Source: an uncultured virus (IMG/VR IMGVR_UViG_3300012665_000858) (Duplodnaviria > Heunggongvirae > Uroviricota > Caudoviricetes). Taken from it: DNA of 64,000 nucleotides. This document shows positions 1 to 64,000 of this stretch, piece after piece. The notes beneath the pieces are model-generated. The model saw only the letters and a list, made by a program, of their open reading frames with translations. It did not search any database and was not told where the DNA came from. The translations under genes were made by a program, and so were the position numbers. The stretch lies in IMG/VR virus record IMGVR_UViG_3300012665_000858; one strand, written 5' to 3'. Within the stretch, counting starts at the first letter, position 1. Each line of letters begins with the position of its first letter.

Positions 1-391
1 TGCCACATACTGGACTTATTTGAATCAAGAACGTGCTGTAGAACCTAAGGAAGCTCGCCAGTTATACGAATACTTCAACTTGTGTTTTGAACAAGGCATC
101 ACTGTTGATGACGCATACTTGTTGGAGTTTGCGGCATTTACTAAAGAATACTTCGACGGCGACTTTGGACCCAATGGTCCGTTCTGGGATAAGGTTAAAA
201 TGTCTTACGAAGAATGGTACAAGAAGGCTAACCCAGACTCATACGCCGAATCAGGCTTACGTGGCTTTACTTCAGAAATGCGTACAGGTATTCCGTTCTT
301 GATTGCACAAGTTAAGAAGAGTACCAAATTATCTGTTCCTACTTACTCTGCTAACAACGGTTTTACTGTTGCTAAGAAAGACTTGTGGTAA
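1..391 (+). CDS. hypothetical protein, 5'-truncated by window edge
   Basis: Frame is open from base 2 to the TAA ending at 391; next ATG at 393. Confidence 0.7.
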   Translation, partial: ATYWTYLNQERAVEPKEARQLYEYFNLCFEQGITVDDAYLLEFAAFTKEYFDGDFGPNGPFWDKVKMSYEEWYKKANPDSYAESGLRGFTSEMRTGIPFLIAQVKKSTKLSVPTYSANNGFTVAKKDLW

Positions 392-392
392 T

Positions 393-863
393 ATGTCTAC
401 GCTACGTGATCCTAGTAAGGACAAACTTAAAAGTCAAAGCATCCTTAAGGAACAATATCGCCTACAATGTAAGTGTAAATTAGAAGATTGCGATAACGAT
501 ATCACTCTCTTCGATGGTCCGGGCAGTGATGGTTACTGCCGTGAGCATCAGTTACAACTCACAGAGTATGGCGGTATGGGTAAAGCAGATCGTCCTCATA
601 CTTTTTATCGTGGGTGGGTGTGCGAATGCTGTAAGTATGATCCGCGAGTTGATCCGCAATTTGACGACATCGAAGATCCATTCCATAAGTTGCGTTGTAT
701 GCGCGGTGTGATGCACGGAGACCACTTAGAACGTAAAAGCGATGGTGGTGCAGACGTTGCAGAAAATATCCAAACTCTTTGCTGTCGCTGTCATATGATT
801 AAAACTTATAAAGAAAAAGATTATCTTAAAGGAAATAAAGGAGAATCCGATGGAAGTAATTAA
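393..863 (+). CDS. HNH endonuclease-family protein
   Basis: HGDH...GGADVAENIQTLCCRCHMIKT HNH signature plus Cys pairs; start moved to ATG 393, just after the upstream stop. Confidence 0.8.
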   Translation: MSTLRDPSKDKLKSQSILKEQYRLQCKCKLEDCDNDITLFDGPGSDGYCREHQLQLTEYGGMGKADRPHTFYRGWVCECCKYDPRVDPQFDDIEDPFHKLRCMRGVMHGDHLERKSDGGADVAENIQTLCCRCHMIKTYKEKDYLKGNKGESDGSN

Positions 864-1095
864 CATCAACGACAAAAGCGAGCAACGTCGAAAAGCGAAT
901 ATGCTAGAAGTCATCGACGAAGTCCGTAAGCGCATCGAAGACGGCTCTATGGAAGAGTTTGTCATGGCCAGTATCGATAAAGAAGGTGAAGTAAATATCC
1001 ATGCCAGTGTAAAGGATCTTATCGGTGGTGTTGGATTATTTGAGATTGGCAAAAACATTCTTATTCAACAACAGACGATGATAGATTATGACTGA
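850..1095 (+). CDS. hypothetical protein
   Basis: 81 aa ORF, AGGAG SD, overlaps neighbours. Confidence 0.75.
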   Translation: MEVININDKSEQRRKANMLEVIDEVRKRIEDGSMEEFVMASIDKEGEVNIHASVKDLIGGVGLFEIGKNILIQQQTMIDYD

Positions 1096-1801
1096 ATTTA
1101 CTCCGTTAAATGAACGTGTATGGGCCGCCGAAAATGTACTGGCCATGGCTTGTGCTATTTTTAGAACTAAAGGATTTACCAGTGTTAGTTCTGTGGTCAG
1201 TTCGGACTTAGATTCTGAAGGCAGATGGAATAGTAAAGAGCATCTGTGTTATCAAATGGTGCCAGACTTAGATAAAGAATATAAAGTTCTTATTAAAGTC
1301 ACACAGGAAGACACAGACAATGCCGCGGCCATTATGCAATACTATCGAAGACTTACGTTTGGTGTGATTGCAGACAATCTCAGCGATTATATGCAACGAG
1401 TATTTTCCAGTACACAAAAGCCTGAAGTTAATTTCAAAGACTTTGGTATTTTGGCCAGTGTACCCAGTGTGTATTTTAAAGAAATGGAAAAGAAACGTAT
1501 AGTTACCGAATCCAAATCAGCCGTACAAGAACACATTGGTGTCATCGGCGGCAATATTTTGTTGAACATTCGATATATCAACACCAGATTTATTCAAAAA
1601 CTGAACTGCTATGCACATGATGCAATAACAGACACAGGACATTTGGTAAACTTTTTGAATAAATCAGCATTAGGTAAGACTGGTGAAACCCAAACTATAC
1701 GTGCCAAAGTCAAGGCACACGGTGTAAACTATATTACCCAAACAATTGAGACTCAATTGAATTATGTCAAACCAGTTGACAACGAGTTCATTTGGCAGTA
1801 A
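1088..1801 (+). CDS. hypothetical protein (probable paralog of 6923..7633)
   Basis: 237 aa; shares a YY...LSDY..RV...D.GI...P..Y pattern with the 6923 ORF. Confidence 0.75.
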   Translation: MTEFTPLNERVWAAENVLAMACAIFRTKGFTSVSSVVSSDLDSEGRWNSKEHLCYQMVPDLDKEYKVLIKVTQEDTDNAAAIMQYYRRLTFGVIADNLSDYMQRVFSSTQKPEVNFKDFGILASVPSVYFKEMEKKRIVTESKSAVQEHIGVIGGNILLNIRYINTRFIQKLNCYAHDAITDTGHLVNFLNKSALGKTGETQTIRAKVKAHGVNYITQTIETQLNYVKPVDNEFIWQ

Positions 1802-1804
1802 AAT
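1776..1804 (+). promoter_or_regulatory. sigma70-type promoter for DNA ligase
   Basis: TTGACA-17 nt-TAAAAT. Confidence 0.75.
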
Positions 1805-1833
1805 ATTACTAAGTTAAATTTTTAGGAGATACC

Positions 1834-3156
1834 GTGAGCGATCCTTGCCAATATGTTATTAGCACATTAGAAGACCATCCTAGTCGTTTAAACAAGGAAG
1901 CAATTATTCTTGCACAAGCAGAAGCAGGAAACAATGAATTTTTCGAAGGTTGTCGTCTGGCATTAGACTCGATGATTACCTTTGGCTTAAAACAAATACC
2001 GGAGAAAACAGATGAAGATGGCCCTGGCTTATCTTGGGATAACTTTACTCTCGCTATTACTGGCTTTGTCACTCGCAATGTCACCGGTAATACAGCGAGG
2101 GACATGATTCAAGCAATGATGAAAAGTGCCACTAAGGCACAGTGGAATGGTTGGTATCGACGTATCCTTATTAAAGACTTACGTTGCGGCGTAAGCGAAA
2201 AAACAATCAATAAAGTTGTGGAGAAGAAGTATGCTCACTATAATGTGCCTGTGTTTAGTTGCCAACTTGCTCATGATAGTGCTAACCATGAAAGCAAGGT
2301 TACGGGCAAAAAACTTATCGAAGTTAAACTCGACGGGGTGCGTGTTATTGCTATTGTCCGCACAGGCGGGAATGTTGACCTTTTTAGTCGTAACGGGAAA
2401 CAGTTGGATAATTTCCCGCACATTGTAGAACAGATCAGTGCAGTAGTTAAAAAGACTCCACCACCGTACGATCTAGTATTAGACGGTGAAGTAATGTCCA
2501 GCAGTTTTCAGGACTTAATGAAGCAAGTACATCGCAAGAGTGATGTACAGGCCAACGATGCGGTATTACATTTGTTTGATGTATTGAGTCTCGATGACTT
2601 CGAAGCAGGCATTTCCAATGAAAGTCAATCCAACCGTAGCGACAAACTGTACTACTGGCACAAAGTTAACAAGGATGCACTGCCAAACGTGGCGGTTGTA
2701 GGTCATGAACTAGTTGACTTGGATACAGACGAAGGCCAATTGCGTTACAAAGAAATTAATGCGGCGGCTATTGCTGGTGGATACGAAGGTATCATGCTTA
2801 AAAATCCAGATGCTCCTTACGAATGTAAGCGTAGCGTAGCATGGCTAAAGTTGAAGCCCTTTATTGAAGTTAGTCTTACTGTAGTAGACACAGAAGAAGG
2901 CACAGGCAAGAACGCAGGCAAACTTGGTGCGTTAGTGTGTGAAGGTGTTGACGACGGCAAGGACATTCGAGTAAATGTTGGCAGTGGTCTTACAGATGAG
3001 CAACGTGATGGATTTTGGCAGTTCAAACTTGACTGTGTTGGTATGGTTGCTGAGGTACGTGCCGATGCTATTACACAAAATCAAGACGGCACATACAGTT
3101 TGCGCTTTCCAAGATTCTTAAGATTTCGAGGCTTTGAGCCGGGTGAGAAGATTTAA
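1834..3156 (+). CDS. lig: ATP-dependent DNA ligase
   Basis: EVKLDGVR (motif I), LDGE, EGIMLK, WLKLKP, C-terminal SLRFPRF; GTG start with AGGAG SD. Confidence 0.95.
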   Translation: MSDPCQYVISTLEDHPSRLNKEAIILAQAEAGNNEFFEGCRLALDSMITFGLKQIPEKTDEDGPGLSWDNFTLAITGFVTRNVTGNTARDMIQAMMKSATKAQWNGWYRRILIKDLRCGVSEKTINKVVEKKYAHYNVPVFSCQLAHDSANHESKVTGKKLIEVKLDGVRVIAIVRTGGNVDLFSRNGKQLDNFPHIVEQISAVVKKTPPPYDLVLDGEVMSSSFQDLMKQVHRKSDVQANDAVLHLFDVLSLDDFEAGISNESQSNRSDKLYYWHKVNKDALPNVAVVGHELVDLDTDEGQLRYKEINAAAIAGGYEGIMLKNPDAPYECKRSVAWLKLKPFIEVSLTVVDTEEGTGKNAGKLGALVCEGVDDGKDIRVNVGSGLTDEQRDGFWQFKLDCVGMVAEVRADAITQNQDGTYSLRFPRFLRFRGFEPGEKI

Positions 3157-3371
3157 TGAACTCATGGATTTTAATTATCGCGATGTTTAGCCCTAGTGGC
3201 GACTTCATAGATAAACAAACTCTTGCATTCAACTCTAAAAAAGATTGTGAAGCAGTAAGAGTACAGTTGGTGCAATTAGATAACCCAATGCGTGTGAAGC
3301 ATAAAGGCTTATGCGTAACTAGAGACCACTGGGAAGGTAAGAAACAAATGCCAGGAGTAGCGTATGACTAA
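3156..3371 (+). CDS. hypothetical protein with hydrophobic N-terminus
   Basis: TAATG-coupled to the ligase. Confidence 0.65.
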   Translation: MNSWILIIAMFSPSGDFIDKQTLAFNSKKDCEAVRVQLVQLDNPMRVKHKGLCVTRDHWEGKKQMPGVAYD

Positions 3372-3618
3372 AGCAAAACACAAGCCGTATCAATGGATCG
3401 ATGGTGAAACTGCGGATCGTATTACAAGTTTAAATTTAAAAGACTATCGCTCCTACTTGAAAAAAGAATTAGTGCAGTGGAAGAAGAATCCTAAGACTGA
3501 AGATAATCCAGACGGACATTGGATGCACCCTGAAGACGTAAGCGGTAACATACGTAGAATCGAAGCATTGAATTTAATCATAAACGACTTTGTCGTAACA
3601 TCGGATGAGATAAAATGA
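3364..3618 (+). CDS. hypothetical protein
   Basis: 84 aa ORF, AGGAG SD. Confidence 0.7.
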   Translation: MTKAKHKPYQWIDGETADRITSLNLKDYRSYLKKELVQWKKNPKTEDNPDGHWMHPEDVSGNIRRIEALNLIINDFVVTSDEIK

Positions 3619-4106
3619 GTGAAGATCAAGAATTTACAGACTATAAAAAGTTTGCCGAACGTTTGGAGAAATCTTATCCAAAGATGTATGCTGGCAAATA
3701 CGGCGGCTTTGCTGTGGGCAAAGGTTGGTGGCCAATCATTGAAAGATTGAGTTCTAACATTCAGCAACATATTGAATGGGTAAACGGCAGTAGAGAACGA
3801 CTGCTGTTGAATAACGAGTATAATCACAAAATTCCAGATGAGTGTCCTCAAGTAGTTGTGGAGCAAATTAAAGAAAAGTTTGGCGGCTTGCGTTTCTACT
3901 ATCAAGGCGGTGATGACCAAATTCACGGCATGGTACGTATGGCAGAAGCATGGGCAGATGTCGCTTGCGAAGAATGTGGCGGTATCGGTAAGCGTCGCGG
4001 CGGTGGTTGGGTGCGTACATTATGTGATGTACACGAAGCAGAACATCAAAAACGACAGGCAGAACGTGAAGCAGAATACGCAAAACAAAACGGATTAGAG
4101 ATGTAG
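3615..4106 (+). CDS. hypothetical phage protein (QIKEKFGGLRFY motif, Cys-rich C-terminus)
   Basis: ATGA overlap; CEECG...LC zinc-like motif. Confidence 0.75.
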   Translation: MSEDQEFTDYKKFAERLEKSYPKMYAGKYGGFAVGKGWWPIIERLSSNIQQHIEWVNGSRERLLLNNEYNHKIPDECPQVVVEQIKEKFGGLRFYYQGGDDQIHGMVRMAEAWADVACEECGGIGKRRGGGWVRTLCDVHEAEHQKRQAEREAEYAKQNGLEM

Positions 4107-4116
4107 GAGAAATAAC

Positions 4117-4638
4117 ATGGCTAAAGTATATCGCATTACCCCATTAGAAAAGAAAAGCATTGTCTACCATGTAGAAATGTTCCGTGAGAACCCAGACGGC
4201 ACTATTAGTTGGTTTAATATCGACGAAACATATCGCTGGGGGCAGGGATTTATCGAAGAAGATATGGACTGTAACTTACCTTACGAAGGTGATAAAGTTG
4301 CATACTGTAAACCTGATGTAGGCTGGGGTTGTGAATTCGACGACACAGTTAGTTGCTGGTTTGAATTCAGTGACGACATGGACGAATTAGAAAAAGAAGC
4401 AATCGAATCAGCATATCACGAAGGCGGCGCTGGATGGTTGTTTGATGGGGATCACGATTGGCAGGAAGAAGACAGTGCTGTCGAAGTAATTGCGCCATTC
4501 CAAGTTAGTTTGTGCGAATCGGATGGTACTATTATTGTACCCGAAGTTAAATTAAAACCTAGACCCGATCCAAAAACAAGTTGGCCGTTTAGTCCAGAAT
4601 TCCCTAGACCCGACAGTGAAGGCGGAGATACGGATTAA
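4117..4638 (+). CDS. hypothetical acidic protein
   Basis: 173 aa ORF, AGGAG SD. Confidence 0.75.
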   Translation: MAKVYRITPLEKKSIVYHVEMFRENPDGTISWFNIDETYRWGQGFIEEDMDCNLPYEGDKVAYCKPDVGWGCEFDDTVSCWFEFSDDMDELEKEAIESAYHEGGAGWLFDGDHDWQEEDSAVEVIAPFQVSLCESDGTIIVPEVKLKPRPDPKTSWPFSPEFPRPDSEGGDTD

Positions 4639-5027
4639 TGGCCAGAACGCATACTCAATGGCCCGAACAAATACCTACTCCTGATGAATATACCAACGAC
4701 CCGGCTGGCCATTATAAGCATCGATACAATCTTATTGACGATAAGGTAGTCGAATTCAAAGAATTAATTGTCCATAGATTTAAAATGGGCGATGTGGAAG
4801 ATCCAGACTTGTATGCCGCACAACCGTTATGGGAATGGCAACAAAGTGAAACGGGCGCATGGGTTATGAGTCATGCTGTAGAAACTCCAGTTTGGCACAG
4901 ATATATGAATCCCGCGAGCTATCATACCGATTACGCTGTAAAGGCCAAACTAACTGCTCAAGATGCTACCTTTTTTATATTAAAGTGGGGCAATAGCATT
5001 GACAGAACCGGTACATATCAAGTATAA
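4638..5027 (+). CDS. hypothetical protein (C-terminal D..FF.L.W motif)
   Basis: TAATG coupling; C-terminus resembles the 9116 ORF. Confidence 0.7.
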   Translation: MARTHTQWPEQIPTPDEYTNDPAGHYKHRYNLIDDKVVEFKELIVHRFKMGDVEDPDLYAAQPLWEWQQSETGAWVMSHAVETPVWHRYMNPASYHTDYAVKAKLTAQDATFFILKWGNSIDRTGTYQV

Positions 5028-5028
5028 T
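4999..5028 (+). promoter_or_regulatory. sigma70-type promoter
   Basis: TTGACA-18 nt-TATAAT; ATG follows 6 nt later. Confidence 0.7.
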
Positions 5029-5034
5029 ACTATT

Positions 5035-5889
5035 ATGAAAATCAAACTTGTATCAGATCTCCATTTAGAGTTTTCGGACATCATGATCCCAAACGATCAA
5101 AACTATGATGTTTTGATTCTTGCTGGCGACATTATGATTGCTACGGATCTGCACGACCATCCTGAAACTAGTTACGGAATGTACTCCGATGTTAACTTAG
5201 AAGGTTTGGGTCGACGTCAGCGTACCGCACTTCGTTTTCGTGACTTTTTGAAGCGTTGCTCGTTCCAATTCCCACACGTTATCTATGTTGCTGGTAATCA
5301 TGAGTTTTATAACGGCAAGTGGACACAGAGTTTGACTACGTTGAGTAACGAGTGTGCTAAGTTCCCCAATGTGTACTTTTTAGAAGCGGGCAGTAAGAAA
5401 ATCGATGATGTAACATTCATCGGAGGCACATTGTGGACCGACATGAACAAAGGCGATCCGCTGACACTTCATGCTGTTCGTGACATGATGAACGACTTCC
5501 GTGTTATTAAAAAGGACTTGGAAGGGTATACTAACCTTAAGCCACACGACACAGTCATGCGCCATAAGCACATGCTGGGCTACATTAAAACTGTAGTGGC
5601 AGAACGCCCTGACGAAAAGTTTGTTGTGGTAGGACATCACAGTCCGAGTTTCCAAAGTGTCCATGAAGGATACAAGAGTGAAACACTGATGAATGGTGCT
5701 TACCACAGTGACTTGAGTGAGTTTATCTTGGATCGTCCGCAGATTAAACTTTGGGTGCATGGGCATACGCATCATCCATTCGATTACCGGATCGGTGAAA
5801 CACGAGTTGTTTGTAACCCACGTGGTTACGAATCAGATGGTTACAGCGAAGACAGTGGCTGGAACCCTAACATAGTATTGGAAGTATAA
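5035..5889 (+). CDS. calcineurin-like metallophosphoesterase
   Basis: SDLH, AGD, GNHE, GHH and HGHTH motifs. Confidence 0.9.
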   Translation: MKIKLVSDLHLEFSDIMIPNDQNYDVLILAGDIMIATDLHDHPETSYGMYSDVNLEGLGRRQRTALRFRDFLKRCSFQFPHVIYVAGNHEFYNGKWTQSLTTLSNECAKFPNVYFLEAGSKKIDDVTFIGGTLWTDMNKGDPLTLHAVRDMMNDFRVIKKDLEGYTNLKPHDTVMRHKHMLGYIKTVVAERPDEKFVVVGHHSPSFQSVHEGYKSETLMNGAYHSDLSEFILDRPQIKLWVHGHTHHPFDYRIGETRVVCNPRGYESDGYSEDSGWNPNIVLEV

Positions 5890-6335
5890 TGAAAATTGGG
5901 CTTAGTTATAGTCGGTGTATTCGCGATATCGTAGACGGCGTTGTAGATATCGATGATGTATTAGTTATTATTGCTCGCACGGACTTTGATCCGCATAATG
6001 ACGAGCAGTGGGCTGGCATTTGGGAAGGGTATGCGGGCGGATCTGCTCCACAGTCAATGCGTGGACTTTTTGGAGGTTCTAATCCAGAATGGTATGGCTA
6101 CAAAGACGAAGATGAAGATCGTTTCCGCAGTATAAGTATCGAACTTTGGGAACAAGGCAAGTTCCATCAGCCACGTAAGTTTGGTGCATACCCTACTCGT
6201 CGTCCGGAAATTTGGTTAGAAGCAGTATTGCCCAGCAGTGAATTGGAACACAATCCAGCCGCTAAAGCCGCATGGGACAAGTTCCAAACTATTGCGGGTC
6301 TTACTAATGTAGAGTTGGATGACAAATACAAATGA
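5889..6335 (+). CDS. hypothetical protein
   Basis: 148 aa, translationally coupled. Confidence 0.75.
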   Translation: MKIGLSYSRCIRDIVDGVVDIDDVLVIIARTDFDPHNDEQWAGIWEGYAGGSAPQSMRGLFGGSNPEWYGYKDEDEDRFRSISIELWEQGKFHQPRKFGAYPTRRPEIWLEAVLPSSELEHNPAAKAAWDKFQTIAGLTNVELDDKYK

Positions 6336-6700
6336 TTAAAGGTCTAATGGGAAGCACCAACGTTGTTGTCAGTGGCGGCAATACTTCAGTGCCTTATGTA
6401 AGTCAAAACAATACTAACCCTATGCAAGGTATGATTCGTGTTTGGGGTTCGGATATGCAGGTGTTTGATGGTAGTGCATGGACAACTATGAGTACCAGTT
6501 ATGCCACTGTAAGTTTAGATCAAGACACACAAGACTTGCTACAGTGGGCGAGGGCACAACGTACTATGGCTATGAATAGACTGACTCTTGCTCAAAACAA
6601 TCCTGCACTGATGAAAGCACTAGAGGCAGTCAAGCGAGCAGAAGAAAACTTTGAATTATTATCAACCATTGCCGGAGAATACGAGCATGTCGAACGTTAA
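6332..6700 (+). CDS. hypothetical protein
   Basis: 122 aa, ATGA overlap. Confidence 0.7.
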   Translation: MIKGLMGSTNVVVSGGNTSVPYVSQNNTNPMQGMIRVWGSDMQVFDGSAWTTMSTSYATVSLDQDTQDLLQWARAQRTMAMNRLTLAQNNPALMKALEAVKRAEENFELLSTIAGEYEHVER

Positions 6701-6923
6701 AACTAGATACGAATCCAAGTGTATTGTCACACAAGACTCCACGGGTAAAAGTGCAGAAGCAGAAGTAATGGCGTTCAACGAAGGACGTAACCTAACTGTG
6801 GTTATGAATAAGAGTGTTAAACTGCTTATGAACTGGAATGGCAGATGCTACGAAGGTCGTATGGCTGGTTTAGATTTTGTCAGCAACGGTCCAAAAGGAC
6901 AACAATATACAGAAGGTAGATAA
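6687..6923 (+). CDS. hypothetical protein
   Basis: ATG 6687 preceded by GGAG SD. Confidence 0.7.
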   Translation: MSNVKTRYESKCIVTQDSTGKSAEAEVMAFNEGRNLTVVMNKSVKLLMNWNGRCYEGRMAGLDFVSNGPKGQQYTEGR

Positions 6924-7633
6924 TGAGTGCTATATTCGACGATTTGGATAGTGTGTTCAACGCAACTTTTAAAGAAAAAGAAGTAGAATTTAAACAAGAT
7001 CCGCTAGTACTGGCCGTAGCATTAAAAGACATAATGTCTTCTAATCCGGGCAGTTATTATTCACTAGAAGATCCCCGAGTGTCAGAAAGTATCACTGACG
7101 ATACCAAAACACTGGCAGAGCAAATTAGAAAATACTATGGTAAGAAATACTTTTGGAGTAATCTTTCCAGCAATAGATCACTGAGTGATTATAGAGGAAG
7201 AGTCTGCTACCTTTTAGAAAATCGTATTCATACCTGTAAAGATAAAGACGCAGGTATATATTATAAACTTCCTTATTTTTACGATGAAGATATGATATAC
7301 GACGAATTTAAAAAACAATATAATACCACAGATGTGCCACGTATACTCCACGGTGGCACTACTCCTGTTAAGAAATGTCTAACTTTGAAATACCTAAAAG
7401 CCACATCGAGCAGACAGCAAAAGCGTAATCTTAATAGATTTTGGTTCACCGATGACCATTACTTATACAATATCGAAGTGACCAGCGACAACCCACTGTT
7501 GGATTTATTCAAACAATTAGTTGTCGAAAAAGCCACAATTAAGTTCGATACCTATTATAATGTTGATAGGATCGATCAAATGTATTTTTACAAACTTTAT
7601 AACTTCTCATTAGCAAAGGAAACAAATGCCTAA
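6923..7633 (+). CDS. hypothetical protein (probable paralog of 1088..1801)
   Basis: 236 aa; shared motifs with the 1088 ORF. Confidence 0.75.
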
Positions 7634-8249
7634 TTTAGTACCAATGGTGGTAGAGTCCACCAACAAAGGCGAACGTGCCTACGACATTTATAGCCGGCTC
7701 CTAAAAGACCGTGTTATCATGTTAGACACGGATGTAAATGAACACAGTGCCAGCATCATCGTTGCTCAGTTGTTGTTCCTGGAAAGCGAAAACAGCGAAA
7801 AGGATATTAGTTTGTTTATTAACAGTCCTGGCGGTAGTGTTACTGCTGGCTTGGCTATCTACGACACCATGCAGTTTATTAAACCCGATGTTGCCACCTA
7901 TGTAGTTGGGCAAGCGGCTAGTATGGGTTCGTTCTTGGCATCAGCAGGAGCCAAAGGTAAAAGATTCGTTCTGCCAGAATCACGTACAATGATCCATCGT
8001 GTCAGTTCAGGCACGCCTGGCACACGTGGTAGCGTACACGTACAAGAACTTCAGTTTGAAGATTCAAAACGTGCCTACGAAGAAAGTCAGCGTATTAACA
8101 AGCGTCTTACAGAATTGTATGTCAAACACAATACTGCTGGCAAGACCTATGACGAAATGTTTGGCGATATGAAATTCGATACGTTCTTAAGCGCACAACA
8201 GGCCGTCGAGTATGGACTTGCTGACAAAGTTATCGAGAAGCGTGAATGA
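7626..8249 (+). CDS. clpP: ATP-dependent Clp protease proteolytic subunit
   Basis: [25 protein letters not shown] (catalytic Ser), MIH (catalytic His), YGLADKV. Confidence 0.96.
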
Positions 8250-8809
8250 CCAACTACGTAGATCACACTGGTCTGTTTGAAAAGTATGATTTTAGTTCTG
8301 TAATTACAAAACAGGATCAAGAGGATGCAGTAAAACGCATCACCGACATTGTAAATTCTGGACAGTACTTTAAAAATAGTCCCAAGTATCAAACACAGGT
8401 TAACTTGTTTGGTACTGTTGATCCGCTGTGGATGAAGTTTAGAATGAGTTTCATCTTTAGTGTGTTTATGTATTTGGGCAAAGAAGTAACGATTAATCAG
8501 TTAATGGCTTGGAGTTTCATGACTAACAATGAAATTACCGAAGACAGAGATAATCTTTGGCACACGCACCATTACACTCCTGGGAAAACTACTATATCAG
8601 GCATTTGGTATTTAAAGATACCCACCGATGCAGACTATAAGTCGAGTGGTACAGAGTTTGCTCCCAATGGAGTGGATCAAGCAGAACGTTTAACAATAGC
8701 GCCAGAGGAAGGCCACTGGCTAATTTATCCTGGCAAGGTGTATCATCGTCCTACTGCTCCCCAGAGCAAAGACTATCGATATGTGCTTGCCGCAGATTTG
8801 GAGTTTTAA
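8246..8809 (+). CDS. putative 2OG-Fe(II) oxygenase / cupin-fold protein
   Basis: WHTHH...SGIWY...LIYPGKVYH...RYVLA pattern. Confidence 0.65.
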
Positions 8810-8810
8810 T

Positions 8811-9116
8811 ATGACACAAGTATCAGATTTAGTAGAGTTTCAAAGTGACTGGTATGTGACAGCCACTGAAGAAGAACGCAAGACATTTCGAGATTGGTTA
8901 ATCGGTGTGTTGCGTATGCACGAAACAGTTGAAGTAACATTCAAGAAAACAGACGGAACTATCCGAGAAATGAAATGCACTTTGAAAGAAGGCATTTGCC
9001 CCACAGTTGAAAATCCAAAAACATCAGATACACTCTGCACAGTTTGGGATAACGTAATGGGTAACTGGCGAAGTTTCAAATTTGAAAATATACAAAAAAT
9101 AAACTTCATGTTGTAA
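8811..9116 (+). CDS. WYL-like / SH3-fold phage protein
   Basis: VTFKKTDGTIREMKCTL...VWD....WRSF pattern. Confidence 0.7.
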   Translation: MTQVSDLVEFQSDWYVTATEEERKTFRDWLIGVLRMHETVEVTFKKTDGTIREMKCTLKEGICPTVENPKTSDTLCTVWDNVMGNWRSFKFENIQKINFML

Positions 9117-9406
9117 TGAAGCCACAGTTCCGATTCGATAAACGAGACGGATATTGGACTGTTGATGTGTACTTTGTTACTAACAGCGACCAACTAGATA
9201 TGTTCTCAGATTGGGGCGGTTTTGAAGAACCGTTTAATGAAGAGACGTACCAGTCAATGACCAAATGGTGCTACAATACATTTAAAACTTACATTTGGCC
9301 CAAACGAGCCCGAAGAATGAGTTACAATCATTTTTGGTTTAAGAATAAAAAGGATTTGGATTGGTTTGTTCTGTATTGGAGCGGGGTTGACATTTCGGAA
9401 GAGTGA
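9116..9406 (+). CDS. hypothetical protein
   Basis: TAATG coupling; ends KDLDWFVLYWS. Confidence 0.7.
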   Translation: MKPQFRFDKRDGYWTVDVYFVTNSDQLDMFSDWGGFEEPFNEETYQSMTKWCYNTFKTYIWPKRARRMSYNHFWFKNKKDLDWFVLYWSGVDISEE

Positions 9407-9415
9407 CTATATAAT
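9387..9415 (+). promoter_or_regulatory. sigma70-type promoter
   Basis: TTGACA-17 nt-TATAAT, perfect consensus. Confidence 0.85.
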
Positions 9416-9446
9416 ATGTTTATTAAGTTAATTAACAGGAGCAAAA

Positions 9447-10655
9447 ATGGCGACTAAACCAGCAACCAAAACTCGTATAACCAAAAAGCAGGTAACCGCA
9501 CACCGCACTCGTGCAGTCAAGGACCACAGCCCAGTTTGGGAAGGTTGCGAAACGTGGGATGAAGATACATTCCATCGTCATTTTAAACGCTCGATGGATT
9601 ACTATCGTTTGGAAAGCGATATTAAAACTTACAAGCCCACAGTGGTTAAATGGATGACTGACGTTGGCTGTGCCAAAGCAGACATTGCCGCTTTTAAGAA
9701 AGTTAAAGATAGTCGCATCGGAACTACAATGGGTGCAGTGGCCGCATGTTTGAATCGCGGTATGACACCACAACGTGCAGACTTTAACAAAGGACGAGAC
9801 ACTGCCGCTTGGTTGCGAGCAGAGATTGTCAAAGTTCTTAACGAAGGTAAAGACGACATCGATCCAGAAACACTGGCCGCTGAAAAAGAAGCCGCTAAAA
9901 AGGATGTATATACTCCTAGTATCCAGGAACGTCTGCGTGAAGTTGCATTGGGTATGACTGAAGAAATTGAAAAGGCTTATGAGTCCTTTCAAACTGATCC
10001 AGAAAACTTTGATCCAAAAGCATTTAAAGTGCTTAACTTGTTGAAGAGTCAGCAAGCCAAAGCCGCACACGCTCGCATCATCAAAGAGTTTTACGCTCGC
10101 GATTTGGCAGAGTTAGAAGAGCTGGCCAGCGGTAAAGGCTGTGAGCAGTTGCGTGAAGGCTACAGTCATCGTAGCAAAAAGCAAATTAAGAACTTTATCC
10201 AGTTTTTGACTGAAGTTAAAACTGCCTGTGAAATGCTTGCTCAAGAAGCCAAAGTTAATCGTGCTCCACGTGCTAAGAAAGCAGTGAGTGTTGATAAACT
10301 TGTTGCTAAACTCAAGTACAAGAAAACCGACGAGCCATTGAAGTTGGTTAGTATTAGTCCTGCTGACATTATTGGTAGCAAGGAGTTGTGGGTTTATAAC
10401 ACCAAGAGCCGTAAGTTAGGCAAGTATGTGGCCAACGAGTACATGGACTTGGGTGTTAAAGGCACTACAATTACCGGCTTTAACGAAAGTCTCAGCGTAA
10501 TGAAAACTGTACGCAAGCCAGAGGAAAAGATGAAAGAGTTCAAAGCCGCTGGTAAGGTACAGTTGCGTAAGTTCTTAGACGAGATTAATGCCACAGAGGC
10601 TCGTATGAACGGACGTATTAACGAAGAGATTGTGTTGCTTAAAGCAACATCTTAA
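9447..10655 (+). CDS. hypothetical basic phage protein
   Basis: 402 aa, AGGAG SD, own promoter. Confidence 0.85.
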   Translation: MATKPATKTRITKKQVTAHRTRAVKDHSPVWEGCETWDEDTFHRHFKRSMDYYRLESDIKTYKPTVVKWMTDVGCAKADIAAFKKVKDSRIGTTMGAVAACLNRGMTPQRADFNKGRDTAAWLRAEIVKVLNEGKDDIDPETLAAEKEAAKKDVYTPSIQERLREVALGMTEEIEKAYESFQTDPENFDPKAFKVLNLLKSQQAKAAHARIIKEFYARDLAELEELASGKGCEQLREGYSHRSKKQIKNFIQFLTEVKTACEMLAQEAKVNRAPRAKKAVSVDKLVAKLKYKKTDEPLKLVSISPADIIGSKELWVYNTKSRKLGKYVANEYMDLGVKGTTITGFNESLSVMKTVRKPEEKMKEFKAAGKVQLRKFLDEINATEARMNGRINEEIVLLKATS

Positions 10656-12379
10656 GTAGCGTTAACGTTAATGGTTAAAGTGCCAGTGGTTGCTACTACA
10701 GTACCACTGGTACTTCCAGTTCTAACTTGAATAGAAAACGTTTCGGCAGGTTCGGCGCCGCCTAATGTAGCGGCAGTTACGCTAAACGAACCAGTACCGT
10801 TAGTCGAAGTAAACGAACCACTTACCGCAATAAAGTCAGCATTGGTAGTTGTTCCATTTAATACAGTCCAGAAGTATGTTCCATTAGGGGCTCCGGTAAA
10901 TGTAGCAACTGTACCAGCACCTTCATTGAAAGAAGTCGGCGTAGCCGAAACTGCGTAATTAGTTGTCGAAGTGTCGTTAACTGTTACTGTTGAGCTAGTT
11001 GCTAATATTGTACCACTGACACTGCCTGTTCTTACACTGACTGTAAATGTTTGGGCTCCTTCTGTAAGAAAATCAAGTATTGTTGTTACAGAGAATGTGC
11101 CAGTGCCGTTATCTTGTGCGCCACCCCCTGTAAGAGCAAACGATCCATTCTCAGCACTAAAGTCTGCCGCGTCGGTGGTGTTGTGATTAATACTCCAGAA
11201 GTATGTGCCGTTTGGTCCAAGATTGGCCGCAGTAAATGATAGTGAAGAACCTTCGTTTACAGATCCTGCCGCAGGTGTTACTGTCGGTGTTAGTGACACA
11301 TCAGTTATAGTGATTTCATCACTGGCTCCGAGAATCTGTCCAGTAATAGAAGTTGATCGTACAGCAACGGAAAATGTTTCTGTTCCTTCGGTGAATAAAT
11401 CCTTAGCAGGCGTTATATTAAATGATCCGCTATTACTGGTCATTGTAAAAGTGCCAGATAAGGATGCAGAAGTAAAATCAGATGTTGTAATTACTGTACT
11501 GCCAGACGCTTGCTCTATAGTATAATAGTATGTGCCGTTCGTGACGTTAGTTCCTGCAATGGTAAATGTAATTGCACTGCCTTCGCTACCTGTAAGAGTA
11601 GACGGAGTTACTAAAACAGAAACCGGTGTAACCGTAGGAGGTGTCGTATAAAGGACTTTATAAGGTGTTGAACTATTATATGTAACTAAGTTGTTAGTAA
11701 CAGTGATAGAGTTGGCACTAGAGTCTGTTGCTAGTGTTGTTGAATTTCTAACATTTAACAATAACTGTACGTTGGTTGCACCTTGGCTAGTTCTAGTAAA
11801 AGGAACACCTGATGGTTCAAATGTTGCAGTATAATAGGCACTCTTTGCTACACGGATATTAGTCATGTATCCTTGAAAGGTATATTGGTTATTAAAAACT
11901 AAACCGCCAAATGCCATATTGTAGGCAGATGCATCTGAATAGTTTGTAGCGTTTGCTCTGGCGGTGTTAGCATATCCATTTAAAAATATCCTCATACTGC
12001 CCGAACGCCTAACCAATGCAACGTGATTCCAAGCGTTTAGGGTAACTGTGTTCTGTGTACCAACATAAAAGTCATTGCCCGGAACTTGTAAAAATATTTG
12101 GTTTGTAGGCCATAAAAATAAAAATAAGTAACGCTGAGTATAGTAGTCTGCACCGCGTTGACGAAATAATGTAACGCCATTGCCGGCAGGACCATTATTT
12201 GCTGTGGGATAAATCCACATTTCAATAGTAAAGTCTCCTGTACCGTATTGAAATGCTGTGCCAGCGGGCGCTGTCAAATAGTCGTTTACAGAATCAAACA
12301 ATGCACTACCGCCAGTGACAACTCCGGCTGTTCCGTACGACTGTACTCCTGCGCTACCTAATGTAGATAATAATGGCAT
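10652..12379 (-). CDS. virion fibre/adhesin with LamG (ConA-like) domain and Calx-beta-like repeats
   Basis: GDFTIEMWIYP...WNHVALVR...GYMTNIRV LamG signature; three (S/N)EG....F...YFW/YYY...E.F.V.VRTGS repeats. Confidence 0.8.
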   Translation of the reverse strand: MPLLSTLGSAGVQSYGTAGVVTGGSALFDSVNDYLTAPAGTAFQYGTGDFTIEMWIYPTANNGPAGNGVTLFRQRGADYYTQRYLFLFLWPTNQIFLQVPGNDFYVGTQNTVTLNAWNHVALVRRSGSMRIFLNGYANTARANATNYSDASAYNMAFGGLVFNNQYTFQGYMTNIRVAKSAYYTATFEPSGVPFTRTSQGATNVQLLLNVRNSTTLATDSSANSITVTNNLVTYNSSTPYKVLYTTPPTVTPVSVLVTPSTLTGSEGSAITFTIAGTNVTNGTYYYTIEQASGSTVITTSDFTSASLSGTFTMTSNSGSFNITPAKDLFTEGTETFSVAVRSTSITGQILGASDEITITDVSLTPTVTPAAGSVNEGSSLSFTAANLGPNGTYFWSINHNTTDAADFSAENGSFALTGGGAQDNGTGTFSVTTILDFLTEGAQTFTVSVRTGSVSGTILATSSTVTVNDTSTTNYAVSATPTSFNEGAGTVATFTGAPNGTYFWTVLNGTTTNADFIAVSGSFTSTNGTGSFSVTAATLGGAEPAETFSIQVRTGSTSGTVVATTGTLTINVNAT

Positions 12380-12388
12380 TGTCGAACC

Positions 12389-14323
12389 TTAAGCGAATCT
12401 AGCCTGGCTAGCGATAACTGTATATGTGCTTGCGGCTGTTTTAATAATTGTAAATGAATAAGAATCAATACTACTGGCATTACCGCCTGTAGGTGCCGCG
12501 CCACCTAACCACTTAGGAGTAACGGCAGAGCCATCGACACTGAATGCAGTTGGATAAAATGCTGTGCCGCCTTGTTGAGCCAATAGTACTACTGTCGCAC
12601 TCTGCCCTGTGGTTAAGAATGTATTCATTGTTGTACTTCCATCGCCACGGAAGTTCAGTGTCCAGTTTGCGGAGGCGTTAGTTGAATAGTAAAATACACT
12701 ATTTGTTTTGCAATCTAATGTAGTTGCACCAGTAAGTGCCGCTGGGTTAACTGAAACAGTTTCAATAGTACTAGTGCCAATAGTAATTGTGCTACTTGCA
12801 CTGACTGTACTGCCGCTGATAATACCGCTGAATGTACCTGCCGTTAAAACGTTCGTACTCGGATTGTAGGCCAAGTCTACGTCAGTTCTAATATTTTCAT
12901 TGCCTGTTGTTGTATCAACAAATGTTAGATAGTGTGCGGCATTAGTTGATGTTGCCGTTAATGCTACTTGGCTCGCTGGTCCTGTAAATGCTGTTGCCGT
13001 AATAGTACCAGCACTGAAATCTCCGCTGGAATCTCTGAATACAATAGTTGAACCTGTATTAGTTGCTGTAGCGTTTGATGTGACAGTGAACGTTCCGCCT
13101 TCTGTTGTTGAACTTCCGGTCAATCCGTTACCACTTACGCCAGCAGTGGCCACATAGTTACCTGTGGTATCTGTGCCCAATTCAACTTTATCTGCGCCAA
13201 CTGTTAAGGCTACACTGGTGACATCTGCACTTCCATCGATACTAAATGAACCTGTTACGTCTCCGGTAAATGTTACTGTACGAGCAGTATGCCATTTACT
13301 TGCAGTGGCGGCTTGTAAATTTGCCACTGCGGTTGTACTGGCTACTGTGAATGGAGCAGTGCCTGTTACCACTGTACTTTGTAATGTGGTAGCCTTTACA
13401 TAGCCGCCGACGTTAGCGTTTTCAAATACTGCTAGGCCGCCTGCTGTTAACTTCAATGCGCCAGTAGAAGTATCACTGGATCCTGTGGCATTGCTGATTG
13501 TAATAGCGTTAGTAGAACTTGCACCACGGCCTGTTACATTTTGTAGTGTACTGGTAACGGCCAAATCAATATTATCCGACGGGATAGGTGTTCCAGTTAC
13601 CGAAGTGATAGTTGATATTCCGCCTAAACCATCTACTGACCCAACTGTAATTGTTGCATTGTTAGCAGGATTTAATCCGCCTGGAAAATTAGTTCCAAAA
13701 ATTGTTACAGTATTTCCAGAAACATATCCTGTGCCCGGTGTACTGACACTGGCCACATAAACGTTGTTAATAATTGAAAGATTGAATACAGCATTAATAC
13801 CACTGCCGCTGGTGGCATCCTGTGCAAATGTCGAAGGCAGTGTAACGGAATCTTGATAGGTAACTGTAAGTTCGGTGTGCGTTCCATTGGTCAATAATGC
13901 CGCAGACAAGTCTTCAATCTGTTCCTGGCTGAAGGGCAAACTAGGATTATTGGAACCTATTGTGATTTGATTAGAGCCAGTTCTAGTAATTAAGATTGGG
14001 CTTATCGGATCGGGTCTAAATTCAATGTCGCTGATCTCAGCGCCAAGGTCGCGCTCCAAACGTAATTTTGTTGTGCCCAACGGCACATAAGTTTGATAGT
14101 CCGGACCGTGGATTGTAATAGTATCTGTGGTCTGTCCAGGAGTTCCTGTGGCGCTATCTTCGATACTGAATGCAATATTCTGCCCTGCAACAATGGTAGC
14201 AGTATCTGTAACGCTGTCCGCTTCAATTTCAGTATCAACTGTAATTGCATTTGGAATAGTCGTAGTACTTTCGCTGGGTCTGAACTTTATCTTTCTAAAA
14301 AAATCGTAAAAGGCTGCTGGCAT
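12389..14323 (-). CDS. tail fibre-like structural protein
   Basis: Thr/Ser/Gly-rich; ARTVTFTGDVTGSFSIDGSAD fibre motif; modules shared with the 29485 and 19526 ORFs. Confidence 0.75.
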   Translation of the reverse strand: MPAAFYDFFRKIKFRPSESTTTIPNAITVDTEIEADSVTDTATIVAGQNIAFSIEDSATGTPGQTTDTITIHGPDYQTYVPLGTTKLRLERDLGAEISDIEFRPDPISPILITRTGSNQITIGSNNPSLPFSQEQIEDLSAALLTNGTHTELTVTYQDSVTLPSTFAQDATSGSGINAVFNLSIINNVYVASVSTPGTGYVSGNTVTIFGTNFPGGLNPANNATITVGSVDGLGGISTITSVTGTPIPSDNIDLAVTSTLQNVTGRGASSTNAITISNATGSSDTSTGALKLTAGGLAVFENANVGGYVKATTLQSTVVTGTAPFTVASTTAVANLQAATASKWHTARTVTFTGDVTGSFSIDGSADVTSVALTVGADKVELGTDTTGNYVATAGVSGNGLTGSSTTEGGTFTVTSNATATNTGSTIVFRDSSGDFSAGTITATAFTGPASQVALTATSTNAAHYLTFVDTTTGNENIRTDVDLAYNPSTNVLTAGTFSGIISGSTVSASSTITIGTSTIETVSVNPAALTGATTLDCKTNSVFYYSTNASANWTLNFRGDGSTTMNTFLTTGQSATVVLLAQQGGTAFYPTAFSVDGSAVTPKWLGGAAPTGGNASSIDSYSFTIIKTAASTYTVIASQARFA

Positions 14324-14348
14324 TTTAGGTATGTTCCTGTATTATCAA

Positions 14349-14379
14349 TATTTATGCTATGTTGGATTCTATATAAATA
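14349..14379. promoter_or_regulatory. divergent T4-like late promoters
   Basis: CATAAATA on minus (14349-14356) and TATAAATA on plus (14372-14379) between two divergent structural genes. Confidence 0.7.
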
Positions 14380-14386
14380 CTACACT

Positions 14387-16000
14387 ATGAGCACAAACAT
14401 CGATAAAATTCTCCAAGATTTAGGTGACGCACTGAAATCATCTGCCGCTGGCGGTACATTAACTAAAGGTATTCGCGATACTGCTACCCGTGAGCAGTTG
14501 ATTGTTACTGATAAAGGTGTACAGATTGGCGTGTTAAGTGCTGACAGAATTAGCGGAAACATCAACGTAGAAGGCACTTTAGGCGCCGGAAAGATTGTGG
14601 CCGCGGGTACTAGCGAATTTGCTAACTTAAAAGTTAACGGCAAATTAGAAGCAGATACACTGTTAGTTAAGAATATTATTTCAGAACAAAGCCTGGAATC
14701 ATTTACCAAATCAATTGCATTTGCATCTAGACAACTCAGTGATCTAGATGGAAAGGGCCTACAATGGGACAGTCCTGATGTAAGTTATCAGTTTGTTTTT
14801 AAAGCCAACCCTAGAAGAATTTTTAGCACAGAAACTATCGACTTGTACAAAGGTGCAAAGTATCAGATAGAAGGCATCGATGTACTTGAAAAAACAAGAT
14901 TAGGAAATGCTGTTCGCGATAGTAATTTACGCACAGTAGGTCCACTAGAAAGTTTACGTGTCACTGGTGAAGTTAATCTAGGTGACACCGTGTTTGTAAA
15001 TGCACTGGGCAGACTTGGAGTTAACACACAAGAACCAAATGCTGTAATCAGTGCTGTGGATAACAATGTAGAAGTAATGCTGGGCGTCAGCGATGAAACT
15101 TCTGCGTTCGTAGGCACATGGGGCAATAACAGTTTCAGCATTGTCACTGACAATACAAAACGTATCACTGTATCTGGAAATACCACAGAGTTTGGCAATG
15201 CCAAGAGCAAAGGCGCTGTGGTAAAAGTATATGGCAGATTAGAAGTTGATAGTATTGTATCTGATGTTAGAATTGAAAAGACAAGCCCTATCGAATTCCT
15301 TGCCAGCAAAGATAATTCAATCTTTGGTAAAGGTATGGTTTGGAAAGGTGAAGGCGGCACACGTCAGTTTGTGATGATGCCTAACCCAGATAGGATCTAT
15401 TCTACAGAAAGCATCGACCTTGCAGTTAATAAAGAATACTGGATCGATGGTAAACATGTTTTAAGCAGAACTGATTTGGGTGCCAGTGTTGTTAATTCTA
15501 GTCTTACTAGATTAGGCACACTAGCATCATTAGATGTAAATGGTACTGTAAATCTTTCTGACAGCATTACTGTCGAAGACAGCGTAGTTACAATTAATAA
15601 TTCAGTAACTATTAAAGATGGCAGCGGAACATTAAGATTATCCAGCAGTGGCGTAACAGCAGACAAATTCAGCATAGGCGAAGACTTTACAGTTGAAGCA
15701 GAAGGTAGTATACGTGTTGGTAATAAAGACAACACAACTAGAAATGTAAACGTCTACGGACAACTAAGCGTGAACATTACTAACCCTCAGGAAGATGCGG
15801 CATTTAGCGTCGACGGTATGATGGTGATCAATGGCAAACGATTTGCACACGGCATAGGTGCTCCCACAGAAAAAGCCTGGAACAAAGGCGATATTATTTG
15901 GAACACTAGTCCAGTAAGAACTAGTTATGTGGGCTGGGTTTGTGTAATGAGCGGAACACCAGGTACTTGGGAGCCGTTTGGGTTTATCGGCGGCAGATGA
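14387..16000 (+). CDS. tail fibre/spike-like protein with internal duplication
   Basis: Two GKG..W...QF...NP.RI.STE.IDL repeats; C-terminal W.KGDIIWN..P......GWVC..SGTPGTW motif. Confidence 0.75.
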   Translation: MSTNIDKILQDLGDALKSSAAGGTLTKGIRDTATREQLIVTDKGVQIGVLSADRISGNINVEGTLGAGKIVAAGTSEFANLKVNGKLEADTLLVKNIISEQSLESFTKSIAFASRQLSDLDGKGLQWDSPDVSYQFVFKANPRRIFSTETIDLYKGAKYQIEGIDVLEKTRLGNAVRDSNLRTVGPLESLRVTGEVNLGDTVFVNALGRLGVNTQEPNAVISAVDNNVEVMLGVSDETSAFVGTWGNNSFSIVTDNTKRITVSGNTTEFGNAKSKGAVVKVYGRLEVDSIVSDVRIEKTSPIEFLASKDNSIFGKGMVWKGEGGTRQFVMMPNPDRIYSTESIDLAVNKEYWIDGKHVLSRTDLGASVVNSSLTRLGTLASLDVNGTVNLSDSITVEDSVVTINNSVTIKDGSGTLRLSSSGVTADKFSIGEDFTVEAEGSIRVGNKDNTTRNVNVYGQLSVNITNPQEDAAFSVDGMMVINGKRFAHGIGAPTEKAWNKGDIIWNTSPVRTSYVGWVCVMSGTPGTWEPFGFIGGR

Positions 16001-16572
16001 TCTTTGTATTCGGCAACGGCGAATCCAGAAAAGACCTTGACTTAAATTGTATCACAGACCTTAAAGTTGGGTGCAATGCCATACATCGAGATCACTATGT
16101 TGATCATTTAGTGTGCGTAGATAGACGTATGGTACAGGAAGCATTAGACGCAGAGTTCAAAGGCAAAATCTATACCAGAACAGATTGGTCGCACTTTTTT
16201 AAAAACAACCCCGTAACACTATTACCAGACTTGCCTTACAAGGGCAACACTAAACCCGACGAGCCCTTCCAATGGGGCAGTGGACCGTATGCAGTATTAC
16301 TGGCCGCTATGTTAGATGACCATATAAATTTAGTTGGCTTTGATTTGCACAGTCCAAATCAATTTGTCAATAATGTCTACAAAGATACTGCCAACTATGC
16401 AGAATCATCCAAACCCGCAGTTGATCCTCGCTATTGGGTATACCAAATTTCCAAAGTCTTTGAATGTTTTCCTGATAAGTACTTTGTAGTTTTTAACAAT
16501 ACAGAATGGCAGATGCCCAGTAGTTGGCATTTGGCGAATGTTAAATTCAAAACTATTGACAGTCTAATGTAA
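15997..16572 (+). CDS. putative GT-B-like / DUF115-like protein
   Basis: FVFGNGESR, GCNA, LVCVD, SGP.A and LVGFDL motifs. Confidence 0.55.
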   Translation: MIFVFGNGESRKDLDLNCITDLKVGCNAIHRDHYVDHLVCVDRRMVQEALDAEFKGKIYTRTDWSHFFKNNPVTLLPDLPYKGNTKPDEPFQWGSGPYAVLLAAMLDDHINLVGFDLHSPNQFVNNVYKDTANYAESSKPAVDPRYWVYQISKVFECFPDKYFVVFNNTEWQMPSSWHLANVKFKTIDSLM

Positions 16573-16584
16573 AACCTATATACT
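16556..16584 (+). promoter_or_regulatory. sigma70-type promoter for queD
   Basis: TTGACA-17 nt-TATACT. Confidence 0.8.
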
Positions 16585-16590
16585 GTATTG

Positions 16591-16659
16591 ATAGTGGACT
16601 TCAGGCATTCATCCCACTTTAAATATTCTGCATGTCATTGCTAATCTTAGGAGATAACA
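16591..16659 (+). ncRNA. candidate cis-regulatory pseudoknot RNA in queD leader
   Basis: AGTGG/CCACT stem; loop GGCAT can pair with downstream ATGTC; lies between promoter and AGGAG SD. Confidence 0.4.
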
Positions 16660-17148
16660 ATGGCAAAATTTTACTCAACAAAAACTTACGGCAACGATCG
16701 CGGACTTTCATGCTGTTTTAGACAGTGGCGTAGTACTCATAGTCATTGCTCACTACTTCACGGATACTCAATTGGTATCAAACTAATCTTTGAATGCGAT
16801 ACACTAGATGACAAAAATTGGTGTATGGACTTTGGCGGACTTAAAGGATTCAAAGAATGGGCAGACTTTATGTTTGACCATACCTTAGTTGTTGCTGAAG
16901 ACGACCCAATGCTAGAAATGTTTGAAAAAATGGCTAGCCTCGGACTTCAAGATCAGGGCGGTGTTTGCGACTTGCGAGTTGTACCTGCTGTGGGCTGTGA
17001 AATGTTTGCCAAACTGGCTTACGATAAAATGGCAGAACTATTGGCATCGGGTAATATGAAATATCCAATCAACCCAACAGTAAGAGTTAAATCAGTTGAA
17101 GTGTTTGAACACGGTGCTAATTCGGCAATCTACGAAGGCGATGCATAA
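16660..17148 (+). CDS. queD: 6-carboxy-tetrahydropterin synthase / PTPS family
   Basis: HCSLLHGY, MDFG.LK, FDH, GCE and V.VFE T-fold motifs. Confidence 0.9.
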   Translation: MAKFYSTKTYGNDRGLSCCFRQWRSTHSHCSLLHGYSIGIKLIFECDTLDDKNWCMDFGGLKGFKEWADFMFDHTLVVAEDDPMLEMFEKMASLGLQDQGGVCDLRVVPAVGCEMFAKLAYDKMAELLASGNMKYPINPTVRVKSVEVFEHGANSAIYEGDA

Positions 17149-17162
17149 TCGAGTCACCGATA

Positions 17163-17858
17163 ATGATAAACATTATCTGTTTAAAGCACGGCACAAAGTA
17201 CGGCCCTGAATATGTAAACAAGTTATATAATATGATCACTAGGCACTTAACTGTGCCTTTTGACTTTTATTGTTTTACAGAGAATCCGAGTCATCTAAAT
17301 CCAGCAATTAAAATTAAACCATTACCCAAAGGATTATTCATGGGTTGGTGGTGGAAGCCTTATATCTTTAAACAAGGACACTTCCCCGATGGCGATGTAA
17401 ACCTGTTTTTTGATTTGGATATGGTTATTGTCGGTAACATAGACAAATTGATTTCTTATTTGCCAGGCGAGTTTGTTGGGTTAGAAGATGTAGGCAGAGT
17501 GTTTAGACGTATCCCACCGAAATTGGGCAGTGCCGTGCTAAGATGGCCCAGCAACCATTACAGCAATATTTGGGAAGAATTGGAAACCAATCCAAGTCAA
17601 ACCAAAAAGTTTCCAGGTGATCAGGACTGGATTTGGCAGTTACACAAAAGTACTATAAAATTCTTTCCTGAAACTTGGATACAGAGCTACAAATGGGAAA
17701 TAAGAACTAGGGAAGAGTTGACTAGGGTAGCGGGTAAAAACGTGTTTAAGACGGTACGTAGCCCGTCTATGAACCCGGATTGTAGCGTAATTGCGTTCCA
17801 CGGAACACCGAATCCCGAGGATGTACAGGATCAAATCATAGTTGACAACTGGCAATAA
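17163..17858 (+). CDS. putative GT-A glycosyltransferase
   Basis: KYGPEYVNKL, WWWK, FFDLD (DxD), GDQDWI, FHG.PNP. Confidence 0.75.
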   Translation: MINIICLKHGTKYGPEYVNKLYNMITRHLTVPFDFYCFTENPSHLNPAIKIKPLPKGLFMGWWWKPYIFKQGHFPDGDVNLFFDLDMVIVGNIDKLISYLPGEFVGLEDVGRVFRRIPPKLGSAVLRWPSNHYSNIWEELETNPSQTKKFPGDQDWIWQLHKSTIKFFPETWIQSYKWEIRTREELTRVAGKNVFKTVRSPSMNPDCSVIAFHGTPNPEDVQDQIIVDNWQ

Positions 17859-17870
17859 CTGTGTTATAAT
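17842..17870 (+). promoter_or_regulatory. sigma70-type promoter for uvsE
   Basis: TTGACA-17 nt-TATAAT with TG extension. Confidence 0.85.
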
Positions 17871-17900
17871 AGTAGTACCATAAACTACTTAGACACGCAC

Positions 17901-18920
17901 ATGATTAAACGTATTGGATTTCCTTGCAAGTGGATCGATACCGCAGAACAAGTCGATGGCATTAAACCCAAAGATGATGCTAAAAAATACCAAACTGGTA
18001 CTACCACGGTAGCATGGTTAAATCGACAACCGCGAGATATTGCGATTGCCAAACTGTGGCAATTAGTAGAAAATAATATTCAGTCAGCCCAATTATTAGT
18101 TGAACGAGTGGGTGCGCTGGATCCTGAATTTCGTATGGTTCGGCTAGGTAGCGATATGTTACCTGTTTATACGCAAGACGACTGGAAGTGGTTTTGGCAA
18201 GAACCTGATGTTCGAGCCTATGCCGAAAAACACTTTGCCAAAGTAGGCGAAACTGCTCGAGCTCTTAATGTTAAGTTGAGTATGCACCCTGGTCAGTTTA
18301 CTGTGCTGGCCAGTGTTAACGAAGGTATTGTAGGTCGCAGTATTGAGGAGATGGAATATCATGCAGATTTGGCCCGTTGGATGGGATACGGTAAATCCTT
18401 TCAAGACTTTAAAATCAATGTACACATATCGGGTAAACAAGGTCCAGCCGGTATCCTCGCCGCTCTTCCACGATTGTCTCCAGAAGCAAGAAACTGCATT
18501 ACCATTGAAAACGACGAAAACTGCTGGGGCATCGACTCAAGTCTCGAACTCGAAAAGCATTGCGCCCTCGTACTTGATATACACCATCACTGGATCCGTA
18601 CAGGAGAGTACATTCAGCCCTCCGACGATAGATGTCAGCGTGTAATCGATTCATGGCGCGGTGTGCGTCCTACACTGCATTATTCAGTTAGTCGCGAAGA
18701 TGTGTTAGTTGGGCATTGTCCCAATACCCTTCCAGATATGACTTCATTGCTAGGGCAGGGTTACAAAAAAGCAAAACTCAGGGCACATTCGAACTTCTAC
18801 TGGAATACAGCAGTGAACGAATGGGCGCTGAGTTTTTGGGATCAGTTTGATATTATGTGCGAAAGCAAGGCTAAAAATCTAGCCTCGTTTGCACTACACA
18901 AACAAGCGATTACTTCTTAG
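17901..18920 (+). CDS. uvsE: UV DNA damage endonuclease (UVDE family)
   Basis: LSMHPGQF, INVH, IENDE, LDIHHH, HYS, RAHS and MCESKAK motifs. Confidence 0.92.
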   Translation: MIKRIGFPCKWIDTAEQVDGIKPKDDAKKYQTGTTTVAWLNRQPRDIAIAKLWQLVENNIQSAQLLVERVGALDPEFRMVRLGSDMLPVYTQDDWKWFWQEPDVRAYAEKHFAKVGETARALNVKLSMHPGQFTVLASVNEGIVGRSIEEMEYHADLARWMGYGKSFQDFKINVHISGKQGPAGILAALPRLSPEARNCITIENDENCWGIDSSLELEKHCALVLDIHHHWIRTGEYIQPSDDRCQRVIDSWRGVRPTLHYSVSREDVLVGHCPNTLPDMTSLLGQGYKKAKLRAHSNFYWNTAVNEWALSFWDQFDIMCESKAKNLASFALHKQAITS

Positions 18921-19143
18921 GTGCTCGCGGAGCACGTGGCTTCTTAACAGCAGGAGCCTTTTTAGCAGCCGGTGCTTTCTTAGCGGCCGGCTTTTTCTTG
19001 GCTGGTGCCTCTGGTGCAGGCGCCACTGGAGCAGGTGCTTCTACTTTAGTTTCTTCCACTTTAGGTGGTTCCACTTTGAACGGGCATTCTGCCTTTGGTG
19101 CTTCTTCTTTAGTACTAAAAAGTTTTTTAATTAATCCGAACAT
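18910..19143 (-). CDS. small Lys/Ala/Pro-rich histone H1-like protein
   Basis: PAKKKPAAKKAPAAKK tail; AAGGAGG SD; TATAAATA on minus at 19166-19173. Confidence 0.7.
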   Translation of the reverse strand: MFGLIKKLFSTKEEAPKAECPFKVEPPKVEETKVEAPAPVAPAPEAPAKKKPAAKKAPAAKKAPAVKKPRAPRAPKK

Positions 19144-19168
19144 TATAATGTCCTCCTTGAGCAGATAT

Positions 19169-19456
19169 TTATAGTTTACTAATGTCATCTAGGCTAGAAA
19201 CAGTCCTATCCCATATGATTTTACGTTCTGCTCCCCTCTTTTGAGCAAAACGTTTTGGATCACAGTTAGCACAGCAATGAAAGAAATTGTTGTTTAATCT
19301 ATTAGGGTCCATGTTTCCTTTGTCTCGTTTAAACTCTACTCCACAACAATCGCATCTAAGGACCACAATAGTCTTTTTGCGTTCGTAGGTATGCTTATGC
19401 CCTAATTTACTAGTGCGAGTGTGCATAGTTTTTTCTGTATCAATACGAATGAACAT
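19169..19456 (-). CDS. small putative zinc-binding protein
   Basis: CDCC...CCANC; TAAATA on minus just upstream. Confidence 0.7.
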   Translation of the reverse strand: MFIRIDTEKTMHTRTSKLGHKHTYERKKTIVVLRCDCCGVEFKRDKGNMDPNRLNNNFFHCCANCDPKRFAQKRGAERKIIWDRTVSSLDDISKL

Positions 19457-19490
19457 AAGTTATTTACATTAAGGTTATAAAAATATCTGC

Positions 19491-19527
19491 TAAATATTGG
19501 ATACAAAGTCTTTTTGGAGTATTCAAT
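19491..19527 (+). promoter_or_regulatory. late promoter with RBS-occluding hairpin
   Basis: TAAATA 19491-19496; ATTGGATAC (19496-19504) can pair with GTATTCAAT (19519-19527). Confidence 0.55.
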
Positions 19528-22500
19528 GGCACGTAAAATAGTCGACATCGGCGTATCAGGTAATGACGGAACTGGTGATAGTATCCGTGAAGCGTTTAGA
19601 AAAACGAATGAAAACTTCCAAGAGTTATATGCTGTTTTCGGTCAAGGCGGATTCTTAAAATTCACTGACCTTAGCGATACTCCTGATACATTAATAGGAC
19701 AGGGTAATAAGATTCCAGTGGTTAATTCCATTGGTACAAGTATGGTATTCAAAGACTTTTTCAGTCCAGCAGGTACTATTCAATTTGATTATTCTGAACC
19801 AGAAACGTTTGATATTGTCAGTGTATCTAGATCCAGCAACGTTGCTACAATTACACTTACAGCAAATCATAACTTAGACCCGGGACAACGAATCACAGTT
19901 GCGTCCACAGACAATACTTCATTCAATACAACTTCTGCATTATTGTTAGAAGGTACAGCGGACAATGTTTTAGTATACGCTAATCCAGGTACTACACTGG
20001 CAACTAGTGCCGCTGTTGGTACTATTTCTAGTTACGGTTCTATAAAAATTGATACACTAAGTTCTAGACTAGAAGACGACCCGCTACCAAAATTACAGTA
20101 TGCTTTAGATGCACGTAATCAATTAATCGGTGGGGTACGCAGTCCTATTAGTCAAACAGAATTCCAAACTGCGGTTAATAGTTTCAATACTCAGCACGAC
20201 ACTCTTTATAGTATAGATGCGTTTGCTATTAACAAAGGTTATGCGGACGCCAAATATGTAAACATTACTGGCGATACAATGTCTGGACATTTAAACGTTC
20301 CAGCAAATGCCACAGGTAACCAAGCACCACGAGCCGCAGAAGTTGTTCTGAAGAACGGTGCTGACATGACTGGTATATTAAACCTAGCAGATCATCCTGG
20401 TGGGCTGGCCGGGTCTGGAACTCCAAACGGAGAAGACGATTTACAAGCCGCTACAAAATATTATGTAGATAGTTCTAGTTACTCAAGTCGTTTTAGCCTT
20501 TTTGTTACTACTGGTGGTGATGACACCCAGGCCCGTACCCCGCGCGGTAAAGAAGGTCGTGATAGATCTTATGCGTATGCAAGTATTAACAAGGCCTGTC
20601 AAAAAGCAGAACAATTAGTAAATGACGCACCGTGGGAAACTGGTCCATATCGTCAGTTAATTGCCTACGGCGGTGGTACAGCATTTTCAGAAGTAACTAG
20701 ACTTGACAGTGGGCCGTCTGGCACTACTCGAGTTTATTTTACAAATAACGGCGGCTCACGTGTCGACCAAGGTGCATTACCTAAGCCAGACATTGTCTCT
20801 GGTAAACTTGTAGTTGGACGTACCAGCAGAGCACAAGGTTTCATTTATCAATATTACGGTGCAGACGGTAGCTCAAGCGTTGGTGAAGATTATTTTGACT
20901 TGCAAGACGTAATTGGTGAGTTTGTACCCGGAGAAAACTTAGAGTTTGATCAAGCAGTTAAACAGATCCAAATTAGTATTATTATTGAATCTGGAATCTA
21001 TTTCGAAGATTATCCTATCCGTATTCCACCGAACGTTGCTATCGTAGGTGACGAATTACGTCGAGTAATTGTTAGACCTGCTGACCGTCCAAGTCGTAGC
21101 CCATGGGCAGATATCTGGTTCCGCAGAGATAAGACCTTTGACGGCTTGGATCTAACCAGTACAGAATACGGCTATCACTATCTAACAGATCCATCAGATA
21201 TTTTAAGTGAGCCAAAAAACAATAGGGATATGGACGTATTCCTATGTAACGATGCTGTTATTATTCGTCAAATTACCTGTCAAGGTCACGGCGGATTTAT
21301 GATGGTGCTTGACCCTGAAGGTCAGATTTTATCCAAGTCTGCTTACATACAACAGGCAGGTTCATTTGCTGGTTCATTGAATAAACAACGTTTTGCCGGC
21401 GGTCAATTTGTTGACGGATTCGTTGGTAACGTTCCGCTTAAAATTCAGGAAAAACTCAGCGACACAGAATTCTTAGTAACAGGTTCAGAACGTGCTCCAA
21501 CTACTCCGTGTTCGTTTGTAATCGACGGAGACATTTTTAAAGTTGAGGCCTACACCGATGACGGCAATGGTTACGGCAGTGCAAGAAAACTTATTCGTCG
21601 TAACATCGACTTTATCAAAGCCGAAGTTATTGGATATATTAATACCGAACTAAGTCCTCCGTTTACATTTAATGAAACAAAATGTGCTCGTGACATTGGA
21701 TTTATTGTAGATGCACTGGGCTACGACTTGGCACTAGGTACCAATTATAATGGTGTACGTGCAGGTGAAGCCTACTATCGTGGAACACAATATAGTACAC
21801 TACCAGACCAAAAAGACGAATACTTGGATGCACTAATCTATACTAGAGGATTGATTTCTGAAGTGTTGTCTGGCAACTCAGTTGCACGTCTCAGAGCAGA
21901 AGCAAGTTTTGACGAAATAACAGACATCATTGAAAATGGTGTTGTGGCGTCTGATCCGTATGCGTTTAGTAATCCTGACGGCGCACCTACATCAAGAGTA
22001 AATTCGAAAGAACTATTATTAGATAATATCGAGTTTATTCGAGAAGAAGTAATTTCTTACATAGCAGAAGAATTTCCAGATTTTATATTTGATGAAGACA
22101 AATATCGTAAAGATGTTGAAACTATTATTAACTCTGTTGTCTACGATTTGCTTTACGAAGGTAACAGTGCTACAGTTGAAGTGGGTCGACAGTATTATGA
22201 CGACAACGGTAGTCTACAGATTCCTGGACAAACATTACAATTAACACAAGCACTGGCGTATGCTAGCGGTGTTGCTCAATTGGTTGTTAATAACACTCCA
22301 GTTCCATTCCCTAAACAAAGCGTAGTAACACAAGTATTTGATTTAGTAAATCCAGGTAGTGCAACAGAAGCAAGCCGAATTGGAGTATTGATGGGTTACA
22401 TCAATACCATTATTTTAGGTGGAAGAATTGCAGGTCCTGCATTCGAGTATCCAACATTCTACGGTGTTGCTGGATCGTTAACTGACAGCAGAACTTTATT

Positions 22501-25500
22501 ATTAACAAATAAAGAAAGTATTAAATCAGATACAATCGTATACTTAGATCAACGTTATTCGTATAACCAAGACACTTGTGCTCGAGACACTGGCTACATC
22601 TGCGATGCTATCGCACACGACATTTACTATAGCGGTAATTTAAAAACAGTACAGGCAGCTCTGTCTTATTTCAACGCTAGTGCTAGTTCGAAGATTGTTA
22701 TTGACCAACAATTAACAAATACACTTGCGGCTATCAGTTACATTGAAACATTAATATTAAATGTTATCAACAACGAAGATCCAACAAACAGATATCAACA
22801 ATCAGTACTGCAATATATCGACACTAGCATTACCGATGGCGGGTTAGCGGAATCTACTGTACAAGATTTGTTCGATGAATTCCTTGGAATTTTAGAAACT
22901 CCTCCTAGTGCAAGAGGTGCTCGTGCATTACTAGTTGAAAACAAAGACTTCATCAGAGCAGAAGTTATCAACTATATCAATAACAAATATGTAGGATTTA
23001 CCTACGATGATGCCACATGTCGACGTGACGTCGGATATGTAATTGATGCTGTAGGCTATGACTTAATGTTTGGCAGTAATTTCCAAACAATCACTGCGGC
23101 AAGACGTTATTACGATGCCGCATCCAGTGTTGCCATTGGAATTCAAAAAGCCGCAACTATTGACGCATTTACATTCTTAAAAGGTCAAATATTAACTACT
23201 GTTGCCTCTAATTCCACTGCTGTTACTAGAGTAACAGAAAACATGAACACATTCTTGGACATGATTACTAATGGATTAGACCAAGAACCTGCCATTGTAA
23301 ATCCTAATCCAGTAGGGTACGATTCTAACTTTAACAGTGCTAGAACATTAATTGAAAATAATAGAGCGTTTATTAGAGCCGAGATTATACAATATGTTAC
23401 CAGTAACTATGTAGGATTAAGTTTTGATCCTGCGGTTTATCTAAAGAATGTTAACTATATACTGGATGCGCTGTATCACGATTTAACATACGGCGGCAAC
23501 ATACAGAGTTTAATTGCCGGCAAAACTTACTATTCATATTTGGTATTCCAGTACACAGGTCCTGAGAAGCCAGCAATATTGGCTGCTTACGCATACCTAC
23601 AAAGTTTAGTAGAAGATATTGCACTAGACTTACCAATTACTCCGCTACAAGTTGGCGTTCCGCAAGTTCGCGGAACTCCTGGCAACGTGTCAGCCAGCTC
23701 GACTGCTGGTCAACGTATTGGTGAAATAATAACTATTATCGATTTAGGACTGGCATCTGCTCCTGCTGTTATTACTCCAAGCACTGCATGGGTAAGTGCC
23801 GGATTAACAGGTGCAAACTCTGCATTACAATCTGCCAAGTCAAGTCTTCAAACTGCTGTCACAGATTATATTGATGCCAACTATAGCAATACATTAGTAT
23901 ACGATGAAGTGATTTGTTCACGTGACGTTGGATTTATTGTGGCCGCAGTATCCTCAGATTTATTATACGGCGGAACATATCTAACAATCCGTGCCGCACA
24001 AAGATACTATGTGGGCACAGCCAGTTCACGTATAGTGTTGGAAAATCAATTATCACAGACTATCGATTCTTTTGAATATGCTAAAGAAGTAGCACAGGCT
24101 GTATTAAATCAACTACCACCAACATTAAGTTATCAAGACATTAATGATATTCCTGTGGAAGATAGAGTCTCTCAGATATTCAGTTCAGATTATGACGGGA
24201 CTGCGTTTGTTTCAAGAGCAGGCGAGTTATTTGATTTATTAAATGCAGTAATTACGGATCCAGAGGTCGATGTTTCTACAGCACTAACTGGTGCTAAACC
24301 AATTGTCTATCCAACATACAGATTAGTTCTTTCTACAACCACTGACATAACCAACGACTTAGAGTATACAATATCAAGTTATGTCAGCAAAGCAGACTCG
24401 GGTGTTGGAGACGGCTCATTCGATGTGGTATTCAGTATTGTTACTCCGGTGGGCACTACCAATCCTTTAGTTAAAACACGTTATAGAATCTTTGGTAATA
24501 GTAATGCCAATTATAATAACGATGCTGTAGAGTGCGTGGCATCGACATTAACAACAATGACCATGCGTTATCCAATTGATCCAGGATCATTCGGTTCTGG
24601 AACAACTACTATCGAATACGCCAAAGACTTTATGTTGTTAAGTGCAGGTAACACAAGTATGTGTTCAAACGACTTTACACAGATTAACGACTTAGGTTAC
24701 GGACTAGTTGCCACAAACATTGGCTTGATTGAAACTGTGTCGGTGTTCAGTTACTATTGCTGGACTGCTTACTATGCCAGCAACGGTGGACAGATTCGTT
24801 CGTTGAACGGTTCTAATGCACACGGTGAATACGGTATTATTTCTGAGGGCAGTGACCCGTTAGAAGTTCCAGATAAGTGTAATCTTTCTGATAACATGAT
24901 GCAGGTTGCAAAGGTTTATAAGCAAGGCATCTACAGCACAGACAACGACGAGGGCGACTTACAAGTATTCTTCTATCAACACGATTATGCACCGTACAGT
25001 GTTTCCGAAGTTGAAATTAACCACGGTGCAGGTGTTATTACAGAGTTGGAGGTTACCAGTTTAGTTGGTGGTAGTTTATACACCAATGGTACATATATTA
25101 ACGTTCCACTAACAGGTGGAACAGGATCAGGAGCAACCGCTAATATTGTGGTTTCCGGCAACGTAGTGACTACTGTGGGATTAGTTAGTGCAGGTATAAG
25201 ATACACCGAAGGCGATATTTTAAGTTGTTCAAACGCCAGCATCGGCGGTACTGGATCTGGCTTCTTTATCAATGTGAAGACTATTATCGGTAACGGTATT
25301 GCTCGTTACGAAGTTGCCAGTGTAACTGACGTGTCAAGCACATTGCCACACACTGTATCTGGAACACCAGTTAAAACTGGCCCAACAGGCGGCAAATATT
25401 ATGTGACATATTCGTTCACTGATCCTGGATACATTCCAAAAATTAATGTACCATACACAGTCAGCGGATCTACAACCGCAGGATTCAATGGAGCAAAGAT

Positions 25501-28500
25501 TGCCACTGCTAGTACTGCAACCAGTGTTACTTTAGAATATGCTACTAACCCTGGAACATGGGCAGGTGGATTATCTACTCTTTGGGGACGCGGTAACGTT
25601 GTACGATTGAATATCAACACTGGCGGTAACAATGATACATCAACCAATGGATTGGCTGTTGCATTAGCACATGACCAAAAAATTGTTATTCGTAGTAATC
25701 AAAACTTTAAGTTCTACGAAGTAGATGATACTAACCCAGTTCGTCCAAGTACTGCGTTGACATTTGTAGGCGATCCTGATGCAGGTGCTATTGTTTATCG
25801 TGTACTAGCATATGGTAACAAAGGACCACTGAACGAAGATCTAGAAGTAGACGAATCAATTTTAGGTTTCGATACAACTTATGACTATATTAAACTGCTA
25901 GTCAACGCAGAAAACGTTTCTAATGCAGACCCCGATAATCTTGGGCAAACAATGGGTTCCAGTTTAGGCGATACTAAAATTGCCATCGACCGTGTAAACG
26001 AAGCAGATGTCGAGAGCAGATTGAATACCGGCGATATGATTATTGCCTGGGACGGTAAGATCCATAAAGTATTAAGTTATACCGATATGGGGCTGTTAGC
26101 AGGCTATGCTATTATCGAAATCGAAGACGTGGCAGATAAGTGCCTAAGCGGAACATCAGTAAGTGGTATTAACACTCCTGTTGATCCAGACTTTAACTTA
26201 GATATATCTGAGCCTCCAACAATTCGTGCTGGTTTGTCGTCAACTGAGCCCGCAGAAGTTATTGTACGTATTAGTACTTGCCGTGTTACAGGACACGACT
26301 TCTTAGATATTGGTACTGGCGGTTACAATGATACAAACTATCCAACTAAAATCTACGGTGCTCCTAGAGAACCAAACCAAGCAAAAGAAGTTCAAGAACG
26401 TGGTAGAGGTCGTTGCTTCTATGTAACCACTGACCAAGACGGTATTTTCCGTGTAGGTCGATTCTTTACAGTTGACCAAGGTACTGGGCGTGTAACGTTT
26501 GCGGCGTCTATTGCATTGAGTAACTTAGACGGTTTAGGATTTAAGCGCGGTGTTACAGTAAGTGAATTCTCAAACGATGACAGATTTACTGACGGTGCTA
26601 ACGATGCACTACCAACAGAAGCGGCCACACAAGGGTATATTGATAGACGTCTTGGCATGGATCGTACTAATAATACATTAGATCCAACTGCGCTAATTGG
26701 TCCGGGTTATATGGACAGAGCAGGTATCCAAGCGTTTACTGGTCCAGACTCTATGGACATGGGCGGATACAATATCAGTAACTTGGCTAGCCCAACTGCT
26801 GATACTGATGCGGCCAATAAACTATATGTTAGAAACCAAGAGTTATCAGATGACAGAGTTGATACGTCTACTAGCCCAGCACGTAGTCTAAACGATTTAC
26901 TAATCTATAACGGAGTTAAATGGGTTAACGCAGAAACTGTTACCACAGGCGATATACAAACATCGTTGGCTGTGGGAACTAAGAACCTTGCATTGAACAT
27001 TAAAGCAGGTGCTATTATTAACGTGGATGTTAATGCTAGTGCGGCTATTGCTCAAAGCAAGTTAGATATGACTAAAGCATCTACCCGTGCTAATGCTACA
27101 AGTATTGCACAGGCAGACTTGGGTCTAGCAAGTTTCAAGAGCACAGAATTTACTGCAACTAACGGTTGGATTGAGTTACAGACATCTACTAACTCAACCA
27201 CAGGTGTACTTCAAACTAAATTGCAATTCATTGCCAACGATACCTACTTAGGTAACGCTACTGGTAGCTCTACATATCCTCGTCAAGTAACATCGGGAAC
27301 TATTGTTACCAATGGTGACGGTATTAAGAATGCGGCATTTGCTCCTGGAAGTGTGGGCAGTAACGGCCGTGCAATGATTTTAACTGCAATCGGTCCTAAC
27401 GCTTACAGTACAACTAACATCAGTACAAGTGCGCAGGCCAGTTCGTTAATACAGTCAGACGGTAGTGGTCGTGTTGCAGTGGCACAGTTGGATCTAACTT
27501 CGAGTGGCTATAAAACTCTAAGTGTCAGCGGAACTACACTGACTATGACAACTCCGGGTTCTGTGGATTTCTTGACAGCCGTTGGTACTAGTGCGGCTGC
27601 TACTACAATTACTACTGTTGGTACATTGAGTGTGAACGCACTAACATCGGCAAGTACTACAACATTTAGTCCTGCTAATGCTAACGTAACATTAAGCCCA
27701 AGTGGTACTGGAACTGTAACTATTGCTCCTGCTAGTGTAGGTTCAATTAATAACATAAACATTGGTGCTACAACTCGCGGTAACGCTTACTTTAAGATAC
27801 TAGAGGCCAACGATGCAGTTTCATTAACTGCTAACCAAGCAGTAACAGGTGCCGCAAACGGTACAGGTACATTACGTGTAACTGGTGGTGCTGGTATCAG
27901 TGGTGATTTACGTGTTGGTGGAACAATTTACGGTGCTATTACTGGTTCATTGGCTGGTACACTAGGACTAAGCACATACCTAAGTTACACCTCTGGTTCA
28001 AGTTATGACGGTAGTACAAGTCGTACAATTCAAACTAATGCTACTTCAGCAAATACAGCAAGTACAATAATGGCCAGAGATGGCAACGGTGACTTTAATG
28101 CACGTTACGCTATGCTAGGTTATGTTAACACTAGCGATGATACTAGTACTGCTACTGCGGTAAGTGGTGTGATGACCAAGAAAGGCGATAACTACTATCG
28201 TACTGCAACTGGGCAACAAGTAGCAACATTCCTAAGTGGTTCTTCAATGAACAACTTGACTATTGCAAGTCAGTTAACTATGAACGCTAGTTCTAGTATT
28301 AGACAGAACACCACTGCTTGGACAGGCGATGCGGCAGCAGGCACTGGTAAACTCGAATATCACAGCAATCGTTGGTACATTAATGCCGGTTCTGACTCAA
28401 CAGAAGTTGCACGTTTCCGCAGAGGTGCAACTGACGTATCGTATATTGATAATAGCGGTACATACAACGGTCGTGCTACCAGTGCTAACTATGCTGACTT

Positions 28501-28870
28501 GGCTGAGAAATATATGGCCGATGCTGTTTACGAAACTGGCACTGTTATGGTGTTCGGTGGCGACGAGGAAGTCACTGTAACAGATAAGCACAACGACACA
28601 AGAGTTGCTGGTGTTATTTCTGAAAAGCCTGCTCATTTGATGAACAAGGACCTAGCAGGAGAAAATGCTATGATAGTTGGCTTAACTGGACGCTTGCCAT
28701 GTAAAGTAATTGGCAAGGTTAAGAAAGGCGATATTCTAGTAACAGCGGCCAAGAAAGGTTACGCAATAGTAAACAACACTCCATTACCAGGCACAATTAT
28801 TGGTAAGAGTTTGGAAAACAAAGACAACTTCGATGAAGGCCTAATTGAAATTGTTGTTGGTAGATTCTAA
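19526..28870 (+). CDS. giant virion structural protein (gp9/gp10-like N-terminus, helical repeats, fibre region, C-terminal autocleavage chaperone-like domain)
   Basis: N-terminal DIG...NDGTGDSIREAF.K.NENF.ELY resembles T4 gp10; C-terminal YADLAEKY...GVIS..P...G..PCKV.G.V.KGD.LV pattern. Confidence 0.85.
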   Translation: MARKIVDIGVSGNDGTGDSIREAFRKTNENFQELYAVFGQGGFLKFTDLSDTPDTLIGQGNKIPVVNSIGTSMVFKDFFSPAGTIQFDYSEPETFDIVSVSRSSNVATITLTANHNLDPGQRITVASTDNTSFNTTSALLLEGTADNVLVYANPGTTLATSAAVGTISSYGSIKIDTLSSRLEDDPLPKLQYALDARNQLIGGVRSPISQTEFQTAVNSFNTQHDTLYSIDAFAINKGYADAKYVNITGDTMSGHLNVPANATGNQAPRAAEVVLKNGADMTGILNLADHPGGLAGSGTPNGEDDLQAATKYYVDSSSYSSRFSLFVTTGGDDTQARTPRGKEGRDRSYAYASINKACQKAEQLVNDAPWETGPYRQLIAYGGGTAFSEVTRLDSGPSGTTRVYFTNNGGSRVDQGALPKPDIVSGKLVVGRTSRAQGFIYQYYGADGSSSVGEDYFDLQDVIGEFVPGENLEFDQAVKQIQISIIIESGIYFEDYPIRIPPNVAIVGDELRRVIVRPADRPSRSPWADIWFRRDKTFDGLDLTSTEYGYHYLTDPSDILSEPKNNRDMDVFLCNDAVIIRQITCQGHGGFMMVLDPEGQILSKSAYIQQAGSFAGSLNKQRFAGGQFVDGFVGNVPLKIQEKLSDTEFLVTGSERAPTTPCSFVIDGDIFKVEAYTDDGNGYGSARKLIRRNIDFIKAEVIGYINTELSPPFTFNETKCARDIGFIVDALGYDLALGTNYNGVRAGEAYYRGTQYSTLPDQKDEYLDALIYTRGLISEVLSGNSVARLRAEASFDEITDIIENGVVASDPYAFSNPDGAPTSRVNSKELLLDNIEFIREEVISYIAEEFPDFIFDEDKYRKDVETIINSVVYDLLYEGNSATVEVGRQYYDDNGSLQIPGQTLQLTQALAYASGVAQLVVNNTPVPFPKQSVVTQVFDLVNPGSATEASRIGVLMGYINTIILGGRIAGPAFEYPTFYGVAGSLTDSRTLLLTNKESIKSDTIVYLDQRYSYNQDTCARDTGYICDAIAHDIYYSGNLKTVQAALSYFNASASSKIVIDQQLTNTLAAISYIETLILNVINNEDPTNRYQQSVLQYIDTSITDGGLAESTVQDLFDEFLGILETPPSARGARALLVENKDFIRAEVINYINNKYVGFTYDDATCRRDVGYVIDAVGYDLMFGSNFQTITAARRYYDAASSVAIGIQKAATIDAFTFLKGQILTTVASNSTAVTRVTENMNTFLDMITNGLDQEPAIVNPNPVGYDSNFNSARTLIENNRAFIRAEIIQYVTSNYVGLSFDPAVYLKNVNYILDALYHDLTYGGNIQSLIAGKTYYSYLVFQYTGPEKPAILAAYAYLQSLVEDIALDLPITPLQVGVPQVRGTPGNVSASSTAGQRIGEIITIIDLGLASAPAVITPSTAWVSAGLTGANSALQSAKSSLQTAVTDYIDANYSNTLVYDEVICSRDVGFIVAAVSSDLLYGGTYLTIRAAQRYYVGTASSRIVLENQLSQTIDSFEYAKEVAQAVLNQLPPTLSYQDINDIPVEDRVSQIFSSDYDGTAFVSRAGELFDLLNAVITDPEVDVSTALTGAKPIVYPTYRLVLSTTTDITNDLEYTISSYVSKADSGVGDGSFDVVFSIVTPVGTTNPLVKTRYRIFGNSNANYNNDAVECVASTLTTMTMRYPIDPGSFGSGTTTIEYAKDFMLLSAGNTSMCSNDFTQINDLGYGLVATNIGLIETVSVFSYYCWTAYYASNGGQIRSLNGSNAHGEYGIISEGSDPLEVPDKCNLSDNMMQVAKVYKQGIYSTDNDEGDLQVFFYQHDYAPYSVSEVEINHGAGVITELEVTSLVGGSLYTNGTYINVPLTGGTGSGATANIVVSGNVVTTVGLVSAGIRYTEGDILSCSNASIGGTGSGFFINVKTIIGNGIARYEVASVTDVSSTLPHTVSGTPVKTGPTGGKYYVTYSFTDPGYIPKINVPYTVSGSTTAGFNGAKIATASTATSVTLEYATNPGTWAGGLSTLWGRGNVVRLNINTGGNNDTSTNGLAVALAHDQKIVIRSNQNFKFYEVDDTNPVRPSTALTFVGDPDAGAIVYRVLAYGNKGPLNEDLEVDESILGFDTTYDYIKLLVNAENVSNADPDNLGQTMGSSLGDTKIAIDRVNEADVESRLNTGDMIIAWDGKIHKVLSYTDMGLLAGYAIIEIEDVADKCLSGTSVSGINTPVDPDFNLDISEPPTIRAGLSSTEPAEVIVRISTCRVTGHDFLDIGTGGYNDTNYPTKIYGAPREPNQAKEVQERGRGRCFYVTTDQDGIFRVGRFFTVDQGTGRVTFAASIALSNLDGLGFKRGVTVSEFSNDDRFTDGANDALPTEAATQGYIDRRLGMDRTNNTLDPTALIGPGYMDRAGIQAFTGPDSMDMGGYNISNLASPTADTDAANKLYVRNQELSDDRVDTSTSPARSLNDLLIYNGVKWVNAETVTTGDIQTSLAVGTKNLALNIKAGAIINVDVNASAAIAQSKLDMTKASTRANATSIAQADLGLASFKSTEFTATNGWIELQTSTNSTTGVLQTKLQFIANDTYLGNATGSSTYPRQVTSGTIVTNGDGIKNAAFAPGSVGSNGRAMILTAIGPNAYSTTNISTSAQASSLIQSDGSGRVAVAQLDLTSSGYKTLSVSGTTLTMTTPGSVDFLTAVGTSAAATTITTVGTLSVNALTSASTTTFSPANANVTLSPSGTGTVTIAPASVGSINNINIGATTRGNAYFKILEANDAVSLTANQAVTGAANGTGTLRVTGGAGISGDLRVGGTIYGAITGSLAGTLGLSTYLSYTSGSSYDGSTSRTIQTNATSANTASTIMARDGNGDFNARYAMLGYVNTSDDTSTATAVSGVMTKKGDNYYRTATGQQVATFLSGSSMNNLTIASQLTMNASSSIRQNTTAWTGDAAAGTGKLEYHSNRWYINAGSDSTEVARFRRGATDVSYIDNSGTYNGRATSANYADLAEKYMADAVYETGTVMVFGGDEEVTVTDKHNDTRVAGVISEKPAHLMNKDLAGENAMIVGLTGRLPCKVIGKVKKGDILVTAAKKGYAIVNNTPLPGTIIGKSLENKDNFDEGLIEIVVGRF

Positions 28871-28881
28871 GGAAAAATATC

Positions 28882-29472
28882 ATGGCATTATATGACGATT
28901 TATTAGAGATTAACTTAGGTAACGTTGTCAACGACGGCACTGGTGATGATCTCCGTACAGCCTTTGAAAAAGTTAAAACTAACTTTGAAAGATTGTATGA
29001 TTTTGGAAATGCGCCAACAACTGCATCCAACGTGGGTGCAAGCGGCTTGGGTGTTTTTAAACAAAAAAATGACACAGACTTTGAGTTTAGAAAACTTGAT
29101 GGCGTGGGTGCAATAAAACTAACACTGGTAGGCGATGTTATACAAGCGGCATTTTTACCCACTGCGACTGTTGATTTTAACACCCAGAGTATTACTAATG
29201 TAGGAACACTAACAGCAACCACAGTTAATGCAAATGTTACCGGTAATTTAACTGGTAATGTTGTGGGATTAATCAGAAACGGCGATTCTGTTACGCAGAA
29301 CCCGTTTGTTGATGTGACTGTTTTAAATAGACAGGTAAATACATTTGACTATGGATTTATCGAATCTACATATAATAACCCAATAGCATATTTGTTAAAT
29401 GAAATTGGCACGGACATGGGCACATTCATTGACCCAAGTCCAATAAGCATAGACGCTGGAACCATAGCATAA
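28882..29472 (+). CDS. structural protein with gp9/gp10-like N-terminus
   Basis: INLGNVVNDGTGDDLRTAFEKVKTNFERLY. Confidence 0.75.
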   Translation: MALYDDLLEINLGNVVNDGTGDDLRTAFEKVKTNFERLYDFGNAPTTASNVGASGLGVFKQKNDTDFEFRKLDGVGAIKLTLVGDVIQAAFLPTATVDFNTQSITNVGTLTATTVNANVTGNLTGNVVGLIRNGDSVTQNPFVDVTVLNRQVNTFDYGFIESTYNNPIAYLLNEIGTDMGTFIDPSPISIDAGTIA

Positions 29473-29484
29473 GGAGAGATTAGA

Positions 29485-30747
29485 ATGGCATTACAAATCC
29501 GCAGAGGAACAACCGCTGAGAGAACCGCAAGAAGATTCCTCGTTGGCGAATTAATTTATGACACAACACTTCAACAAGTGTTTGTTGGTGACAGCCCCGA
29601 TGGCAGTACTGGAACGTTGGGAGGCAAAGCCGTAACTGCGTTTACACAAGAAGATGCGCAAGATGCTATCCGAGATCTGTTCTCAGCAGGTACACATACT
29701 AACATAAGTTATGCTTATAACGACCCTGGTAACAGCATCAGTTCCACCGTAAGTTTATCGAATTATGTTGGCAATATCAGTGCTTCAGGAACTGTCACTG
29801 CTAGTGGATTTAATGGTTGGCTAGAAGGTAACGTATTTGCAAACGACTCTACTCTCCTTGTTGATGCAGGTAACGGACGAATTCCAGCAGAAGTAGTTAC
29901 AGGAACATTTACAGGTACAGTAGTTGGCAATGCTAGTTCAGCAACTGTAGCATCTACTGTAAGTTTAACTGCAACCAGTACTAACAGCGACCATTTTGTT
30001 ACGTTTGTAGATACATCAACTGGTAATGAGAATGTAAGAACTGATGCAGATTTAAAATATAATCCAAGTACAAATACATTAACAGCCGGTACATTTGTAG
30101 GTAGCGTAACTGGTGCAGTTACTGGTAATATTTTTACTACATTAATTGATAGTGCAGATTCTAGTGCTATTACATTTACTCCTGCTGTAATTTTCAGCAG
30201 TGACATAACTGTTCAAAACGAATTATATACTGCTAATTTAAATTCCACAGATGTGGCCAAGTTCACAGTATCTCAGGCAATTGGTGCTAACTTTACACCT
30301 AATGTATTAGACTTATATGCAGACTGCGGTGCAGGTAATACACTATCATCTGGTCCAAGAATTAACTTTACTGTGCAATCCACTCCTGATGGTGTGTTTA
30401 ATCCGGCAACTATTACTGCTTATAGAGACACCGGAGATATCGGTGTAGTTGAAATTAAAGCTCGCAACCTAAATAACGGTGCAATGGATTCCGTTGTGAC
30501 ATTCAGTTCATACAACGGTGTTCAATTTAACAGCGCCATTGTTGCATTGGGTGGTGTCAACATCCAGAATGCGTTAGCCAGACCTGCTCCAGCAACTAGT
30601 GCCGGTGTAGAAGGTGATTTTGCGGGCGACATGTTCTTTGCAGAAGATACTGGAACATGGTATCTGTATTATTGTATAGCAGACTGGACTAGTCCTGGCA
30701 CTGCTGACATATGGGTTCGTTGGGCACAAACTGGCACAACCTGGTAA
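29485..30747 (+). CDS. tail fibre protein with Mtd/hyaluronidase-type N-terminus
   Basis: MALQIRRGT...GELIYDT....FVGD N-terminal motif. Confidence 0.75.
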   Translation: MALQIRRGTTAERTARRFLVGELIYDTTLQQVFVGDSPDGSTGTLGGKAVTAFTQEDAQDAIRDLFSAGTHTNISYAYNDPGNSISSTVSLSNYVGNISASGTVTASGFNGWLEGNVFANDSTLLVDAGNGRIPAEVVTGTFTGTVVGNASSATVASTVSLTATSTNSDHFVTFVDTSTGNENVRTDADLKYNPSTNTLTAGTFVGSVTGAVTGNIFTTLIDSADSSAITFTPAVIFSSDITVQNELYTANLNSTDVAKFTVSQAIGANFTPNVLDLYADCGAGNTLSSGPRINFTVQSTPDGVFNPATITAYRDTGDIGVVEIKARNLNNGAMDSVVTFSSYNGVQFNSAIVALGGVNIQNALARPAPATSAGVEGDFAGDMFFAEDTGTWYLYYCIADWTSPGTADIWVRWAQTGTTW

Positions 30748-30752
30748 TATTT

Positions 30753-30790
30753 TAATCACCCGGTACCGATAAATACAGTATCGGGGATTA
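30753..30790 (+). promoter_or_regulatory. late promoter inside a hairpin that covers the SD
   Basis: TAAATA 30770-30775; CCGATA/TATCGG stem plus outer TAATC/GATTA. Confidence 0.55.
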
Positions 30791-30794
30791 AACA

Positions 30795-33700
30795 ATGCTT
30801 AATATATGGAATCAACCTTCTGGGTACAGTTTTAACACGTACAGCGAACGTCAGACTCAGACCATACCTCTGCCCATAATTCCGGGCACAGATCTAACAG
30901 GTGTATCTTTTACAGTCATCGCTGGCAACTTGCCCAGCGGATTACGTGTGACCTACGACACCGGGTTATCTACTTGGGTCATCAAGGGCTCTCCATTAGA
31001 AGTAGCCAGTAATACAACTTCAACATTTGTAATCCGTGCATCCAATGGCAGCGAAATTGCCGACAGAACTTATACCATGACCATAGATGGTCCAGATGCT
31101 CCTGTGTGGGTAACTCCAGGACCTGATCCTGATATCCAAGTTTACGATTTCGATACCGCAACAACTTACCTACCCAATACTGTTATCAGACGTACAGTTG
31201 GGGACGTAAGCACTTTATATATAACCACAACCACAGTAACTGGCGTAACTCCGCCTAATAGTACATACTATCAAGTTTTTACAGAAGATTCTGGATTGTT
31301 GCCAGTTGGTCCTGTTACTACTAGGGTGTCATCTGTTGTTAGTGCAAAACGCATTGGCAATATAATTACTGTAACTACAGCATCACCACATAACTTTGTT
31401 TTTGGAAATATTGTCACTATTGCTACCAATGTGCCTGCGTTTAATGCGGCCAACGTTGAAGTGTTACAACCTATACCACTAGACGGGGAAGAATACGAAG
31501 ACTATCTTACAAGAATATCCACAACAGTAACATTTAACAAATTAGGTGGAGACTTACCATCGCAGACTGTTTCTGGTACTGTGACATTGATTAAAGATCC
31601 ACTGACTTTTGTATTAGATAATACACCAGTAGATTTTCAGTTAGTAGCAACTGATACAGATTTGTCATCTGCTGATAATTTAGAATTTTTTATCGGTGAT
31701 GGCGATGGTGAATTGCCACCAGGCTTATCAATGAGTACTGCTGGCAGAATTACCGGAGTAATTGATCCTATCATAGCACTGGATGTTACTGCTCGTACAG
31801 GATTCTACGATACAAACTTGTATGATGCGTATGCTTATGACTTTGGTAAGCGTCCTAATATCGGCGAGGAAGATTATTTAAATGTAGTCACTCCGAGAAA
31901 ATTAAACAGAAACTATGAATTTATAGTTACAGTCTCTGACGGAGAAACTATAGCAAGAAGAAGATTTAGAATTTATGTAGTAGGGGACGACTTCTTAAGA
32001 ACAGATAACACGCTATTACAAGTCGGGGACGGTGCATATACTGCTGACTCTACATATCTAAGAGCACCTATATGGTTAAGTGCCGCTAATCTTGGACTAC
32101 GCAGAGCAAATAACTACGTGACAATATTGTTAGACGTATTTGATCCAAATCCTGAAGTAGGTCCAGTAAGATATGAGTTAGCCGCATTGAACGATGACTT
32201 AACTCCGAGCGTATTACCCGAAGGATTGTACATCGACAATACCACTGCTGAAGTGTTTGGGTTTGCACCATATCAGCCAGCAATCACTAAAGAATTTAAA
32301 TTTACTGTAAATGCTATCAAATACGATAAAGAAAATATTACAGAAGTAGAAGTGGCTATTGTAGTGGCAGACGATGCTCCAATAGGTCAAACCTTTTTAA
32401 AGATACTGCCATTGCCTAGCGAAGATATTGGACTATTAATCGGAGATGTTATTCGTATTGGTCCTAGCATCTATACTATGACCGAATATATTAGCAATAC
32501 AGTAACTGGTGGAACTATGGCCACACTTAAACTAGCAGAGTCACTGTTAACAAACGTAATTGACGGCTTAATTATTAGAAAATTTTATAATCAATCCGTC
32601 AGCGAGTTTTCAACACAGATTGCTCCTAAGACCTTTACTATTGCAGTACTAGGTGAAGTTGATTCTGTTATTCAATTTAATACAGACAGAATACTAGGTT
32701 CTATCAAGCCTAGTTTTCCTAGTAACTTTTATGTGGAGGCAACCACCACAGTTCCTAATGCTAAACTAAGATATACTTTAGTAGACGGACGATTACCCGA
32801 AGGTCTCACACTAAGATCGTCGGGTATTATAGAAGGTAAGATTAATCAGTTCCGTGCCAATTCAGTATCAGGGTTTACATTGTTCGACGGTGGAGATACT
32901 ACATTTGATGGCGATAGTTTAACCATCGATCGTTCTTACAGGTTTGTTGTTAACGCACAAGATCAGTTTAGATACAGTTCAGTTGATAAAGAATTTATAA
33001 TTACTATCAGTGAAGGCACACTAACACTTTATAGTAATATCTATACCAAGCCGTTGCCTAAACAAGCAAAGAGAGAATTGTTCTACAATTTCATTAACGA
33101 TACTACTGTGTTTACTCCAGAAAAGATTTATCGTCTGGGTGATCCTTACTATGGACTACAAACAGAATTAAAAATGTTAATTTACGCTGGTATCGAAAGT
33201 AAAGAAATGCCAGAGTATATTGCCGCGATATCTAAAAATATTCGACGCAAGCGTTACAAAATTGGTAATCTTAAAAAGGCTGTGGCAAAAACACAGGGTA
33301 CAAATACCATTGTCTACGAAGTAATCTATCTTGAAATTTTAGACGACTACGAAATAGCCAATAAATCTGCTGCCAGCAGAATTAAATTAGACCAAGGCGT
33401 AAACAGCCCAACAAAGATTAATCAAGCAAGACGTAACCCAGTAGACGGTACTCTAGGAACTGTGGATGGCAATGGAACTGTCACTTATGGTAGCGGATTT
33501 ATTAATGGTAAATTAAACGAGCAAGCATTTGACAGATTTAATCCTACATCAACACCGGTGACTATTGATACTGCTAACGTTATGGTCAGCGGGGACGATA
33601 CTGAATATGTTTACCCTAGCAGTATTAAAAATGTAAGATCCAATATTGCACAAGTAGGATTAACAGAAAATGAATTCTTACCGTTATGGATGACAACTCC

Positions 33701-33917
33701 GCAGGATGCAAGAACTGCGGCCACAGGATTTGTAAAAGCAGTACCATTATGCTATTGTAAACCTGGAGAAGGACAATATATATTGGATAACATCAATAAC
33801 AGAAGTTTCGACTTTAACCAACTAGATTTTGAAATTGATAGATTTATTATCGATTCTGACATTAACGACGTGCAGGAAAAATACCTAAAATTCTCCGATG
33901 CACGTTATAACATATGA
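30795..33917 (+). CDS. structural protein with putative Ig (He_PIG-like) domains, baseplate-like
   Basis: Repeated G.LP.GL.....G.I.G motifs; 1040 aa; late promoter. Confidence 0.75.
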   Translation: MLNIWNQPSGYSFNTYSERQTQTIPLPIIPGTDLTGVSFTVIAGNLPSGLRVTYDTGLSTWVIKGSPLEVASNTTSTFVIRASNGSEIADRTYTMTIDGPDAPVWVTPGPDPDIQVYDFDTATTYLPNTVIRRTVGDVSTLYITTTTVTGVTPPNSTYYQVFTEDSGLLPVGPVTTRVSSVVSAKRIGNIITVTTASPHNFVFGNIVTIATNVPAFNAANVEVLQPIPLDGEEYEDYLTRISTTVTFNKLGGDLPSQTVSGTVTLIKDPLTFVLDNTPVDFQLVATDTDLSSADNLEFFIGDGDGELPPGLSMSTAGRITGVIDPIIALDVTARTGFYDTNLYDAYAYDFGKRPNIGEEDYLNVVTPRKLNRNYEFIVTVSDGETIARRRFRIYVVGDDFLRTDNTLLQVGDGAYTADSTYLRAPIWLSAANLGLRRANNYVTILLDVFDPNPEVGPVRYELAALNDDLTPSVLPEGLYIDNTTAEVFGFAPYQPAITKEFKFTVNAIKYDKENITEVEVAIVVADDAPIGQTFLKILPLPSEDIGLLIGDVIRIGPSIYTMTEYISNTVTGGTMATLKLAESLLTNVIDGLIIRKFYNQSVSEFSTQIAPKTFTIAVLGEVDSVIQFNTDRILGSIKPSFPSNFYVEATTTVPNAKLRYTLVDGRLPEGLTLRSSGIIEGKINQFRANSVSGFTLFDGGDTTFDGDSLTIDRSYRFVVNAQDQFRYSSVDKEFIITISEGTLTLYSNIYTKPLPKQAKRELFYNFINDTTVFTPEKIYRLGDPYYGLQTELKMLIYAGIESKEMPEYIAAISKNIRRKRYKIGNLKKAVAKTQGTNTIVYEVIYLEILDDYEIANKSAASRIKLDQGVNSPTKINQARRNPVDGTLGTVDGNGTVTYGSGFINGKLNEQAFDRFNPTSTPVTIDTANVMVSGDDTEYVYPSSIKNVRSNIAQVGLTENEFLPLWMTTPQDARTAATGFVKAVPLCYCKPGEGQYILDNINNRSFDFNQLDFEIDRFIIDSDINDVQEKYLKFSDARYNI

Positions 33918-33946
33918 TAAATATCACATAAAGGATACCCAGTAAA

Positions 33947-34525
33947 ATGACATACCGCGAGACCCAAATTGACGAAGCGTTCCCAGTAGCGGGCGTGGAC
34001 AACGAAAGCCAAGGCTTTCGTGATAACTTTTCTGCAATTAAAGATTCACTAATTCAAGCCAAAGGTGACATTGAAGATTTGCAAGCATCCAGATTAGATA
34101 TTTCTAGTCCCGAAACAGACCTTAGCGGAAATACTGTTTCTAACGTAAACTTAAAAGGCGCTAGTTACGAATTTAACGCAGGTGGTAATATTGTTACTAG
34201 TCAGAACGTTAGTTTCACTGCTGGGGCATATCATGTATATACTTTGGCGGCGGCAGACCCTGCCGAAGAAAGTCCTATAGAACTTACATTTTCAGATTTG
34301 CCAGCAGCCGATACCCTGGCAGTTATCAGAGTTCACTTATACGGTAATGGCACTGAACAATTTTTCTCCTTTAATACAGAATCAGTCGGAGACTTCTATG
34401 TAGCCTCCGGTTGGCCAACACTGAGTGTGACCAGTGCATCTGTTCCAAAGATTTTTGAATTTTGGACGTACGATGGCGGCAACAACGTGTTTGCAAGATA
34501 TCTAGGCACGTTTACGGCACTATAA
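33947..34525 (+). CDS. structural protein
   Basis: IDEAFPVAGVDNESQGFRDNF N-terminus; GATAAATA upstream. Confidence 0.7.
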   Translation: MTYRETQIDEAFPVAGVDNESQGFRDNFSAIKDSLIQAKGDIEDLQASRLDISSPETDLSGNTVSNVNLKGASYEFNAGGNIVTSQNVSFTAGAYHVYTLAAADPAEESPIELTFSDLPAADTLAVIRVHLYGNGTEQFFSFNTESVGDFYVASGWPTLSVTSASVPKIFEFWTYDGGNNVFARYLGTFTAL

Positions 34526-34758
34526 TGCACCCACTAGCAGAAGACTTTTCCAAACTTAAAGACGTGGAGCTCGAGACTAAAATTCAAACTCTTAGTCAAA
34601 GATACTTCATGTCTTCTGGCAATACCGCAGTACAGCAACAAATTATCATGTTGTTAGAAATGTACAAGGAAGAATTGGGCATCAGAAGACAAAGACTTTG
34701 GAACGAACAATACCAAAAACGCGATACAGATCTTGACAGTCTCATAAATGTAAGTTAA
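34525..34758 (+). CDS. hypothetical protein
   Basis: TAATG coupling at 34525. Confidence 0.7.
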   Translation: MHPLAEDFSKLKDVELETKIQTLSQRYFMSSGNTAVQQQIIMLLEMYKEELGIRRQRLWNEQYQKRDTDLDSLINVS

Positions 34759-34761
34759 AAT
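34733..34761 (+). promoter_or_regulatory. sigma70-type promoter
   Basis: TTGACA-17 nt-TAAAAT; ATG follows 6 nt later. Confidence 0.75.
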
Positions 34762-34767
34762 ACTTGC

Positions 34768-35274
34768 ATGAGGATTGATAATTTAGGTATTCCAGTATTT
34801 TCGTCTAGCGATGTTTTTGATTTACTGTATCAAGGTAAATTGAATATCCTACCAAAAATTCTAACAGAACCCAACGATGCGGACGTTAAGCAATTTAACG
34901 AACACTCCGAAACTATAACCCTACAAGAATATCAAGAACCACAACTATCTAAAACAGAGTTCGACTCTTTAATGCAGAGCAGTTGGAATATGCCCGAAGA
35001 ATATAAAAATATGGACATAGAAGGTTACTTGGTGTCTGTATGCCCTAAAGAAAACTACCAACGACTCGTAGAAGAATTACAAGAGTATACACAACGAAAT
35101 ATGATGGATCTGTTACGCTGGCTCAAATATTTCGTGGATACTTGCCGTAAGGAAAATATTGTGTGGGGAGTAGGCAGAGGTAGTAGTGTAGCCAGTTACG
35201 TATTGTACTTGATTGGTGTACATAAAATCGACAGTTTAAAATATAATTTAGACTGGCGAGAATTCCTGAGATAA
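34768..35274 (+). CDS. dnaE: DNA polymerase III alpha-like fragment (family C, palm N-terminal part)
   Basis: RL.EEL...GVGRGSSVASYVLYLIGVHKIDSLKYNL...EFLR matches DnaE GRGS region; ends before PDID motif. Confidence 0.8.
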   Translation: MRIDNLGIPVFSSSDVFDLLYQGKLNILPKILTEPNDADVKQFNEHSETITLQEYQEPQLSKTEFDSLMQSSWNMPEEYKNMDIEGYLVSVCPKENYQRLVEELQEYTQRNMMDLLRWLKYFVDTCRKENIVWGVGRGSSVASYVLYLIGVHKIDSLKYNLDWREFLR

Positions 35275-35301
35275 GTACATATATAATAGGAGGGCTTTAA
35301 A

Positions 35302-35526
35302 ATGCCACAAAAACCAGCACCAAAGAAAGTATACAGAACAGCAAACGGTAGAGCCGTAGATATGGACCTACTACGTCAACGTAATGAATTGACACCGGCC
35401 GTAGGAAACTCACGTGTTAACGCTCGTGGAGATGAATTAGGCGCAGGTGGACAAATCGTTCGCAAGCGTGAAGATATTCTAAAAGACTTTTACGAACAAT
35501 CCGAATTACCACAAGAAAAGGAATAA
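35302..35526 (+). CDS. hypothetical protein
   Basis: AGGAGG SD; VGN..VNARGDELG.GG motif. Confidence 0.75.
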   Translation: MPQKPAPKKVYRTANGRAVDMDLLRQRNELTPAVGNSRVNARGDELGAGGQIVRKREDILKDFYEQSELPQEKE

Positions 35527-35529
35527 TAA

Positions 35530-35925
35530 ATGCGTACAGCAGTTAAAGGTGATTTACGGCCTTTACGTGATAATGTGTTTGTCTCCGATATGGAGTTTGG
35601 CGAGCAACGATCGAGCGGTGGCATTGTGCTACTAAGCGATGATGCCAAAGATCACGGAATTCATCCACGTTGGGGCAAAGTGTTTGCCAAGGGCAAAGAA
35701 AATAAGGATCAGTACGATGTAGGACACTGGGTGTTAATAAAACACGGAAGGTGGACTAGAGGTATGAAATACGAAACTGAAAATGGTGAAGAACTGACTA
35801 TCCGAATGATTGACACAGATGATGTGTTATGCTGGGCAGAAGAAAAACCTGGGTCAACTACAGTTCTAGGAACTATCGATTCGGTATCTCCTCCTTCTCT
35901 TTCTGACTTTGGGAAGGTACTATGA
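35530..35925 (+). CDS. groES: co-chaperonin GroES-like protein
   Basis: LRPLRDNVFV...EQRSSGGIVL...GKV.A.G...VG..VL pattern. Confidence 0.8.
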   Translation: MRTAVKGDLRPLRDNVFVSDMEFGEQRSSGGIVLLSDDAKDHGIHPRWGKVFAKGKENKDQYDVGHWVLIKHGRWTRGMKYETENGEELTIRMIDTDDVLCWAEEKPGSTTVLGTIDSVSPPSLSDFGKVL

Positions 35926-36293
35926 CAAACGCATTTCGAGATCAAGAAAAGTTTATGCGAGCCTGCGACCAATCAGTCGAAGGTATAAATGTTGATCAAT
36001 TCAAACTCTATCTTAAATTAATAAATGAAGAAAGTCAAGAACTTATCGATGCCGTTACAAATAATGACGGAGTTGAAACGCTAGATGCGTTAATCGATAT
36101 TCTTGTAGTCACTATCGGTGCTATACATAGTTTGGGAGCCGACGCCGAGGGTGCATGGAAAGAAGTAATGACTACTAATTTTGCTAAGATTGATAAGGAA
36201 ACTGGCAAGGTTCGTAAACGAGAGGATGGTAAAGTACTCAAACCCGTGGGGTGGAAGCCGCCGGCGTTGGAACCGTTCTTAACTAAGAAATAA
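35922..36293 (+). CDS. MazG-like / PRA-PH NTP pyrophosphohydrolase
   Basis: EE..EL...E.LDAL.D motif; REDGKVLKP.GW. Confidence 0.8.
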   Translation: MTNAFRDQEKFMRACDQSVEGINVDQFKLYLKLINEESQELIDAVTNNDGVETLDALIDILVVTIGAIHSLGADAEGAWKEVMTTNFAKIDKETGKVRKREDGKVLKPVGWKPPALEPFLTKK

Positions 36294-36297
36294 TACC

Positions 36298-36334
36298 AAA
36301 GGGTCTTGACGGACCCTTTTTTATTCTGTATAAT
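36298..36334 (+). terminator. intrinsic terminator overlapping a sigma70 promoter
   Basis: AAAGGGTC-TTGACG-GACCCTTTTTT; loop is a -35 with TATAAT 17 nt later (36329-36334). Confidence 0.75.
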
Positions 36335-36339
36335 AAAAA

Positions 36340-36588
36340 ATGAACTGTGATATCTGTAAAAAAGAATATAGCCCAGACTGTGACTACAAACAAGGACGGT
36401 GTCCGCACCATAAACCCATGATAGAAATTCAACCTAAAGATACAAGCAAGGGACATTTTTATGTTAGCCTTGCGAAGAGTGCTATTCGCATAGTGGCGGG
36501 TGGCTGTTTAATTACAGGCAACTTGCTAATGGCAGGAGTTTGTCTTATAATGGCAGAAGTGCTAGGTATTGTAGAGGAATTAGTATGA
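36340..36588 (+). CDS. hypothetical membrane protein
   Basis: Cys-rich N-terminus, hydrophobic C-terminus. Confidence 0.65.
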   Translation: MNCDICKKEYSPDCDYKQGRCPHHKPMIEIQPKDTSKGHFYVSLAKSAIRIVAGGCLITGNLLMAGVCLIMAEVLGIVEELV

Positions 36589-36806
36589 CAGACGAACGAC
36601 TAGAAGAATTATACGGTAAATTTTTAAAATTTGCAGATGACATGGCCGGTGAATACGGTCCCATGGAAGTGGCCGCTATTATGATGGCACAATCGTTGAC
36701 CATTTACAAAAGTGCAATGAGTAACGAGGAATACAATCATATGGTGGATAATATCAGCGACTGTCGTAATCAAGTCAAAACGTTTGAAAGGCAAAGTATA
36801 CAATGA
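36585..36806 (+). CDS. hypothetical protein
   Basis: ATG 36585 with GAGG SD, ATGA overlap. Confidence 0.7.
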   Translation: MTDERLEELYGKFLKFADDMAGEYGPMEVAAIMMAQSLTIYKSAMSNEEYNHMVDNISDCRNQVKTFERQSIQ

Positions 36807-37207
36807 GAATAGGGTTTACCTGTTCAACATTTGATTTGTTTCACGCAGGGCATGTAATGATGCTGGAAGAAGCAAAGAAACAATGCGATTTTTTAATTGT
36901 TGGATTACAAACAGATCCAACTATTGATCGCCCTAATACTAAAAACAAACCAGTACAGGGTGTGTTTGAAAGATGGGCACAATTAAAGGCTTGTAAGTTT
37001 GTGGACCAAATTGTTCCGTATTCCACAGAACGAGAGCTCCGAGATATATTGCTTTCTTTTCCTATTAATGTTAGAATACTAGGAGAAGAATATAAAGATA
37101 AAGAGTTTACAGGATATGACATTCCTATGGAATTTTATTTTAACCAACGTAAACATAGTTTTTCAACAAGTGAATTAAGACAACGAGTTATAGAGGCAAG
37201 CAAATGA
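36803..37207 (+). CDS. cytidylyltransferase (TagD-like, HIGH family)
   Basis: FDLFHAGH motif; R.HSFSTS.LR C-terminal motif. Confidence 0.88.
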   Translation: MRIGFTCSTFDLFHAGHVMMLEEAKKQCDFLIVGLQTDPTIDRPNTKNKPVQGVFERWAQLKACKFVDQIVPYSTERELRDILLSFPINVRILGEEYKDKEFTGYDIPMEFYFNQRKHSFSTSELRQRVIEASK

Positions 37208-38130
37208 AAGAATTATGGGTAGAGAAGTACCGTCCTAAAACAGTAGACGGTTATGTGTTTAAAGACGAAACACTGAGACAACAAATTGAAAAATGGATTA
37301 GCCAAAAAGCCATCCCGCACTTACTGTTTAGTGGCAATGCGGGCACAGGCAAAACTACACTAGCCAAGGTATTGCTAAATGAAATTGGTGTAGAAGACAC
37401 AGACATTCTTATTGCTAACGGCAGTAAGGAAGGTCGTAAAATTGAATGGATCGACAAACTAATTGGCTTTTGTCAAACTATGCCGTTCGGTGATTACAAG
37501 GTTGTGCTGATCGACGAAGCAGATTATATGAACAAAGATTCTGTTCAGCCAGCACTGCGCAACTTGATGGAAGATTACAGTAACAGCGTTCGCTTTATTT
37601 TTACTTGTAACTACCCACACAGAATTATTACCCCAGTTAAAAGTCGTTGTCAAGAAATTAAAATCGAGCGCACTGACATCACAGAGTTTACTGCTCGTGT
37701 AGCAACTATTCTTGTAGAAGAAAACATTGACTTTGACTTAGATACTCTGGACACTTATGTCAAAGGTACTTACCCCGACTTGCGTAAATGTATTAACAAT
37801 GTACAGATGAACAGTTTGGCTGGACATCTGATCTCGCCAGATGCTGTAGAAGGCAGTGCAGATTATAGAATTGAAATGGTCGACCTGTTTAAAAGAGGTA
37901 AGATACAAGAGGCACGTAAGTTACTGTGCAGTCAATCTCGTCCGGAAGAAATGGAAGAAATCTATACTTGGATGTATAACAACATTACCCTGTTTGGCAA
38001 GGACGAACAAACACAGGATAATGCCGTGCTAATAATTAAACAAGGTTTAGTGGATCATGTGTCAATGGCTGATCCGGAAATTAACTTAGCGGCTACCCTG
38101 ATTAGATTAGCAAGACTCAATGAAGCCTAA
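37204..38130 (+). CDS. gp44: clamp loader AAA+ subunit (T4 gp44/RFC-like)
   Basis: LWVEKYRP, GNAGTGKT, DEAD and SRC motifs. Confidence 0.92.
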   Translation: MKELWVEKYRPKTVDGYVFKDETLRQQIEKWISQKAIPHLLFSGNAGTGKTTLAKVLLNEIGVEDTDILIANGSKEGRKIEWIDKLIGFCQTMPFGDYKVVLIDEADYMNKDSVQPALRNLMEDYSNSVRFIFTCNYPHRIITPVKSRCQEIKIERTDITEFTARVATILVEENIDFDLDTLDTYVKGTYPDLRKCINNVQMNSLAGHLISPDAVEGSADYRIEMVDLFKRGKIQEARKLLCSQSRPEEMEEIYTWMYNNITLFGKDEQTQDNAVLIIKQGLVDHVSMADPEINLAATLIRLARLNEA

Positions 38131-38575
38131 ATTAATAAATGCCTTCATGAAGACTGCGGAAACATTCGCAGAGCTTAGTCATGCTCGTAGACTGCATGTG
38201 GGTGCTATTGTTGTCAAGGATGATAGAATTATTTCTATTGGCTACAATGGTATGCCTGCTGGTTGGGATAATAACTGTGAAGACGAAACAATTGATGACA
38301 GATGGTATGTTACACTAAAAACAAAGCCAGAGGTATTACATGCAGAAACTAACGCCATTGCAAAACTTGCTAAGTCTAACGAATCTGGTATGGGTGCTAC
38401 TATGTTTATTACCCATGCTCCATGTTTGGACTGTGCCAAACTTATCTACCAAAGTGGTATTAGCAGTGTTCTATATAGGAACTCTTATAGGGATACCGGT
38501 GGTATCACGTTTCTTGAAAAATCAGGAATCGAAGTAAAACAAGTGGAAGGGGGATTGCCCCTTCCTACAATTTAA
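38120..38575 (+). CDS. cd: dCMP deaminase
   Basis: GYNG, HAE.NAI and PCLDC zinc motifs. Confidence 0.92.
   Translation: MKPKLINAFMKTAETFAELSHARRLHVGAIVVKDDRIISIGYNGMPAGWDNNCEDETIDDRWYVTLKTKPEVLHAETNAIAKLAKSNESGMGATMFITHAPCLDCAKLIYQSGISSVLYRNSYRDTGGITFLEKSGIEVKQVEGGLPLPTI
38545..38565. terminator. hairpin at convergent gene junction (possible terminator)
   Basis: GGAAGGGG-GATTG-CCCCTTCC; no strong U tract. Confidence 0.45.
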
Positions 38576-39345
38576 TCACCGTAAATAGACAACACCTCCT
38601 TAACTGCTTCGTGGCGTTCAATATCTTTCATACCAAATTGCACGACACTCAACATATCTAGTTGTTTATTTGCCAATCGCTCCGTGAAATCAATTAAGCC
38701 GTTGTCTTCTAACCTGTCGGCTTGTCTCAAGTCTCCCGTTACGACCATTTTAGAACCTTCACCCAATCTCGTTAGCAACATCTTCATTTGATTTGGCGTA
38801 GCATTTTGCATTTCGTCTGCAATAATGTATGCGTTCTTGAAGGTGCGACCTCTCATATATGCTAACGGACTTATTTCAATTACACCCTCACGGATCATGT
38901 TCTCGATATCGCGAGCGTAATAGTACTCGGCTAGCACATCAAAGATGGGTCTAGTCCAGGGAGCCATTTTTTGCTCTAGGGTACCAGGAAGGAATCCATG
39001 GTCTTCGTCTACAGAAACAGCAGGGCGTGTTACCACGATTTTATCTACCAACCCTTCTTTAAAGAGTTTAATACCGACTTGACACGCTATCAGCGTCTTG
39101 CCCGTGCCAGCGGGACCCAGAGCAAAAACTATGTTTTTTGATGGATCTAATAGTTTGAATAGATATTCTTCCTGATTACGATTGCGAGGAATTACGTGTA
39201 CGCTCTTTTTCTTCTGTGGAAGATTCTGAGGAAGTGTGTGTTGAAAGGGTTGAAACTCAATAACGTTCGCGTTTGCACGGTGCTTGTTGTCACCTGCAAA
39301 ACTTTCATTTCCTGCGAAACGCTTTTTGGCTCTTTTTGTCGTCAT
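38572..39345 (-). CDS. phoH: PhoH-family ATPase
   Basis: GPAGTGKT, GFLPG, YMRGRTF, DEMQN, TGD..QAD; ATG 39345 with AAGGAG SD. Confidence 0.95.
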   Translation of the reverse strand: MTTKRAKKRFAGNESFAGDNKHRANANVIEFQPFQHTLPQNLPQKKKSVHVIPRNRNQEEYLFKLLDPSKNIVFALGPAGTGKTLIACQVGIKLFKEGLVDKIVVTRPAVSVDEDHGFLPGTLEQKMAPWTRPIFDVLAEYYYARDIENMIREGVIEISPLAYMRGRTFKNAYIIADEMQNATPNQMKMLLTRLGEGSKMVVTGDLRQADRLEDNGLIDFTERLANKQLDMLSVVQFGMKDIERHEAVKEVLSIYGD

Positions 39346-39503
39346 TAACTGCTCTCCTTTTGAGGCGTAGGACGTCATATTGTCACACATACTGTAGGAC
39401 AACTGAGAGATCCTACACTCATATTTAAGACATAAACGAAAAACAGAACTGATACTATATCAAAATGGTCAAGATAAATACTTCATCGAGGGATGACTTA
39501 AAA

Positions 39504-40070
39504 ATGCACGATATTTTAGATATTATAGAAAACATCAACACCATATATAACAACAACAGTAGCCTTGCTATCCTAAAGGATTTTGAGCGAGTGTTCGACG
39601 AGTTGGATATGTATGTGTTTGAAAACTGGCGAGAAGGGGAACTTATCAAAGGACCTCAAGTAGATCGTCACTGGGTGAGTGCTAGTTTTATGTGGCCTCA
39701 AAAGCAAATGCCAAATCCTCAAGCCGCAAAGCGTTTGATGGAGTACGGTTGTAAAGTAATTTACAAAAAAGATGTATTAGTCAAGCCTAGAGAAATTAAA
39801 GATCCAGACGATATCCGTCCTGGAACAAAACTTGGAAAATTAGATGAACATGCTATTTGGATTGTAGAAGTTCAGATGCCTAAGAAATTAATGTTAGAAA
39901 TTTTCCGTGGATACCATAATCAATTAATGGATGATCTCGAACCAGCAAACGATCAGAAAGCACCTGAACTTGCTCCGCCTCCAGCAGGTGAAGCCACAGC
40001 AGGTGCTCCGCCAGCGGCCGGTGCCGCTCCATTACCAGGAGGAGAAGCCAGTGCACCACCAGCCGCTTAA
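39504..40070 (+). CDS. hypothetical late protein with Pro/Ala tail
   Basis: GATAAATA upstream; ATG 39504. Confidence 0.75.
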   Translation: MHDILDIIENINTIYNNNSSLAILKDFERVFDELDMYVFENWREGELIKGPQVDRHWVSASFMWPQKQMPNPQAAKRLMEYGCKVIYKKDVLVKPREIKDPDDIRPGTKLGKLDEHAIWIVEVQMPKKLMLEIFRGYHNQLMDDLEPANDQKAPELAPPPAGEATAGAPPAAGAAPLPGGEASAPPAA

Positions 40071-40794
40071 TGAAACAAGTCTACTAGCCAACGATCTAGT
40101 TAATCTAGTAAATCGTGTATTCGAAGTAGACAATTATAAATCAAAAATGGGCGATGACGAAGACGTTGTTGTTTTAAGTTTTACTGTTGAAAGTCGTGTG
40201 CCTGCTGAAGACTTAGTTAGTTTTGTAGAGAAAGGTTATGCCTTTGTTCTAGATGCTGACATGAGCCCTGGTGAGTTAGAAGACGGTAAGTATCGTGTAT
40301 TTGTAGAACTACAAAGAACTAGCAAAGTTACAGAACAAATCAGTGACATGTTATACGGTATTGCTAAACTAACTGGTATTGATAATTTTGCATTTAGGTA
40401 TCATAAAAGTTTTGACAGCCTAGATGCTAACCAAGAAAAATTAGATGAAATTGTTCCTACCAATGCTATGCTGTACAAACAGCGTATGCAAGAACAAGAG
40501 TTAAATAGTTACGAACAATTCTTCAACAATAGTATGTTAGAAAGTGTTCGTATGGACGGTGATATCATTGAATTTAAAAAGATATATGCCGCGCCATTAA
40601 AGTTCAAGTACCTGACATTTGGCGGTACAAGAGAAGTATTAGAAAGCGTAGAAGACAGAATCGCTGTCTCGCACAACGATATGGCCGAAGTTATGTTTTT
40701 AACCAAGTACATTGGCAACTATAATATTACCAAATTGGGTAATAAGTTCATGTTTGAAAACAAAGGCCGTGCGATCATTTTGGAGAAACTATAA
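40051..40794 (+). CDS. hypothetical protein
   Basis: In-frame GTG at 40051 preceded by GGAGG; start is uncertain. Confidence 0.7.
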   Translation: MHHQPLNETSLLANDLVNLVNRVFEVDNYKSKMGDDEDVVVLSFTVESRVPAEDLVSFVEKGYAFVLDADMSPGELEDGKYRVFVELQRTSKVTEQISDMLYGIAKLTGIDNFAFRYHKSFDSLDANQEKLDEIVPTNAMLYKQRMQEQELNSYEQFFNNSMLESVRMDGDIIEFKKIYAAPLKFKYLTFGGTREVLESVEDRIAVSHNDMAEVMFLTKYIGNYNITKLGNKFMFENKGRAIILEKL

Positions 40795-41420
40795 TGAGTT
40801 TTACATTTGAATTTAAGAAAGAGCATCTAGCAGAAGTTATTCGCGGTAACCCTTATGTAGATCATTGGTACCATGCACTATGCGAAATATTGCCAGAGTA
40901 CGACATTAATACACCAGAGCGTGTAGCGGCTTTCCTAGCACAATGCGCTCATGAGAGCGGTGGCTTCAAATTCCTTAAAGAAAATTTAAATTACAAGGCG
41001 GCAAGTTTACGTAAAGTATTTCCCAAGTACTTTCCGTCAGATGACCTAGCACAAGCATATGAAAAGAAACCAGAGAAAATCGCTAACAGAATTTATGGCA
41101 ACCGTATGGGTAACGGACCAGAAGAGTCCGGAGATGGTTTCCGTTACTGCGGCAGAGGTCTTATCCAACTTACAGGAAAAGACAATTACAGTTGGTTTGC
41201 CGCAAGTTTGGAAATCCCTGTCGAAGAAGCATCAGAATACTTAGAGACATTTGAAGGCGCTGTACAAAGTGCTTGTTGGTTCTGGGAAACAAACAATTTA
41301 AATCAATGGGCAGACAAGGGCGATATCCTAACATTGACTAAACGCATTAACGGCGGTACAATCGGTTTAGAAGATCGTATCAAGCATTACAATCACGCAT
41401 TGCATGTACTAGGCGCTTAA
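40794..41420 (+). CDS. glycoside hydrolase family 19 endolysin
   Basis: FLAQCAHES, ENLNY, GRGLIQLTG, INGGTIGLEDR. Confidence 0.92.
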   Translation: MSFTFEFKKEHLAEVIRGNPYVDHWYHALCEILPEYDINTPERVAAFLAQCAHESGGFKFLKENLNYKAASLRKVFPKYFPSDDLAQAYEKKPEKIANRIYGNRMGNGPEESGDGFRYCGRGLIQLTGKDNYSWFAASLEIPVEEASEYLETFEGAVQSACWFWETNNLNQWADKGDILTLTKRINGGTIGLEDRIKHYNHALHVLGA

Positions 41421-41421
41421 T

Positions 41422-41889
41422 ATGTGGCAACTTCAGTGGATGCTTAGTTTAATTCCAGATAGTTTGTTTATCTGGGTTACTTATATCCTGATGATTATAG
41501 GAGCAGGGTTGTATGTGGCTAGTAAACTAGTCAAATGGATTCCGTTAATGGGCCAATACAAACTTCCCGCAGAACTAATCGGTGTTGTTGTATTGTTAGC
41601 AGGAACATATCTGTTCGGCGGTTACAGTGTTGAAATGTCTTGGCGCGACAAGGTGCGTGTACTTGAAGAAAAAGTAAAAGCGGCAGAAGCAAAAAGCCAA
41701 GAAGTTAAAGTGCAGATACAAGAAAAAATAGTTTACAAGACTAAAGTTGTAAAAGAAAAAGAAACTGTATACATAGACCGTATTAAAGAAATTGCCAAGG
41801 AAATAGATGCTAAATGTGAAGTTGATCCAAGAGTAGTAGAACAACTTAACAAAGCATCAGAAGATCCTTTTAAGGGAGATGCTAAATGA
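41422..41889 (+). CDS. putative inner-membrane spanin (Rz-like)
   Basis: N-terminal TM helices, coiled coil and Cys; directly after the endolysin. Confidence 0.65.
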   Translation: MWQLQWMLSLIPDSLFIWVTYILMIIGAGLYVASKLVKWIPLMGQYKLPAELIGVVVLLAGTYLFGGYSVEMSWRDKVRVLEEKVKAAEAKSQEVKVQIQEKIVYKTKVVKEKETVYIDRIKEIAKEIDAKCEVDPRVVEQLNKASEDPFKGDAK

Positions 41890-42149
41890 AATACGTTATT
41901 TTAGCATTTGCAATATTACTAACAGGTTGTTCTACAGCACCGGTAATAATGAAATTCCCCGAGGCGCCCGAAGCATTGATGCAAAAATGCGAGGATCTTG
42001 ATAAAATTCCAGCAGACACCAAGCAACTTAGTACCACGGCAGAAGTGGTTATAAAAAATTATGGCAAATACCATGTTTGCCGTATTAAAGTCGAAGAATG
42101 GCAAGAATGGTATAACGCTAACAAAAAAATCTTCGAATCAGTTAAATAG
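41886..42149 (+). CDS. putative outer-membrane spanin lipoprotein (Rz1-like)
   Basis: LTGC lipobox; P..P..L...C..L...NY..YH.C pattern. Confidence 0.7.
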   Translation: MKYVILAFAILLTGCSTAPVIMKFPEAPEALMQKCEDLDKIPADTKQLSTTAEVVIKNYGKYHVCRIKVEEWQEWYNANKKIFESVK

Positions 42150-42173
42150 TAGTATATTAAGTAGGAGCGAGCA

Positions 42174-42737
42174 ATGGCATTAATTGACAGCGTATTAAAT
42201 TTAGTAAACAAGCAACCAAAAGATCCGGATGCACCTAAGCCTCCAGTAGGATCACGTAGCGAACGTGAAGCAAAGTTAAAAGACAAAGCAGGTATGGTTA
42301 TTTCCATTTTTGCGTTGTTACTAGCAGTTAACGCATGGTACGGCGGGAAACTATCCAGCACAGTATTAAACAATACACTGGGCGCCAACAATGCGTGGGC
42401 GCAGTATCAAGCAAAGAACAATCGTTTAGTTAGTTTTGAAATTGCCAGTAAGACCACTAGTGATCCGAAACTAAAAGCAGAGTTCAAAGCAGAAGCAGAG
42501 CGCATGGACAGCGATAAGAAAGAAATTGCCGTCAATGCACGTAAGATGGAAGCAGAGCGTGAACTTGCTAAAAAGTCTAGTCCATGGATTGGATATGCAT
42601 CAACAGCATACCAGTTGGCTATTGTTGTTCTATCAGCAAGTATTCTTGCAGTTAGCATGGCAATGTTTTGGGGTAGTTTTGTAGTAGCAGGATTGGGAAT
42701 TGTATTGAGCCTACAAGGCGCATTACTATTATTTTAA
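42174..42737 (+). CDS. DUF4337-like membrane protein
   Basis: TM helices with WAQYQAK motif. Confidence 0.65.
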   Translation: MALIDSVLNLVNKQPKDPDAPKPPVGSRSEREAKLKDKAGMVISIFALLLAVNAWYGGKLSSTVLNNTLGANNAWAQYQAKNNRLVSFEIASKTTSDPKLKAEFKAEAERMDSDKKEIAVNARKMEAERELAKKSSPWIGYASTAYQLAIVVLSASILAVSMAMFWGSFVVAGLGIVLSLQGALLLF

Positions 42738-42754
42738 AAATATAGGAGCAGGAA

Positions 42755-43270
42755 ATGAGCGAATCAGTTAACAGCGCAAGCGAACAAAAGAAAGAAGATT
42801 GGATGAACAGCAAGTGGCGTCCAATGATGGGCTGGATGTACATGGTTGTCTGTATGATGGACATGGTTGTATTTCCTATCTTGTGGAGTTTATTACAAAC
42901 TTTCCACCACCAAACAATAACACAATGGAATCCATTGACATTACAAGGTGCTGGTTTATTCCACATCGCAATGGGTGCAGTTTTAGGTATTGCGGCATTT
43001 GGTCGTACACAAGAAAAATTAGGCGGAGCAAACAATGGCGGAGCACAAACAGCAGTACCATCAAGCAACTTTACAGCACCTAGCGCACCTGCGCCAGGAT
43101 TTGGTGCCGCGCCTGGGGGCTTCAGTTCTCCAGCGCCAGCGCCAGCACCAGCCGCAAGTGGCTTTGGCGGAAGCGGGTTTGGAAGCGTACCTCCAGCGGC
43201 TAAACCGGCAGTAGGTTTTTCATCTTCAGGTAAACCTATGCCAGTACAACCTGAACAACCTGAACTTTAA
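42755..43270 (+). CDS. putative holin (GTA 3TM-like) with Pro/Gly tail
   Basis: WRPMMGW...LG....GRT.EK motif; in lysis cluster. Confidence 0.65.
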   Translation: MSESVNSASEQKKEDWMNSKWRPMMGWMYMVVCMMDMVVFPILWSLLQTFHHQTITQWNPLTLQGAGLFHIAMGAVLGIAAFGRTQEKLGGANNGGAQTAVPSSNFTAPSAPAPGFGAAPGGFSSPAPAPAPAASGFGGSGFGSVPPAAKPAVGFSSSGKPMPVQPEQPEL

Positions 43271-43282
43271 AAGGAAATATAA

Positions 43283-43495
43283 ATGAAAACATTCGTAGCA
43301 TTACTACTAACAGCGGCATTTGCAATGCCAACTTTGGCTGCTGAAGAAGCACCAAAAACTAAGAAGGCTTGCGTTACTCAAAAGGACGCAAAGACTGGAA
43401 AAGAAAAAGAAGTTTGTAAAACAGTCAAAGTACACAAGAAGCACGAAGGTACCAAAGTAGAAGGCACTAAGCCAGATACTGCGACTAAGAAATAA
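43283..43495 (+). CDS. small secreted basic protein
   Basis: Signal peptide ending ...TLA-AEE; two Cys. Confidence 0.65.
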   Translation: MKTFVALLLTAAFAMPTLAAEEAPKTKKACVTQKDAKTGKEKEVCKTVKVHKKHEGTKVEGTKPDTATKK

Positions 43496-43499
43496 ATTC

Positions 43500-43547
43500 T
43501 TGACATCTTGAGAAAGGTATAGTATAATTACTACTATACCTTTTTTT
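43500..43547 (+). terminator. intrinsic terminator overlapping the dnaJ sigma70 promoter
   Basis: AAAGGTATAGTA...TACTATACCTTTTTTT; TTGACA 43500-43505 and TATAAT 43523-43528. Confidence 0.75.
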
Positions 43548-43557
43548 ATCATACACT

Positions 43558-44382
43558 ATGGACTATTATTCAATACTAGGAATTTCAAAATCTGCTAATC
43601 AGGACGATATTAAAAAAGCATATCGTAAATTAGCATCTAAGCATCATCCTGACAGAGGCGGCGATACTGCTAAATTCCAGCAAATCGAAGAAGCGTATCG
43701 TACACTCAGCGATGATCAAACACGAGCACAATACGACAATCCAGCGCCGCAGTACAGTTTTAATACTGGTAACATGGGTGACATGAACGACTTGTTTGGT
43801 GCAATGTTTGGTGCAAGTCCGTTCGGTGCGGGCTTTAGACAGCAATCAAGAAAGAATAGAAATATCAACATTCGTGTTGAAATGACACTGGAAGAAATCT
43901 TAGTTGGCAAGGAAGTTACTGGTAGTATCAGACTACCCAGTGGCAAGGAACAGGCACTACAATTAAGTATTCCAAAAGGTGTTGCAAATGGAGATGCTAT
44001 ACGTTTCAGAGGGTTGGGAGAAGATAGTATTCCTAATGTGCCTCGCGGTGACGTAGTAGCACAAATAGTCGAATTGCCGCATCCTAGGTTTAAACGTGAC
44101 GGCAGAAATCTATATGCAGAAATTACTATCTCAGCATTTGATGCTATGCTAGGGAAAACTGTTAGATTTAATACATTAGAAGATAAAGAATTAGAAATCA
44201 AAATTCCGGCTGGAATACAGCCTGGACAGTTGATTAAATGCGATAGTTACGGACTTCCTGCAAGTCCTCACAATATTCATAGAGGTACTTTATTCATACA
44301 AGTACAAGTTTCAATTCCAAAAACATTGTTTACAGAAGATAGGAAACAAATTGAACAACTGTCAGATCGCTACAACGCCTGA
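43558..44382 (+). CDS. dnaJ: DnaJ-class chaperone (type II, no zinc finger)
   Basis: DYY.ILG, HPD, C-terminal DnaJ_C domain. Confidence 0.93.
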   Translation: MDYYSILGISKSANQDDIKKAYRKLASKHHPDRGGDTAKFQQIEEAYRTLSDDQTRAQYDNPAPQYSFNTGNMGDMNDLFGAMFGASPFGAGFRQQSRKNRNINIRVEMTLEEILVGKEVTGSIRLPSGKEQALQLSIPKGVANGDAIRFRGLGEDSIPNVPRGDVVAQIVELPHPRFKRDGRNLYAEITISAFDAMLGKTVRFNTLEDKELEIKIPAGIQPGQLIKCDSYGLPASPHNIHRGTLFIQVQVSIPKTLFTEDRKQIEQLSDRYNA

Positions 44383-44878
44383 TCAATTTCGATTAAGAGT
44401 TGACCCTGATCCATTACTGCATAAAAAGTTAGAACCTTTTGATTTTAACCGCGGGCTGGACACGGAAGAAATAGAACAGTCTATGATTGCAATCATGGAG
44501 GCTGGACTGGGCATGGGGATTGCCGCCAATCAAGTCGGTTTTGATCAACGGGTTATTATTCTTAAACTCAAAGGACAACTGCCATTTGCATTATTCAATC
44601 CTGAAATTATCAGCGGTGATGAAGAAGTTGTGGATGAAGAAGGGTGTTTGAGTTTTCCAAATCTGTTTATTAAGATTAATAGATTCAAAAATATTACCGT
44701 AAAATATCTTGACAAACTAGCAAAAGAATGTACAATTACTTTAAGCGGGTATGACGCTAAGTGTGTTCAACATGAAATTGATCACTTAGACGGTATTACG
44801 TTTACTAAACGAGTAAGTAAGTTAAAGTTAGATTTAGCACTGAAAAAACAGAGGAAATTAAATGGTAGAACCAAGTGA
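44351..44878 (+). CDS. def: peptide deformylase
   Basis: GMGIAANQ, EGCLS and QHEIDHLDG; TTG start uncertain. Confidence 0.93.
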   Translation: MNNCQIATTPDQFRLRVDPDPLLHKKLEPFDFNRGLDTEEIEQSMIAIMEAGLGMGIAANQVGFDQRVIILKLKGQLPFALFNPEIISGDEEVVDEEGCLSFPNLFIKINRFKNITVKYLDKLAKECTITLSGYDAKCVQHEIDHLDGITFTKRVSKLKLDLALKKQRKLNGRTK

Positions 44879-47102
44879 TCAACTGCAAGTAGTTTTTGAA
44901 AAGGCTGTTGCAGATTGCAAAAAATTAGGACACGAATACGTAACGTTGGAGCATCTCATCTTTGCTATGCTCTGCGAAGAAAAGTTCTACGAACTGCTTG
45001 TAAACTTTGGAGGTGATGGAGATTATATTAAAAAGAATCTCGAGCATTATCTCAAAAATCAATTAGACGAAATTAAAATTGATCCTATTCCTAAAGGATT
45101 TAAGCCTAAAAAGACGCAGACTGTTGAACGTGTGCTTAATCGTGCATTCACACAAGTACTGTTCAGTGGACGTCAAAGCATTGAGTTAGTCGATGTCTTT
45201 ATGAGTGCGTTGAGTGAAAAGCGTAGTTACGCCGTATTTTATATTAATAAAGGCGGAGTGGACCGTGAAAAGTTTGCTGACTTTATTAACAGCGAAATCG
45301 ACGAGGAAGAAGAAGAACACGTAACAGATGCACAGAGCGAAAAGGCACTGAAGGCATTTACAACTAATCTTAACGATCAAGTTAAGAAGAATAAAATTGA
45401 TCCTGTTATCGGTCGTACAGAAGAACTGGAGCAAATTGCTCTTGGACTAGGACGCAGAACTAAAAACAATGTGTTATTAGTTGGTGATCCAGGTGTAGGT
45501 AAGACTGCTATTGCCGAAGGTCTTGCTCATAATATTATCAACAAGGAAGTTCCCGACTTCTTAAAAGAGTACACAGTCTATAATTTAGACATCAGTGCTA
45601 TGCTGGCTGGTAGTAAGTATCGCGGCGACTTTGAAGAGCGTTTCAAACTTGTGTTGAAGGCACTACAAGGTAAGGGTAAAACAGTATTGTTTATCGACGA
45701 AGCACACATGATCAGTGGTGCAGGTGCAGGTGGACAAGGTAACGCCAACGACTTGGCTAATATGATGAAGCCTGCACTGAGCAAAGGCAACATTAAAGTT
45801 GTGGCAAGCACTACCTGGGAAGAGTATCGCAAATACTTTGAAAAGGATCGTGCATTGATGCGCCGTTTCCAACGTATTACAGTTGACGAGCCTACTCCAG
45901 AAATGGCTGTGGAAATCCTTAAAGGTATCAAGAAGTACTACGAAAAGCATCACGGTGCAGAAATTACCGATGCGGCTATCGAAACAGCAGTTAAATTATC
46001 TGTAAAATACATGACTGATAAGAAGTTGCCAGATAAGGCAATCGATTTGATTGACGTTGCATGTAGTCGTTTCAATATTAAAAATGCGGAACATAAACTA
46101 GTGGATGTTTCAGAGATCCAATATGAACTTGCCAAGATGGTTAAACTTCCCGAAGACACAGTCAAGGAAAAGGAAAACGAGAATCTCGTTAACCTTGAAA
46201 AGAACCTTAAAGGCGAAGTGTACGGACAAGATGCCGCAGTAGACGAAATTGTGGATAAGATCCTCGTTGCACAGGCAGGTTTAAAATCCGACAATAAGCC
46301 AGTCGGTAGTTTTGTGTTTATGGGTCCAACAGGTGTTGGTAAAACAGAAGCCGCTAAACAACTTAGTAAACAACTGGGTGTTCCGCTTATTCGATTCGAT
46401 ATGTCAGAGTATCAAGAGAAGCACAGCGTATCCAAGTTAATCGGTAGCCCTCCGGGTTATGTTGGCTTTGAAGAAAACGCCGGCTTGTTGATTACTAAAC
46501 TGCAAGAGAATCCACATTGTGTTCTATTGCTAGACGAAATTGAAAAGTCACACCCAGACGTGTCTACTATCTTGTTGCAAATCATGGATAACGGATTTGT
46601 CACAGGATCTAATGGTAAAGTAGCAGATGCTCGTAACATTATTTTAATTATGACTACTAACCTTGGCGCACAGGATGCCGAAAAGAATATAATCGGGTTT
46701 GGTAGCCAGGATAATGACTATGAAGATAAAGAACTTAAGAAATTCTTTGCTCCTGAATTCCGTAATCGTTTAGATGGTATTGTTACATTTGGCAAGTTAA
46801 GCAAAGAAACAATGATTAAGATTGTGGGTAAATTCTTAGTAGAACTTAAAACACAAGTCAAAGACAAAGGCATTAAGATTACTATTAGTAACGATGCCAT
46901 TGACTACTTGGTAGATAAAGGATTCGATAAGAAGATGGGTGCTCGTCCATTGCAACGTGTAATCGATAAAGACATTAAACGTCCATTGTCTAAACTCATG
47001 TTGTTTGGTAGTCTAAAATCAGGCGGTGCTGTAAACATTGCTGTTGAAGACAACGAAATTAAACTCGAAACAGAGAATGAGACCGTACAAGCAAACATCT
47101 AA
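44862..47102 (+). CDS. clpA: ATP-dependent Clp protease ATPase subunit ClpA
   Basis: Clp N-domain, two Walker A (GDPGVGKT, GPTGVGKT), IGF loop, no ClpB middle domain. Confidence 0.93.
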   Translation: MVEPSDQLQVVFEKAVADCKKLGHEYVTLEHLIFAMLCEEKFYELLVNFGGDGDYIKKNLEHYLKNQLDEIKIDPIPKGFKPKKTQTVERVLNRAFTQVLFSGRQSIELVDVFMSALSEKRSYAVFYINKGGVDREKFADFINSEIDEEEEEHVTDAQSEKALKAFTTNLNDQVKKNKIDPVIGRTEELEQIALGLGRRTKNNVLLVGDPGVGKTAIAEGLAHNIINKEVPDFLKEYTVYNLDISAMLAGSKYRGDFEERFKLVLKALQGKGKTVLFIDEAHMISGAGAGGQGNANDLANMMKPALSKGNIKVVASTTWEEYRKYFEKDRALMRRFQRITVDEPTPEMAVEILKGIKKYYEKHHGAEITDAAIETAVKLSVKYMTDKKLPDKAIDLIDVACSRFNIKNAEHKLVDVSEIQYELAKMVKLPEDTVKEKENENLVNLEKNLKGEVYGQDAAVDEIVDKILVAQAGLKSDNKPVGSFVFMGPTGVGKTEAAKQLSKQLGVPLIRFDMSEYQEKHSVSKLIGSPPGYVGFEENAGLLITKLQENPHCVLLLDEIEKSHPDVSTILLQIMDNGFVTGSNGKVADARNIILIMTTNLGAQDAEKNIIGFGSQDNDYEDKELKKFFAPEFRNRLDGIVTFGKLSKETMIKIVGKFLVELKTQVKDKGIKITISNDAIDYLVDKGFDKKMGARPLQRVIDKDIKRPLSKLMLFGSLKSGGAVNIAVEDNEIKLETENETVQANI

Positions 47103-47721
47103 ACTGTTCTTTGACAAGTATGTCAATAAGATTAGTATAACAAATGTGTTAGCGGCTGAGTTTCGTAGTAAAAGTCTAGTCCGGGCAGATATTCAAATTA
47201 AGGCTATTGCTAGTCAAATTGAAAAGAGCCCGGACGGACGTATAAAACTTAAATCGTGGTATAGCAAACATGCCACTGTTGCCGATATAATGTACGTAAC
47301 TAAACTCATTGATATACTGCGCAATGAAACGGACTTTTGTTTGCGGGTAGAAAGTGATGTACTGGGCATTTATACCAACGACGACTCATTGGTTGAGCGC
47401 ATTTATCAATTAGGCAATGTGAGAGATGTGTCTAAACCAGCCGACGACAAGATTAGGGCATTTTTACTAGCAACGCCCAATGCAATTATATCTAAAAAGT
47501 ACACTCATAAGTACAGAGTCACTGTGAATCCGTTACGTGATGCATCTGATAGTTTTCATTCGTGGGCTGAAAAACTGCCCAGCATCAAACTACTCAAGCG
47601 TACCTATCGGTCGGAAGGCTATTTTTATGCGGCCAACGACAAAACTTTGGGAATGTGCAAGATATTCCTGGGCAATAAGATACGCAGAGTGGATGAAATG
47701 TTCCTGGTCAGCGAAATTTAA
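47077..47721 (+). CDS. hypothetical protein
   Basis: In-frame ATG 47077 overlapping the clpA end. Confidence 0.7.
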   Translation: MRPYKQTSKLFFDKYVNKISITNVLAAEFRSKSLVRADIQIKAIASQIEKSPDGRIKLKSWYSKHATVADIMYVTKLIDILRNETDFCLRVESDVLGIYTNDDSLVERIYQLGNVRDVSKPADDKIRAFLLATPNAIISKKYTHKYRVTVNPLRDASDSFHSWAEKLPSIKLLKRTYRSEGYFYAANDKTLGMCKIFLGNKIRRVDEMFLVSEI

Positions 47722-47737
47722 TACAGTTGTAAAATAG

Positions 47738-47762
47738 CATAAATACTCTATTACTGGAGTAT
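47738..47762 (+). promoter_or_regulatory. late promoter with hairpin, heading the internal-protein cluster
   Basis: CATAAATA; ATACTCTA-TTAC-TGGAGTAT stem. Confidence 0.6.
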
Positions 47763-47798
47763 GTATATCCGCGAGCCTCCGCAGAACATGGTGATTAT

Positions 47799-48143
47799 AT
47801 GAAAATAAATGATGTAGATAAGCAGTCAGATAAGTTTAATGAAGTTGACTTTGTTGACGATTTAAAGTTTTTTATGCACAACGACCCGCGATTTTATCGT
47901 AAAGTAGTCTATCCAGTAATTGCTGAACTCAAGGGTAAGTTAAAATCCGGCGGTAAATGCAATGAAATGTCATTTATGTCATGCATCGATAAGGCTATTC
48001 CAACATATTGCAACAGATTTAAAATAACACAGAATCCTAAAGTGTTGTTTGATCCCGAGGAAGTTAAAGATTTAGCCGTTAAAATGTTTCATGAAGAAAA
48101 GCATAACATTGAAAACGGTGTATATGACGGGAGAGACGAATGA
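47799..48143 (+). CDS. hypothetical late protein
   Basis: 114 aa ORF after a late promoter. Confidence 0.75.
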   Translation: MKINDVDKQSDKFNEVDFVDDLKFFMHNDPRFYRKVVYPVIAELKGKLKSGGKCNEMSFMSCIDKAIPTYCNRFKITQNPKVLFDPEEVKDLAVKMFHEEKHNIENGVYDGRDE

Positions 48144-48994
48144 TTTTATTAGAAGGCGGAAATGTATTTCCGGACGTAGACCCGTTTAGTAAAGAAGAAG
48201 CACAAGATGTACTAGCAAAGGCACAATCAATGATGCCACAGGGCATCGATTTGATTCCCGTAGGCAGTGCAGGACATAAAGCCAGTTCAGGTGACATGGA
48301 TTTAATGGTCGATGAAACTGCTATGTTAGAATTCTTCAAAGTTAAGACGGCTAAAGAAGCAAGACAAAAGTTAAAAACATACTTTCAGGACAGAGGCACA
48401 GAAAGCGCACTGACTGGAATCAATGTACACATTAAAGTACCCAATGGTGATAAGTTTGCACAAGCAGATATTATGTTTGTCAAAGATGCCGGCTCTGTCA
48501 GCAAGTTTCATCAACATGATTATAGTATAGAGGCCACTCCATTTAAAGGTGTACACAAACATATTTTACTTTCAAGCATTGCCAAAGAAACACGCAACCA
48601 AGCATATCCGTATGGACTTATGTGGAGTGGATTCCAAGGACTATTTGGAAGAGACGAGAACGGAAAGAAAGGCGAGTTTATCACGCACGATGCTGATAAG
48701 GTTGCTAAAATTTTATTAGGTTCGCAAGCCAGTGCCAGTGACTTAGGCAACGTTGAACGAATCATCGATGCACTGCCAGGTAAAGAAAAGAATCCTAAAA
48801 TTCAACATGCCCTCGCTGATGAAAATTGGCCAGGTAATGAAGGTCGAAAGCCAGAAGATGTTAAAGAAGGATCCAGTGAATGGTTTACTTGGATGCAAGG
48901 TGTTGTCGAAGGCACACACGGACGTTATTGGTGTAGTACAGATAAGAAATGGAAAGAACGTAAAGGTCCTAAGCAGTCAAGGGGCAACGAATGA
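48140..48994 (+). CDS. putative Pol-beta superfamily nucleotidyltransferase
   Basis: VGSAG....SGDMDLMV (GS...DxD) plus third Asp in QADIMF. Confidence 0.6.
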   Translation: MILLEGGNVFPDVDPFSKEEAQDVLAKAQSMMPQGIDLIPVGSAGHKASSGDMDLMVDETAMLEFFKVKTAKEARQKLKTYFQDRGTESALTGINVHIKVPNGDKFAQADIMFVKDAGSVSKFHQHDYSIEATPFKGVHKHILLSSIAKETRNQAYPYGLMWSGFQGLFGRDENGKKGEFITHDADKVAKILLGSQASASDLGNVERIIDALPGKEKNPKIQHALADENWPGNEGRKPEDVKEGSSEWFTWMQGVVEGTHGRYWCSTDKKWKERKGPKQSRGNE

Positions 48995-50136
48995 GACTAA
49001 GAGAACTGTTTTTTGAATCTGCTGAAACAGTTAAGAAACTGGGTCGTGCATTCAACCATCTCGAAGATTTAGTTTTCTTCTACGGAGTAGAAGGCACTAT
49101 CGAAGCACTGGAACACGTTAAAGAAATTGCCACACAAGAAGGTGCAGAGTCTGTACGTATGAAGTGGGACGGCAATCCTCAAATTTATTGGGGTAGAGAA
49201 ACAGCCAACGGTCCGTTGATTCTATCCGGACATAACGGCTGGGCACGTGGTGCTAAGACTGATAACCCAGAAGCAGTAAAAGACTTTATTGCCAACAAAA
49301 GTGGCACACCTAAGACTGATGAAGAACGTAAACAACGTGATGCGTTTGCCACAAAATTTGCCAACTTATATCCAGCGTTCGATGCGGCAACTCCCAAGGA
49401 CTTCGTAGGGTTTGTATATGCCGATGCATTATTCTTGGACAAGCCCGACTTAAAAGATAATGTTTATACATTCTGTCCTAACCCTAAGTCACAAACTTGT
49501 TATCATGTAAGAGGTAACTCCGAGTTAGGTAAGCGTATCGCTTATGCAGATGTTATGGTTGTAGGACATGCTTACTTTCCAGAGTTTGGCATGGATGACA
49601 GCGAGCAAAAACCTTTAGACGACTTTGATAAGTTTAATGCAAATCCTAAACTAATTGTACAAGGACCGATATACAATAAGAAGTCGGTTAGTGTAGACAC
49701 ACAAATAATCGATAACATCGAAAGTTATGCACAGCAACATGCTTCTGAGATAGAAGGATTTTTATCCGACACAGCAGGACTCGGTGATCTTAAGAACATA
49801 TTCTATACCTATGTAAATCAAACAGCCAGAGCAAAACAATTGGCCAGTTTAGGTTCTCAGAATTTCAAAGCATGGTTAGAAAAATCCAAAGTTAGTGCTG
49901 GTAAACAAGAAAAAATACAAGGTAAAATGGATGCGCATCCAAATGCAGTTGATGCTATTTTTTCTATGGTTAAACAAATCCAGTCTATGAAAAACGAAAT
50001 ACTAAAGCAAGTAGAAGGCGAACAAGGCGATATATGGGACACGAACGGAGAAGGTCGTGTACGATATGCTGGGCCGAAAAAGAAATTCGGTAATGTTAAA
50101 CTAGTAAACAGAGACCAGTGGACACCTGGGGAATAA
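48991..50136 (+). CDS. RNA ligase-like covalent nucleotidyltransferase (DUF6267-like)
   Basis: KWDG (motif I), EGRV (motif IV-like), VKLV (motif V-like). Confidence 0.6.
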   Translation: MRLRELFFESAETVKKLGRAFNHLEDLVFFYGVEGTIEALEHVKEIATQEGAESVRMKWDGNPQIYWGRETANGPLILSGHNGWARGAKTDNPEAVKDFIANKSGTPKTDEERKQRDAFATKFANLYPAFDAATPKDFVGFVYADALFLDKPDLKDNVYTFCPNPKSQTCYHVRGNSELGKRIAYADVMVVGHAYFPEFGMDDSEQKPLDDFDKFNANPKLIVQGPIYNKKSVSVDTQIIDNIESYAQQHASEIEGFLSDTAGLGDLKNIFYTYVNQTARAKQLASLGSQNFKAWLEKSKVSAGKQEKIQGKMDAHPNAVDAIFSMVKQIQSMKNEILKQVEGEQGDIWDTNGEGRVRYAGPKKKFGNVKLVNRDQWTPGE

Positions 50137-50137
50137 T

Positions 50138-51130
50138 ATGAGATTAAGAAATTTATTTGAAGAAAAGGTTAGTGAAGTAGCCATTATATTTGGTCGCTTT
50201 AATCCTCCCCACAAAGGACACAGGGCGGCGTGGGAAACTGCGTCTACTAAAAATGTATGGTACGTAGGAACTAATCAAAGCACAGTTGGTCCAAAAGATC
50301 CACTACCGTACGATGTAAAAACAGAATGTATGAAAGTTATATGGCCCGAAGTGGCCGGGCATATTATTCCTGAAACTAGTTGGTTAACTTTAGCCAGTTA
50401 TGTATATCAAAAACACGGTGCTGTAACTCTAATCATTGTCACAGACGAAGCGTGGGTAGTTCCTACTGTACAAGAATACAACGGAAAATCAGGTCCGCAC
50501 GGCGAGTATAATTTTCCTGAGATTAGATTGTTCCATGACAGCATAGAAGAAGCAAAAGCAGAATTACGTAAAAGTTCTGCCACAAGTTTACGTGATGCAG
50601 TATCTAAAGGCGATAGACAAGGGTTTACAGATGCGGCTGGTGTAAGCGCAGATACTCCGGTCATGGGTAAACCGTTCTTTGATTTAGTTGCAGAATACTT
50701 GATGCCTTATCAAGAAAAAGCCAAAGCCAAAGCCGATAAAGCAAAAAAGAAAGAAGAACCTAAAAAGAAAAAAGAAGAACCTAAGAAGGAAAAAGACACT
50801 ATGAAGATGACCGATCTTGCAGAAGGTATGGATGCCTACGACAGAGATGAGTGGAGCAGTAAACAAGGATTTGATAAAAAGTCATCATACGCTTGGCAAA
50901 TGGACGGCGGTGGCAATGACGAAGATCACGAAGGTGATAGACGCCGCGAGCGCGAAGCCGAACAAGGTCCCTGGTATCTTCGCATAGATGGTAAAATTTT
51001 AAAATCCAAAGGCGAAGTGAAAGTATTTGATTGGAAGAAAGGTGCTAATAACTATGCGCTTGCAATCCTTAAAAATAAGCCTGAATTAAAAGGCAAAATT
51101 ATGCTTACTAAGAGAGCAGAAGACGAATGA
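50138..51130 (+). CDS. HIGH-family nucleotidyltransferase with extra C-terminal modules
   Basis: FGRFNPPHKGH, KDPL, SSATSLR. Confidence 0.75.
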   Translation: MRLRNLFEEKVSEVAIIFGRFNPPHKGHRAAWETASTKNVWYVGTNQSTVGPKDPLPYDVKTECMKVIWPEVAGHIIPETSWLTLASYVYQKHGAVTLIIVTDEAWVVPTVQEYNGKSGPHGEYNFPEIRLFHDSIEEAKAELRKSSATSLRDAVSKGDRQGFTDAAGVSADTPVMGKPFFDLVAEYLMPYQEKAKAKADKAKKKEEPKKKKEEPKKEKDTMKMTDLAEGMDAYDRDEWSSKQGFDKKSSYAWQMDGGGNDEDHEGDRRREREAEQGPWYLRIDGKILKSKGEVKVFDWKKGANNYALAILKNKPELKGKIMLTKRAEDE

Positions 51131-51414
51131 AACAATATAGAATCAGTACAGAAAATTTAAATCAAGACAGTCCTGATGATTGTTTTCTTGATCCATCTGA
51201 TCCGATTCATGAAATTAAATCTATTCAGCATCTTGCAGGACTAGGACATGCCGCAAGATTACAAGAATATCAAGGCAGTAACATTAGCGTAACCGGCAGT
51301 GACAAAGGCCGAATACAGAGAGAAAACAACATTAAACCTGGAACGCCTGAATGGTTCCAACTATGGTTTAGTTTACCTTATATGACAGGTGAAGGACCGG
51401 TAAATAAAAGATGA
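51127..51414 (+). CDS. hypothetical protein
   Basis: ATGA-coupled; KPGTPEWF motif. Confidence 0.7.
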   Translation: MKQYRISTENLNQDSPDDCFLDPSDPIHEIKSIQHLAGLGHAARLQEYQGSNISVTGSDKGRIQRENNIKPGTPEWFQLWFSLPYMTGEGPVNKR

Positions 51415-53162
51415 AGGCCAGTGATTTAAACTTACCCGAAGGCATGGAAGTCTATGTTGACATGGACGGAGTTCTTGCAGACTTTTTTGCAGAATATGCA
51501 GTACTAGCAGGTCTTCCTAGAGGCAGTAGTTACAGAGATATCCCTCCTGCAAAAACAGATCCCACACTAAACAAGATGGTGGGCACAGACTTTTTTGCAC
51601 GACTACCAAAGTTTCCCACAGCAGATAAACTAATACAAATGGTCGTCGATACTGCGGGTGGATATAACATCTGTTCTAGTCCATTACGCGGTGACCACGA
51701 AGGATCTGCAAAATATAAAAAACAGTGGATTGAAGAACATTTAGATCCACAACCAAAAAGTATTCTTATTGTATCTAATAAAGCCAAATATGCTTTCAAT
51801 CCCAGCGGATTGCCTAATGTATTAATAGATGACAGAGGTAGTAATATCAGTGCATGGGAAGCCGCGGGCGGCATTGGTATCAAATATCAAGCAGACGAAG
51901 ACAGTCTTCAAGTTATATTAGATGGACTTAAACGTGCAAGACGTGTTGCCCAGGGCGAAGAAGAGCACGAACCACAGCAATTAAAAAGTCTAGACAGAAG
52001 TCAGGGAAAATTAATTGCCACTAGTGGCGACAAAGATGTAGATGAAGGCCGTAAGAAAAAGCGTAAAAATAGATATGGTGCATTGTATGGACCAGGTCCA
52101 TACGGACTATACGGATATGATGCAGGATATAGCGGATCTAGCGCAATGGGCGATGGCGGTGGTGAAGGCGGTGGCGAAAGTATCAATGAAGGATGGACCC
52201 CTGATAAACAACAGCGTATTAAAGAGTTTGCGCTATGGGCCATTAAACTGTTAGAGATCGATAAGGCTCCAAAAATTAAACTAGTCAGTGATAGTGGTAC
52301 TAGTGCATTAGGATACTTTGATCCAGAAACACAAAATATTGTTGTCACAGTTAAAGATAGACATCAAATGGATATCATGCGTACACTGGCGCATGAACTG
52401 GTGCATCGTAAACAAAACGAAGCAAGAGAATTAAATGGTGAGACTGGCAGTCCAGACGAAAACGAAGCCAATTCCCTTGCAGGTGTGTTGCTACGATGGT
52501 GGGGTAAGAAAAATCCTGATCAGTTTAATGAACATATTGTTAAAGTTAAAGGTGGGTATCAACTACAAAGTAAAAAGACTGGTAAAAATTTAGGAACCTA
52601 TCCTACCAAGGCAGGTGCTGAAAAACGTGAACGCCAAGTCCAATATTTTAAACACGCAGAAGAAGACCAACATCCTAACGAAAGACCAAAAGGTCCAGAA
52701 ACTAAACCAACAATGCCCGCAGGTACTGTAAAAGTAGATGTTAGTGATGTGTATGACTGGTACAAGTTGGGTCAACACATCAGCGATTTAAAAGGTCTAG
52801 GCAAGCACGATTTTGGCAAAGGGCCTCCTAGTACTATTTTATCGTTCGGTAGTGAACAGGAAGAGCACGAATATATTAAGGCGTTACAAAAAACAGGACT
52901 AACAACTACAGACATCGATCCAGTAGATCCTAAACAGCCTAAGAACATGAAACGTCAGAAAACAGATCCTACTTACAACGTAGACGAAAACTTTGCTGAT
53001 GGAAAGAATCCACAGGACAAAGGCGACAGCAAACGTCACGGTATCAGTAAAGGAATGAGTATTGCAGATCTTAAAAAAGTACGCAGTAGCGATAGTGCAA
53101 GTCCACGTAAAAAACAATTAGCACATTGGCAAATCAATATGCGTCAAGGGAAAAAGAAATGA
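51411..53162 (+). CDS. multidomain protein: HAD 5'(3')-nucleotidase-like, HExxH domain and small modules
   Basis: YVDMDGVLADF...LIDD...W...GG.GI; RTLAHELVH. Confidence 0.8.
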   Translation: MKASDLNLPEGMEVYVDMDGVLADFFAEYAVLAGLPRGSSYRDIPPAKTDPTLNKMVGTDFFARLPKFPTADKLIQMVVDTAGGYNICSSPLRGDHEGSAKYKKQWIEEHLDPQPKSILIVSNKAKYAFNPSGLPNVLIDDRGSNISAWEAAGGIGIKYQADEDSLQVILDGLKRARRVAQGEEEHEPQQLKSLDRSQGKLIATSGDKDVDEGRKKKRKNRYGALYGPGPYGLYGYDAGYSGSSAMGDGGGEGGGESINEGWTPDKQQRIKEFALWAIKLLEIDKAPKIKLVSDSGTSALGYFDPETQNIVVTVKDRHQMDIMRTLAHELVHRKQNEARELNGETGSPDENEANSLAGVLLRWWGKKNPDQFNEHIVKVKGGYQLQSKKTGKNLGTYPTKAGAEKRERQVQYFKHAEEDQHPNERPKGPETKPTMPAGTVKVDVSDVYDWYKLGQHISDLKGLGKHDFGKGPPSTILSFGSEQEEHEYIKALQKTGLTTTDIDPVDPKQPKNMKRQKTDPTYNVDENFADGKNPQDKGDSKRHGISKGMSIADLKKVRSSDSASPRKKQLAHWQINMRQGKKK

Positions 53163-53818
53163 GATTAATAGACATTGTTACCGAAGGTGTTATAGATATG
53201 ATGGCGTTGGCTAAGAAAGCCAAGGCATTATTAGCACAAGGCATGAGCGAGCAACAGGCACAGGATGCGCTAGTAAAAGAAGGTGTTCCTCCAAGACTGG
53301 CCGCACAAGCAGTACAAATGGCGCAGATGAGCGAAACTGTAGCAGATCAACTTACTTTAGAAGCGCCAATTGCCGCTACCGATGATCCAATGGATCCTAT
53401 GATTTACGGCCATCAAAAAGCAAATACAATGAACTTAAAAGGACGTATTGTACAAGCACGTAAGCAATTACAAGAATTAGCACAGATGGCGGAAAGTAAT
53501 GATCTTAGTACATGGGTACAAATTACCAAACTTGCTAAAGGCGGCATGTTCATGGGCCTTGAGCAGAACTTAGAACAAATAAGACACGGGTTAGAAGAAT
53601 TAGCCGCTAAACGTAAGAAGGGCGGTATTGCTAGCCGTGGCATCGAACGTTTTGATGAGATGGGAGATGTGGGTGGCACGAATGCCCATGCCGTTTCTGT
53701 AGGACCCGTATATAAAAATAAAGCAGGCAAAACACCTAAAAACAAAGACGGCACCGCTAAAAACGCATTAGATATGAAGGCTAATCTGTTGACAGGTGGC
53801 AGTATAGCAAAACGATAA
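53159..53818 (+). CDS. hypothetical (putative internal head) protein
   Basis: ATG 53159; begins MRLIDIVTE|G. Confidence 0.7.
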   Translation: MRLIDIVTEGVIDMMALAKKAKALLAQGMSEQQAQDALVKEGVPPRLAAQAVQMAQMSETVADQLTLEAPIAATDDPMDPMIYGHQKANTMNLKGRIVQARKQLQELAQMAESNDLSTWVQITKLAKGGMFMGLEQNLEQIRHGLEELAAKRKKGGIASRGIERFDEMGDVGGTNAHAVSVGPVYKNKAGKTPKNKDGTAKNALDMKANLLTGGSIAKR

Positions 53819-53842
53819 ATACAATATCAGGAGATTTTAATC

Positions 53843-55102
53843 ATGCACGACCAAATAAGACCAGTTATGCCAGTTCCGGAAGATGACCACGAAGGGCAAA
53901 TGGCACGTTCAGAACTATATAGAGCCGCAAAGTACTCTATGAAATTGTTCCAAATGATCCAAGACGGACAGGATTTAGAAGGTTGGGTACAGGCTAAAAT
54001 TACCAAATCTGCAGATTATCTAGACAGTGTTTATCACTATATGGAGTATCAAGTTAAGTTCGGCGATGGCAGTCACGCATCCAACATCGACGACATTACC
54101 GGAGATGCTGAGCAAGAGCTACCAAGCGACGAACCAGTATCTGACATGGATGACGAAGAAAGGAAAATCGACGAAATGACTACTTATGAACAAAAATTAG
54201 CATCCTTGTTAGAAGGTGCTGTAAAAGAAGCATCTGGTGTACGTGCATCGGATAAAAAGAAAGGCCAAGTTGACAAATCAGAGCGTAAGCAATACTTTGT
54301 TAAACTTGAGAAAGATAATAGAACCAAAGGCATGACTATCACTGCCGACGAAGGCGAAAAGCAAGAAGAAGTTCGTCAACGTGCCCAACGTGATGCACGT
54401 AGTGGCGGATGGACTGTGACCAGCATTCGTGCCAAAGACGAAATTGACGAAGCCGCAGAAAAGATTGCTAAAGCAGAAAAGACTGCAAAAAACAAAAAAG
54501 AAAAAGATGCTATGATTAAGGAAGCCCTTAGTCAAGTAGTTGAGAAAGCAGTTAGCAAAGCACAACAAAAGTTTATGGGCATGGTTACTGCCGCTAAGAA
54601 AGGCGAGAAGCCAGCCAGCAAAGAAGTTGCTAAAGCCGCTAAAGGTATGAGTAAGAAAGATGCAGAAGATTTTGCATCTACCAAGCACAAAGGCCTGCCA
54701 GAAAAGAAAGCAAAGAAGACAGATGAAGGTCAAGTAATGAGCCCACCAGACGGTGCTACTGCTCCTCCTCCAAAAGATCCTAAGACTGGTAAGTATCCAA
54801 AAGTAACTTCTGGTCCAAACAAAGGTAAAGAGTGGAGTGAAAAGACACCCGGTCCTACAAATCCAAACTTTAAAGAATCTAACTCAGTTAGCAGTATTGT
54901 TAAGAGAGTAGTTGCTGAGAAGAAGGCCAAGCCAGACTTTTTAGACATGGACAAAGACGGCGACAAGAAAGAGCCAATGAAGAAAGCAGTTGCTGATAAG
55001 AAAGCAAATCCGTTTGCCAAGAAAGACGAAAAGAAAGAATCAGTTAATGAGTCTGTAGACTTGGCTCGTATGAAACAATTCTTAACACGTTTAAACGGTT
55101 AA
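53843..55102 (+). CDS. charged multi-module protein (DUF3008-like and DxDxDG modules)
   Basis: KAVSKAQQKFMG...FASTKHKGLP; DMDKDGD; GATAAATA and AGGAG upstream. Confidence 0.75.
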   Translation: MHDQIRPVMPVPEDDHEGQMARSELYRAAKYSMKLFQMIQDGQDLEGWVQAKITKSADYLDSVYHYMEYQVKFGDGSHASNIDDITGDAEQELPSDEPVSDMDDEERKIDEMTTYEQKLASLLEGAVKEASGVRASDKKKGQVDKSERKQYFVKLEKDNRTKGMTITADEGEKQEEVRQRAQRDARSGGWTVTSIRAKDEIDEAAEKIAKAEKTAKNKKEKDAMIKEALSQVVEKAVSKAQQKFMGMVTAAKKGEKPASKEVAKAAKGMSKKDAEDFASTKHKGLPEKKAKKTDEGQVMSPPDGATAPPPKDPKTGKYPKVTSGPNKGKEWSEKTPGPTNPNFKESNSVSSIVKRVVAEKKAKPDFLDMDKDGDKKEPMKKAVADKKANPFAKKDEKKESVNESVDLARMKQFLTRLNG

Positions 55103-55106
55103 TACA

Positions 55107-55823
55107 ATGGACATGAAACATATTTTACAAGCACTGGACAAAGCGTCCAGTCGCAAAGTAGAAGGCGCAGACGACATGCGCCGTTTCGTGTCTGCTGTAC
55201 GAGTACTAAATGCTCCTATAGAAGAGGCCAGCGGTTATATTCCAAAAAATAAAAAAGAAGCAAAGGATCCTCGATGGAGTAATGCTCTTTCTGTGGATAT
55301 ACAACCTGGCGCCATTGAAAAGAACTTAAAAGCACTTAGTTTAGCAGAAGGAAAAAAGAATTTTCTCGATTATCTTAATGAAGCAGAGCAAAGTGTAGCA
55401 GAAGTTTCATTAGGCAACAAATTAGAATGGCCTGAAGTAGTTAATAAAGTTAACAGCGCAATGAAGGCCACAGGGTGGAAAGGTAGCCGTAAAGGCGACG
55501 ATGCGTATATTTTTAGTTCTAAGGGACAAGAAACTGATGACCAGTATTATTTCGTTATCATAGATAACGCCGGGGAAGGATTCTTTAAATACGCATTGGG
55601 TACTGTAGAAGAAGGTGATCCGTATATCGACGATGCTTATAAAGGTACACTACCTAATACTGAAGCCAGTGTAAGCGAGCTAATAAACATGATCAGAGAC
55701 GGCTTTGGATTAAACGAAGGCTTGAAAGATCCTAAAGATAATCCATGCTGGAAAGGTTACAAGCCAGTAGGTACGAAGAAGAAAGGTGGCCGCACAGTTC
55801 CTAACTGTGTACCAAAAGAATAA
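55107..55823 (+). CDS. multi-module hypothetical protein
   Basis: Ends with a PCWKGY...GTKKKGG.TVPNCVP module. Confidence 0.75.
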   Translation: MDMKHILQALDKASSRKVEGADDMRRFVSAVRVLNAPIEEASGYIPKNKKEAKDPRWSNALSVDIQPGAIEKNLKALSLAEGKKNFLDYLNEAEQSVAEVSLGNKLEWPEVVNKVNSAMKATGWKGSRKGDDAYIFSSKGQETDDQYYFVIIDNAGEGFFKYALGTVEEGDPYIDDAYKGTLPNTEASVSELINMIRDGFGLNEGLKDPKDNPCWKGYKPVGTKKKGGRTVPNCVPKE

Positions 55824-56209
55824 TGAGAGCCCTTGTCTTAGCATTAGCAATAACATTAACAGGTTGTTCTACTGTTAAGAGTTGGGTTCCTAGTTTCAGC
55901 GATACTAATCAATCAGCACGTATTATAGACGTGCGTCAAAGTGTGGCGCAATTAGATTGTAAGCAAACACACGCACCGCAAGTAAAAAAAATCAAAGATA
56001 ATTTAGAATGGTTTCAACTTTATAGCGAAAGCAAGGGTTGGAGACAAAATGATGTTCTCAAGTTAGTTAAACCTATGCAGGAAACTGTAGATGACTTTTA
56101 TAAACGCAGTAATGAAAAGCAGGGTAGCGAAACGTATTGCGAAATTAAAAAGAAATTAATGTCTACCCAGGCTGATAAAGCCGCTAGTACTATATTGGGG
56201 AGATTCTAA
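55823..56209 (+). CDS. lipoprotein
   Basis: LTGC lipobox. Confidence 0.75.
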   Translation: MRALVLALAITLTGCSTVKSWVPSFSDTNQSARIIDVRQSVAQLDCKQTHAPQVKKIKDNLEWFQLYSESKGWRQNDVLKLVKPMQETVDDFYKRSNEKQGSETYCEIKKKLMSTQADKAASTILGRF

Positions 56210-56442
56210 TGATTGAACATTTACAACAGTTAACACAATGTGGTCGTCCTTGGGCCGCGGAAAGAGCCGCAGTTGCATTGCAGATGTGCGAAGCACGTCA
56301 GCAAGGACAGATCAGCGAAGATGAGTTTAAAGAATTAATGTTAGACTTAGTTAGAACAGATAAATTAGAAGAAGAGGCTGATGACATAAATTTAAAAACT
56401 ATGTTAGTCACAGCCATATACGCAATAGCACAGGTGGCATAA
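56209..56442 (+). CDS. hypothetical protein
   Basis: TAATG-coupled to the lipoprotein. Confidence 0.7.
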   Translation: MIEHLQQLTQCGRPWAAERAAVALQMCEARQQGQISEDEFKELMLDLVRTDKLEEEADDINLKTMLVTAIYAIAQVA

Positions 56443-56877
56443 ATGGAAGAGTTAGCAAAAGCACTTAAAATAGCATTCGCTAGTGAATTTAGTTTTTATC
56501 TAAAGGCACATTATTTTCACTGGAACGTAGAAGGTGAAAACTTTCAACAGTATCATGAACTGTTTGGCGGCATTTACGAAGAAGTATACGGAAACATCGA
56601 TGCGTTTGCAGAAAATATTCGCAAAGCAAATAGTTATACTCCTGGAAGTTTCGAAAGATTTTCAATGTTGTCAAAAATTGACGACGAAACAGAGATACTA
56701 GATGCAAGAACTATGACGTCTGAACTTTTGTCAGACTCTGAGAAAATGGCAGAGATTTTTAAATTAGTATTTGCCATGTCTGAAAGAGAAGGCGAGCACG
56801 GATTATCAGACTTTTTAGCAGGACGTCAAGACGCACATCGCAAACACAGTTGGATGCTACGAGCAACTTTAAAATAA
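56443..56877 (+). CDS. dps: Dps / ferritin-like DNA-protecting protein
   Basis: HYFHWNVEG..F...HELF, D.FAE.IR, K..WML. Confidence 0.92.
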   Translation: MEELAKALKIAFASEFSFYLKAHYFHWNVEGENFQQYHELFGGIYEEVYGNIDAFAENIRKANSYTPGSFERFSMLSKIDDETEILDARTMTSELLSDSEKMAEIFKLVFAMSEREGEHGLSDFLAGRQDAHRKHSWMLRATLK

Positions 56878-56951
56878 TGGAAAACGAATATCCAGTTTAC
56901 CCAGAGGATGATGGCTATGACACTCCAAAAAACCCTTACAGCCCTGTGTAA
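56877..56951 (+). CDS. 24 aa acidic Tyr/Pro-rich microprotein (not in ORF track)
   Basis: TAATG-coupled to dps; MENEYPVYPEDDGYDTPKNPYSPV. Confidence 0.45.
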   Translation: MENEYPVYPEDDGYDTPKNPYSPV

Positions 56952-57093
56952 TAAATTTATCACAGGATTAGCCATATACGGCATTGGCATGAGTTTAGCC
57001 TATGCTGGCTATATTGGACAAAACTACGATCCACAATATGATTGGTGTGACCCTAGATTTTGTTGCCCACCGGGAAACTTAGATGAGAGCTAA
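56908..57093 (+). CDS. possible small membrane/secreted Cys-rich peptide
   Basis: Hydrophobic stretch then WCDPRFCCPP; start uncertain; overlaps the 24 aa ORF. Confidence 0.4.
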   Translation: MMAMTLQKTLTALCNKFITGLAIYGIGMSLAYAGYIGQNYDPQYDWCDPRFCCPPGNLDES

Positions 57094-57370
57094 AGAATTT
57101 ATTACAGAGTCTGCCGCTTGGAGACGCAAAGAAGGTAAAAGCAAGAAGGGCGGATTAAATGCCAAAGGTGTTGCTAGTTACCGTAGAGAGAATCCAGGTA
57201 GCAAACTACAAACAGCAGTGACTACTAAGCCTAGTAAATTAAAGCCTGGCAGTAAGGATGCTAAACGTCGTAAGAGTTTTTGTGCTAGAATGAGTGGAGT
57301 TGACGGACCTATGAAAAAGGACGGAAAACCTACAAGAAAAGCTCTGGCACTAAGAAAGTGGAATTGTTAA
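57083..57370 (+). CDS. basic DUF6321-like protein
   Basis: GGLNAKG...PGSKL...RRKSFCARM...W.C; begins MRAKEFITE|S. Confidence 0.75.
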   Translation: MRAKEFITESAAWRRKEGKSKKGGLNAKGVASYRRENPGSKLQTAVTTKPSKLKPGSKDAKRRKSFCARMSGVDGPMKKDGKPTRKALALRKWNC

Positions 57371-57455
57371 GAACATACCTCAGGACCGTTAGAGGTTATG
57401 TGCCCGGCTGCTGGGCTAATCAACGGATTCGCTACCCTGACGATTTAAAGTGAGC
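57371..57455 (+). ncRNA. candidate structured non-coding RNA
   Basis: GC-enriched intergenic segment with multiple stems and two possible pseudoknot pairings. Confidence 0.45.
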
Positions 57456-57492
57456 TTTAATAAATACATAATAAGAATTTGAGGACAAACAA

Positions 57493-59586
57493 ATGGACAT
57501 TAGAGCAATACTAAACAAATTAGACACTGTAATGGTTTCAGAAGCCATCACCATTAAAGATGTGGAAGCCGCAGTTGCTGGTAAAACAGACGAGCAAGAA
57601 CGTGCTAACATCTTAAATGATATCGCATGGAAGGAAAAACTACCAGGTCTATATGATCCAGTTAGTGGTTATTTTGTTCCTAAACAAGGCCAACCAAACA
57701 GTATGGGTGGAAAATATAATATTTCCGCAACTGCATCGACTAGCGCAGATAAGGCACTGGCCGATATGGGCTTAGTTCCTCAAAATGCAAAAACATCTAC
57801 TGCACTAGGACGTATGTTCCGTGGCGATGACAAGGGTCAACACGATACAGACATTAAAGGTGCCAGCAGTAAGGTTAATATTAAAGCGGATAAACTTCCA
57901 CAATTAAAAGCATTAGTTGATAAGTTAAAAGCGGCTAGCGGCAGTGCAGGTGCTTCTAGTAGCGCAAGTACTGGCACTGGTCTTAAGATGCCGAGCATGA
58001 CTAATAAAGCACCAGGTGCTGGCGGCTTAAAAGTCGGTGAAGAAAGTATCTTTGAATCCTTATTAAAAGAATTTCAAGACATCGTACTCGATCAAGATAT
58101 AGAAGAAGCAGATCCTGCTATTCCAGGCGTGCAAGGCGGCACAGGTACATTGCCTGCTCCTAAAACTGCACCTGCTCCGACTGGTAAAAACAAAGATCTA
58201 GTAATGCAGATTCAAGCAATGATCGATGAATTATCGACTATCGAAGGCGACAAGGACATCGAAGCGGCTGTTGCTGATGCGCAGGCTGCTATTGCCGCAG
58301 ATGCTGAAGCAGAAAAAACTGCTGGGGCGGCATCAGCAAGTGCTAAAGAAGCCAAAGTAAATCGATTAAAAGAATTACTTGCCAAAGCCAAAGAAGCAAA
58401 AGCACCAGCGGCAACTAATGCGGCATCTTTAAAAGCGGCACAAGGCGGTATGGCAGAAAGCATGAGCGACTTTGTTGCTCGTATACAGCGTATTCAAGAA
58501 GGTACAACTCTTTCTGAAGCATTATCATCGGAAGAGTATAAAGAATTGCAAAAATTAGCGGCAGAGTTACAACAAGATTATGCCGATGACACCGAACTTC
58601 AAACATTAACTAAACAAGCATTAGATTTGCCAGTGCCAGCAGGCGGTACAACAGCAGGCGGACCGGGCGAAGAAAAGCCAGGCGAAACAAAGCCCGGTGA
58701 GAAGAAACCAGGTGTAGCAGATCCTGCTATCCAGAAGGTTCAAGAACAATTAAAAGCACTAGGTGTTGATCCTGGTCCGATTGATGGTAAAATGGGTCCT
58801 AAGACAATTGCTGGTATCAAAGCATTTGAAAAGATGGCTGGTAAACCAGAAACTGGTAAGGTTACTCCAGAGTTAAGCACACTACTAGCAGATGGTAAAA
58901 ATATTGTTGCTCGCAGTCAATTAACACAAGCATTAACTGCTATCGAAGCAATCGCTACAAAGTATAAAATTTCTGAATCCATAACAGAAGAAGATGTATT
59001 GGCCATGACTGAAAGTGAAGCCAGAGCATTTGTTATGAAGAATCTTAAGTACTTCAGCGAAGCAGAACAAATTGCAATCACAAGAGATTATTTAAGTGAA
59101 GCACCTGTGCCAGCATTGCCTGGACCTGGTGGAAATAGACTACCAGCGTTGCCTGGCGCACCTGCAGGTAATCCAAATGTAATCGATGTACCATTCAGAG
59201 ATGTTCCTTCAAAACCAAGTTTTGGACAACGTGCTATGGATTTTGTCAAAGGTGCGGCCTCAAAATTAAAAAGTCCTAAAGCATTGGCAGTTGCAGGTGG
59301 TGCATTAGTACTAGGCACATTATGGAAAGCGTTCAGCGGCAATGATGTTCAAATGGATCCAAAAGATCTAGCAGAATTACAAAAGCATTTGAAAGTATTA
59401 GACCAGTACGGTCAAGATCCTGCTATCAAAGCAGGCTTACCTGCGGATGTTCAAAAACGATTAGATGTTGTAATTGGCAAGTTGGGCAAACTTAAAGGCG
59501 CAAAGGCAGCGGCACCTGCGGCGGCACCTGCGGCAGCACCGGCTCCTGGTGCATCAGATGCTATGGGTAATCAACTCGGCGCTTAA
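57493..59586 (+). CDS. large Ala-rich protein with a peptidoglycan-binding domain
   Basis: VQEQLKALG.DPGPIDGKMGPKT..GIKAFE PG_binding_1 motif; TAAATA at 57461 and GAGG SD. Confidence 0.8.
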   Translation: MDIRAILNKLDTVMVSEAITIKDVEAAVAGKTDEQERANILNDIAWKEKLPGLYDPVSGYFVPKQGQPNSMGGKYNISATASTSADKALADMGLVPQNAKTSTALGRMFRGDDKGQHDTDIKGASSKVNIKADKLPQLKALVDKLKAASGSAGASSSASTGTGLKMPSMTNKAPGAGGLKVGEESIFESLLKEFQDIVLDQDIEEADPAIPGVQGGTGTLPAPKTAPAPTGKNKDLVMQIQAMIDELSTIEGDKDIEAAVADAQAAIAADAEAEKTAGAASASAKEAKVNRLKELLAKAKEAKAPAATNAASLKAAQGGMAESMSDFVARIQRIQEGTTLSEALSSEEYKELQKLAAELQQDYADDTELQTLTKQALDLPVPAGGTTAGGPGEEKPGETKPGEKKPGVADPAIQKVQEQLKALGVDPGPIDGKMGPKTIAGIKAFEKMAGKPETGKVTPELSTLLADGKNIVARSQLTQALTAIEAIATKYKISESITEEDVLAMTESEARAFVMKNLKYFSEAEQIAITRDYLSEAPVPALPGPGGNRLPALPGAPAGNPNVIDVPFRDVPSKPSFGQRAMDFVKGAASKLKSPKALAVAGGALVLGTLWKAFSGNDVQMDPKDLAELQKHLKVLDQYGQDPAIKAGLPADVQKRLDVVIGKLGKLKGAKAAAPAAAPAAAPAPGASDAMGNQLGA

Positions 59587-59601
59587 TCAATTGTCACATT
59601 T

Positions 59602-59627
59602 AAAAAAGCGGCTTCGGCCGCTTTTTT
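59602..59627. terminator. rho-independent terminator (bidirectional)
   Basis: AAAAAA-GCGGC-TTCG-GCCGC-TTTTTT. Confidence 0.9.
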
Positions 59628-59648
59628 AATCTTTTGAAAAAATAATCA

Positions 59649-59677
59649 TTGACTTGGACCAAATAAACATATATAAT
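59649..59677 (+). promoter_or_regulatory. sigma70-type promoter
   Basis: TTGACT-17 nt-TATAAT. Confidence 0.75.
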
Positions 59678-59701
59678 TAAACTTATTACTAAGGAGATGC
59701 T

Positions 59702-59962
59702 ATGGGCGATAGAACCTATGGGCCAGAAGAGAAAGCCAAACTAGAGCGACTTGTTAACGAAGGCGTACAAGTTAAATATGAAATTGAAAGTTTAACAGAA
59801 GGTTTAAAGGAAACTGTTAAAGCAGTTGCTGAAGAACTAGATATTAAGCCAGCACTTATCAACAAAGCCATTGCCATTGCACATAAAGGCAATTGGAATG
59901 ATGTGTTTAGCGACTTTGACGATTTAGAAACACTTATTGTCACTGTTGGCAAGGACAAATAA
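59702..59962 (+). CDS. small helical DNA-binding protein (T4 DsbA/GapR-like)
   Basis: L..L..E......I..L...LKE.V.....E..I.P..I pattern. Confidence 0.55.
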   Translation: MGDRTYGPEEKAKLERLVNEGVQVKYEIESLTEGLKETVKAVAEELDIKPALINKAIAIAHKGNWNDVFSDFDDLETLIVTVGKDK

Positions 59963-59964
59963 TT

Positions 59965-60267
59965 TTGAAATGGTTTACTAATTCGGTAAACAACACATAT
60001 ATGTGGGCTAGGCAGGATTACAGAGAATGGCCGTTAAGATTCATTCTCGAAATTACTGCCTGGTTTATGAGTATAGGTTGTGCAGTATGGATGGGAATAA
60101 CCCTACCAAATCCACCATTCTTAATTCTTTATCCATTGTTTATAATTCAGTGCTGTATATTTGCATGGGCCGCTTGGACACGTAAAAGTACAGGCATGGT
60201 TGCTAACTATTTGTTGTTAGTCACTATTGACATAATCGCTATCACGCGATTGATAATTAATACATAA
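59965..60267 (+). CDS. small three-TM membrane protein
   Basis: Three hydrophobic segments; TTG start. Confidence 0.65.
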   Translation: MKWFTNSVNNTYMWARQDYREWPLRFILEITAWFMSIGCAVWMGITLPNPPFLILYPLFIIQCCIFAWAAWTRKSTGMVANYLLLVTIDIIAITRLIINT

Positions 60268-60272
60268 GAGTA

Positions 60273-60331
60273 AGGTTTAGTCAGCCATAAATGACAGTAC
60301 AGGTATTTGCCAGCCCTAAATGGCATAGGAG
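60273..60331 (+). promoter_or_regulatory. tandem hairpin operator-like element in the DNA polymerase leader
   Basis: GTCA-GCCATAAA-TGAC and TGCCA-GCCCTAAA-TGGCA directly before AGGAG. Confidence 0.6.
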
Positions 60332-60342
60332 AAAAATAAAAT

Positions 60343-63012
60343 ATGAGTTATGTAGATGCTCTCTTTGACAGAGAGAATGATATCATCAAGGTCGTTGAGC
60401 GAAACGACCAAGGCGAACGGGTTTTTAAAGAACACCCTGTACGCTACACATTTTACTACCCAGATCAAAAAGGAAAATTCACCAGTATATATGGTGATCC
60501 GCTGACCAGAGTAGTATGCAAAAATACCAAAGACTTTCGTAAAGAAGTGGCTATTAATAATAGCAAGGAACTATATGAAAGCGACATCAATCCTATTTTC
60601 GTACACCTTAGCGAAAACTATCTAAATCAAGATGCACCTAAACTAAACATCTGCTTCTTCGACATTGAGGTAGACTTTGATCCAGAACGCGGCTATAGCA
60701 CTCCAGAAGATGCTTTCATGCCGATTACTGCTATTACTGTCTACCTGAAATGGCTTGGTAAGTTAATTACATTAGCATTGCCCCCAAAAGGCATGAAGAT
60801 GGATGATGCTGTTAAGTTAGTTGCTGACATTCCTGATACACATTTATTTGATAATGAAGCAGATATGTTGGAAACATTCTTGGATCTAATCCAAGATGCA
60901 GATATTATCAGTGGCTGGAATAGCGAGGGCTATGACGTGCCGTATACAGTGAATCGTGTCACACAGGTATTGAGTAAAGAAGACACACGCAGATTTTGTC
61001 TGTGGAATCAATTCCCTAAACGCCGGGAATACGAAAAATACGGCAAGAAGGCAATTACATATGACTTTCACGGCCGTGTACACTTGGACAGTCTTGAACT
61101 TTATCGTAAGTACACTTATGAAGAACGTCATACCTATCGTCTGGATGCAATCGGCGAGATGGAAATTGGCGAGAACAAAACAGTCTATGAAGGTACATTA
61201 GATCAGTTGTACAACAATGACTTTCATAAGTTTATTGTGTATAATAGACAAGACACATTGCTATTAAACAAACTAGATGATAAGTTGAAGTTTATCGACC
61301 TTGCTAATAAACTGGCTCATGAATGTACTGTATTGCTACAAACTACAATGGGTGCTGTGGCTGTCACTGAGCAGGCCATTATTAACGAAAGTCATCGTAG
61401 AGGTTTCCAAGTTCCTAATCGTCCTAAACGAGATGATGACGAAAACACTGCGGCGGCTGGTGCTTATGTTGCACACCCTAAAGAAGGATTGCAAGACTGG
61501 ATCGGCTCCTTGGACATTAACAGTCTGTATCCTAGTGCCATTCGTGCGCTGAACATGGGTCCAGAAACTATTGTAGGACAACTACGCCCTACAATAACAG
61601 AAGCATTTATTCATGAGCAAATGACTCTTAAGAAAAAATCGTTTGCAGGCAGTTGGGAAGGTAAATTTGGGGCGGATGAATACGAAGCCGTAATGGCTCA
61701 ACGTAAGGACGTTGAAATTGTTATCGACTGGGAAGATGGTAACAACACAGTACACAGTGGTGCTGAAGTTTATAAAATTATCTTTGACAGCAATCAACCT
61801 TGGATGTTGAGTGCCAACGGTACTATCTTCACTTACGAGAAAGAAGGTATTATACCCGGACTGTTAAAGCGTTGGTATGCTGAACGTAAAGAGATGCAGG
61901 CCAAACTTAAAGACTGTATTAAGATAGGTAATAAAGTCGAAGAAGAATATTGGGACAAACGTCAGTTGGTTAAGAAGATTAACTTGAACAGTTTGTATGG
62001 TGCTATTCTTAATCCTGGTTGTAGATTCTTTGATAAACGTATTGGTCAAAGTACTACACTAGTTGGTCGACAAATTGCCAAGCACATGGCTGGTAAAGTC
62101 AATGAAATTATTACAGGCGAATATAATCACGTAGGTAAAGCAGTTATCTACGGTGACACTGACAGTTGTTACTTTTCAGCGTATACTACATTGAAGAAAG
62201 ACATCGAAGCCGGTGTTATTCCTTGGACTAAAGATAATGTCACTGCTTTATATGATCAAATTGGCGAAGAAGTAAACAGTACGTTTGTTAAGTTTATGCA
62301 AGATCAATTCCATTGTCCTCCTAGTCGAGGCGATGTTATTAAAGCAGGTCGTGAAATTGTTGCATCAAAAGGTTTGTTCATTACTAAGAAGCGTTATGCT
62401 GTATTGTATTATGACAAAGAAGGCAAACGTGCAGACGTAGATGGCAAGCCGGGTAAAATCAAGGCCATGGGCTTAGACTTGAAGCGCAGTGATACACCTG
62501 CGTTCATTCAAGACTTCTTAAGTGATGTGCTTGAAAAAGTACTAACCGGTGAAACCGAAGAACAAGTATTGGATCATATTACCAAGTTCCGTACAGAATT
62601 CAAGGCTAGACCTGGTTGGGAGAAAGGTTCGCCCAAACGTGCTAACAACGTTACAGAATACGAAGCCAAGGAAAAGAAACAAGGAAAGGCAAATATGCCT
62701 GGACACGTTCGTGCAAGTATTAATTGGAATACTCTGCGTCGAATGAATTCCGACAAGTATAGTATGCAGATTACAGACGGTCAAAAAGTTATTGTCTGTA
62801 AACTAAAACCCAATCCATTAGGATATACATCAGTAGCATATCCTGTCGATGAATTACGTTTGCCAAAATGGTTCATGGAACTACCGTTCGATGATGCAGA
62901 AATGGAACAAACTATTATCGACAATAAACTGGATAACTTAATTGGAGTTCTTAAATGGGACGTAGCAAGTACGGAAGAAAAGAACACATTTAATCAACTG
63001 TTTGAGTTTTAA
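60343..63012 (+). CDS. gp43: family B DNA polymerase (T4 gp43-like)
   Basis: ExoI FDIE, ExoII WN..GYD, ExoIII YN.QD; DINSLYPS, K...NSLYG, YGDTDS, KKRY. Confidence 0.96.
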   Translation: MSYVDALFDRENDIIKVVERNDQGERVFKEHPVRYTFYYPDQKGKFTSIYGDPLTRVVCKNTKDFRKEVAINNSKELYESDINPIFVHLSENYLNQDAPKLNICFFDIEVDFDPERGYSTPEDAFMPITAITVYLKWLGKLITLALPPKGMKMDDAVKLVADIPDTHLFDNEADMLETFLDLIQDADIISGWNSEGYDVPYTVNRVTQVLSKEDTRRFCLWNQFPKRREYEKYGKKAITYDFHGRVHLDSLELYRKYTYEERHTYRLDAIGEMEIGENKTVYEGTLDQLYNNDFHKFIVYNRQDTLLLNKLDDKLKFIDLANKLAHECTVLLQTTMGAVAVTEQAIINESHRRGFQVPNRPKRDDDENTAAAGAYVAHPKEGLQDWIGSLDINSLYPSAIRALNMGPETIVGQLRPTITEAFIHEQMTLKKKSFAGSWEGKFGADEYEAVMAQRKDVEIVIDWEDGNNTVHSGAEVYKIIFDSNQPWMLSANGTIFTYEKEGIIPGLLKRWYAERKEMQAKLKDCIKIGNKVEEEYWDKRQLVKKINLNSLYGAILNPGCRFFDKRIGQSTTLVGRQIAKHMAGKVNEIITGEYNHVGKAVIYGDTDSCYFSAYTTLKKDIEAGVIPWTKDNVTALYDQIGEEVNSTFVKFMQDQFHCPPSRGDVIKAGREIVASKGLFITKKRYAVLYYDKEGKRADVDGKPGKIKAMGLDLKRSDTPAFIQDFLSDVLEKVLTGETEEQVLDHITKFRTEFKARPGWEKGSPKRANNVTEYEAKEKKQGKANMPGHVRASINWNTLRRMNSDKYSMQITDGQKVIVCKLKPNPLGYTSVAYPVDELRLPKWFMELPFDDAEMEQTIIDNKLDNLIGVLKWDVASTEEKNTFNQLFEF

Positions 63013-63016
63013 AGAC

Positions 63017-63045
63017 TTGACATTGACCGAAAACCTAAATATAAT
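63017..63045 (+). promoter_or_regulatory. sigma70-type promoter overlapping a TAAATA late motif
   Basis: TTGACA-17 nt-TATAAT. Confidence 0.8.
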
Positions 63046-63065
63046 CAACATTAAGGAGAATTATA

Positions 63066-63800
63066 ATGATTAAAGACATTTTAACAGACATCGTAGCACA
63101 TACACATAGCCTAGGCTTTTTACCACTGGTAAAGGTTACAGGTGCAAAAGATTCAACTACAATTGAATCAATGGCCGAGGATCGTAGTGTTATTGTTACG
63201 GCAACTGCACACAAGCCGGTTGCAGAATTTGATGGCACATTCGGTATGCCTAATCTGGACAAGTTAAACCTTCACTTGAAGAATCCAGAGTATAAAGAGA
63301 ATGCACAGATTAATGTTGTGAAAGCAAATAAGAACGGTGCAGATGTTGCAGTAGGTTTACACTTTGAAAACCAAGCAGGCGACTTCCAGAACGATTATCG
63401 CTTTATGGCATCTGAACTTATTAGTGAAAAACTAAAGTCAGTTAAGTTTAAAGGTGCAAGTTGGGAAGTTGAATTTGAACCTAGCGTTGCGGCTATTAGT
63501 CGTTTGAAACTACAGAGTGCGGCACACAGTGAAGAAACTGTTTTCCAAGTTCGTACAGAAGACAACAACCTTGTATTCTTCTTTGGTGATGCTAGTACAC
63601 ACGCAGGTTCATTTGTTTTCCAACACGATGTTGGCGGCAAGTTAAAGCACACATGGAGTTGGCCTGTTTCACAAGTACAGAGCATTTTGAATCTCGACGG
63701 TGAAGTTACTATGAAGATTGCAGATGCAGGTGCTATGCAAATTACAGTAGACAGTGGCGTTGCCGTTTACGATTACATTTTGCCTGCACAGAGCAAATAA
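63066..63800 (+). CDS. putative DNA sliding clamp (gp45/PCNA-like)
   Basis: 244 aa alternating beta/alpha pattern, PCNA-like C-terminus Y.YILPA; follows the polymerase; clamp loader in window. Confidence 0.65.
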   Translation: MIKDILTDIVAHTHSLGFLPLVKVTGAKDSTTIESMAEDRSVIVTATAHKPVAEFDGTFGMPNLDKLNLHLKNPEYKENAQINVVKANKNGADVAVGLHFENQAGDFQNDYRFMASELISEKLKSVKFKGASWEVEFEPSVAAISRLKLQSAAHSEETVFQVRTEDNNLVFFFGDASTHAGSFVFQHDVGGKLKHTWSWPVSQVQSILNLDGEVTMKIADAGAMQITVDSGVAVYDYILPAQSK

Positions 63801-64000
63801 TGAAGATTATTTTAGATTATATTAAGTCGCATATACCCCAGATGGAAATGCTGGGGGTGATTATGCGTATCATTAGTTTTAGTCTAGTATCTTGGCTAGG
63901 ACCAGCGAGTCCTTTTATGTTTGTGTGGATCTTTAATACAGCGGATGCTATATTGTTAACATATTGCGCTAGGCTGAAACGGGATCCAGCATATACATTG
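63800..64000 (+). CDS. membrane protein, 3'-truncated by window edge
   Basis: TAATG coupling; MKIILDYIKSHIPQMEMLGVIMRIISFSLV... open to the end of the window. Confidence 0.6.
   Translation, partial: MKIILDYIKSHIPQMEMLGVIMRIISFSLVSWLGPASPFMFVWIFNTADAILLTYCARLKRDPAYTL

Follow-up and report, generated by a model that had tools for sequence, protein, structure and literature searches.

In the antisense systems CopA/CopT of plasmid R1, RNA I/RNA II of ColE1 and OxyS-fhlA, a small folded RNA carries conserved loops that are complementary to the target, and in RNAs of the OxyS-fhlA type two separate loops address neighbouring segments of it. The phage RNA described here resembles these systems in both respects. 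Unlike CopA, RNA I and OxyS, its apparent target is the rRNA of the host and not an mRNA or a replication primer, and in contrast to the loop-presenting antisense RNAs as a group, a promoter and terminator of its own were not found and its pairing is predicted from sequence. The division of the target is reminiscent of EBS1 and EBS2 of group II introns: one conserved block of the phage RNA (J1) matches the 5′ part of the target, 1917–1931 of 23S rRNA, another (L3) matches the 3′ part, 1929–1937, and each is presented from a separate structural element. Unlike a group II intron, the RNA is only about 90 nt long, has no intron domains and matches no Rfam intron model.

Antisense contact with rRNA is a property of the C/D-box and H/ACA sRNAs and snoRNAs of archaea and eukaryotes, small RNAs that carry 10–15 nt antisense to conserved rRNA. 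We know of no bacterial or phage example of such a guide RNA. The consensus of the phage family, unlike the C/D-box guides, lacks the C box RUGAUGA (UGAUGA does not occur) and no snoRNA model fits the element; neither a k-turn nor an ACA architecture is apparent. The TURBS of caliciviruses are likewise segments of viral RNA that are complementary to rRNA and lie between two reading frames. They are short, target the surface-exposed helix 26 of 18S rRNA and work at overlapping stop/start sites in termination-reinitiation. The phage element, in contrast, begins after a stop codon, the next start in this genome is 122 nt away and the matching rRNA sites are internal; neither here nor at the other loci was a motif found just upstream of an overlapping or adjacent stop and start. 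Finally, in its size, compact fold, invariant unpaired bases and intergenic location in phages the element is similar to the hammerhead, twister, pistol and hatchet ribozymes, whereas its conserved bases differ from theirs and no Rfam model fits it.

Structure and covariation of the RNA family

The element was found in a stretch of 64,000 nt from an uncultured tailed virus (IMG/VR record IMGVR_UViG_3300012665_000858), the whole of which is called the window here. Its parts and neighbours are given in Table 1. A preliminary description had taken the segment between the two flanking genes as a candidate multi-pseudoknot non-coding RNA on the basis of five complementarities, all of which are exactly confirmed: ACATACCTC (57373–81) with GAGGTTATGT (57392–401), GCCCGG (57402–07) with CTGGGC (57411–16), AATC (57418–21) with GATT (57442–45), and, as candidate pseudoknots, CCGTT (57386–90) with AACGG (57422–26) and TTCGCT (57428–33) with AGTGAG (57449–54). 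The first three correspond to conserved helices with compensatory changes (P1, P2 and the outer part of P3). The conservation and covariation in related phages on which that description had made its case depend proved strongly positive, and the covarying helices bear out a structured non-coding RNA. The multi-pseudoknot architecture is unsupported, with the pairing of CCGUU and AACGG failing across the family.

Table 1. Positions in the window of the RNA element, its parts and nearby genes
Feature	Position	Strand	Remarks
Folded RNA element	57369–57456	+	About 90 nt; family members about 90–110 nt
A-rich 5′ edge	57369–57372	+	Overlaps the TAA stop (57368–57370) of the upstream DUF6321 ORF
P1, 5′ strand ACAUACCUC	57373–57381	+	Pairs with 57392–57401
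J1 loop block AGGACCGUUA	57382–57391	+	Exact complement of E. coli 23S rRNA 1917–1926
P1, 3′ strand GAGGUUAUGU	57392–57401	+	One bulged U; pairs with 57373–57381
P2 hairpin	57402–57416	+	Stem 57402–05/57413–16; seven-base loop GGCUGCU, 57406–12
CGGCUGCUGG in the P2 hairpin	57405–57414	+	Complement of 16S rRNA 518–527
P3	57418–57445	+	Outer stem 57418–21/57442–45; inner pairs G57425-C57437 and G57426-C57436
P3 nine-base loop AUUCGCUAC	57427–57435	+	From the window aligned to the covariance model
UUCGCUACC in P3 (L3)	57428–57436	+	Complement of 23S rRNA 1929–1937
Conserved 3′ tail AAAGUGAGC	57447–57455	+	Retained where the search left the tail free
Late-promoter-like word AATAAATA	57459–57466	+	For the downstream gene; outside the RNA
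Upstream gene, DUF6321 domain protein, 95 aa	57083–57370	+	Pfam PF19846, E = 2.2e-22; variable neighbour
Downstream gene, peptidoglycan-binding domain, 697 aa	57493–59586	+	Pfam PF01471; variable neighbour
Dps/ferritin-like gene	56443–56877		PF00210; near the RNA
ORF of 3118 aa	19514–28870		Repeated tail-fibre-like segments (PHROG tail fibre families); no Pfam match
ClpB/ClpA-like double AAA+ ATPase, 746 aa	44862–47102		Phage-encoded

The fold of the single window sequence is no better than chance. Its minimum free energy is −21.3 kcal/mol compared with −20.0 ± 3.1 for shuffled sequences (z = −0.42, 68 of 200 shuffles equal or better), and the minus strand gives a similar value (z = −0.53). 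In single-sequence partition functions, the conserved blocks are not especially exposed, with an unpaired probability of 0.41–0.65 against 0.45 for the whole RNA. The evidence for structure comes from the relatives. An exact 27-mer of the element is present in eight viral contigs, where the element is 91%–96% identical to that of the window and the flanking genes 77%–85%; 54 consecutive bases (57402–57455) are invariant in all nine aligned sequences of the window and its eight closest relatives. One group of these relatives shows a compensatory change in P1, CCUC/GAGG to CCCU/GGGG, and two compensatory pairs are found in hairpin 2 of a more distant relative, whose downstream protein is 56% identical.

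The family pattern GGACC-N(30–55)-GATTCGCTAC-N(8–16)-AGTGAGC matches at least 120 viral contigs. Together with the other loci collected there are at least 134 matches and at least 106 unique sequences; 102 sequences, unique over a slightly shorter span, form the alignment used below. RNAalifold on this MAFFT alignment returned P2 and a two-part P3, in which 8 of the 12 pairs show changes on both sides. A covariance model built from the alignment found exactly one match per locus in each of the 100 loci searched, out of more than 130 with the element that were available. In the alignment to the model, P2 is paired in 99.3% of cases, the outer helix of P3 in 95.3% and the inner helix in 91.5%; since it is fitted to the model this alignment leans toward structure, and the MAFFT alignment gives the same picture. 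Three outer pairs of P2 have changed on both sides in 29–45 of 100 members, and such changes are seen in each of the two P3 helices. The covariation score of the whole structure is 0.535, compared with 0.147 ± 0.009 for shuffled alignments, none of which (0/500) reaches the observed value, and it is at most 0.128 when the partners are slid.

P1 is paired in only 55% of cells in one fixed register because its register shifts and a hairpin is optionally inserted. Its own 3′ strand nevertheless forms a better duplex (mean −7.14 kcal/mol) than do foreign strands (−4.85 kcal/mol), and the two strands co-vary, as in AUCAUCC/GGAUG, UUCGCC/GGUGAG, UUGCC/GGCAA and AGCC/GGCU. Among the variable pairs, 46 cells are G-U or U-G and 7 are A-C or C-A, which indicates that the RNA is read from the plus strand, the same as the neighbouring genes. 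The lengths of the 102 elements fall into all three classes modulo 3 (42, 36 and 24), so the element is non-coding.

The first of the proposed pseudoknots can form its pair between columns 25 and 85 in 31 of 102 sequences, and its score of 0.047 equals that of shuffled columns (0.049). Column 85 covaries instead with column 97 of the inner P3 helix, with which this pseudoknot clashes. The second, between UUCGCU and the tail, is invariant in the alignment, as the search pattern had fixed both of its sides. Five aligned members with other P3 loops (L006, L008, L078, L069 and L215) keep the tail AAGUGAGC while their loop lacks UUCGCU. Tertiary pairs between UGCU of L2 and AGCA of the tail, or between the tail and L3, were also considered and rejected, since the L2 variants GGCUUCU and GGCUACU occur with no compensating change in the tail. 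A sub-class with a different apical loop of P3 is represented by L006:5729–5836, L078:2982–3090, L215 (minus strand, approximately 1094–1203) and L008:5741–5842; the loop is GGGAGUCGUGCCCC in three of these members and CCGGGAAU in one.

The most conserved parts in sequence are four blocks: J1 (ACCUUAGGACCGUUA), L2 (CGGCUGCUG), L3 (AUUCGCUACC) and the tail (AAGUGAGCA). The first three lie in loops of the covariation-supported structure and in part overlap P1. The tail, the only block at the 3′ end, is kept in every member found with the tail left unfixed, namely four model matches besides the window, and a second copy in one genome (below). The conserved stretch begins 14 nt 5′ of GGACC and ends 1 nt past GAGC. 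In 100 upstream flanks, A is found at −14, −13, −11 and −10 relative to GGACC in 64%–77%, nothing is conserved beyond −14 and no conserved promoter is present 5′ of the element.

The preliminary description could match the RNA to no known family, and this agrees with the Rfam scan that it had suggested. None of the 4227 models of Rfam 15 matches anywhere in the window at gathering scores. At E ≤ 10, the region 57200–57600 gives only two weak matches, both outside the element, and at E ≤ 1, ten member loci of more than 130 (24,378 bases) likewise give two, both elsewhere than the element. ARAGORN found no tRNA or tmRNA gene in the window. There is no U tract, and no terminator-like site was detected in 56800–57700, as expected from the earlier remark that the element is not a plain terminator. 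That the element represents a conserved gene for a structured RNA, borne by an uncultured clade of giant phages, is near certain.

Genomic setting and distribution

As judged from its sequence, the window belongs to a T4-related phage; its genes include those for a clamp loader, a DsbA-like regulator, a gp43-type PolB, a baseplate wedge, tail fibre proteins and a DNA ligase. Within the family, the element starts at a median of 3 nt past the upstream stop and ends at a median of 26 nt before the next start (range 1–187 nt); in the window, the stop at 57368–70 and the start at 57493 enclose the 122 nt mentioned above. The neighbours vary widely. Upstream ORFs from 104 loci fall into 39 clusters, the largest being Dps-like proteins (23) and the cluster with the DUF6321 ORF of the window (18), and downstream ORFs from 115 loci fall into 43, led by the peptidoglycan-binding protein of the window (22) and a DsbA-like protein (15). 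The element is gene-like, and neither a repeat nor the leader of one particular gene. A repeated regulatory element was rejected because a search for a 22-mer of it that allowed up to 3 mismatches gave a single site in the window, and all pattern loci are on distinct contigs.

Even among the closest relatives the upstream side differs. Compared with seven of the eight, positions 56953–57360 of the window are a 408-bp insertion, comprising most of a 61-aa ORF and the DUF6321 gene; the end of this insertion is only a few bases away from the 5′ edge of the RNA. The seven have 54 bp in its place, and their element lies directly 3′ of a Dps/ferritin-like gene; the eighth, L084, keeps the gene. The DUF6321 frame of the window is open for 26 codons past its TAA stop, to 57448, with an internal ATG at 57398. 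Read-through of this stop or a small ORF was rejected: changes in close relatives upstream of the internal ATG are non-synonymous, the 54 invariant bases show no nucleotide change, against a divergence of ∼20% in the flanking genes, and the lengths occupy all classes modulo 3.

The element had been placed upstream of a late promoter, which is plausible given AATAAATA just beyond its 3′ end; this word, with its core ATAAATA, we take to be a T4-type late promoter. Of 102 unique members, 21 have ATAAATA in the 45 nt that follow the element, compared with 0.8% of random 48-nt stretches. Immediately after the RNA (57460–57466 in the window) the word is ∼26-fold enriched and often lies 0–4 nt past GAGC. 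This enrichment is compatible with a late promoter that directly adjoins the RNA at its 3′ end.

The model search gave one copy in four of five viral records of 262–353 kb. The fifth record, a complete genome of 352,754 bp, has a second, weak copy of 33.5 bits at G153:C1:76924–77019 (locus L225:925–1020). It keeps L2, most of L3 (UCGCUACC) and the tail, and has a plain hairpin in place of the GGACC block. With blastn, a 2-kb query matched ten records, all within the DUF6321 gene, and the element of a member gave no match at E ≤ 10. The top-ranked cultured records by PolB were those of giant phages, namely Sinorhizobium phage Phosso, Agrobacterium phage Atu_ph07 and Escherichia phage 121Q (44%–50% aa identity); in these three, among the best of 2663 PolB-matching records, the model had no match better than E = 0.9.

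In bacterial genome contigs, the RNA was found only in two metagenome-assembled genomes (MAGs) of Bacteroidota, titled Lishizhenia and Haliscomenobacter. A third genome-contig match, on a Prevotella contig, was dismissed as a chance match inside a coding-like stretch. The MAG loci are L215, L217 and G001:C58:7845–7929, and one MAG has two different members, each on a contig of its own; this suggests that these are binned phage contigs. Among 151 genomes of the MAG’s phylum the RNA occurs only in the MAG from which the search started, indicating that it is phage-borne. The MAG occurrences possibly hint at Bacteroidota as hosts.

Complementarity to ribosomal RNA

The conserved blocks are antisense to rRNA, a property that the preliminary description had missed. 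With the E. coli rrnH operon as the reference and positions counted from the annotated gene starts, the majority consensus of J1, ACCUUAGGACCGUUA, is the complement of 23S 1917–1931; the family consensus ACCUUAGGACC is the complement of 1921–1931, and CUACCUUAGGACC of one lineage that of 1921–1933, while the AGGACCGUUA of the window covers the stretch given in Table 1. L3 (UUCGCUACC) overlaps the J1 target, so that J1 and L3 together are antisense to 21 consecutive bases, 1917–1937. L2 (CGGCUGCUG) is the complement of 16S 519–527, and its loop GGCUGCU also that of 23S 1070–1076; the AGUGAGC of the tail is the complement of 23S 1099–1105, which alone is not significant. We assign 23S 1917–1937 to helix 69, of which it forms the 3′ side, together with the linker that follows, and 16S 519–527 to the 530 loop. 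That the conserved loops are antisense to both 23S and 16S rRNA points to a role in base pairing.

Complementarity to 23S 1917–1937 is well beyond chance. Over a run of 15 positions, the most frequent base of the family is the complement of the rRNA base opposite it. The consensus has a longest complement of 15 nt and a sum of 24 for the best two segments falling within 25 bases of the target. Neither value is attained by any of 1000 dinucleotide shuffles, whose maxima are 13 and 19. The matches of L2 (9 nt) and the tail (7 nt) are not significant alone, as shuffled sequences commonly reach 8–10 nt. Within 23S 1916–1933, 98 of 100 members have 9–15 contiguous complementary bases, most commonly 12 (44/100), and the J1 register depends on the lineage, being 1917–1927, 1920–1931 or 1921–1933. 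When 50 of 100 members (every second row of the model alignment, A3) were scanned for duplexes against 220 rRNA windows, the best site lay in 23S 1890–1945 for 34, in 16S 495–540 for 5 and elsewhere for 11. A search of the window itself for possible phage-internal targets gave, for the complements of the four blocks, near-matches at chance level only.

Because the first pattern had fixed GGACC, a second search used L2, L3 and the tail as its only anchors. J1 is present, with at most one change in UAGGACC, in each of the 110 unique sequences among the matches listed: 98 have UUAGGACC, 6 have another base before UAGGACC, 1 has a further variant of GGACC and 5 have CCUUAGGGCC, an A-to-G change that keeps a G-U wobble with U1923. 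The target is also widespread. The 21-nt stretch of E. coli recurs unchanged in 43 of 101 genomes of the MAG’s phylum (reversed control, 0), and the other genomes of the phylum probably lack an assembled rRNA operon.

The commonest variants of J1 have U changed to C three bases before GGACC (11/98), which breaks the pair with rRNA and is compensated inside P1. L3 is replaced by unrelated loops of the GGGAGUCGUGCCCC or CCGGGAAU type in 5 of 100 aligned members, and in L006, L008 and L069, the three checked, nothing complementary to E. coli rRNA reaches 8 nt at the replacement loop. In L006 and L008, J1 comprises 13 nt of 23S complement.

Possible roles of the RNA

The reading that we tentatively prefer is a phage RNA that pairs with the rRNA of its host. 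J1 and L3 would, probably if still provisionally, pair with the helix 69–70 stretch of 23S rRNA, and L2 perhaps with the 530 loop of 16S rRNA. The blocks follow each other as 5′-J1...L3-3′ in the RNA, and the target segments as 5′-1917–1931/1929–1937-3′. The geometry is therefore that of a bipartite two-loop contact of the group II EBS2/EBS1 type and not of a simple linear antisense RNA, and the two loops may bind neighbouring target segments in the manner of the exon-binding loops or of OxyS. Early in infection or midway through it, the RNA might be transcribed together with the gene upstream and perhaps released from that transcript by cleavage, and it would then act in trans, its loops pairing with host rRNA. 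The target bases are presumably paired, helical or buried in mature ribosomes. Nascent rRNA or late assembly intermediates would be the likeliest target because the region is, judging from assembly studies, then still unfolded, and ribosome maturation or function might be blocked or redirected. Giant T4-related phages may in this way encode a dedicated ‘anti-ribosomal-RNA’ RNA that acts on the assembly or function of the host ribosome through RNA–RNA pairing, a suggestion we make with reserve. Counting against pairing with rRNA are the J1 variants compensated in P1, the swaps of L3, the paralogue with no GGACC, the matches of L2 and the tail that are not significant alone, the blocks that single-sequence folding does not show as exposed, the presumed burial of the target in mature ribosomes, and the promoter and terminator of the RNA’s own that were not found.

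Several of these points would be accounted for if the invariant loops of a structured RNA served a protein partner or tertiary contacts, as in a scaffold, a regulator or a processing signal, the likeness to rRNA being due to mimicry or to ancestry, in the latter case from a captured antisense piece of rDNA. Such a role would allow L3 to be swapped and one paralogue to lose GGACC yet keep L2 and the tail, it fits with the absence of a significant rRNA match for L2 and the tail, the most universal blocks, and with the compensation of J1 variants inside P1, not toward rRNA. It leaves unexplained a complementarity to 23S 1917–1937 far above chance, which is moreover kept in shifted registers across lineages, something that ancestry alone would not maintain; nor is there a linked partner gene, the neighbours being spread over 39 and 43 clusters. 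We consider this explanation rather unlikely, although it deserves weight.

The setting of the element between two genes also raises the question of a cis-acting role in a polycistronic mRNA, in which ribosomes would be held or recruited through rRNA pairing to drive translation of the downstream gene. The element does share the orientation of its neighbours, usually sits close after one stop and before the next start, and has neither promoter nor terminator of its own that could be found. A device of this kind is improbable, however, in view of the usual single copy in genomes of 262–353 kb with hundreds of gene junctions and of the wide differences among the upstream and downstream genes. 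Between the element and the gene that follows there is often the late-promoter-like word, so that late transcripts of this gene would not include the element. The stop and start that enclose the element in the window are 122 nt apart, and the rRNA sites are presumably at the subunit interface or decoding centre and not on the surface. The preliminary description had inferred a ribozyme-like or protein-binding RNA. That the element is a small self-cleaving ribozyme of a new class, or some other processing signal that separates transcripts, is very unlikely: known small ribozymes are often found between co-oriented phage genes, where this element lies too with a compact multi-helix fold and invariant junction and loop bases, but no Rfam ribozyme model fits it (E ≤ 10 on the window, E ≤ 1 on ten members), no candidate cleavage site can be named and the rRNA complementarity is left unexplained.

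Phages alter host translation with proteins, among them modifying enzymes and phage-encoded ribosomal proteins. A full-text literature search found, as far as its results could be consulted, no description of such an RNA or of a phage RNA directed against rRNA. Whatever becomes of the rRNA reading, the element defines a large orphan RNA family, absent from Rfam and nearly a core gene of an uncultured clade of 260–350-kb phages. If the pairing with host rRNA is true, it would represent a new principle of host takeover, in which the invariance of the target would let one RNA design serve for any bacterial host. The RNA would then be a natural antisense ligand for the highly conserved and functionally central bridge region of helix 69, and a possible tool to probe late assembly of the 50S subunit.
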